Virus record (IMG/VR): IMGVR_UViG_2529292985_000016 | Location: 1 to 10,400 of that record | Reading direction: 5' to 3' (one strand) | Source: a virus | Lineage: Duplodnaviria; Heunggongvirae; Uroviricota; Caudoviricetes | Length of the DNA: 10,400 bases | Part shown: piece by piece, positions 1 to 10,400 of the stretch | Position numbering within the stretch: position 1 is the first letter of the stretch | How the letters are laid out: each line of letters opens with the position of its first letter | Translations under genes and position numbers: made by a program | The notes under the pieces: generated by a model | Database searches by the model: none | Seen by the model: only the letters and a program-made list of their open reading frames with translations | Told to the model about the DNA's origin: nothing

Positions 1-120
1 CTCTTCATACCAGTTTTTTCCGTCTTCCGAAAAAAGCCAGGTGACATCATATTGTTTTGTCAGCTGATATTGTTCCACGGTTTTCGGATTGCCCGCAGTA
101 ATATTTTTTAAATGCAACAT
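1..120 (-). CDS. Tail fibre assembly protein (Tfa), N-terminal 40 codons; gene continues past the left window edge
   Basis: ATG at 120..118 on the minus strand, 2 nt after the tail fibre stop (TAA, 125..123). The frame is open to position 1 and translates [40 protein letters not shown], which resembles from memory the N-terminus of enterobacterial Tfa (P2 gpG / Mu U type) chaperones. Position immediately after the fibre gene is the canonical synteny. Confidence 0.7.
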
Positions 121-122
121 TG

Positions 123-1508
123 TTAAACACTCGCCACGTTATACCAGGTGCCATTAATCAGTTTCTGAAGCGGGCGGTAATACACGCCGTTGACGTTATC
201 CGCTGAGTCACGGCCGGTATCCGATATCGCTATCCCTGACAGCCCGTGTCCCGAAGGTGCGCGAAATCTCCACGAAACGGTGTTACTGCCGGGGCTGTAA
301 TACATTTCATGGCCATACCGTACATCCTGTACCCCCTCTGTTCGATATTTATAGCGGGCATCGAAGTTTCCGTAATTTAACGGAATTACCTGTCCGTTTA
401 CGGCGAACGTGATGCTGTTATCTGTATTCCTCTGGCTGAAAAAATGCCAGCCTGAATCATCGCCAAGCTCTGCAACAACAGACCAGGATGGATTACCCCA
501 CAAATAAAACGCTGCATTTTTCGTGGAGTTGTTGGCGCTGGATAACGTGAATTTTCTGGCAGTTCCGGCCTGAATATTCTTAAAAACAATAGCCACTCCA
601 TTCTGAAAGCGGAATACACGCTGACTATTAGCATAAACATCCAGAATACCGTCTCCATTCTGTTTAAATCCGGTGTCATTATCACCAAGAACAATTGAAT
701 TCCCCCCCAGGGCGTTCTGAACGCCGATACCCAGCGCACCATTGACCTGCGAACCACCGCCAACAGACACTTTATGCGACATGGATATTTCACCCGTCCG
801 CAAATTAATGGTGAACGGGCGCAGGGGACCAATATCGCCATTTTCCCCCTGACCTTCACTGGTGGGAATAAGGTGCAGGCACTCTTCCGAACGACGAAAA
901 ATCAGGCCAAAAGCTTCGTTGAAAATCCTCAGCGCATTAACACCACGGATTTTCAGCTCTCCGGTTATTTTATCGCCTTCCCGATGAACATAGCGTTGAT
1001 CTGACTGCTCTTTACTGTAAACCTGAAGATTATCCCGTGCCGTCCCTTTATTCTGAAGGTCTGACAGATTGTTCTTCTGCCGCAGGAATATCCTTTTCGG
1101 ATCCTCAAGAAGATTTACCCAGCCCGCACTGTCGGAGCCTTCAGGATCGGTCAGGTTATCGTCTGTGGTATTCAGCCAGACCGCTGTTGTTGCGACTCCG
1201 GCGAGAATGGCTCCTTTTGCATATCCACCAATGGCCCCCGCAAAACCGGCATTATACGTGTACAAACCGCCAGCTTGGGCGAACCGTATTGCTGCGGTAA
1301 TATCGTACATCAGACCGTTAAAATCCTTGCCGTGTGGCGGTATACCTCCCGCTGAGACCGCTGTCATGGTCACCGGAGGAAAACCTGAATCATACGCAGC
1401 ATTACCGCTCTCTCTGGTCTGCTGTGTCGCCTTGTCCGGGATACGGTTTTTATCTCCGGTACTCGCAAAGGGGACCGCCAGCTGGCGGGGTTTATCACTG
1501 GCCTTCAT
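123..1508 (-). CDS. Tail fibre protein (461 aa) with a P2 gpH / Mu S-family C-terminal region
   Basis: Intact ORF. Start ATG 1508..1506 is preceded by AAGGAG (1521..1516) with a 7-nt spacer. It overlaps the upstream gene's stop by 14 nt and is followed by the Tfa gene. The C-terminal half contains the block [42 protein letters not shown]...[11 protein letters not shown], which I recall as the conserved C-terminal region of P2 gpH-type fibres. Confidence 0.85.
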
Positions 1509-1820
1509 TACGGGACTCCTTTAAAACTACTGAAACATAAACACCCGGCGGGGACGGCAGTGCACCCGACGACTGGATAATCGCCAGTTCTGCCAACGAG
1601 AGCGCGGACTCAAAGATGTAACTCATCCTCAGCCCACCATTATTCAGAACATAAGCCCGCCGTTTTTTTCCGAACATAAATCTCAGCATCCGGTTAATAT
1701 CCGGAACGGAACAGTCAGTAATGTTCGACATGGCTTTCATCAGTATCAGCCGCCGGTATACAGCATCAGACAGGTCAACAGTCCGGGTATCCGATTTTCC
1801 GTTGTAAAACGGTGCCTGAT
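1495..1820 (-). pseudogene. C-terminal fragment of a baseplate gene (P2 gpI / Mu gp48 position) interrupted by IS2
   Basis: The frame is continuous with the N-terminal fragment at 3152..3436 once IS2 is removed (…PCPFNQ|APFYNGKSD…). Stop TGA at 1497..1495. The six-frame ORF 1495..1848 starts 28 nt inside the IS2 left end, so its first 9 codons (MSGDSGGQS) are IS-derived and artefactual. Confidence 0.75.
1816..1820. repeat. Left copy of the 5-bp target site duplication (CTGAT) flanking IS2
   Basis: CTGAT lies immediately outside the IS2 left end (1816..1820) and is repeated immediately outside the right end (3152..3156). IS2 is known to make 5-bp duplications. Confidence 0.85.
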
Positions 1821-1861
1821 TAGACTGGCCCCCTGAATCTCCAGACAACCAGTATCACTTA
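1821..1861. repeat. IS2 left terminal inverted repeat (IRL)
   Basis: IRL TAGACTGGCCCCCTGAATCTCCAGACAACCAGTATCACTTA aligns imperfectly, with a 1-nt offset, to the reverse complement of the right end TGGATTTGCCCCTATATTTCCAGACATCTGTTATCACTTA. Shared blocks are GCCCC, TCCAGACA and TATCACTTA. Confidence 0.8.
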
Positions 1862-1911
1862 AATAAGTGATAGTCTTAATACTAGTTTTTAGACTAGTCA
1901 TTGGGGTACAG

Positions 1912-2277
1912 ATGATTGATGTCTTAGGGCCGGAGAAACGCAGACGGCGTACCACACAGGAAAAGATCGCAATTGTTCAGCAGAGCTTTGAACCGGGGAT
2001 GACGGTCTCCCTCGTTGCCCGGCAACATGGTGTAGCAGCCAGCCAGTTATTTCTCTGGCGTAAGCAATACCAGGAAGGAAGTCTTACTGCTGTGGCCGCC
2101 GGAGAACAGGTTGTTCCTGCCTCTGAACTTGCTGCCGCCATGAAGCAGATTAAAGAACTCCAGCGCCTGCTCGGCAAGAAAACGATGGAAAATGAACACC
2201 TCAAAGAAGCCGTTGAATATGGACGGGCAAAAAAGTGGATAGCGCACGCGCCCTTATTGCCCGGGGATGGGGAGTAA
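1912..2277 (+). CDS. insC: IS2 transposase OrfA (InsC), 121 aa
   Basis: ATG at 1912 (the listed ORF begins at an upstream GTG at 1867). Translation [56 protein letters not shown]…[16 protein letters not shown] matches IS2 InsC as I recall it. Stop TAA at 2275..2277. Confidence 0.9.
2229..2235 (+). other. IS2 programmed -1 ribosomal frameshift heptamer A_AAA_AAG that produces the InsCD (OrfAB) transposase
   Basis: AAAAAAG at 2229..2235 sits in the X_XXY_YYZ register of the insC frame (codons GCA AAA AAG TGG). The insD frame is -1 relative to insC and overlaps it. This is the known IS3-family mechanism. Confidence 0.7.
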
Positions 2278-3140
2278 GCTTAGTCAGCCGTTGTCTCCGG
2301 ATGTCGCGTGCGCAGTTGCACGTCATTCTCAGACGAACTGATGACTGGATGGATGGCCGCCGCAGTCGTCACACTGATGATACGGATGTGCTTCTCCGTA
2401 TACACCATGTTATCGGAGAGCTGCCCACGTATGGTTATCGTCGGGTATGGGCGCTGCTTCGCAGACAGGCAGAACTTGATGGTATGCCTGCGATCAATGC
2501 CAAACGTGTTTACCGGATCATGCGCCAGAATGCGCTGTTGCTTGAGCGAAAGCCTGCTGTACCGCCATCGAAACGGGCACATACAGGCAGAGTGGCCGTG
2601 AAAGAAAGCAATCAGCGATGGTGCTCTGACGGGTTCGAGTTCTGCTGTGATAACGGAGAGAGACTGCGTGTCACGTTCGCGCTGGACTGCTGTGATCGTG
2701 AGGCACTGCACTGGGCGGTGACTACCGGCGGCTTCAACAGTGAAACAGTACAGGACGTCATGCTGGGAGCGGTGGAACGCCGCTTCGGCAACGATCTTCC
2801 GTCGTCTCCAGTGGAGTGGCTGACGGATAATGGTTCATGCTACCGGGCTAATGAAACACGCCAGTTCGCCCGGATGTTGGGACTTGAACCGAAGAACACG
2901 GCGGTGCGGAGTCCGGAGAGTAACGGAATAGCAGAGAGCTTCGTGAAAACGATAAAGCGTGACTACATCAGTATCATGCCCAAACCAGACGGGTTAACGG
3001 CAGCAAAGAACCTTGCAGAGGCGTTCGAGCATTATAACGAATGGCATCCGCATAGTGCGCTGGGTTATCGCTCGCCACGGGAATATCTGCGGCAGCGGGC
3101 TTGTAATGGGTTAAGTGATAACAGATGTCTGGAAATATAG
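2235..3140 (+). CDS. insD: IS2 transposase OrfB (InsD), 301 aa; expressed as an InsCD fusion by -1 frameshifting
   Basis: ORF of 301 codons with stop TAG at 3138..3140. It contains the IS3-family catalytic-core-like region (…[50 protein letters not shown]…). It overlaps the 3' end of insC in the -1 frame. Confidence 0.9.
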
Positions 3141-3151
3141 GGGCAAATCCA
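3111..3151. repeat. IS2 right terminal inverted repeat (IRR)
   Basis: Imperfect inverted match to the IRL at 1821..1861; the element ends …GGGGCAAATCCA at 3151. Confidence 0.8.
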
Positions 3152-3156
3152 CTGAT
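3152..3156. repeat. Right copy of the 5-bp target site duplication (CTGAT) flanking IS2
   Basis: Identical to 1816..1820. Removing IS2 plus one CTGAT copy rejoins the two gene fragments in frame. Confidence 0.85.
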
Positions 3157-3436
3157 TAAACGGACAGGGATCATCCATTACCGGGGTGTCCATCCTGGAC
3201 TCGCTGAAGCCCAGGTAATTAAAATCGTCCTTTACCGTCAGCCGGCGACTGACACCCACAATCTTTCCCCAGACATCAAGACCATACTTTTCTGCGGTAT
3301 CGATGTTCCAGATAAGACCATAAAAATCACTGATAAAACTGTCGGGGGAAAGCGCTGCGTTAAAGCTGTTAATGAGGGCATTGAGTCGGGGGCTGGCAGC
3401 ATACTGCGCAAGCACAGTGGCAGCCACATTCTGCAC
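3152..3436 (-). pseudogene. N-terminal fragment (95 codons) of the IS2-interrupted baseplate gene (P2 gpI / Mu gp48 position)
   Basis: GTG start at 3436..3434 is preceded by AGGAGG (3448..3443) with a 6-nt spacer and lies 1 nt after the J-like stop (TAA 3440..3438). After codon 95 the frame runs into the IS2 right end, adding a 28-aa IS-encoded tail before a stop at 3065. The reconstructed intact protein would be about 202 aa. Confidence 0.75.
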
Positions 3437-3437
3437 G

Positions 3438-4675
3438 TTATGCCTCCTGGAGTTTCACACTGATATCCGACACATCCAGAACCGGAATCTCATCTATCCC
3501 GAAAGTGACAGCCGTTGTCCATGACGAACCGTCACGGCTCACAGTAAGGCCCAGAATATCAATATGTTCCGGATCGGTTTTGTAAATGCCGGCATAGTAG
3601 CGCCCGGCAGAGACAACAGAGGCAACCCTTGCCCGCAGACCACCATCTGTACCATTAAATGCGTCCAGCACGGATTGCTGTACCTGTCGGGTAATATCTG
3701 AAGGCAGGTAGTCACTTTTTTTCAGCGTCACACTGACATGCAGACTGACGGGTTTGAGTGTCTGCCAGCTGATTACGTATTCAGGATACGGCGGATCGTA
3801 CTCCTTATCTGCAACAGTGAACGTTGTGTTGCCATTCATATCAATACCCGGCGGAGCCTTACGCCAGATGGCCGCCGCGATATCTGCCGGGCTGCCGCCG
3901 TACACGCCAACATAAAGCGAACCGGGTGTTAATGGATACTGACTGACTCCGGCTTTTTGTTCTGTTTTTTTCGGATTATGGGTGACGTAAACATCCACCA
4001 CGTTTTCTACCGTGGAGAGTATTTCACCCCGGATGGCTTCCAGAATATTCCGGGCATTACGGGCAACTGAATTACGTCGGCGGTTTTCAAAGTCCGCACG
4101 GGTTTCCTCATCGCTGCCCGGCACACCGGCACGGGCGTTAGTGACACCTGACCAGCCAGGTATTGCCTTATAAATTTTATTCAGCGTCCCCACAGGACAG
4201 CCGACGGGGCCGGTGGACAAATTCAGAAATACCGCATCAACCTGCCCTGATGCGCCGATAGTGACGTCTGACTGACATACTTATAACCGGCCTCATCCTG
4301 CCCCATACTGCCCGCCGGGATCAGCGTGCCAACCAGCCCGGTACAGGTCGCTGTTACTGTCGTACCTGTGGCCCCACGGCGCTCCAGGAAATAAATCCTG
4401 CCTATTGCATCCTGAAAGCGACCACTGGAAAAGTCAGGGTTGATCTGGTTAACGATATACAGCAACTGATCGTTTTTATCCGCAATAATGGCGCTTTCGC
4501 TGGATGCAAGTTGTCCCTGCGGACTGCTCAGACTGGTACTCATGGCCCCGCCCAGCGCCGCCGAAAAATCAGCAAGCCTGCCGCTCAGAATATCCGCTTC
4601 ATCCGGCACATTCAGCCCGCTATCCGAAATCTGTACAGCGGGCACTGCGGTAGAAAAAGATTTATTTTCACTCAT
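3438..4675 (-). pseudogene. Baseplate J-like protein gene (P2 gpJ / Mu gp47 family), split across two reading frames by an apparent frameshift near 4262-4280
   Basis: The upstream ORF (4223..4675, ATG at 4675 overlapping the preceding stop as ATGA) ends …GYKYVSQTSLSAHQGRLMRYF*. The downstream ORF (3438..4220) has only a TTG start with no Shine-Dalgarno motif, and its frame is open upstream to 4280 (VCQSDVTIGASGQVDAVFLNLSTGPVG…). The two frames overlap at 4226..4280 and read as one J-like protein of about 413 aa if a +1 (or +4) nt change is made. The switch point lies on a TGAC/CTGA tandem repeat (4268..4276). Confidence 0.6.
3443..3448 (-). promoter_or_regulatory. Shine-Dalgarno motif (AGGAGG) for the gpI-position gene
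   Basis: Minus-strand AGGAGG lies 6 nt upstream of the GTG start at 3436 and supports the non-ATG start. Confidence 0.6.
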
Positions 4676-5028
4676 AGCAGTACCGTAAAAATGTCATTAT
4701 TGGTATCTGTAATACGCAGCACACCTGTTACTGTCCGGGTTTGATCAGCTGTGACCTGGCAGACAGCGGCGCTCACGGTCGGCAGTTTAAGTGCTTCCTG
4801 TTGCAGAGTGGCATTCACCAGTTGTGTGCCGGGCCAGTGTCCGAGGATGCGTGGCCAGTAAGGTATGCCAGCCGTTGAGTCGTACCAGCACTCCCCCAGA
4901 AAAGTACTGCACGCACACGCCACATCCTGAGCTACCGCATGGGGATTATCAGTAATGGCAAGATTTCCGGTATCATCAAGCAGGATATCCCATGTCCCGG
5001 TGTCAAGAAGAAGTGATCGTGACTGCAT
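4672..5028 (-). CDS. Small baseplate protein (118 aa) at the position of P2 gpW / Mu gp46; family not recognised
   Basis: ATG at 5028 with an AGGAG Shine-Dalgarno motif 5 nt upstream (minus-strand ACAGGAGAAAAC ATG). Its stop TGA overlaps the next start as ATGA at 4672..4675. It sits between the spike and J-like genes. Confidence 0.6.
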   Translation of the reverse strand: MQSRSLLLDTGTWDILLDDTGNLAITDNPHAVAQDVACACSTFLGECWYDSTAGIPYWPRILGHWPGTQLVNATLQQEALKLPTVSAAVCQVTADQTRTVTGVLRITDTNNDIFTVLL

Positions 5029-5040
5029 GTTTTCTCCTGT

Positions 5041-5631
5041 TTACCGGGATCCCTGCGTGGTTGAGCCGCCGGACTCAACGCCGCCGTGAACGTGGTTTCC
5101 AAAATCAATACCCCCGATGTTCGAACCGCCGGAAAGCCTGGACTGCCCGGTAACGTCAAGCCCCTTACTGACGGCGGTATCGCCGTTCAGCGCAATTTGT
5201 GGTGAGTTAACGGTGAAGCTTTTCGGCGCATTAATCACCCCCTCAGGCGCGGATATCTCCACTTTCCAGGGAGATACAATCCGTATCTGGTTGTCATCAA
5301 ATACCACAAACTGGACGGGATCACCGTTGAGCACGCCACCCAGCCAGATGGCAAGAAAACCGATATCCCCCACATGTGGCGGGATAATCACCGCATTACC
5401 GCCCCCCTGTAGTCGCCATACGGGAATGTTATAAATCACCTCATGTTCAACCGGGGAACCGTCTGCTGCAACGCCCATTACCATCGGTCGGGCCTCAATA
5501 AATCCCTCTTCCACGGCTACCACCCGTCCCAGAGTGATAAACGCATGACGTCCGAGAAACTGCCGCAGCATAAAGTCCTGTGCATTGATTTCGCTGTTCA
5601 CGTCTGTCGGGTTACTGAGTGGTTGTGCCAT
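5041..5631 (-). CDS. Baseplate central spike protein, gpV-like (196 aa)
   Basis: The C-terminus …SGGSNIGGIDFGNHVHGGVESGGSTTQGSR carries a His-x-His apex motif, as in the P2 gpV spike (HTHKH…GGTTG). Size and position (upstream of the W-position and J-like genes) fit the Mu-type baseplate order. Start ATG at 5631 overlaps the upstream gene by 20 nt. Confidence 0.7.
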   Translation of the reverse strand: MAQPLSNPTDVNSEINAQDFMLRQFLGRHAFITLGRVVAVEEGFIEARPMVMGVAADGSPVEHEVIYNIPVWRLQGGGNAVIIPPHVGDIGFLAIWLGGVLNGDPVQFVVFDDNQIRIVSPWKVEISAPEGVINAPKSFTVNSPQIALNGDTAVSKGLDVTGQSRLSGGSNIGGIDFGNHVHGGVESGGSTTQGSR

Positions 5632-6481
5632 TTTCTTCAGCCCTCATCATGGTACAGTTGGAACTCCACGGACCGCCCACGGTTCGCGAAGTAATGGTGT
5701 GTATCACCCCTGTGATCGTATAATCGCCCGTCATATCAGGCAGTGACGATTCCAGATGCGCTGGCCTGCCAGTAAAGAGATCGGGGCAGAATATCGTGGT
5801 GGCGCTGAGTCCGGTCATGGTGTAAACCGGATAGCCAGTCAGTCCGTGATCCGGCGAAATCAGTACCGGCGGAATATTCCGGTTCTGCCCTTTCGGCCAG
5901 ATGGTGACTTTCTCCACATTCCCCAGATCAATGTTAATATCGGCGGCTGAAGCGACATCCAGCATTTGTTGTACAACATTACCGGAAAAATGCGGGTCAG
6001 ACAGACTGCGGCTGACCCCCTGGTTTTCAAATCCAAGCCCGACAGTTGACGCCAGCGCACGGATAATATCTGCAACCGCAACATCGCCCTTTGCGCTGAA
6101 ATCTGCCGCCGGCTGATTACGCAGATTAAAATGAATCTGTCCTGTCAGAATGAGCGGAATATCCGGCGCCTGGTTGTAGTCGGCGTATGCATCAGTAATA
6201 TCACCTTCAAAAATAAGCCGCCCGTCGGCCCACAGCCGCATTTTATTTTCGGTACTCTGCTCCTGTCGCCACACACCGCGCCAGCTTAAATTCGTCATAT
6301 GCGCCGGTGACATTCCCCAGATATACAGCGTGATTTGTGTACCAGCCACCCCTCCATATACGGCAATACTGGCAAAACAGCTTGCGTCGGTAATGGTCAG
6401 CATATTGCCCTGGCCATTACCAAACGTTCGTCCGTCTGAAAGAGTGAACTCCACCGTTATTTTACGTTGTCTGTAGCTCAT
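5612..6481 (-). CDS. Tail/baseplate protein (289 aa), unassigned family; occupies the hub-protein position upstream of the spike
   Basis: ORF whose start ATG (6481..6479) overlaps the upstream stop as ATGA. Placement between the tape measure and spike genes. No motif I can assign with confidence. Confidence 0.55.
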
Positions 6482-6780
6482 ATCAGTTCCTCAGGTAACA
6501 GCCAGTAGAGCCGGTACCGGGATCCGAGCCCCCGCCAGTCAGGGTCACTATTCCCCTCCGTGTCGGTAAAAAACAGGTCCCCCTGAAACGGCAGGTATCC
6601 GTACCGGACAATCCGGTTATTATTCAGACACAGCACGCCATACAGGCACGGTTCACCATTAACAATGATATCGATATACATCCCCGTAGTACGCTGATTC
6701 AGGCGAATGGTGCAGACCTGAGCGCCCAGTGTCACCGTAAACTGCTGGGCTTTAACGGGAGATAAAACAATTTCCAGCAT
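6478..6780 (-). CDS. Small tail/baseplate protein (100 aa), function unknown
   Basis: Start ATG at 6780..6778 overlaps the upstream stop as TGATG; its stop overlaps the next start as ATGA. Translational coupling inside the tail operon argues it is a real gene. Confidence 0.55.
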
Positions 6781-7490
6781 CAGGTGATCCCCCTGTTCGT
6801 GGCGCTTCGTCTGTCAGCGTCTGACGGTTGTGTCACCGACGCCGTAACTGGCTGCGTTTTAACCGATGCGGCCCCTTTTGCTTTATCGTTGTCCGTGGGA
6901 GACGACTTATCCGTACTTCCCACTGACACCTCTCCTGTATTCATTACGGTCTGAAATACCGCAGTAACCGTCAGTAAGGTCGGACCATTATTACTTCGCA
7001 TTCGGTAGTCATATTTCACAAGGTCGCAGGATGTCCATGTCTTGTCCGGCGTCTCAATATCGTAGAGTCCTGCCGTGGTACGCATCCTTTCAAGCGTTTC
7101 CAGCACATTCGTCCGCGAGGTGGTGGAAAAATTTGTCAGGTTCGGGACGGATCCGGAAAAGGCCGTCCACCCCTCTACAGTGAAAGTCACATGCAGTTCC
7201 GGCGATCTCTGGATTTTATTAAAGGTGGTATAAGCCCCCTGCTCCACGGGGACGGTGGAAACAGAAGCCTCCGCGCCCACCTCAACGACAACAAAAGAAT
7301 CCGGGGAGAAAGGTTTGCCACCCTTCTGATGGGCACCTGCCGGATCATTCCGTGCGTAATAAATACCGAATGACGGTGCCAGTACACTATTAATGAGTCC
7401 CAGGACACAGCCGCCACGAACTGCACTCAGTACGTTACTTTCACTGAGCGAAAAGTTATTCAGGGAAATATTATCGAAAGAAAAACTCAT
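6780..7490 (-). CDS. Tail protein (236 aa) immediately downstream of the tape measure gene; family not recognised
   Basis: Start ATG at 7490..7488 overlaps the tape measure stop (TGA 7489..7487) as ATGA. The position corresponds to the distal tail / baseplate-initiator proteins of contractile-tail phages. Confidence 0.6.
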
Positions 7491-9508
7491 CCTGTTACCC
7501 CGCTGGAATAAACCGACACAAGCGCCGAATTCGTGATACGCCGACGTGCGTCATCGGTAATACCCTTCACATTGTCCGACGTTGTGGTGACATTCAGTGT
7601 CCCGATATGCGTGGTTTCCGTTACGGTGGACTGCGATACAGGCGCAGGATGGAGCGACCGTATGGCCATTGCCGCACCCGGATAAGGCAGGTTCGCCAGC
7701 ACCCGCGGAATATAGTTGCGGGTCTCCTCCGGAGCAGCAGCCAGTCCCTTACGCTGAACATTTCCCTCTCCACAGTTATATGCCGCCAGAGCCTTAGCCA
7801 GATCGCCATGAAAAAAACGTATCAGGCCACCAAGTTTTCTCGCGGCGGCATCAGCGGCTTTTTCGGGATCAAAGGCATCGTTCCCCCTCAGACCAAATTC
7901 ACTGGCCGTCTTCGGCATGAACTGAAACAGTCCCATCGCACCAGCAGGTGAGACGGCAAACTGATTACCACGGGATTCGGTGATCGCAACGCTGCGCAGC
8001 AGTCCGGGCGGCAGGTTATATTTTTCCTCCAGTTGAGACAGTTTCGGTTGCAGCCAGCCTAACAGGGCTTCCCCGGTCTTCGTCGGTCGCTGGCGGTTTT
8101 GCATGGCATTACCGAGTTTTTCCTGCGTCGCACGCATACCCTGTAGCCAGGATTCACCGAAGGCTGCTTCCCTCCCGGTTGCCTGAGAAGCCTGAGTATC
8201 CAGCATGCCCTGCTGCCATACTGTGGGTGATTGTGCCCGGGTGATGTTGCCAGGCTTTTCTCCGGCATCCAGTTTTGTCTGATACGTCTCCATCTCTTTC
8301 TTATTGAAAAAGAAAGTCCCGTCTGAAGCCCAGAAAAAACCATGTGAATCCAGCCAGTCCTTATTTTCCCTGCCAACAATGGATGTCAGTAATCCGTCAA
8401 CAACCGGGTAAAGCGCCGTTATCGCAAAAAGAAGGCCTCCGGGGCCACTGAGGGCTTTTGTCAGCCCCCGCACCCATGACGCCACTTTCAGCCCGATCAG
8501 CGTAATAATGACATTCTGCCAGCCCCCCAGTTCTCCGGCAGCCTTATTCGCTAGGGAGGCCACTGACTCAACGTCATTCAGAAATGTGGTGATAAACCTG
8601 TTCACTTCCTCCGGATGTTGCTGCATCCAGTCACCGAGTGTCTCCAGCCAGTGGCTGAGCTTCAGCGCGTACGGCATCAACGCGGTGCTAATCGTCATCC
8701 CGATGCCGGACCAGGTCTGATCGAGCTCAACAAGCTCTTTTCGTAGCTTACGGGCCAGCGCTGTACGCCCCGGCGTAACCTGCGAACGGGAAGTAAATTC
8801 GTCCACATCTTTCAGCGCATGACCGGAGCCAAGAAACTGCTGTCCGGCATAACTGAAGCCCAGCGCGTTGCCGTAGGCAGTTTGTTCGGACTTTGTCAGT
8901 CGCGGAAAAATAACCGCCAGCTTGCGCATGATGGCTTCAGTGCTGTCAGTATTTAAATCAACACTAATGCCCGCCCTGGCTGCAACCTGAAACAAATCCT
9001 GTAACACAGGATCAAAGGACCTTCCGGCTCTGAAGGCCGCTTTTGCATTTGCAAGCCGGGAAAATGCCCCAGACATTTCCCCTTCATCAACATTATTTGC
9101 CCGCGCAGCCCGTAACCATCCGTCCAGATTTCTGGCCTTCATGCCAAAAGCATCGGATTCCACGGACAGACGGTTCAGATCACGGGCAAAACCTGTTACC
9201 AGGTTCTTCAGCCCCCCCAGCGTCAGACTGACACCCGCAAGAGCCAGAATCTCGCTACGGATTCCTGAAAAAAAACGGGACGCCCGTTTCCCGGCATCTT
9301 CCATTCGACGGGCCGTTTTATCAGCATCTTTTCCGGTTTTTTCCAGTGATTCACTGGTTTTCTTCTGTCCCTGACTGAATGTGTCAGCGACACCTTCCAT
9401 CACCGTCGTGAGCCGGTTAAGGGCAGCATGTACTGCCTGTTCCCCGGCAGTAAAGTCCCTGTCATCAATCCCGAGGGACAGAACAAGCTCATCAAGTACC
9501 TGCGCCAT
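7487..9508 (-). CDS. Tail tape measure protein (673 aa) with a C-terminal soluble lytic transglycosylase-like domain
   Basis: ATG at 9508 preceded by AGGAG (9520..9516) with a 7-nt spacer. It lies immediately downstream of the chaperone frameshift pair. It has an alanine/charged-rich N-terminal half, a hydrophobic central segment (NVIITLIGLKVASWVRGLTKALSGPGGLLFAITALYPVV), and the SLT motifs …AITESRGNQFAVSPAGAMGLFQFMP…AYNCGEGNV at residues ~505-585. Confidence 0.8.
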   Translation of the reverse strand: MAQVLDELVLSLGIDDRDFTAGEQAVHAALNRLTTVMEGVADTFSQGQKKTSESLEKTGKDADKTARRMEDAGKRASRFFSGIRSEILALAGVSLTLGGLKNLVTGFARDLNRLSVESDAFGMKARNLDGWLRAARANNVDEGEMSGAFSRLANAKAAFRAGRSFDPVLQDLFQVAARAGISVDLNTDSTEAIMRKLAVIFPRLTKSEQTAYGNALGFSYAGQQFLGSGHALKDVDEFTSRSQVTPGRTALARKLRKELVELDQTWSGIGMTISTALMPYALKLSHWLETLGDWMQQHPEEVNRFITTFLNDVESVASLANKAAGELGGWQNVIITLIGLKVASWVRGLTKALSGPGGLLFAITALYPVVDGLLTSIVGRENKDWLDSHGFFWASDGTFFFNKKEMETYQTKLDAGEKPGNITRAQSPTVWQQGMLDTQASQATGREAAFGESWLQGMRATQEKLGNAMQNRQRPTKTGEALLGWLQPKLSQLEEKYNLPPGLLRSVAITESRGNQFAVSPAGAMGLFQFMPKTASEFGLRGNDAFDPEKAADAAARKLGGLIRFFHGDLAKALAAYNCGEGNVQRKGLAAAPEETRNYIPRVLANLPYPGAAMAIRSLHPAPVSQSTVTETTHIGTLNVTTTSDNVKGITDDARRRITNSALVSVYSSGVTG

Positions 9509-10120
9509 TTCTGTTCTCCTGTATCACCTGTTCGTTATGGGCATCCACATGAATTATTTCCAGCAGATCCCATAAGTCCTGCACACCAAGGACAGAATCC
9601 AGTTCAGCTTTTGAAGCCTTACCGGAGGAGATAACGGTCGCAATGGTACGGGGAACATTAACGTAATCCACCACCCCGAACGGTCTGTCGGGGTCGAGAT
9701 AACGCGGGGGGATATCTAGCTGACGACGGTAGCGAAAAAATCCACATGCAGCTTAAAGACCTCCGCACGCAGATTAAGACGGGTAATGATTTCTTCAATA
9801 TCCTCTTCAACAAGCGGTCTCCGGATGCTGCGTTTTTTCGGATCGGGAACAAACTGCACACAGTCCATCATTTCATCCATCAACGGACGCGCCTCATCAG
9901 GCGGAATTTTCGATAATGCTTTCAGCCCTTCAAGGGCAAGCGCAGCCATCCCCAGACTACGAACATCATCCGGTAACTCCACGCCACCACGCCCCATTGC
10001 CATAATGGCACGCATCGCCCACCATTCCGCCTGTGAGGCAGACATTTCGGTAAGATGAAATACCTTGCCCTTATCCCGTCCCTGACCTTCAATAGTGATA
10101 AATTTCTCTTTACGGGCCAT
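9492..10120 (-). CDS. Predicted -1 frameshift fusion product of the tail assembly chaperone (gpGT / gpE+E' analogue, ~208 aa)
   Basis: The -1 frame is open from 9752 to a TGA at 9494..9492, overlapping the tape measure start by 17 nt. Shifting at T_TTT_TTC (9740..9734) continues …VDFF into RYRRQLDIPPRYLDPDRPFGVVDYVNVPRTIATVISSGKASKAELDSVLGVQDLWDLLEIIHVDAHNEQVIQENRNGAGT. The extension has no start codon with a Shine-Dalgarno motif of its own. Confidence 0.55.
9516..9520 (-). promoter_or_regulatory. Shine-Dalgarno motif (AGGAG) for the tape measure gene
   Basis: Minus-strand GATACAGGAGAACAGAA ATG gives a 7-nt spacer to the ATG at 9508. Confidence 0.6.
9716..10120 (-). CDS. Tail assembly chaperone (134 aa; analogue of lambda gpG / P2 gpE)
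   Basis: ATG at 10120 preceded by GGAGG (10135..10131). It lies directly upstream of the tape measure gene and ends with a slippery heptamer followed by an overlapping -1 frame ORF that runs to the tape measure start. Confidence 0.7.
   Translation of the reverse strand: MARKEKFITIEGQGRDKGKVFHLTEMSASQAEWWAMRAIMAMGRGGVELPDDVRSLGMAALALEGLKALSKIPPDEARPLMDEMMDCVQFVPDPKKRSIRRPLVEEDIEEIITRLNLRAEVFKLHVDFFATVVS
9734..9740 (-). other. Candidate -1 programmed ribosomal frameshift slippery heptamer T_TTT_TTC in the chaperone gene
   Basis: Minus-strand GAT TTT TTC GCT: the heptamer is in X_XXY_YYZ register with the chaperone frame, 6 codons before its stop, and the -1 frame is open downstream to the tape measure start. 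Confidence 0.55.
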
Positions 10121-10400
10121 CAGTTAAAAACCTCCGGAGTAATGGTTTCCCACTCAATAACCGCCTGCCCTGGCTGCAACGTACGAGCTGCATCAGGCAG
10201 CGCTTTCCATTGTTTGAGTACGCCATTCACGCAGGTATATTTACGGCCAATCGCCGGAAGCAGGACGACAGCGTTACAACGGAATACAGCCCGACTGGCC
10301 CGGATGTGGTTGACCAGGTATCAAAAATATCCCGGCTGGGGGAATCCGGCATGATATGAAACGTCTGGATAATGTTGCTGTACACAAATCCCGCGGACAG
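10120..10400 (-). CDS. 3' end of an upstream tail gene (tail-tube position), partial at the window edge; reading frame unresolved
   Basis: One minus-strand frame is open from the window edge down to a TGA at 10229..10227 (…MPDSPSRDIFDTWSTTSGPVGLYSVVTLSSCFRRLAVNIPA*). Another is open from 10320 to a TGA at 10122..10120 that overlaps the chaperone ATG as TGATG (…TLQPGQAVIEWETITPEVFN*) but has no credible start codon. Either the gene ends at 10227 with a 107-bp spacer, or it is frameshifted near 10320. Confidence 0.35.

Follow-up and report, generated by a model that had tools for sequence, protein, structure and literature searches.

An IS2 element within the DUF2612 baseplate-wedge gene of a probable prophage remnant in Shigella

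The locus described here raises the question of whether an IS2 element lying in a phage tail operon is a recent arrival that silenced a working baseplate, or an older lesion that stands among several others. The window, by which we mean the whole stretch of 10,400 nucleotides that was analysed, belongs to a tailed-phage record (Caudoviricetes; IMGVR_UViG_2529292985_000016). The preliminary description had read the insertion as a recent, simple transposition with no later rearrangement, which should inactivate a baseplate protein and probably exert polarity on the fibre gene.

Identity of the element and of the interrupted gene

Direct reading of the sequence between the two CTGAT copies gave an element of 1331 bp with the 5' end TAGACTGGCCCCC and the 3' end GGGGCAAATCCA. 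The features of the element and of the gene around it are as follows.

1821..3151, plus strand: complete IS2, 1331 bp, from alignment and NCBIfam models; transposase genes on the plus strand, tail operon on the minus strand
1821..1862, plus strand: left terminal repeat (IRL), 42 bp, length from PMC3299598; same sequence as in the EIEC IS2 copies
1912..2277, plus strand: insC (orfA), 121 aa, with the substitution L96H; Pfam HTH_Tnp_1
2229..2235, plus strand: A6G programmed -1 frameshift site, AAAAAAG, read from the sequence
2235..3140, plus strand: insD (orfB), 301 aa, rve integrase core, with the substitution V23M (V131M in OrfAB)
3111..3151, plus strand: right terminal repeat (IRR), 41 bp, length from PMC3299598; identical in all copies compared
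1816..1820, strand not applicable: left target-site duplication, CTGAT, from sequence reading; single copy in empty sites
3152..3156, strand not applicable: right target-site duplication, CTGAT, from sequence reading and empty-site comparison
3152..3436, minus strand: 5' part of the split DUF2612/Phage_Wedge1 gene, opening with GTG at 3436 and 95 codons long, from sequence reading
1495..1820, minus strand: 3' part of the same DUF2612 gene; stop and fibre gene start overlap by 14 nt

The element had been named an IS2 of 1331 bp with intact insC and insD, the A6G site and both terminal repeats, and this was borne out, as all coordinates were correct and the models scored above their cut-offs. 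When 1821..3151 was compared with IS2 references, it aligned from end to end without gaps, with 10 mismatches to IS2A of K-12 (IS3 family, IS2 group; in yaiX, NC_000913.3 381260-382590; likewise 1331 bp, 99.2% identity) and 5 mismatches to the IS2 copies of EIEC. The OrfAB product scored 236.3 bits against the NCBIfam IS2 model for TnpA (cut-off 229), 722.1 bits against that for TnpB (cut-off 597) and 276.4 bits against the NCBIfam transpos_IS3 model (cut-off 160), and the transposase carries the Pfam domains HTH_Tnp_1 (in insC), HTH_21, rve and rve_3. The A6G motif is the reported frameshift signal of IS2 (PMC3219604), and a -1 slip at AAAAAAG yields an OrfAB of 409 aa without an internal stop. 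The terminal repeats, reported as 42 bp for IRL and 41 bp for IRR in IS2 (PMC3299598), were found as imperfect arms at 1830-1862 and 3111-3143 that are 79% complementary. The exact InsD protein is already annotated in S. dysenteriae (VDG86089.1, EIQ57808.1).

The window IS2 and the K-12 IS2A share the insC/insD overlap, the A6G -1 site, the imperfect repeats and the 5-bp target duplication, and the host gene was left in two pieces as was yaiX in K-12. The two copies differ by ten substitutions, five of which occurred in none of the E. coli copies searched. A BLAST match to APEC O78-type genomes, in which IS2 lies in an autotransporter gene, seemed to carry the similarity past the element (query 1804-3163), 17 nt on one side and 12 nt on the other; it was rejected as an alignment artefact, since the flanks, when read directly, are unrelated.

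It had also been claimed that the element splits a baseplate gene, and that removal of the element and one CTGAT restores a reading frame of about 202 aa. The minus-strand join of 3436..3157 and 1820..1495 gave 606 nt in one frame, encoding 201 aa plus the stop. This joined protein matched Pfam PF11041, labelled Phage_Wedge1, over residues 5-190 (220.2 bits, cut-off 23.5, E 2.7e-65), and the RefSeq name for a fragment is "baseplate wedge 1 family protein". By sequence homology alone, it also matched the chain "baseplate wedge protein gp17" of PDB 7kh1 (E 1.9e-7) and gp89 of 9zd7. GP075 of phage K8 is reported as a further example of a DUF2612 baseplate protein (PMC9887876). The window gene resembles the wedge proteins of E217/PB1-like myoviruses, such as K8 GP075 and 7kh1 gp17, in its PF11041 domain and in its place between baseplate J/gp47 and the tail fibre; unlike them, it is split and would be non-functional. 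Among isolated phages, Pantoea PA-1 and Klebsiella phages came closest, with only 54-59% amino-acid identity to the DUF2612 protein, and no close isolated phage with an uninterrupted gene was found in the phage collection, in which the best identity was 59%.

The 5' fragment of the gene reads on into the IRR as far as a stop at 3065-3067, which gives a chimeric reading frame of 123 aa (95 residues of the gene and 28 encoded by the IS). Exactly this junction product has annotated entries from both S. dysenteriae and S. boydii (VDG86088.1, CAM4315690.1).

Target site and spread of the insertion

The junction 30-mers run from GGTGCCTGAT into TAGACTGG and from CAAATCCA into CTGATTAAAC. The empty site with one CTGAT was found in E. 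coli RMDEC364, S. flexneri SFBU1023 and E. coli ECMA0423 (loci L002, L017 and L018), and the rejoined gene aligned without gaps to the uninterrupted alleles of EIEC E. coli and S. flexneri at 99.0-99.7%. The search for an uninterrupted allele thus succeeded in both species, and about 300 contigs in public databases encode the exact joined protein, which is named there as a DUF2612 protein. As the uninterrupted alleles carry CTGAT once and the window carries it at 1816-1820 and 3152-3156, the pair is, on this allele comparison, a true target-site duplication and not a chance 5-mer, in agreement with the preliminary description. A scan for the empty site returned two genomes. The exact left junction had 0 matches among the GTDB species representatives, as would be expected if GTDB folds Shigella into E. 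coli.

Identical junctions were observed in at least 15 assemblies of S. dysenteriae and S. boydii, species names being those of the source databases, and the same junctions are probably present in about 200 drafts. Alignments of more than 99.7% ran contiguously over one or both junctions at loci L007, L009-L014, L021, L025 and L027, of which L009 and L010 are without the left target copy and L013 stops within the element. The junctions are also kept in three genomes with a nested IS2 (L008, L023, L028), and CP026840.1 is 99.94% identical to the window over 1..9679.

It could be supposed that the IS2 consensus was collapsed or misplaced into a draft contig, as the window is probably a complete draft contig (among the contigs that encode the fibre protein, the longest has 10,400 bases) and a repeat of 1.3 kb usually interrupts an assembly from short reads. 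However, the same junctions occur in the independent multi-megabase contigs CP026805, CP026807, CP026825, CP026832, CP026840 and CP045784, the 5-bp duplication agrees with the single-copy empty site, and the copy-specific substitutions described below recur in CP026840.1, so that an assembly artefact is scarcely conceivable.

A recent hop of IS2 in a single strain, which would have knocked out the baseplate and silenced the fibre by polarity in an otherwise functional operon, agrees with the perfect target duplication, the clean rejoining of the flanks, the identity of the joined protein to an extant intact allele, and the intact reading frames, slip site and ends of the element. Against this, many S. 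dysenteriae and S. boydii assemblies carry the same insertion, 1-5 substitutions separate its orthologous IS2 copies from one another, even the nearest of the 24,027 E. coli IS2 places reaches only 99.6% identity with the window IS2, and the operon bears three other lesions, two of them clade-wide frameshifts. Taken together, the data make a recent hop very unlikely. The transposition was indeed simple, with its 5-bp duplication, while the claim that it was recent failed on the clade-wide junctions and the diverged IS2 copies. Likewise, the claim of no later rearrangement holds for the window and not for the locus in sister strains, in some of which a further IS2 is nested (duplication CGTGA) and in others of which 46 bp are deleted beside the left end.

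On the compared sequences, the insertion is not strain-recent and appears to have been inherited by a whole S. dysenteriae/S. boydii clade. The identical junctions suggest vertical inheritance from one event; a possible alternative to such descent from a single origin is that recombination carried the whole locus horizontally from strain to strain.

The five substitutions (1905G, 2198A, 2301A, 2339T and 2552G) were found in 0 of the 24,027 E. coli IS2 places, and the closed genome CP026840.1 carries the same five. They change the Shine-Dalgarno sequence of insC from GGAG to GGGG (1905), cause L96H, cause V131M in OrfAB, and include two synonymous changes. The InsC protein with L96H was found elsewhere only on two unrelated metagenome scaffolds with different IS2 backgrounds, and the InsD protein with V23M only at this same locus. 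For these reasons the substitutions look specific to this copy, a view based on protein searches rather than whole-genome scans, and the possibility that they mark a multi-copy sub-lineage of IS2 was set aside. L96H falls in the leucine-zipper-like motif of OrfA/OrfAB, and it was documented that L97H, at the neighbouring residue, abolishes IS2 transposition (PMC3219604). With an altered Shine-Dalgarno sequence and a substitution beside the essential L97, the window IS2 might be a naturally disabled copy.

Further lesions of the tail operon

On the minus strand the genes of the cluster are, in order, those for tape measure/SLT, a Dit-like protein, plug, hub, spike, sheath initiator, baseplate J, DUF2612, fibre and Tfa. 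The features that bear on the effect of the insertion are given below.

1..120, minus strand: beginning (120 nt) of the gene for tail-fibre assembly (Caudo_TAP), which runs on beyond the window; mapped to the gene at 13317..13862 of locus L007
123..1508, minus strand: gene for a tail fibre of 461 aa, the next one downstream of the split gene; match to PHROG tail-fibre families at E 6e-124
3438..4675, minus strand: pseudogene of baseplate J/gp47, next to the split gene on its upstream side; (CTGA)3 to (CTGA)2 at about 4268
5041..5631, minus strand: spike gene with an 87-bp in-frame deletion (29 codons) between 9-bp direct repeats CAGATGGCA
10121..10400, minus strand: 3' part of a tube-like gene; 1-bp deletion, CCCGGG to CCCGG, at about 10302, causing a frameshift

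The strands and the 14-nt overlap confirm that IS2 lies antisense to the tail operon and immediately upstream of the fibre gene, the protein of which is annotated in exactly this form in S. dysenteriae. The fibre-assembly gene mentioned in the preliminary description is present, with only its beginning inside the window.

The 4-bp frameshift in the baseplate J/gp47 gene leaves reading frames of 150 aa and 260 aa, and the intact gene of 1242 nt is found in loci L001 and L002. In the spike gene, one copy of the 9-bp repeat survives at 5345-5353; among the sister Shigella loci, this deletion is found only in CP026840.1. The 1-bp deletion in the tube-like gene is common to the sister Shigella loci. 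Outside the window, the sheath/tube region of the sister genomes is interrupted by IS1 and IS66, which also lie on either side of the tail cluster, and no head genes were found in the 10 kb on each side of these loci. The prophage thus appears to be a decayed remnant that could no longer make a tail.

It was to be expected from its position that the insertion disrupts the gene, and it does; the consequence drawn from it was overstated, as three lesions break the operon independently. The insertion would abolish the wedge function, and may exert polarity on the fibre gene. Since the same operon has two frameshifts and the 87-bp spike deletion, an effect of IS2 on tail function is not separable from theirs, and polarity on the fibre would matter little in a prophage unable to build a tail in any case. 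It is reported that the IRR of IS2 supplies the outward -35 element of a junction promoter (PMC3299598, PMC9330008); in the window IS2 this element is directed away from the fibre gene. A consensus scan of 1400..3600 for promoters and terminators gave nothing that exceeded what shuffled sequence would yield, and no promoter directed outward at the fibre gene, and an Rfam scan of the window gave no match.

Across Shigella and EIEC lineages, the module holds three independent antisense IS2 insertions and a fourth nested in the DUF2612 one. The others interrupt the fibre gene in VL40 and a second fibre gene in O121/VL7S7, and these and the nested copy likewise have 5-bp duplications (TTTTG, GTCAT and CGTGA, respectively).

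It might be proposed that IS2 was the first and selectively favoured hit, disabling the tail module and locking a useful prophage region into the chromosome, with the other lesions following as neutral decay. The three insertions, all antisense in the distal tail module of different lineages, and the ipaH gene adjoining the module in EIEC relatives would fit such a course. However, no genome was found with IS2 and without the 4-bp frameshift, or the reverse, both being present in 10 of 10 places, so that these places favour neither order of the two. Moreover, random IS expansion could give three insertions in nine or more IS2-rich genomes, the same orientation in three of three has a probability of about 1/4, and in those Shigella loci that were examined the stretch downstream of the fibre genes had no ipaH call. 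We regard a favoured first hit as extremely improbable. A broader proposal, that the distal tail module is a repeated target of IS2 rather than a site of random decay, through a hotspot (for example, DNA curvature) or selected silencing of baseplate and fibre, with the window IS2 perhaps disabled, seems unlikely.

Place of the insertion in Shigella gene decay

The assignment to IS2, the target duplication, the empty site, the occurrence in many genomes and the accompanying lesions are direct observations, and the reading that accounts for them with high probability is one ancestral IS2 insertion in the wedge gene, vertically inherited and one of several decay events in a dead prophage. By this account, IS2, a copy-out/paste-in element of the IS3 family, would have entered the DUF2612 gene once, at about codon 95, in a myovirus-type prophage with a tail module like those of E217, Pam3 and BcepNY3, and would have duplicated the 5-bp CTGAT. 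The event is placed in the ancestor of the S. dysenteriae and S. boydii clade, from which it would have passed on by vertical descent. The wedge protein would be cut after 95 residues, followed by 28 encoded by the IS, and 1.3 kb of untranslated antisense IS2 would now separate the baseplate genes from the fibre gene. Such an insertion would be typical of IS expansion during Shigella genome reduction.

Hawkey et al. (2020, PMC7373316) reported that five IS have expanded in every Shigella species, namely IS1, IS2, IS4, IS600 and IS911. The present case agrees with the pseudogenisation described there, as a commonly expanded IS2 was fixed in a lineage and adds to gene loss, and as the prophage was also struck by IS1, IS66 and, in EIEC, IS600. 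That survey dealt with populations of S. dysenteriae type 1, S. sonnei and S. flexneri, whereas this locus belongs to S. dysenteriae and S. boydii genomes outside it. The insertion is an ordinary, already catalogued case of IS-driven gene decay in Shigella and involves no new mechanism. Its importance beyond annotation is little, and it opens no unresolved question. For annotation, the locus is a DUF2612 baseplate-wedge pseudogene, interrupted by IS2, in a defective prophage, and its junction can be used as a lineage marker of the S. dysenteriae/S. boydii clade.

The IS2 element and the split baseplate gene

The insertion comprises the following features, the CTGAT copies by direct reading of the sequence.

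1821..3151, genes on the + strand: IS2 element, 1331 bp, beginning TAGACTGGCCCCC and ending GGGGCAAATCCA
1816-1820 and 3152-3156: the two CTGAT copies
1912..2277, + strand: insC, 121 aa
2235..3140, + strand: insD, 301 aa

A slip site, AAAAAAG, lies from 2229, and a -1 slip gives a 409-aa frameshift fusion (OrfAB) without an internal stop. The terminal repeats are imperfect, with arms at 1830-1862 and 3111-3143. The intact insC and insD, A6G site, terminal repeats and flanking CTGAT of the preliminary description were all read in the sequence. The element aligned end to end and ungapped with IS2A of E. coli K-12 (10 mismatches) and with copies from enteroinvasive E. coli (EIEC; 5 mismatches). 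OrfAB scored above the curated NCBIfam cut-offs for both IS2 TnpA and IS2 TnpB and contained the Pfam domains HTH and rve. By every testable criterion, the element is IS2.

When the flanks (3436..3157 and 1820..1495) were joined on the minus strand, they formed 606 nt in one frame, encoding 201 aa and a stop, close to the 202 aa or so first proposed. Nine complete E. coli genomes of enteroinvasive type carry the same prophage tail module at ~99% identity, and ipaH adjoins the locus in all nine. In EIEC strain RMDEC364 the gene is uninterrupted (606 nt) and the empty site reads …AAAACGGTGCCTGATTAAACGGACAGGG…, with one CTGAT exactly at the IS2 position of the window. When species-representative genomes were scanned for exact matches, S. 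flexneri SFBU1023 and E. coli ECMA0423 also proved to have this empty site. The joined 606 nt aligned ungapped at 99.0-99.7% with intact ORFs in four genomes, and the exact joined protein is deposited on ~300 contigs as a DUF2612 domain-containing protein. The CTGAT repeat is a true target-site duplication. The reading therefore withstood both of its tests, namely alignment with IS2 and a contiguous gene in relatives matching the rejoined flanks.

The gene was rightly called a baseplate gene. The joined protein matched Pfam PF11041 (DUF2612 / Phage_Wedge1) with an E-value of 2.7e-65 and is homologous to the PDB 7kh1 chain named baseplate wedge protein gp17 (E 1.9e-7), and RefSeq names a fragment of the split gene 'baseplate wedge 1 family protein'. 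Its operon position agrees, as the minus-strand order is tape measure with SLT domain, Dit-like, plug, hub, spike, sheath initiator, baseplate J/gp47, DUF2612, tail fibre and fibre assembly. A DUF2612 protein of Pseudomonas phage K8 has been investigated for a putative role in the baseplate wedge and in receptor binding (PMC9887876). The closest isolated phages show just 54-59% identity in the DUF2612 protein.

Distribution and later history of the insertion

Window proteins were found as exact sequences in Shigella dysenteriae, and the closed genome CP026840.1 matched window 1..9679 at 99.94%. A 123-aa chimeric ORF begins at the DUF2612 start and reads into the IS2 right end. It has been annotated as an exact sequence in both S. 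dysenteriae (VDG86088.1) and S. boydii (CAM4315690.1), and it lies on multi-megabase contigs in at least eight assemblies. Contiguous alignments at >99.7% cross one or both junctions in ten sister S. dysenteriae/boydii loci (L007, L009-L014, L021, L025, L027), and the nested-IS2 genomes L008, L023 and L028 also retain junctions. For the 150-aa product of the adjacent frameshifted gene, 221 blocks are indexed; in 188 of these the longest contig is 5-10 kb, the size expected if a draft assembly breaks at IS2, as in L013. The junctions and chimeric ORF shared by many genomes indicate that the insertion has been passed down within a clade and is not confined to a single strain. Public genome records already include and annotate the IS2/DUF2612 locus.

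The insertion had been called recent, and this is not supported, as the same junctions occur clade-wide and the orthologous IS2 copies have since diverged. Five IS2 substitutions of the window and CP026840.1 (1905, 2198, 2301, 2339, 2552) were absent from all 24,027 IS2 places examined across 5,426 E. coli genomes; the top identity there was 99.6%. Sister genomes carry differing subsets of substitutions at 2013, 2301, 2552 and 2969. Among the orthologous copies (window, L007-L014, L021, L025, L027), 2013 alone, 2552 alone, both and neither were all found, so that no single tree fits. This pattern points to homoplasy or to gene conversion between the IS2 copies of one genome.

The absence of later rearrangement is true of the window, which retains the original simple state, but not of sister loci. 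A second IS2 lies inside the first in L008, L020, L023 and L028 (duplication CGTGA, at ~2958-2962 of the window). In L009, L010, L022 and L024, 46 bp beside the IS2 left end are missing, the left CTGAT included (window 1775..1820), and this loss looks like an IS-adjacent deletion.

The structural features of the window IS2 are all intact, while three of its five substitutions could affect function. Through A->G at 1905, the insC Shine-Dalgarno becomes GGGG in place of GGAG, V131M lies in OrfAB, and L96H lies within the leucine-zipper-like motif, adjoining L97. It was reported that L97H abolishes IS2 transposition (PMC3219604). Because L96H was also found in two unrelated IS2 backgrounds (metagenome scaffolds), it may be tolerated.

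Consequences in a decayed tail operon

The IS2 cuts the wedge protein short after 95 residues and, as first described and as read in the sequence, is antisense to the tail operon. The stop of the split gene and the start of the fibre gene share a 14-nt overlap, an arrangement that suggests translational coupling and makes polarity on the fibre gene plausible. The known outward -35 of IS2 sits in the right end (PMC3299598, PMC9330008), which in the window faces away from the fibre gene, and no outward promoter directed at the fibre gene emerged from a consensus scan. The operon, however, is also broken at other sites.

Directly upstream of DUF2612, baseplate J/gp47 (3438..4675) is frameshifted by (CTGA)3->(CTGA)2 at ~4268, and two ORFs (150 aa and 260 aa) remain. 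The 4-bp contraction is present in all sister Shigella loci and absent from the EIEC relatives. The tube-like gene (10121..10400 and beyond), named 'phage tail fiber protein' in RefSeq, is frameshifted by the loss of 1 bp from a short G run (CCCGGG->CCCGG, ~10302), a deletion common to the sister Shigella loci. The spike gene (5041..5631) has an 87-bp in-frame deletion between 9-bp direct repeats CAGATGGCA (window 5345..5353), by which 29 codons are lost and the protein falls from 225 aa to 196 aa. The window and CP026840.1 alone have this deletion, and it is therefore younger than the IS2 insertion. Outside the window, IS1 interrupts the tube/sheath region of sister genomes, IS66 copies lie on either side of the tail cluster, which adjoins zitB-pnuC-nadA, and the 10 kb of sequence inspected on each side showed no head gene. 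Taken together, these lesions indicate that the IS2 is one among several in a defective prophage.

The window is probably a complete draft contig, since the longest contig carrying the fibre protein measures 10,400 bases. In sister genomes an IS1 transposase gene call (L007 2194..2891) has an end ~60 bp from the position that matches the window right end, and in some of them the fibre-assembly gene, near the left end, is likewise interrupted by IS1.

IS2 in the tail modules of EIEC and Shigella

Independent IS2 insertions were observed in EIEC relatives: in the fibre gene of VL40 (L001 3494..4824, duplication TTTTG) and in the second fibre gene of O121 201805972 (L003 3003..4333, duplication GTCAT). 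Both were read as antisense, in the same orientation as the window IS2, and the BLAST pattern of VL7S7 matched that of O121.

Within the stretch of the tail-fibre gene (123..1508) that encodes the C-terminus, 396-970 has no match in VL40 and O121, and 704-970 has none in RMDEC364. The 3' end beside the unmatched part shows only 87-93% identity, while the remaining module shows ~99%; the tip of the fibre resembles an exchanged cassette. After the fibre genes, these three EIEC loci carry ipaHa or ipaHb (a T3SS effector gene), while the examined Shigella loci instead have an IS66-family element and then zitB-pnuC-nadA.

IS2 is among five insertion sequences reported to have expanded in all Shigella species, driving pseudogene formation (PMC7373316). 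As an observation the preliminary description is confirmed, and its interpretation is supported in part. The present insertion is nothing new in kind and its biology is already known; only the repeated antisense IS2 insertions in the tail module across lineages and the mosaic IS2 divergence are mildly curious.

Follow-up and report, generated by a model that had tools for sequence, protein, structure and literature searches.

Baseplates of the Pseudomonas phage E217 and Pam3 type are encoded by a series of genes whose order recurs in the tail module studied here and in its relatives: a Dit-like protein, a Pam3_gp18-like plug, an E217_GP41-like hub, the spike, a sheath initiator (PF10934), the J protein, wedge-1 (PF11041) and the fiber. 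In the window, by which we mean the whole 10.4-kb stretch of DNA that was analyzed, the sheath initiator gene (Sheath_initiator) lies immediately upstream of J, its stop overlapping the J start by 4 nt, and the wedge-1 gene (Phage_Wedge1) lies immediately downstream. The J position of E217 is held by gp44 ('Triplex gp44', PF04865 family), to which the intact orthologue of our gene is alike, whereas the window copy is a pseudogene that is frameshifted at codon 134/135. Among the matches listed, the sequenced phages closest to the intact orthologue reach only 45-57% protein identity.

Three further systems invite comparison. First, phase variation in Haemophilus and Neisseria classically acts through tetranucleotide repeats that lie within coding sequences. 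As in such contingency loci, the reading frame of the J gene depends on how many copies of a 4-nt unit its coding sequence contains, but here the tract is far too short, has two states only, and these states track phylogeny, which is the pattern of a one-off mutation and not of a switch. Second, decay of the structural genes takes different courses in different lineages in the prophage remnants of EIEC and Shigella that carry ipaH, as it does here. The T3SS effector genes ipaHa and ipaH3 follow directly on the tail module in intact E. coli relatives (10135..11898 in locus L001 and 12539..13242 in locus L002), which indicates an ipaH-carrying prophage; the window itself holds no ipaH gene, and its link to these prophages is by synteny with the relatives only. 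Third, according to two published accounts, IS copies number in the hundreds in S. dysenteriae genomes, and pseudogenes caused by frameshifts and stop codons are very numerous (PMC4445032; PMC8072062). Both kinds of lesion adjoin at this locus, which is nothing different in kind from the frameshift pseudogenes and IS-driven decay of Shigella in general. The literature we found consisted of general accounts of Shigella pseudogenes and IS load only, with nothing specific to this locus. Compared with that general picture of decay, the exact event, a single origin and the order relative to an IS2 insertion can be reconstructed here, as set out below with the coordinates collected in Table 1.

Table 1. 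Parts of the J pseudogene and lesions of neighboring tail genes in the window, with the corresponding positions in locus L001 where these were aligned.
Feature	Position	Strand	Remarks
Baseplate J/gp47 pseudogene, 5' part (ORF1)	4223..4675	-	150 aa, ATG start; from the ORF list and alignment to the intact gene
Baseplate J/gp47 pseudogene, 3' part	3438..4280	-	-1 frame relative to the 5' part, from frame translation; stop at 3440..3438
ORF2 as listed	3438..4220	-	260 aa, TTG start
Residual tetranucleotide tract, site of the 4-nt deletion	4268..4276	-	Two GTCA units plus G; from alignments and the locus census
Wedge-1 (DUF2612), 5' part	3152..3436	-	Matches L001 7244..7528; intact gene 606 nt
IS2	1821..3151	+	1331 bp; from its ends, ORFs and target duplication; inserted in the wedge-1 (DUF2612 / PF11041) gene, next downstream of J
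Wedge-1 (DUF2612), 3' part, beyond IS2	1495..1820	-	Matches L001 7519..7849; PF11041 on remnant ORFs
Central spike gene	5041..5631	-	87-nt in-frame deletion (29 codons), 225 aa to 196 aa
Tail-tube-like gene (E217_Gp32 family)	~10302..10303	-	1-nt deletion, CCC to CC; frameshift

The geometry of the two J-like ORFs bears out the original prediction, which had described them as lying in different frames with an overlap of about 55 nt, and had noted that the downstream one has only a TTG start lacking a Shine-Dalgarno motif while its frame stays open for 60 nt upstream of that codon. Translation of the minus strand, on which the genes of the window run, in three frames places a TAA at 4283..4281, directly after which the ORF2 frame is open from 4280. 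It does reach 60 nt beyond the TTG at 4220 in the upstream direction, and 58 nt (4223..4280) are shared with ORF1. The ORF2 frame is -1 relative to ORF1, and adding one or four nucleotides would thus join the two. ORF1 itself comprises 134 native codons followed by 16 out-of-frame codons (...SQTSLSAHQGRLMRYF) and a TGA stop at 4225..4223, and native coding picks up in the 3' part at ...QSDVTIGASG..., which is identical to residues 135-413 of the intact protein. When the sequence was read directly, no AGGAGG-like Shine-Dalgarno motif was present before the TTG at 4220 or before the GTG codons at 4193 and 4124, the latter two being starts that other annotators picked for the 3' part. Across assemblies, gene callers have chosen five different starts, leading to products of 260, 257, 251, 248 and 228 aa. 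Judged by its sequence, the 3' part has no credible independent start.

Intact relatives of the gene were readily found. A megablast search of complete E. coli genomes identified seven chromosomes that hold the whole J region at 99.0-99.4% identity, and in all seven the match is 1242 nt long against a query of 1238 nt. In the EIEC strain CFSAN029787 (L001) and in strain FDAARGOS_943 (L002), annotation gives a single 'baseplate J/gp47 family protein' gene of 1242 nt and 413 aa for the region, and an uninterrupted ORF of 413 aa is present in L001, L002, L021, L023, L025, L028, L030 and L031. Across the whole gene, the window differs from L001 at four nucleotide positions. At the junction the intact protein reads ...GYKYVSQSDVTIGASGQVDAVF... 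(in the wider stretch ...GYKYVSQSDVTIGASGQVDAVFLNLSTGPVG...), and this equals the junction sequence that had been predicted for a continuous protein upon addition of one nucleotide or one TGAC unit.

Homology runs across the junction in the same way. The Pfam family Baseplate_J (PF04865) matches residues 90-241 of the intact orthologue (99.4% nucleotide identity) with 45.9 bits at a cut-off of 21.1, so that codon 134/135, where the gene breaks, falls within the Baseplate_J domain; the two halves in the window score 14.8 and 18.3 bits, both below the cut-off, over profile positions 6-62 and 81-169, respectively. The intact protein also aligns over residues 16-344 with gp44 of Pseudomonas phage E217 (PDB 8env, 8eon; 8env_J; E=2e-25), without a gap at residues 134-135 and with the SDVTI motif just past the junction conserved. 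Alignment of the halves to intact J-like proteins, which the original prediction had put forward as a check, showed that E217 gp44 and Baseplate_J both cross the junction in the restored frame. Further solved structures matched by the intact protein are 9b45_j and 7kh1_A5. The phage homologues at 45-57% protein identity stem from Pantoea phage PA-1, several Klebsiella phages (prophage-derived) and Edwardsiella and Burkholderia phages, and among the matches listed the protein is a single piece in 14 of 15 records. Megablast found no match to the J gene in the phage collection, where protein-level relatives reach at most 57% identity, and NCBIfam gave no meaningful match for the intact protein or for either half. 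On the strength of these alignments, we take ORF1 and the ORF2 frame to be two parts of one baseplate J/gp47 gene.

The difference between the broken and the intact gene can be pinned to a single short repeat. The frame switch had been placed at 4263..4278, and the plus-strand string gacgtCTGACTGAcat is found exactly there. Within it, the residual tract reads CTGACTGAC on the plus strand and GTCAGTCAG on the coding strand, corresponding to 2.25 units, whereas intact relatives carry GTCAGTCAGTCAG at this position. Alignment to L001 and L002 gives TAT-GTCA-GTCA-GTCA-GAC in the E. coli relatives versus TAT-GTCA-GTCA-GAC in the window, and this one extra GTCA is the sole indel across the J gene, next to a handful of substitutions. 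The indel is a whole repeat unit: intact alleles have (GTCA)3G and the window has (GTCA)2G, and the loss can be placed to this tract as a whole. Loss of one TGAC unit by strand slippage, as originally proposed, agrees with the one extra GTCA of the intact orthologues (99.0-99.4% nucleotide identity). A perfect short tandem repeat that has lost exactly one unit bears the hallmark of replication slippage, and from this repeat context we infer that slipped-strand mispairing during replication is most plausibly the cause of the loss.

The length of the GTCA tract alone is not beyond chance, the window holding nine period-4 tracts of at least 9 nt compared to 7.3 +/- 2.7 in shuffled sequence; what makes the tract meaningful is that relatives carry exactly one more unit. 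The perfect (GTCA)3G tract is confined to E. coli/Shigella alleles, and Salmonella orthologues (92% identity, 413 aa, intact) have the imperfect tract GTCAGTCTGTCAG. A second, longer tract of the GTCA unit is located at 3938..3948 in the 3' part of the J gene (ACTGACTGACT on the plus strand, AGTCAGTCAGT on the coding strand; codons ...GVSQYP...). This tract is unchanged in all loci aligned, which argues that such tracts are not intrinsically unstable here.

We then asked how the two-unit allele is distributed. The exact 150-aa ORF1 product occurs on 150 contigs with the source name Shigella dysenteriae in the protein collection; by position index, 221 blocks of the assembly collection contain it, and at least 16 of these have contigs longer than 1 Mb. 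Ten loci with the exact product (L003-L012) all have two GTCA units, and in L009 (CP026840.1), which is among them, collinearity extends over the entire window. Two variants of the 150-aa product share the same out-of-frame tail and likewise have two units: S. boydii ATCC 9905 and its relatives (L015-L017) carry one of them, a different S. dysenteriae group (L018-L020) the other. A scan of IMG/VR with a pattern that permitted any spacer of 4-24 nt returned 11 contigs, seven with three units, four with two and none with another number, and the same kind of scan on metagenome contigs gave no match. A scan of genome contigs with the single intact protein yielded two loci, in an E. coli and a S. 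flexneri genome (L013, L014), that match residues 180-413 only and are uninformative on the repeat. Besides the window, the census comprises 34 loci, 22 with two units (18 Shigella loci from the protein look-up and the four IMG/VR contigs) and 12 with three; other unit numbers do not occur.

Unit number is congruent with the SNP background. Gene position 300 (window 4376) is T in every one of the 22 two-unit loci, and in the three-unit loci it is C in 10 and T in two (L025 and L031, both intact with 413 aa), a distribution that fits a single deletion on a T background. The two-unit allele is present in three SNP-distinct sublineages, and the window's own sublineage has since acquired a C-to-G change at gene position 374 (Ala124Gly). 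The two-unit allele is a real, inherited lesion. A single origin of the deletion would be the simplest history, resting on one linked SNP and parsimony.

The J gene is not the only damaged gene of the module. The original prediction had also suggested that the tail module is decaying, citing the IS2 insertion, and this view is strengthened by our analysis: the IS2 element is real (1331 bp, with a 5-bp CTGAT target duplication at 1816..1820 and 3152..3156), and two further lesions are present in the tube and spike genes. The element has transposase ORFs of 136 and 301 aa (insC and insD) on the plus strand, and Pfam HTH_Tnp_1 and rve match it in related loci; its length of 1331 bp and the 5-bp duplication are those of IS2, a member of the IS3 family with two overlapping transposase ORFs. 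The sequences flanking IS2 abut in L001 at 7519..7528, and the Phage_Wedge1 gene is split on both sides of the element, with PF11041 on the remnant ORFs in related loci. A second IS2-like copy lies beside IS2 in the related strains L004, L007 and L012.

The tail-tube-like gene begins outside the window, past its right edge; it switches frame at ...TWSTTS/RASRAVF... (the slash marking the switch), and its C-run counts two in L003-L012 and three in L001 and L002. PF22764 matches the Salmonella orthologue of this gene. In L003-L012, an IS1 is situated directly upstream of the tube deletion. The deletion in the spike gene lies between two GCCATCTG direct repeats, with the surviving copy and junction at 5345..5352, and removed the residues CDRDISAVKATRQAAMPGSKRTHNYADAI; among the loci examined it occurs only in the window and in L009. 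Since wedge-1 is intact in L019 and L020, both of which already have the GTCA deletion, the latter predates IS2, and the confinement of the spike deletion to the window and L009 makes it the youngest lesion, after both the GTCA deletion and IS2.

Several observations on other loci and genes accompany these results. The J gene has been broken independently elsewhere: in E. coli O121 (L022, 1501..2562) an internal deletion fuses J to wedge-1, in L013 and L014 the match is confined to residues 180-413, and in L024 there is a separate break further downstream. The middle of the tail fiber gene (123..1508, minus strand) has no nucleotide match to L001 at 706..971, and its C-terminal third (2..706) is about 93% identical to L001, the rest of the module being more than 99% identical; we regard this divergence as the usual mosaic exchange of receptor-binding regions. 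The protein at the tape-measure position (7487..9508, minus strand, 673 aa) is intact in the window and ends in a C-terminal SLT lytic transglycosylase domain (PF01464), and the gene is split into several ORFs in L007 and L009-L012, probably by long-read indel errors in these assemblies.

Taken together, we are highly confident that one GTCA unit was lost, once, from a single J/gp47 gene of a contractile-tail prophage, and that this inactivating deletion has been inherited vertically. In the proposed sequence of events, the C-to-T change at gene position 300 would have arisen first, in an ancestor prophage, and slipped-strand loss of one GTCA from the (GTCA)3G tract would then have occurred, once, on this T background. 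The deletion shifts residues 135-413 to the -1 frame, such that a ribosome starting at the native ATG would read 16 aberrant codons and then terminate. We believe that vertical inheritance in Shigella dysenteriae and S. boydii lineages and divergence into at least three sublineages followed, and that the IS2 insertion in wedge-1, the 1-nt tube deletion and the 87-nt spike deletion were independent lesions nearby. No reversion to three units was seen among the loci examined. Truncation inside a conserved domain, together with the lack of a start signal for the 3' part, points to loss of J function.

Other readings of the locus have to be weighed against this one. We consider it very unlikely that (GTCA)n is a recurrent hot spot, or a low-frequency reversible switch, by which ipaH-carrying prophages repeatedly lose tail expression and particle production but keep their effector cargo, or that the 150-aa N-terminal fragment and the open 3' frame yield a two-piece protein with a residual or new role. 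Reversible phase variation in the strict sense, with the GTCA tract acting as a contingency repeat that turns tail production on and off, would be in line with the occurrence of both two-unit and three-unit states in nature, but the tract has two or three units only, just two states are found in 34 loci, and the two-unit state is found on one SNP background only and unmixed within sublineages. Moreover, with independent breaks elsewhere in the tail module, a J gene switched back on would give no phenotype, and we regard such switching as extremely unlikely.

A functional split, in which termination-reinitiation yields an N-terminal piece of 150 aa and a C-terminal one of about 260 aa that together form a working baseplate protein, likewise appears extremely improbable. 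The TGA of ORF1 (4225..4223) is 2 nt from the TTG at 4220, which could allow some termination-reinitiation, and ORF2 is still without stop codons; yet no Shine-Dalgarno motif stands before the TTG, annotators disagree on the ORF2 start, and a protein broken in this way inside its Baseplate_J domain would lack 19 native residues (135-153), among them the conserved SDVTI. The partner genes are also broken, namely those for the tube and for wedge-1, which adjoins J in the cluster as well as in baseplate wedges of the E217 type, and an open ORF2 is only to be expected of a young pseudogene that differs from L001 at four nucleotide positions.

We attach next to no weight to programmed -1 ribosomal frameshifting or transcriptional slippage as a means of joining both frames into a full-length J protein. 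The -1 position of the downstream frame and the 58-nt overlap have the geometry of genuine -1 recoding sites, but an X_XXY_YYZ heptamer is absent from all of ORF1, and the overlap has no homopolymer of five or more. In addition, relatives of 45% to 99% identity encode J in a single frame, two frames occur in one recent clade only, and the two states differ by the simple deletion of a repeat unit.

Finally, a sequencing or assembly error that hides a third GTCA unit, and with it an intact gene, in the true genome, an option that the original prediction had left standing, can be set aside with near certainty: a 4-nt indel in a short repeat would be a plausible artefact in one assembly, and scattered 1-nt indels elsewhere in L007 and L009-L012 do resemble long-read errors, but the two-unit allele is carried by 18 Shigella loci and four IMG/VR contigs with at least 16 chromosome-scale assemblies, recurs in short-read Logan assemblies of independent runs (DRR015921, SRR1811688) and is shared by three SNP-distinct sublineages, and we know of no sequencing platform for which errors of a tetranucleotide unit are typical.

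With the loss of one GTCA unit as the preferred account, the J locus is an ordinary frameshift pseudogene in a decaying Shigella dysenteriae prophage remnant, and as such not surprising. Its importance beyond annotation is small, and it has no bearing on open questions of baseplate function or recoding. For annotation, the consequence is that one frameshifted baseplate J/gp47 pseudogene should replace the two 'hypothetical protein' ORFs found in many S. dysenteriae and S. boydii assemblies. Together with its linked SNP, the GTCA deletion could be used as a small phylogenetic marker of the lineages in which this remnant is shared, and the locus as a whole provides a clean worked example of how the structural genes of Shigella prophages decay, through slippage, then IS2 insertion, then repeat-mediated deletion.

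Follow-up and report, generated by a model that had tools for sequence, protein, structure and literature searches.

Inner baseplates of the "minimal myophage" type have been described in several cryo-EM structures since 2023. [quoted passage not shown] In the Escherichia coli phage phi92, the order is tape measure protein (TMP; gp134), tube initiator (gp135), plug (gp136), hub (gp137), spike, and sheath initiator (gp139) (PMC13450770; PDB 21VQ). Pseudomonas phage E217 has hub gp41, adaptor gp33, an additional ring termed tube-B (gp36), and a heterodimer of gp37 and gp38, and its adaptor genes are located upstream of the TMP gene (8EON, 8ENV, and 9B45; PMC10329688). For phage Mu, a single larger protein is reported to serve as both initiator and plug (PMC13450770).

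The window analysed here (the whole stretch of 10,400 nucleotides) is the complete contig AERM01000132.1 of assembly GCA_000193895.2. Its minus strand carries a continuous run of tail genes, which are given below in the order of that strand together with an insertion on the plus strand.

9716-10120, minus strand: tail assembly chaperone, 134 aa
9492-9674, minus strand: conserved ORF, 60 aa
7487-9508, minus strand: TMP with a C-terminal lytic transglycosylase (SLT) domain, 673 aa, intact
6780-7490, minus strand: predicted tube initiator (Dit-like), 236 aa (PF21821; profile and fold matches)
6478-6780, minus strand: predicted baseplate plug or adaptor, 100 aa (PF22479; phmmer)
5612-6481, minus strand: predicted baseplate central hub (gp27-like), 289 aa (PF22759; PHROG 196; AF2 and Foldseek)
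5041-5631, minus strand: membrane-puncturing spike (gpV/phi92-spike type), 196 aa (Apex motif PF18946)
4672-5028, minus strand: sheath initiator (gp25/gpW-like), 118 aa (PHROG 120; PF10934)
3438-4675, minus strand: J-like wedge gene, a frameshifted pseudogene with ORFs of 150 and 260 aa
3152-3436 and 1495-1820, minus strand: DUF2612 (Phage_Wedge1) wedge gene, split by the presumed IS2
1821-3151, plus strand: insertion of 1331 bp, presumably IS2

We propose, with a probability of roughly 0.93, that the 236-, 100-, and 289-aa proteins are the tube initiator, plug, and hub that form the innermost part of a simple baseplate of a contractile tail, of the type known from Pam3, phi92, E217, and phiTE. 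From initiator to wedge, the genes are arranged as in Pam3 (initiator, plug, hub, spike, sheath initiator, and wedge), and the order from TMP to sheath initiator is the same as in phi92, the tape measure being found here at the gp134 position. However, the sequence identity to Pam3 proteins is very low; the Pam3 hub has 229 aa and the Pam3 initiator 191 aa (versus 289 and 236 aa here), and Pam3 is a cyanophage, unrelated in host and phage lineage to the enterobacterial lambdoid prophage studied here. Phage phi92 is a large lytic myovirus with a far more elaborate fibre set, and its proteins are only distant homologues of those in the window. Compared to E217, there is a single initiator here instead of the additional ring and heterodimer, and the plug gene is located between the initiator and hub genes.

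The three ORFs lie between the TMP and the gpV-like spike exactly where the preliminary description had placed them, and the overlaps by which it had linked them can be read in the sequence: ATGA between the TMP and 236-aa genes, TGATG between the 236- and 100-aa genes, and ATGA between the 100- and 289-aa genes. In addition, the hub gene shares 20 nt with the spike gene, and Shine-Dalgarno-like purine runs (AGGGGGA and GAGGAA) are found 5 to 7 nt upstream of the 100- and 289-aa starts. The three genes appear to be expressed together from a single late operon in which stop and start codons overlap, and from these overlaps we infer that they may be translationally coupled. They are real genes and not chance ORFs, since each has hundreds of homologues and, in 88 of 93 related loci, the three are found together in an unchanged order.

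The flanking assignments are also based on family matches. The TMP matches the Pfam SLT domain (93 bits; residues 493 to 598), PHROG 2013 ("lytic tail protein") over its full length (2.4e-244), and tape-measure PHROGs 2276 and 9570. The sheath initiator matches PHROG 120 ("baseplate wedge subunit"; 6.8e-36), and PF10934 (Sheath_initiator) is recorded on an identical gene in precomputed Pfam annotation. Within the region, nine further ORFs of 50 to 79 aa (seven on the plus strand and two in other minus-strand frames) had no Pfam match, and no Rfam family was detected in the window. Promoter-like sites in the window were no commoner than in shuffled sequence, and terminator-like sites numbered 13 (5.7 ± 2.6 expected).

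Assignment of the three proteins

The 289-aa protein matches PF22759 (E217_GP41, "baseplate hub") with 32.7 bits against a cut-off of 27, as well as PHROG 196 ("baseplate hub"; 1.1e-63). When a hub profile of 17 sequences was compared with the PDB, it matched Pam3 hub gp19 (1.6e-6) and phi92 gp137 (3e-4) and, more weakly, the E217 gp41/Pa193 gp42 hub (0.02) and the phiTE hub (0.057). The AlphaFold model of the protein is confident (pLDDT, 81.7; pTM, 0.72), and Foldseek matched it best to the hubs of phiTE, Bas63, E217, and Pa193 (E values, 1e-15 to 1e-17; TM scores, 0.62 to 0.69, and 0.64 to 0.69 for the first three phages), including the phiTE hub 9cuy_X (8.9e-17; TM, 0.67) and E217 gp41 8eon_E (1.4e-15; TM, 0.69). 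The later matches belong to the gp27 superfamily, with Mu gp44, MuSo2, T4 gp27, VgrG, and the pyocin and AFP hubs. The exact sequence is on record from Shigella dysenteriae, and its RefSeq name is "baseplate hub protein."

The 100-aa protein scored 80.2 bits (cut-off, 24.2) against PF22479 (Pam3_gp18, "cyanophage baseplate plug"), a family that Pfam derived from Pam3 gp18, with residues 1 to 94 aligned to positions 1 to 99 of the 101-position model. In phmmer searches, it aligned over its whole length with Pa193 gp34 (9b45_A; E = 0.006) and the E217 gp33 adaptor (8env_G; E = 0.007). Its PHROG is 349 ("virion structural protein"), and its RefSeq name is "phage baseplate plug family protein." A plug profile of 12 sequences, which was too shallow and built from too closely related sequences, gave scores against the PDB no better than those of chance matches; the plug assignment is therefore based on the Pfam match and the single-sequence matches (E, ~0.006).

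For the 236-aa protein, the match to PF21821 (Dit_like) is modest, with 28.1 bits against the curated gathering cut-off of 24.2 (residues 64 to 182, model positions 2 to 116 of 127); in Acinetobacter phage P919, the homologue reaches 37 bits against the same family. The best PHROG, 1830, is labelled "unknown function." Neither a single-sequence phmmer search nor a shallow profile of 21 sequences found any relative in the PDB. An exhaustive HMM search showed that the family comprises 1610 clusters at 50% identity (E ≤ 1e-3), and only a profile of 105 sequences drawn from this representative search linked the protein to tube initiators in the PDB, namely, the phiTE tube initiator/Dit-like protein 9cuy_K (7.2e-7) and phi92 gp135 (3.4e-4) and, more weakly, Bas63 tube initiator gp018 (0.18) and Pam3 gp17 (0.26). 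The AF2 model is of low confidence (mean pLDDT, 53), and the top Foldseek matches of this model are all baseplate initiator or tube-fold chains, from Bas63 (3.5e-5), E217 (8eon_D among the matches; 1.4e-4), Pa193, A-1(L) ("baseplate-initiators"), Pam3 (3.1e-3), and SPP1 (Dit), with TM scores of 0.3 to 0.5. The gene is located directly downstream of the TMP gene and upstream of the hub gene, also in 88 of the 93 related loci. The exact protein sequence is recorded in S. dysenteriae as "phage baseplate protein" or [quoted passage not shown]

The C-terminal ~50 residues of the 236-aa protein are low-complexity and unstructured in the model, in contrast to the two helices of the Pam3 initiator; this would be in line with phi92 gp135, which has a "flexible C-terminal loop," and with E217 gp37 and gp38, whose C termini are extended. 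The low-complexity arm of the enterobacterial 236-aa initiator is shorter than that of the 268- to 274-aa forms from Serratia and Photorhabdus. A truncation specific to the window was rejected as the explanation of the 236-aa length, because the 236/100/289 length triple is common to 42 related loci.

Related loci and competing readings

The region is present, with 99.7% to 99.8% identity, in nine complete E. coli genomes, in which the three genes are annotated as "phage baseplate protein," "phage baseplate plug family protein," and "baseplate hub protein." The names given in RefSeq and UniRef are consistent with the family assignments, the exact sequences being recorded with Dit-like, Pam3-plug, and baseplate names. 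No match was found when the region was compared with cultured phages by megablast. At the protein level (tblastn), the relatives are ~44-kb myoviruses infecting Acinetobacter, Aeromonas, Ralstonia, Burkholderia, Klebsiella, and Pantoea. In two cultured phages, PA-1 of Pantoea and P919 of Acinetobacter, the genes run in the order sheath, tube, chaperone, TMP, Dit-like protein, plug, hub, spike, wedge, J, DUF2612, and fibre.

The co-occurrence of the trio in related prophages, which the preliminary description had left to be checked, was confirmed in a set of 93 loci composed of IMG/VR prophage regions, GTDB genomes (Serratia, Xenorhabdus, and Photorhabdus), and three annotated records. All three genes are found on one strand and in the same order in 88 of these. 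The initiator and plug genes overlap at stop and start by 1 or 4 nt in 87 of the 88 loci, and a 4-nt overlap of the plug and hub genes is present in 64. In three of the five exceptions, the locus runs off the contig or the hub gene is truncated; of the others, one has only a truncated plug, and one has no plug match at the threshold used. In one related full prophage (L001), the tail module adjoins genes for terminase, a portal-type protein (DUF1073), head morphogenesis, capsid cement, lysis, and the lambdoid late region. L001 also encodes a neck terminator, a J-like protein, a DUF2612 protein, tail fibres, and, at the sheath position, a DUF3383 protein; the homologous position in PA-1 and P919 is annotated "tail sheath." In E. 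coli CFSAN029787, the prophage adjoins sitABCD, and its TMP gene is frameshifted. The genes of the window lie in a prophage of S. dysenteriae that combines lambdoid late-regulation and lysis genes with a myovirus tail module.

The downstream genes had been described as following a Mu-type order. This holds approximately, as the succession of spike, gp25-like, and J-like proteins resembles that of Mu, but DUF2612 (Phage_Wedge1) takes the place of a wedge protein of the Mu gp48/P2 gpI type and the plug is separate, which is the Pam3/phi92/E217 arrangement. The resemblance could be extended to a Mu/P2-type hub region, in which the 236-aa protein would correspond to Mu gp43 (DNA circulation protein), the 289-aa protein would be the counterpart of Mu gp44 or P2 gpD, and the 100-aa ORF would be a lineage-specific extra without a structural role. 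We regard this as unlikely. The hub model does match Mu gp44 (1wru, E = 2.2e-9; 9ki1_G), the MuSo2 43-kDa tail protein, and T4 gp27 (~1e-7), and the overall baseplate logic is alike, but the likeness to Mu gp44 is at the level of the modelled fold only. At E ≤ 0.1, the Pfam scan returned only Dit_like, Pam3_gp18, and E217_GP41 for the trio and no match to the Mu gp43, Mu gp44, or P2 gpD families, and the closest sequence and fold matches are proteins of Pam3, E217, phiTE, phi92, and Bas63. Moreover, the 100-aa protein matches the plug family strongly (80 bits), and its gene is kept in 90 of the 93 loci. The earlier remark that Mu has two larger proteins in this position is upheld; because one of them is reported to act as initiator and plug combined (PMC13450770) and Mu lacks a separate plug, whereas one is encoded here, the region is unlike that of Mu.

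In the preliminary description, none of the three proteins could be matched to a family by eye, and they were put forward as the best candidates for undescribed proteins, most likely divergent distal-tail or hub components. The latter guess was apt, as the 236-aa protein is assigned as a Dit-like initiator, the 289-aa protein as a gp27-type hub, and the 100-aa protein as a plug between hub and wedge. The former part did not survive profile searches, which yielded what the description itself had named in advance as counter-evidence, namely, clear matches of all three proteins to known baseplate families. A set of baseplate components without family membership would be in keeping with the empty single-sequence search of the 236-aa protein against the PDB, with the label of PHROG 1830, and with NCBIfam, in which no model exceeded its cut-off for any of the three proteins. 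It is nevertheless very improbable: all three exceed curated Pfam cut-offs (PF21821, PF22479, and PF22759) and are thereby placed in known baseplate families, larger profiles and fold comparisons lead to homologues with solved structures and assigned names among initiators and hubs, and public records, including RefSeq, name all three. As to structure, the hub model could be superposed on the phiTE, Bas63, and E217 hubs and, more distantly, on Mu gp44, T4 gp27, and VgrG, and the comparison of the initiator was made with a model of low confidence. An origin of the module from a tailocin or an extracellular contractile injection system might be considered as well, since Foldseek also returned pyocin R2, diffocin, AFP, PVC, and T6SS VgrG chains. 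These matches are weaker than those to phages, however, and the head, packaging, and lysis genes beside the tail module of L001, together with the ~44-kb myoviruses as the closest cultured relatives, make such an origin extremely improbable.

State of the module in this copy

The module around the trio is decaying. The spike of the window has an in-frame internal deletion of 29 aa, which are retained in every close relative (an 87-nt gap in the alignment, with the junction at ~5345-5353). The intact 225-aa spike of L001 matches PF18352, the N-terminal domain of the phi92 spike family, whereas the window spike has no PF18352 match. Both ORFs of the J-like gene match PHROG 6, at positions 49 to 182 and 200 to 407. 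The intact homologue in L001 has 413 aa; the window gene is 4 nt shorter, and its frame diverges after residue ~136. An in-frame stop as the cause of the split was thus rejected in favour of a frameshift.

The boundaries of the insertion and its 5-bp target duplication (CTGAT) were read against the uninterrupted target in L001. The element has two overlapping ORFs of 136 and 301 aa, whose fused product contains the transposase domains HTH_Tnp_1 and rve, and from its terminal sequences and ORF products we take it to be IS2. PF11041 matches both fragments of the wedge gene that it splits; the intact DUF2612 protein of L001 scores 223 bits. Because the spike gene and both wedge genes (J-like and DUF2612) are damaged, the module in this copy is probably non-functional.

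The initiator, plug, and hub differ from those of the E. coli copy by 2, 0, and 1 residues, respectively. That the trio is intact amid this decay could be ascribed to selection for a hub/plug/initiator sub-complex beneficial to the host and not to chance survival or, in a milder version, it could be supposed that the 236-aa initiator with its shorter arm holds the plug differently. We consider such proposals improbable.

Proposed arrangement of the inner baseplate

For the proposed initiator, plug, and hub, the family assignment, gene order, co-occurrence, and hub fold were computed here, and the stoichiometry, contacts, and release on contraction are taken from solved homologous virions. By analogy with these, a trimer of the 289-aa hub would dock on the spike trimer and adapt the six-fold tube to the three-fold spike. 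Six subunits of the 236-aa initiator would assemble on top of the hub into a ring of tube fold, from which the tube would start to polymerise around the tape measure. The plug would be present as six monomers, predicted to be Ig-like, which the initiator may hold by extended C-terminal arms reaching outward. The plug is predicted to fix the helical bundle of the wedge to the hub, so that the wedge ring would be attached to hub and initiator, and both the plug and the spike would be lost on contraction.

As a gene set, the trio has been described and annotated before, and the main value of its identification is correct annotation, with little beyond that. A gene for a protein of ~100 aa between the Dit-like and hub genes, right after the tape measure gene, marks a baseplate of the Pam3/phi92 type.

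Deletion in the spike gene and frameshift in the J-like gene

The features of the window discussed here are located as follows.

Features of the window
123-1508: tail-fibre gene, mosaic relative to E. coli CFSAN029787
1821-3151: complete IS2 of 1331 bp, with the 5-bp target duplication CTGAT at 1816-1820 and 3152-3156
3438-4675: J-like baseplate wedge gene, frameshifted, present as 150-aa and 260-aa ORFs
5041-5631, minus strand: spike gene, with a deletion junction at ~5345-5353 placed by comparison with close relatives
6780-6930, minus strand: C-terminus of the 236-aa tube initiator, covered by alignment A1

Compared with all close relatives retrieved, the spike gene of the window lacks 87 nt (29 aa) in-frame, and part of the PF18352 N-terminal domain has been lost through this deletion, which is bordered by the short near-repeat CAGATGGCA. 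The RefSeq product name for the spike includes "membrane-puncturing spike protein," and from context we take the PF18352/RefSeq spike family to be that of the phi92 spike. The resulting 196-aa form appears to be fixed in one lineage, as it was found in 35 contig blocks. In one related contig (L097), the 196-aa spike occurs together with an intact 414-aa J gene, and the spike deletion is therefore older than the J frameshift.

The J-like gene has 4 nt fewer in the window than in E. coli CFSAN029787, where it is intact at 413 aa. The 150-aa fragment matched PHROG 30339 (150 positions, "unknown function") end to end (1.5e-103), suggesting that the truncated form of J may be the source of this family.

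Tail-fibre mosaicism and the tube initiator C-terminus

Identity between the window and CFSAN029787 reached 98% at positions 971 to 1829 and only 89% at positions 1 to 395, and no match to ~396-970 was seen in this comparison. Such a mosaic pattern in a tail-fibre gene is typical of receptor-binding domain exchange.

The C-terminal tail of the tube initiator is far shorter in E. coli, Salmonella, and Shigella (236 aa) than in Serratia, Xenorhabdus, and Photorhabdus (264 to 274 aa); Salmonella also has a 258-aa variant. When back-translated and inspected by eye, the ends of the 236-aa and 258-aa forms look related through a frameshift just before the stop codon.

Insertion sequences and decay across prophage copies

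The IS2 element of the window breaks the DUF2612/Phage_Wedge1 wedge gene. IS2 or IS1 was also observed elsewhere in the same prophage in three related contigs (L012, L052, and L094). The tape measure gene is intact in the window (673 aa) but is annotated as frameshifted in the otherwise more intact CFSAN029787 relative (L001, positions 21876-23896). The prophage copies differ in which genes have decayed.

Follow-up and report, generated by a model that had tools for sequence, protein, structure and literature searches.

Is the open reading frame (ORF) that lies between the tail assembly chaperone gene and the tape measure gene of this prophage a small gene of its own, or is it the second half of a longer chaperone produced by a programmed −1 frameshift? 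The question arose from a sequence-only reading of a stretch of 10,400 nucleotides (IMG/VR record IMGVR_UViG_2529292985_000016, positions 1 to 10,400; hereafter the window), which had proposed a tail assembly chaperone of the gpG/gpGT type with a conserved programmed −1 frameshift. Our analysis makes it very likely that a temperate E. coli prophage of the myovirus type has its tail assembly chaperone locus in this stretch, and that a programmed −1 frameshift would yield the 209-aa chaperone fusion predicted here.

Organization of the locus

The genes follow one another in the order tube, chaperone, −1 ORF and tape measure (Table 1), within a wider order of sheath, tube, chaperone, tape measure and baseplate genes. 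The chaperone gene and the −1 ORF form an overlapping pair that sits between the tube and tape measure genes, which confirms the arrangement upstream of a tape measure gene that had been recognized as that of tailed phages. The minus-strand coordinates also agree with the placement of the heptamer in register six codons before the chaperone stop, as the heptamer is followed by five sense codons (GCT ACC GTC GTC AGC) and TAG is the sixth codon. The −1 frame is closed by TAA 9755..9753, is open from position 9752 and runs for 82 codons, 80 of which specify new residues, against the 80 or so first estimated; its TGA falls 17 nt inside the tape measure gene, as had been stated, the ATG of the latter being at 9508 with AGGAG on its 5′ side. 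The copy of the tube gene present in the window is frameshifted by its 1-nt deletion, and tail assembly may therefore fail altogether in this prophage; the tube gene is intact in other strains such as CFSAN029787.

Table 1. Coordinates of the features of the chaperone locus within the window
Feature	Position	Strand	Description
Short chaperone gene (G-like, TAC-N)	9716..10120	minus	134 aa, 15.2 kDa, zero frame; ATG 10120, TAG 9718..9716; from ORF list and translation
Shine-Dalgarno GGAGG of the chaperone gene	10131..10135	minus	From sequence; anti-SD duplex −10.2 kcal/mol
Slippery heptamer T_TTT_TTC	9734..9740	minus	X_XXY_YYZ register; codons GA(T TTT TTC) = D-F-F, residues 127-129
−1 extension (T-like domain)	9492..9733	minus	80 residues, RYRRQLDIPP...NGAGT; TGA 9494..9492; from translation
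Predicted frameshift fusion (GT-like, TAC-NC)	9492..10120	minus	209 aa, 23.7 kDa; predicted junction ...LHVDFF/RYRRQLDIPP...
GTG GTG in the −1 frame	9671..9676	minus	Start of a separate 60-aa ORF in annotation pipelines; judged no real initiation site
Tape measure gene with lytic transglycosylase (SLT) domain	7487..9508	minus	673 aa; 17-nt overlap with the end of the extension
Tail tube gene, 3′ part	10120..10400	minus	Stop TGA 10122..10120 overlaps the chaperone ATG; 1-nt deletion near 10303

Conservation of the slippery heptamer

We compared 83 sequences, consisting of 82 loci and the window, with chaperone identities ranging from 59 to 100%. The heptamer occupies the same register, five codons before the stop, in 83/83 sequences, and reads TTTTTTC in all but one, which has TTTTTTT. 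At the codon level, 47 unique related loci were compared; these loci share a phylogeny, and the counts that follow are not independent events. GAT and TTT, the first two codons touched by the heptamer, are invariant (47/47), their synonymous alternatives GAC and TTC never being used, and the third codon is TTC in 46/47. Neighbouring conserved residues each use two to five synonymous codons, and the Phe located five codons 5′ of the site is encoded by TTC in 42 of the 47 loci. The T6 run is also found in 8 complete E. coli genomes. A Sodalis copy carries a run of T5 and has its extension in the +1 frame.

Heptamers of the X_XXY_YYZ type occur in register 15 times in the 2723 codons of the genes of the window, and the long −1 frame follows only that of the chaperone gene (82 codons versus 3 to 43 for the other 14). 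Because at least 80 open −1 codons are found at only 2.5% of the codon positions of these genes, a chance origin of the heptamer together with the long −1 frame is unlikely.

Coding constraint and possible starts in the −1 frame

The −1 frame is open for 76 to 82 codons in all but three of the 83 sequences, those three having indel-type breaks. Within codons 9 to 21 of this frame, a segment between the zero-frame stop and the earliest start, variable sites are distributed as 5, 5 and 13 over the three codon positions, and D-I-P-P of the LDIPP motif varies at third positions only. Judging from this pattern of substitutions, the −1 frame is under protein-coding constraint 5′ of any start codon. 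The extension is conserved in related phages, a point on which the sequence-only reading had made its proposal depend, and its conservation as protein extends across genera.

The same reading had denied the extension both a start codon and a ribosome binding site. GTG codons at 9674 and 9671 do exist in the extension frame and give rise to a 60-aa ORF annotated by PGAP and others; the claim holds for the Shine-Dalgarno sequence of GTG 9674, whose anti-SD duplex amounts to −2.2 kcal/mol, whereas the background averages −3.6 kcal/mol and most other gene starts of the window have −6 to −10 kcal/mol. GTG 9671 reaches −6.3 kcal/mol solely through a GGGGUG that directly abuts the start codon. Among relatives, the first possible start of the −1 frame drifts from codon 12 to codon 52.

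RNA elements around the slip site

A stimulatory stem-loop or pseudoknot downstream of position 9734 had been suggested as a feature to look for. We found no conserved element of this kind: the minimum free energy fold of 9640..9745 has a z-score of −0.47, the downstream folds of individual loci differ from one another, and RNAalifold applied to 15 diverse representatives gives a consensus of −0.5 kcal/mol with 3 pairs. In view of this result, the heptamer is probably all that the shift depends on; lambda G/GT, too, is reported to need no downstream RNA stimulator. Two other candidates were rejected. A long-range ACCGCC/GGUGGUGG pairing is present in some clades only, and a GGAGG located 19 nt 5′ of the heptamer is too far away to act as a Shine-Dalgarno-like stimulator and is absent in a clade with AGC GAA GT.

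Distant relatives and natural fusions

In phages of eight host genera (Acinetobacter, Aeromonas, Burkholderia, Pseudomonas, Klebsiella, Edwardsiella, Acetobacter and Vibrio), the extension always lies in the −1 frame relative to the chaperone gene. Seven of these eight have, at the homologous LH-x-x-F site, an in-register TTTTTTA, TTTTTTC or GGGTTTT. Klebsiella phage RCIP0114 is without a canonical heptamer and has only GCT TTT GTA, and Burkholderia phage phiE131 and Aeromonas phage 56 have G_GGT_TTT, with only four or five T.

Searching databases for homologues of the whole fusion returned only chaperones of about 134 aa, with no entry covering more than 64% of the fusion, and searching with the extension returned only short ORFs of 47 to 84 aa with varying starts. 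In a set of 1298 cluster representatives at 50% identity, nearly all of the 150 top matches lose their homology to the fusion at residue 128-130, and zero-frame tails are variable past this point.

Two proteins, gp47 of Burkholderia phage Bcep781 and gp22 of Ralstonia phage Bakoly, are each encoded by one uninterrupted ORF that corresponds to the fusion. They belong to phrog_18181, which bridges both halves of the predicted fusion, and are true homologues matching each half; their sequence LHVAFLTDREPLDIP aligns without a gap across the predicted junction of LHVDFF/RYRRQLDIP. Bcep781 gp46 and Bakoly gp21 fall into the family of the short chaperone described here, phrog_1932. In these two phages, unlike in our prophage, the long and short forms are the products of two separate adjacent genes, the short-form gene has neither a slippery heptamer nor a −1 extension, and the gene order around the tape measure gene differs.

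Together, these observations suggest a broader possibility, which we put forward tentatively and hold to be somewhat less probable than its negation. There may be a large chaperone family lacking a Pfam model, comprising at least 1298 clusters at 50% identity, in myoviruses with an E217/Pam3-type baseplate, whose short and long forms would be obtained in two interchangeable ways: mostly by slipping into the −1 frame at U6C, U6A or G3U4, where no RNA stimulator is detected, or from separate paralogous genes, one for a GT-like fusion and one G-only (Bcep781-like and Bakoly-like). Were this so, the family could serve as a natural experiment to ask why frameshifting sets the G:GT ratio and how this constraint can be escaped.

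Protein family assignments

PHROG profiles assign residues 1-130 of the chaperone to phrog_1932, annotated as tail assembly chaperone (E 2e-58), and the extension to phrog_3976 (E 6e-32). The interpretation of 7487..9508 as a tape measure gene is reasonable, given that its product matches phrog_2013, annotated as lytic tail protein (E 2e-244), as well as tape measure PHROGs (E 8e-29), that it has an SLT domain at residues 493-598, and that the gene precedes the baseplate genes.

The gpG/gpGT label has to be divided. It fits the arrangement and the mechanism that we infer; it does not extend to relatedness with the classical proteins. No Pfam family matches the chaperone even at E ≤ 10, including the Phage_TAC and P2 gpE families, no NCBIfam match was obtained, and sequence searches of the PDB gave no meaningful match from either the single sequence or a profile. 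The solved chaperones considered for fold similarity, after the spiral chaperones of Pell et al. 2013, were 2OB9, 3KLU and 3FGX. An AF2 model of the chaperone N-domain reaches a pLDDT of 83, and its Foldseek comparison against the PDB returned nothing significant, the best hit being 5ir0_A at E 1.1 and YqbN (3klu) ranking only 18th (E 7, TM 0.30). The AF2 model of the whole fusion, built on a shallow alignment, has a pLDDT of 55 and is too poor to interpret the C-domain. Fold matches in BFVD, with E values from 2e-8 to 1e-2, are to myovirus phage proteins annotated as chaperones, names that are annotations and not tests. Because neither a sequence match nor a significant match in fold connects it with lambda gpG or HK97 gp13 (nor with YqbN), we regard the chaperone, by analogy, as a functional analogue in a family of its own (phrog_1932 plus phrog_3976).

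Alternative explanations

We considered whether the −1 ORF could instead be an independent small gene, its 60-aa product being translated from GTG 9674, whether through independent initiation or by ribosomes that re-initiate once they have terminated on the chaperone gene. Such a GTG-initiated ORF exists, E. coli RefSeq records and Pantoea phage PA-1 list it as an ORF in its own right, and databases contain many ORFs of the kind (47 to 84 aa). However, GTG 9674 is without a Shine-Dalgarno sequence, its duplex being weaker than the background mean, and the drift of the first start would cost the conserved peptide up to two thirds of its length. The annotated lengths are inconsistent, the 13 to 22 codons located 5′ of the start are under −1 coding constraint, and homologues fused in frame exist. 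We thus consider an independently initiated gene in 9509..9715, the alternative that the sequence-only reading had itself named, very improbable. Even less probability attaches to the idea that the locus is a product of chance or artefact, in which the heptamer would merely reflect a conserved D-F-F, the open −1 frame would be fortuitous, or a sequencing indel would have split a single-ORF gene. D-F-F is indeed conserved as protein, which leads one to expect T-rich codons, and the neighbouring tube gene of the window does have a 1-nt indel. On the contrary, T6 is found in 46 of the 47 unique loci, which come from many assemblies, and in the complete E. coli genomes; the synonymous GAC and TTC are avoided at the first two heptamer codons; −1 frames of this length are rare; and protein-level conservation of the −1 frame extends across genera. 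Such comparative data effectively refute this explanation.

The same fusion could also arise by transcriptional slippage, in which the transcript would gain one extra U as RNA polymerase copies the T6 run, giving a minority of T7 mRNAs, with no slip of the ribosome. We assign this route a low probability. Efficient slippage of the bacterial RNA polymerase usually requires a run of some eight or more, longer than the T6 present here. The motif keeps to the X_XXY_YYZ register throughout, a register that is relevant to ribosomes only, and the G_GGT_TTT found in phiE131 and in Aeromonas phage 56, poor as a slippage tract, is canonical as a tandem-slip heptamer. In favour of transcriptional slippage, the site is a homopolymeric run and one relative has T7; moreover, a non-translational mechanism is proposed for T4-like chaperones (Vladimirov et al. 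2022), and poly-U/poly-A heptamers are tied to transcriptional slippage in E. coli (PMC4066793). The programmed −1 ribosomal frameshift in the chaperone gene just 5′ of the tape measure gene, which was the core of the sequence-only reading, is supported by the synonymous conservation of the slip site, the constraint on the −1 frame, its drifting first start and missing Shine-Dalgarno signal, the distant phages and the in-frame fusions.

Proposed mechanism

Our model is as follows. Most ribosomes would translate the 134-aa chaperone and stop at its TAG. A minority would pause with two tRNA-Phe on UUU-UUC within U_UUU_UUC, slip back by one base to UUU-UUU, and read 80 more codons in the −1 frame up to the TGA. 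The product would be the 209-aa fusion, whose first 129 residues are common to the short form. From what is known of lambda G/GT, P2 E/E+E′ and Mu, one would expect the N-domain common to both forms to coat the tape measure protein and the rare C-terminal domain to bring in tube subunits, with the proportion of short to long form set by the frameshift. We infer the ribosomal nature of the slip, its efficiency and the protein-protein roles; our literature search found no paper on a frameshift in this chaperone family, nor a report of a fusion protein or a measured efficiency.

Comparison with known systems

A close parallel is lambda gpG/gpGT, reportedly described by Levin, Hendrix and Casjens in 1993 and by Xu, Hendrix and Duda in 2004. 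In both loci, two overlapping ORFs separate the major tail or tube gene from the tape measure gene, the first ORF has a slippery heptamer in register only a few codons from its stop, and the −1 extension has no start of its own, which in lambda goes with a short major and a long minor product sharing a common N-terminus, as predicted here. Unlike lambda, our prophage is of the contractile-tail type and its heptamer is U_UUU_UUC instead of G_GGA_AAG; no sequence homology to the lambda proteins was detected (no Pfam chaperone family), and the frameshift in the prophage is a prediction from sequence. P2 gpE/gpE+E′ and Mu share with it a contractile tail, a T-rich slippery run near the end of the chaperone gene (said to be TTTTTTG in P2) and an extension that ends at or inside the tape measure gene. 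They differ in showing no detectable sequence relationship, no Pfam family being matched, and the baseplate module of the prophage is of the E217/Pam3 type and not of the P2 or Mu type. An in-silico case of the same kind was made in a different phage family, the Pakpunavirus/Vandenendeviridae phages, where a downstream "hypothetical" ORF was reinterpreted as the C-terminal domain of a long chaperone form (PMC12846349).

Implications for annotation

Frameshifting in tail chaperone genes is a well-known phage device, and no concept is changed by finding it here; it is unannotated in databases for the phage family of this prophage. The records that we inspected cover the widespread enterobacterial prophage family and phages of Pantoea, Acinetobacter (Obolenskvirus), Aeromonas, Edwardsiella, Burkholderia and Pseudomonas, and in every one the extension is a separate hypothetical ORF or is unannotated. 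It should instead read as a ribosomal-slippage fusion of about 209 aa. The chaperone frameshift is near-universal in long-tailed phages, and the locus would extend it to a further independent lineage; the two-gene variant of Bcep781 and Bakoly offers a comparative handle on the need for two chaperone forms.

Many NCBI entries call the extension ORF "transcription elongation factor GreA". We found no support for this name, as the 60-82-aa sequence has no Pfam match at E ≤ 10 and no NCBIfam match at E ≤ 1. The GreA name appears on the extension ORF solely as a source label in NCBI records.

Organization of the chaperone locus

The sequence-only reading placed a slippery heptamer near the 3′ end of a chaperone gene and a long open −1 frame beyond it; its coordinates, the register of the heptamer and the 17-nt overlap between the end of the −1 frame and the following 673-aa gene all agree with the minus-strand sequence (Table). 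The chaperone gene ends in ...CTG CAT GTG GAT TTT TTC GCT ACC GTC GTC AGC TAG, and translation of the −1 frame from the heptamer yields FF-RYRRQLDIPPRYLDPDRPFGVVDY...NGAGT (82 codons). Although 15 in-register heptamers occur in the 2723 codons of all window genes, only this one precedes a long −1 frame, the others being followed by 3-43 open codons; at least 80 open −1 codons are found at only 2.5% of codon positions.

Features of the chaperone locus and of two phages with an in-frame long form
Feature	Position	Strand	Basis or remark
Tube gene	10120..>10400	minus	1-nt deletion at about 10303
GGAGG before chaperone ATG	10135..10131	minus	sequence
Chaperone ORF, 134 aa	ATG 10120 to TAG 9718..9716	minus	sequence
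T_TTT_TTC heptamer	9740..9734	minus	X_XXY_YYZ register, five sense codons ahead of stop
−1 frame	opens 9752 after TAA 9755..9753; ends TGA 9494..9492	minus	translation
Tape measure gene, 673 aa	ATG 9508 to 7487	minus	
SLT lytic transglycosylase domain, C-terminal	tape measure residues 493-598		Pfam E 1e-26
Bcep781 gp47, gp46	2522..3441 of fetched locus L083		
Bakoly gp22, gp21	2495..3462 of fetched locus L084		

Among PHROG families, phrog_1932 ‘tail assembly chaperone’ is matched by the 134-aa protein (E 2e-58) and phrog_3976, of unknown function, by the extension (E 6e-32). A third family, phrog_18181 (170 aa), matches the hypothetical fusion across its two halves, over residues 56-198. The earlier assignment of 7487..9508 as a tape measure gene is reasonable: its product matches phrog_2013 (‘lytic tail protein’, E 2e-244) as well as tape measure PHROGs and has an SLT domain, which explains why its annotation in related records varies between ‘lytic tail protein’, ‘tail fiber/lysozyme’ and ‘transglycosylase’. 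Downstream lie genes for a Dit-like baseplate protein, a Pam3 gp18-type plug and an E217 gp41-type hub. Prophages 99.9% identical to the window are present in complete E. coli genomes (eight span the whole query, a ninth part of it), in the order sheath (DUF3383), tube, chaperone, 60-aa ‘hypothetical protein’ and lytic-transglycosylase tape measure protein. Relative to the eight copies spanning the site, a C-run in the window's tube gene is shortened from CCC to CC, which splits this gene and gives a premature stop. Of the fetched loci, only L004 has this deletion as well. The window prophage may be defective or the deletion may be a sequencing error.

Conservation of the slip site and of the −1 frame

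We compared 83 sequences (80 IMG/VR loci, one E. coli prophage, Pantoea phage PA-1 and the window) with chaperone identities of 59 to 100%. All 83 carry the heptamer in the same register five codons ahead of the stop, as TTTTTTC except for one TTTTTTT, and, with three exceptions, their −1 frame stays open over 76-82 codons. In these three loci (L003, L028 and L081) the extension is broken by indels, located in L003 about 30 nt past the heptamer as an additional C within the C-run encoding P-P, and likely reflecting assembly errors or decaying prophages. Among the 47 unique sequences, the codons at the heptamer are GAT (47/47), TTT (47/47) and TTC (46/47) or TTT (1/47), and two to five synonymous codons are used at every neighbouring conserved residue; the Phe five codons 5′ of the heptamer is TTC in 42 of the 47. 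Because loci were retrieved using degenerate peptide patterns, the choice of heptamer codons was not imposed by retrieval.

The extension is also conserved as protein: D-I-P-P is invariant in all 47 unique sequences, with codon changes at third positions only. Within a 35-sequence gapless group, codons 9-21 of the −1 frame, which lie past the zero-frame stop and ahead of the first start codon, contain 5/5/13 variable sites by codon position. The chaperone stop is TAG in all loci listed (9716..9718 in the window and homologous positions) and is embedded in the −1 codons for an invariant Leu-Asp (CTA/TTA GAT/GAC), so the overlapping frame appears to constrain stop-codon choice.

It had been proposed that the −1 frame lacks a start codon and ribosome binding site of its own. 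GTG codons are in fact present at 9674 and 9671, giving the 60-aa ORF annotated by PGAP, but the anti-SD duplex at GTG 9674 reaches only −2.2 kcal/mol, compared with −6 to −10 kcal/mol at most other gene starts of the window and a background mean of −3.6 kcal/mol. The first ATG, GTG or TTG varies among relatives from codon 12 to codon 52 past the heptamer, a TGA closes the −1 frame just 5′ of the heptamer in some clades, and the extension is entered in databases with differing starts and lengths (47 to 84 aa). Taken together, coding constraint upstream of the starts, start drift, weak anti-SD pairing and inconsistent lengths make an independently initiated gene in 9509..9715, which the sequence-only reading had named as a finding that would overturn it, very unlikely.

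Long forms in other phages

Homology searches with the fused product, as suggested by the sequence-only reading, matched across both halves single ORFs of Burkholderia phage Bcep781 (gp47, 170 aa) and Ralstonia phage Bakoly (gp22, 186 aa). BLASTP aligned LHVAFLTDREPLDIP with LHVDFF|RYRRQLDIP without a gap at the predicted junction, direct evidence that the two halves are parts of a single polypeptide and meet at the point indicated by the heptamer. A separate G-like (short-form) gene adjoins each long form, gp46 in Bcep781 (phrog_1932, E 5e-31) and gp21 in Bakoly; neither a slippery heptamer at the 3′ end nor a −1 extension was found in either, and two genes apparently substitute for the frameshift. 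The Dit-like gene (phrog_1830) precedes the tape measure gene in these two phages, rather than following it.

Querying 50,697 phage records with the fusion by tblastn matched 134 records. The chaperone halves occupy different frames, the second always −1 relative to the first, in phages of Acinetobacter (Obolenskvirus), Aeromonas, Burkholderia (phiE131 group), Pseudomonas, Klebsiella, Edwardsiella, Acetobacter and Vibrio, and in seven of these eight genera TTTTTTA, TTTTTTC or GGGTTTT is found in register at the homologous LH-x-x-F position. The exception, Klebsiella RCIP0114 (locus L089, about 1940..1975), has GCT TTT GTA only, without a canonical X_XXY_YYZ heptamer, and its extension is still −1; a single-tRNA (P-site) slip on U_UUU is possible there. 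In an exhaustive search (1298 representative clusters), nearly all of the best 150 clusters cease to be homologous to the fusion at residue 128-130, exactly the slip site, and the zero-frame tails beyond it differ in length and sequence. In Burkholderia phage phiE131 (locus L087, 2114..2605), an inserted HNH homing endonuclease gene separates the end of the extension from the tape measure gene. The Sodalis praecaptivus copy (proteins P0023 and P0123, SODG_000181/182) has a T5 run where others have T6; its chaperone extends to 140 aa, and the +1 frame holds its extension, for which an upstream ATG was called as the start (MWIFRTRRPLDIPP...). This copy may be a decayed prophage or contain a homopolymer sequencing error.

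Mechanism and relation to known chaperones

The mechanism with the best support is a tandem −1 slip in which two tRNA-Phe move from UUU-UUC to UUU-UUU; this would produce a 23.7-kDa fusion alongside the 15.2-kDa short form. Transcriptional slippage at the T6 run would make the same protein, yet we consider it improbable, given that the G_GGT_TTT of relatives holds only four or five T and that the motif always keeps the ribosomal register, both of which favour the ribosome. The stem-loop or pseudoknot that the sequence-only reading proposed as a check 3′ of 9734 was not found as a conserved stimulatory structure (window fold z = −0.47; alignment consensus −0.5 kcal/mol; per-locus folds disagree). 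An upstream GGAGG was rejected as a stimulator, being 19 nt from the heptamer and not conserved. By analogy, the domains of the fusion would serve in tape measure binding and tube recruitment; in characterised chaperone pairs, the long form amounts to about 3-4% of the short form, a figure cited in PMC9603447.

The earlier ‘gpG/gpGT type’ designation holds for the arrangement, which resembles the lambda G/GT-type frameshift in every feature testable on sequence, but not for detectable homology to lambda, HK97 or P2 chaperones, as Pfam, NCBIfam and PDB sequence searches gave no hits. For the N-domain, a good AF2 model (pLDDT 83) was obtained; it resembles no PDB entry significantly (best 5ir0_A, E 1.1; chaperone YqbN, 3klu, rank 18, E 7) and matches BFVD models of proteins annotated as myovirus tail assembly chaperones (E 2e-8 to 1e-2). 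The model of the full fusion (pLDDT 55) is too poor for interpretation. A recent paper (PMC12846349) argues in silico along the same lines for chaperones of Pakpunavirus, in which the motif is GTTTTT, and no paper on the present family was found in the literature searched. We consider the observation real and its interpretation as a tail chaperone −1 frameshift correct in substance, the locus being a new, unannotated case of a very well-known kind of frameshift.

Annotation

The main value of these results lies in correcting annotation; the contrast within one family between one gene with a frameshift and two genes is of secondary interest. A slippage join is annotated in none of the distant two-frame phage records from the eight host genera. 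Many NCBI records call the 60-aa −1 ORF (9492..9674, minus strand, in the window; database proteins P0122 and P0125-P0136) ‘transcription elongation factor GreA’, a label that should be dropped: because this ORF has no Pfam or NCBIfam match, the name appears to be an annotation error for the chaperone C-terminal domain that has spread from record to record.
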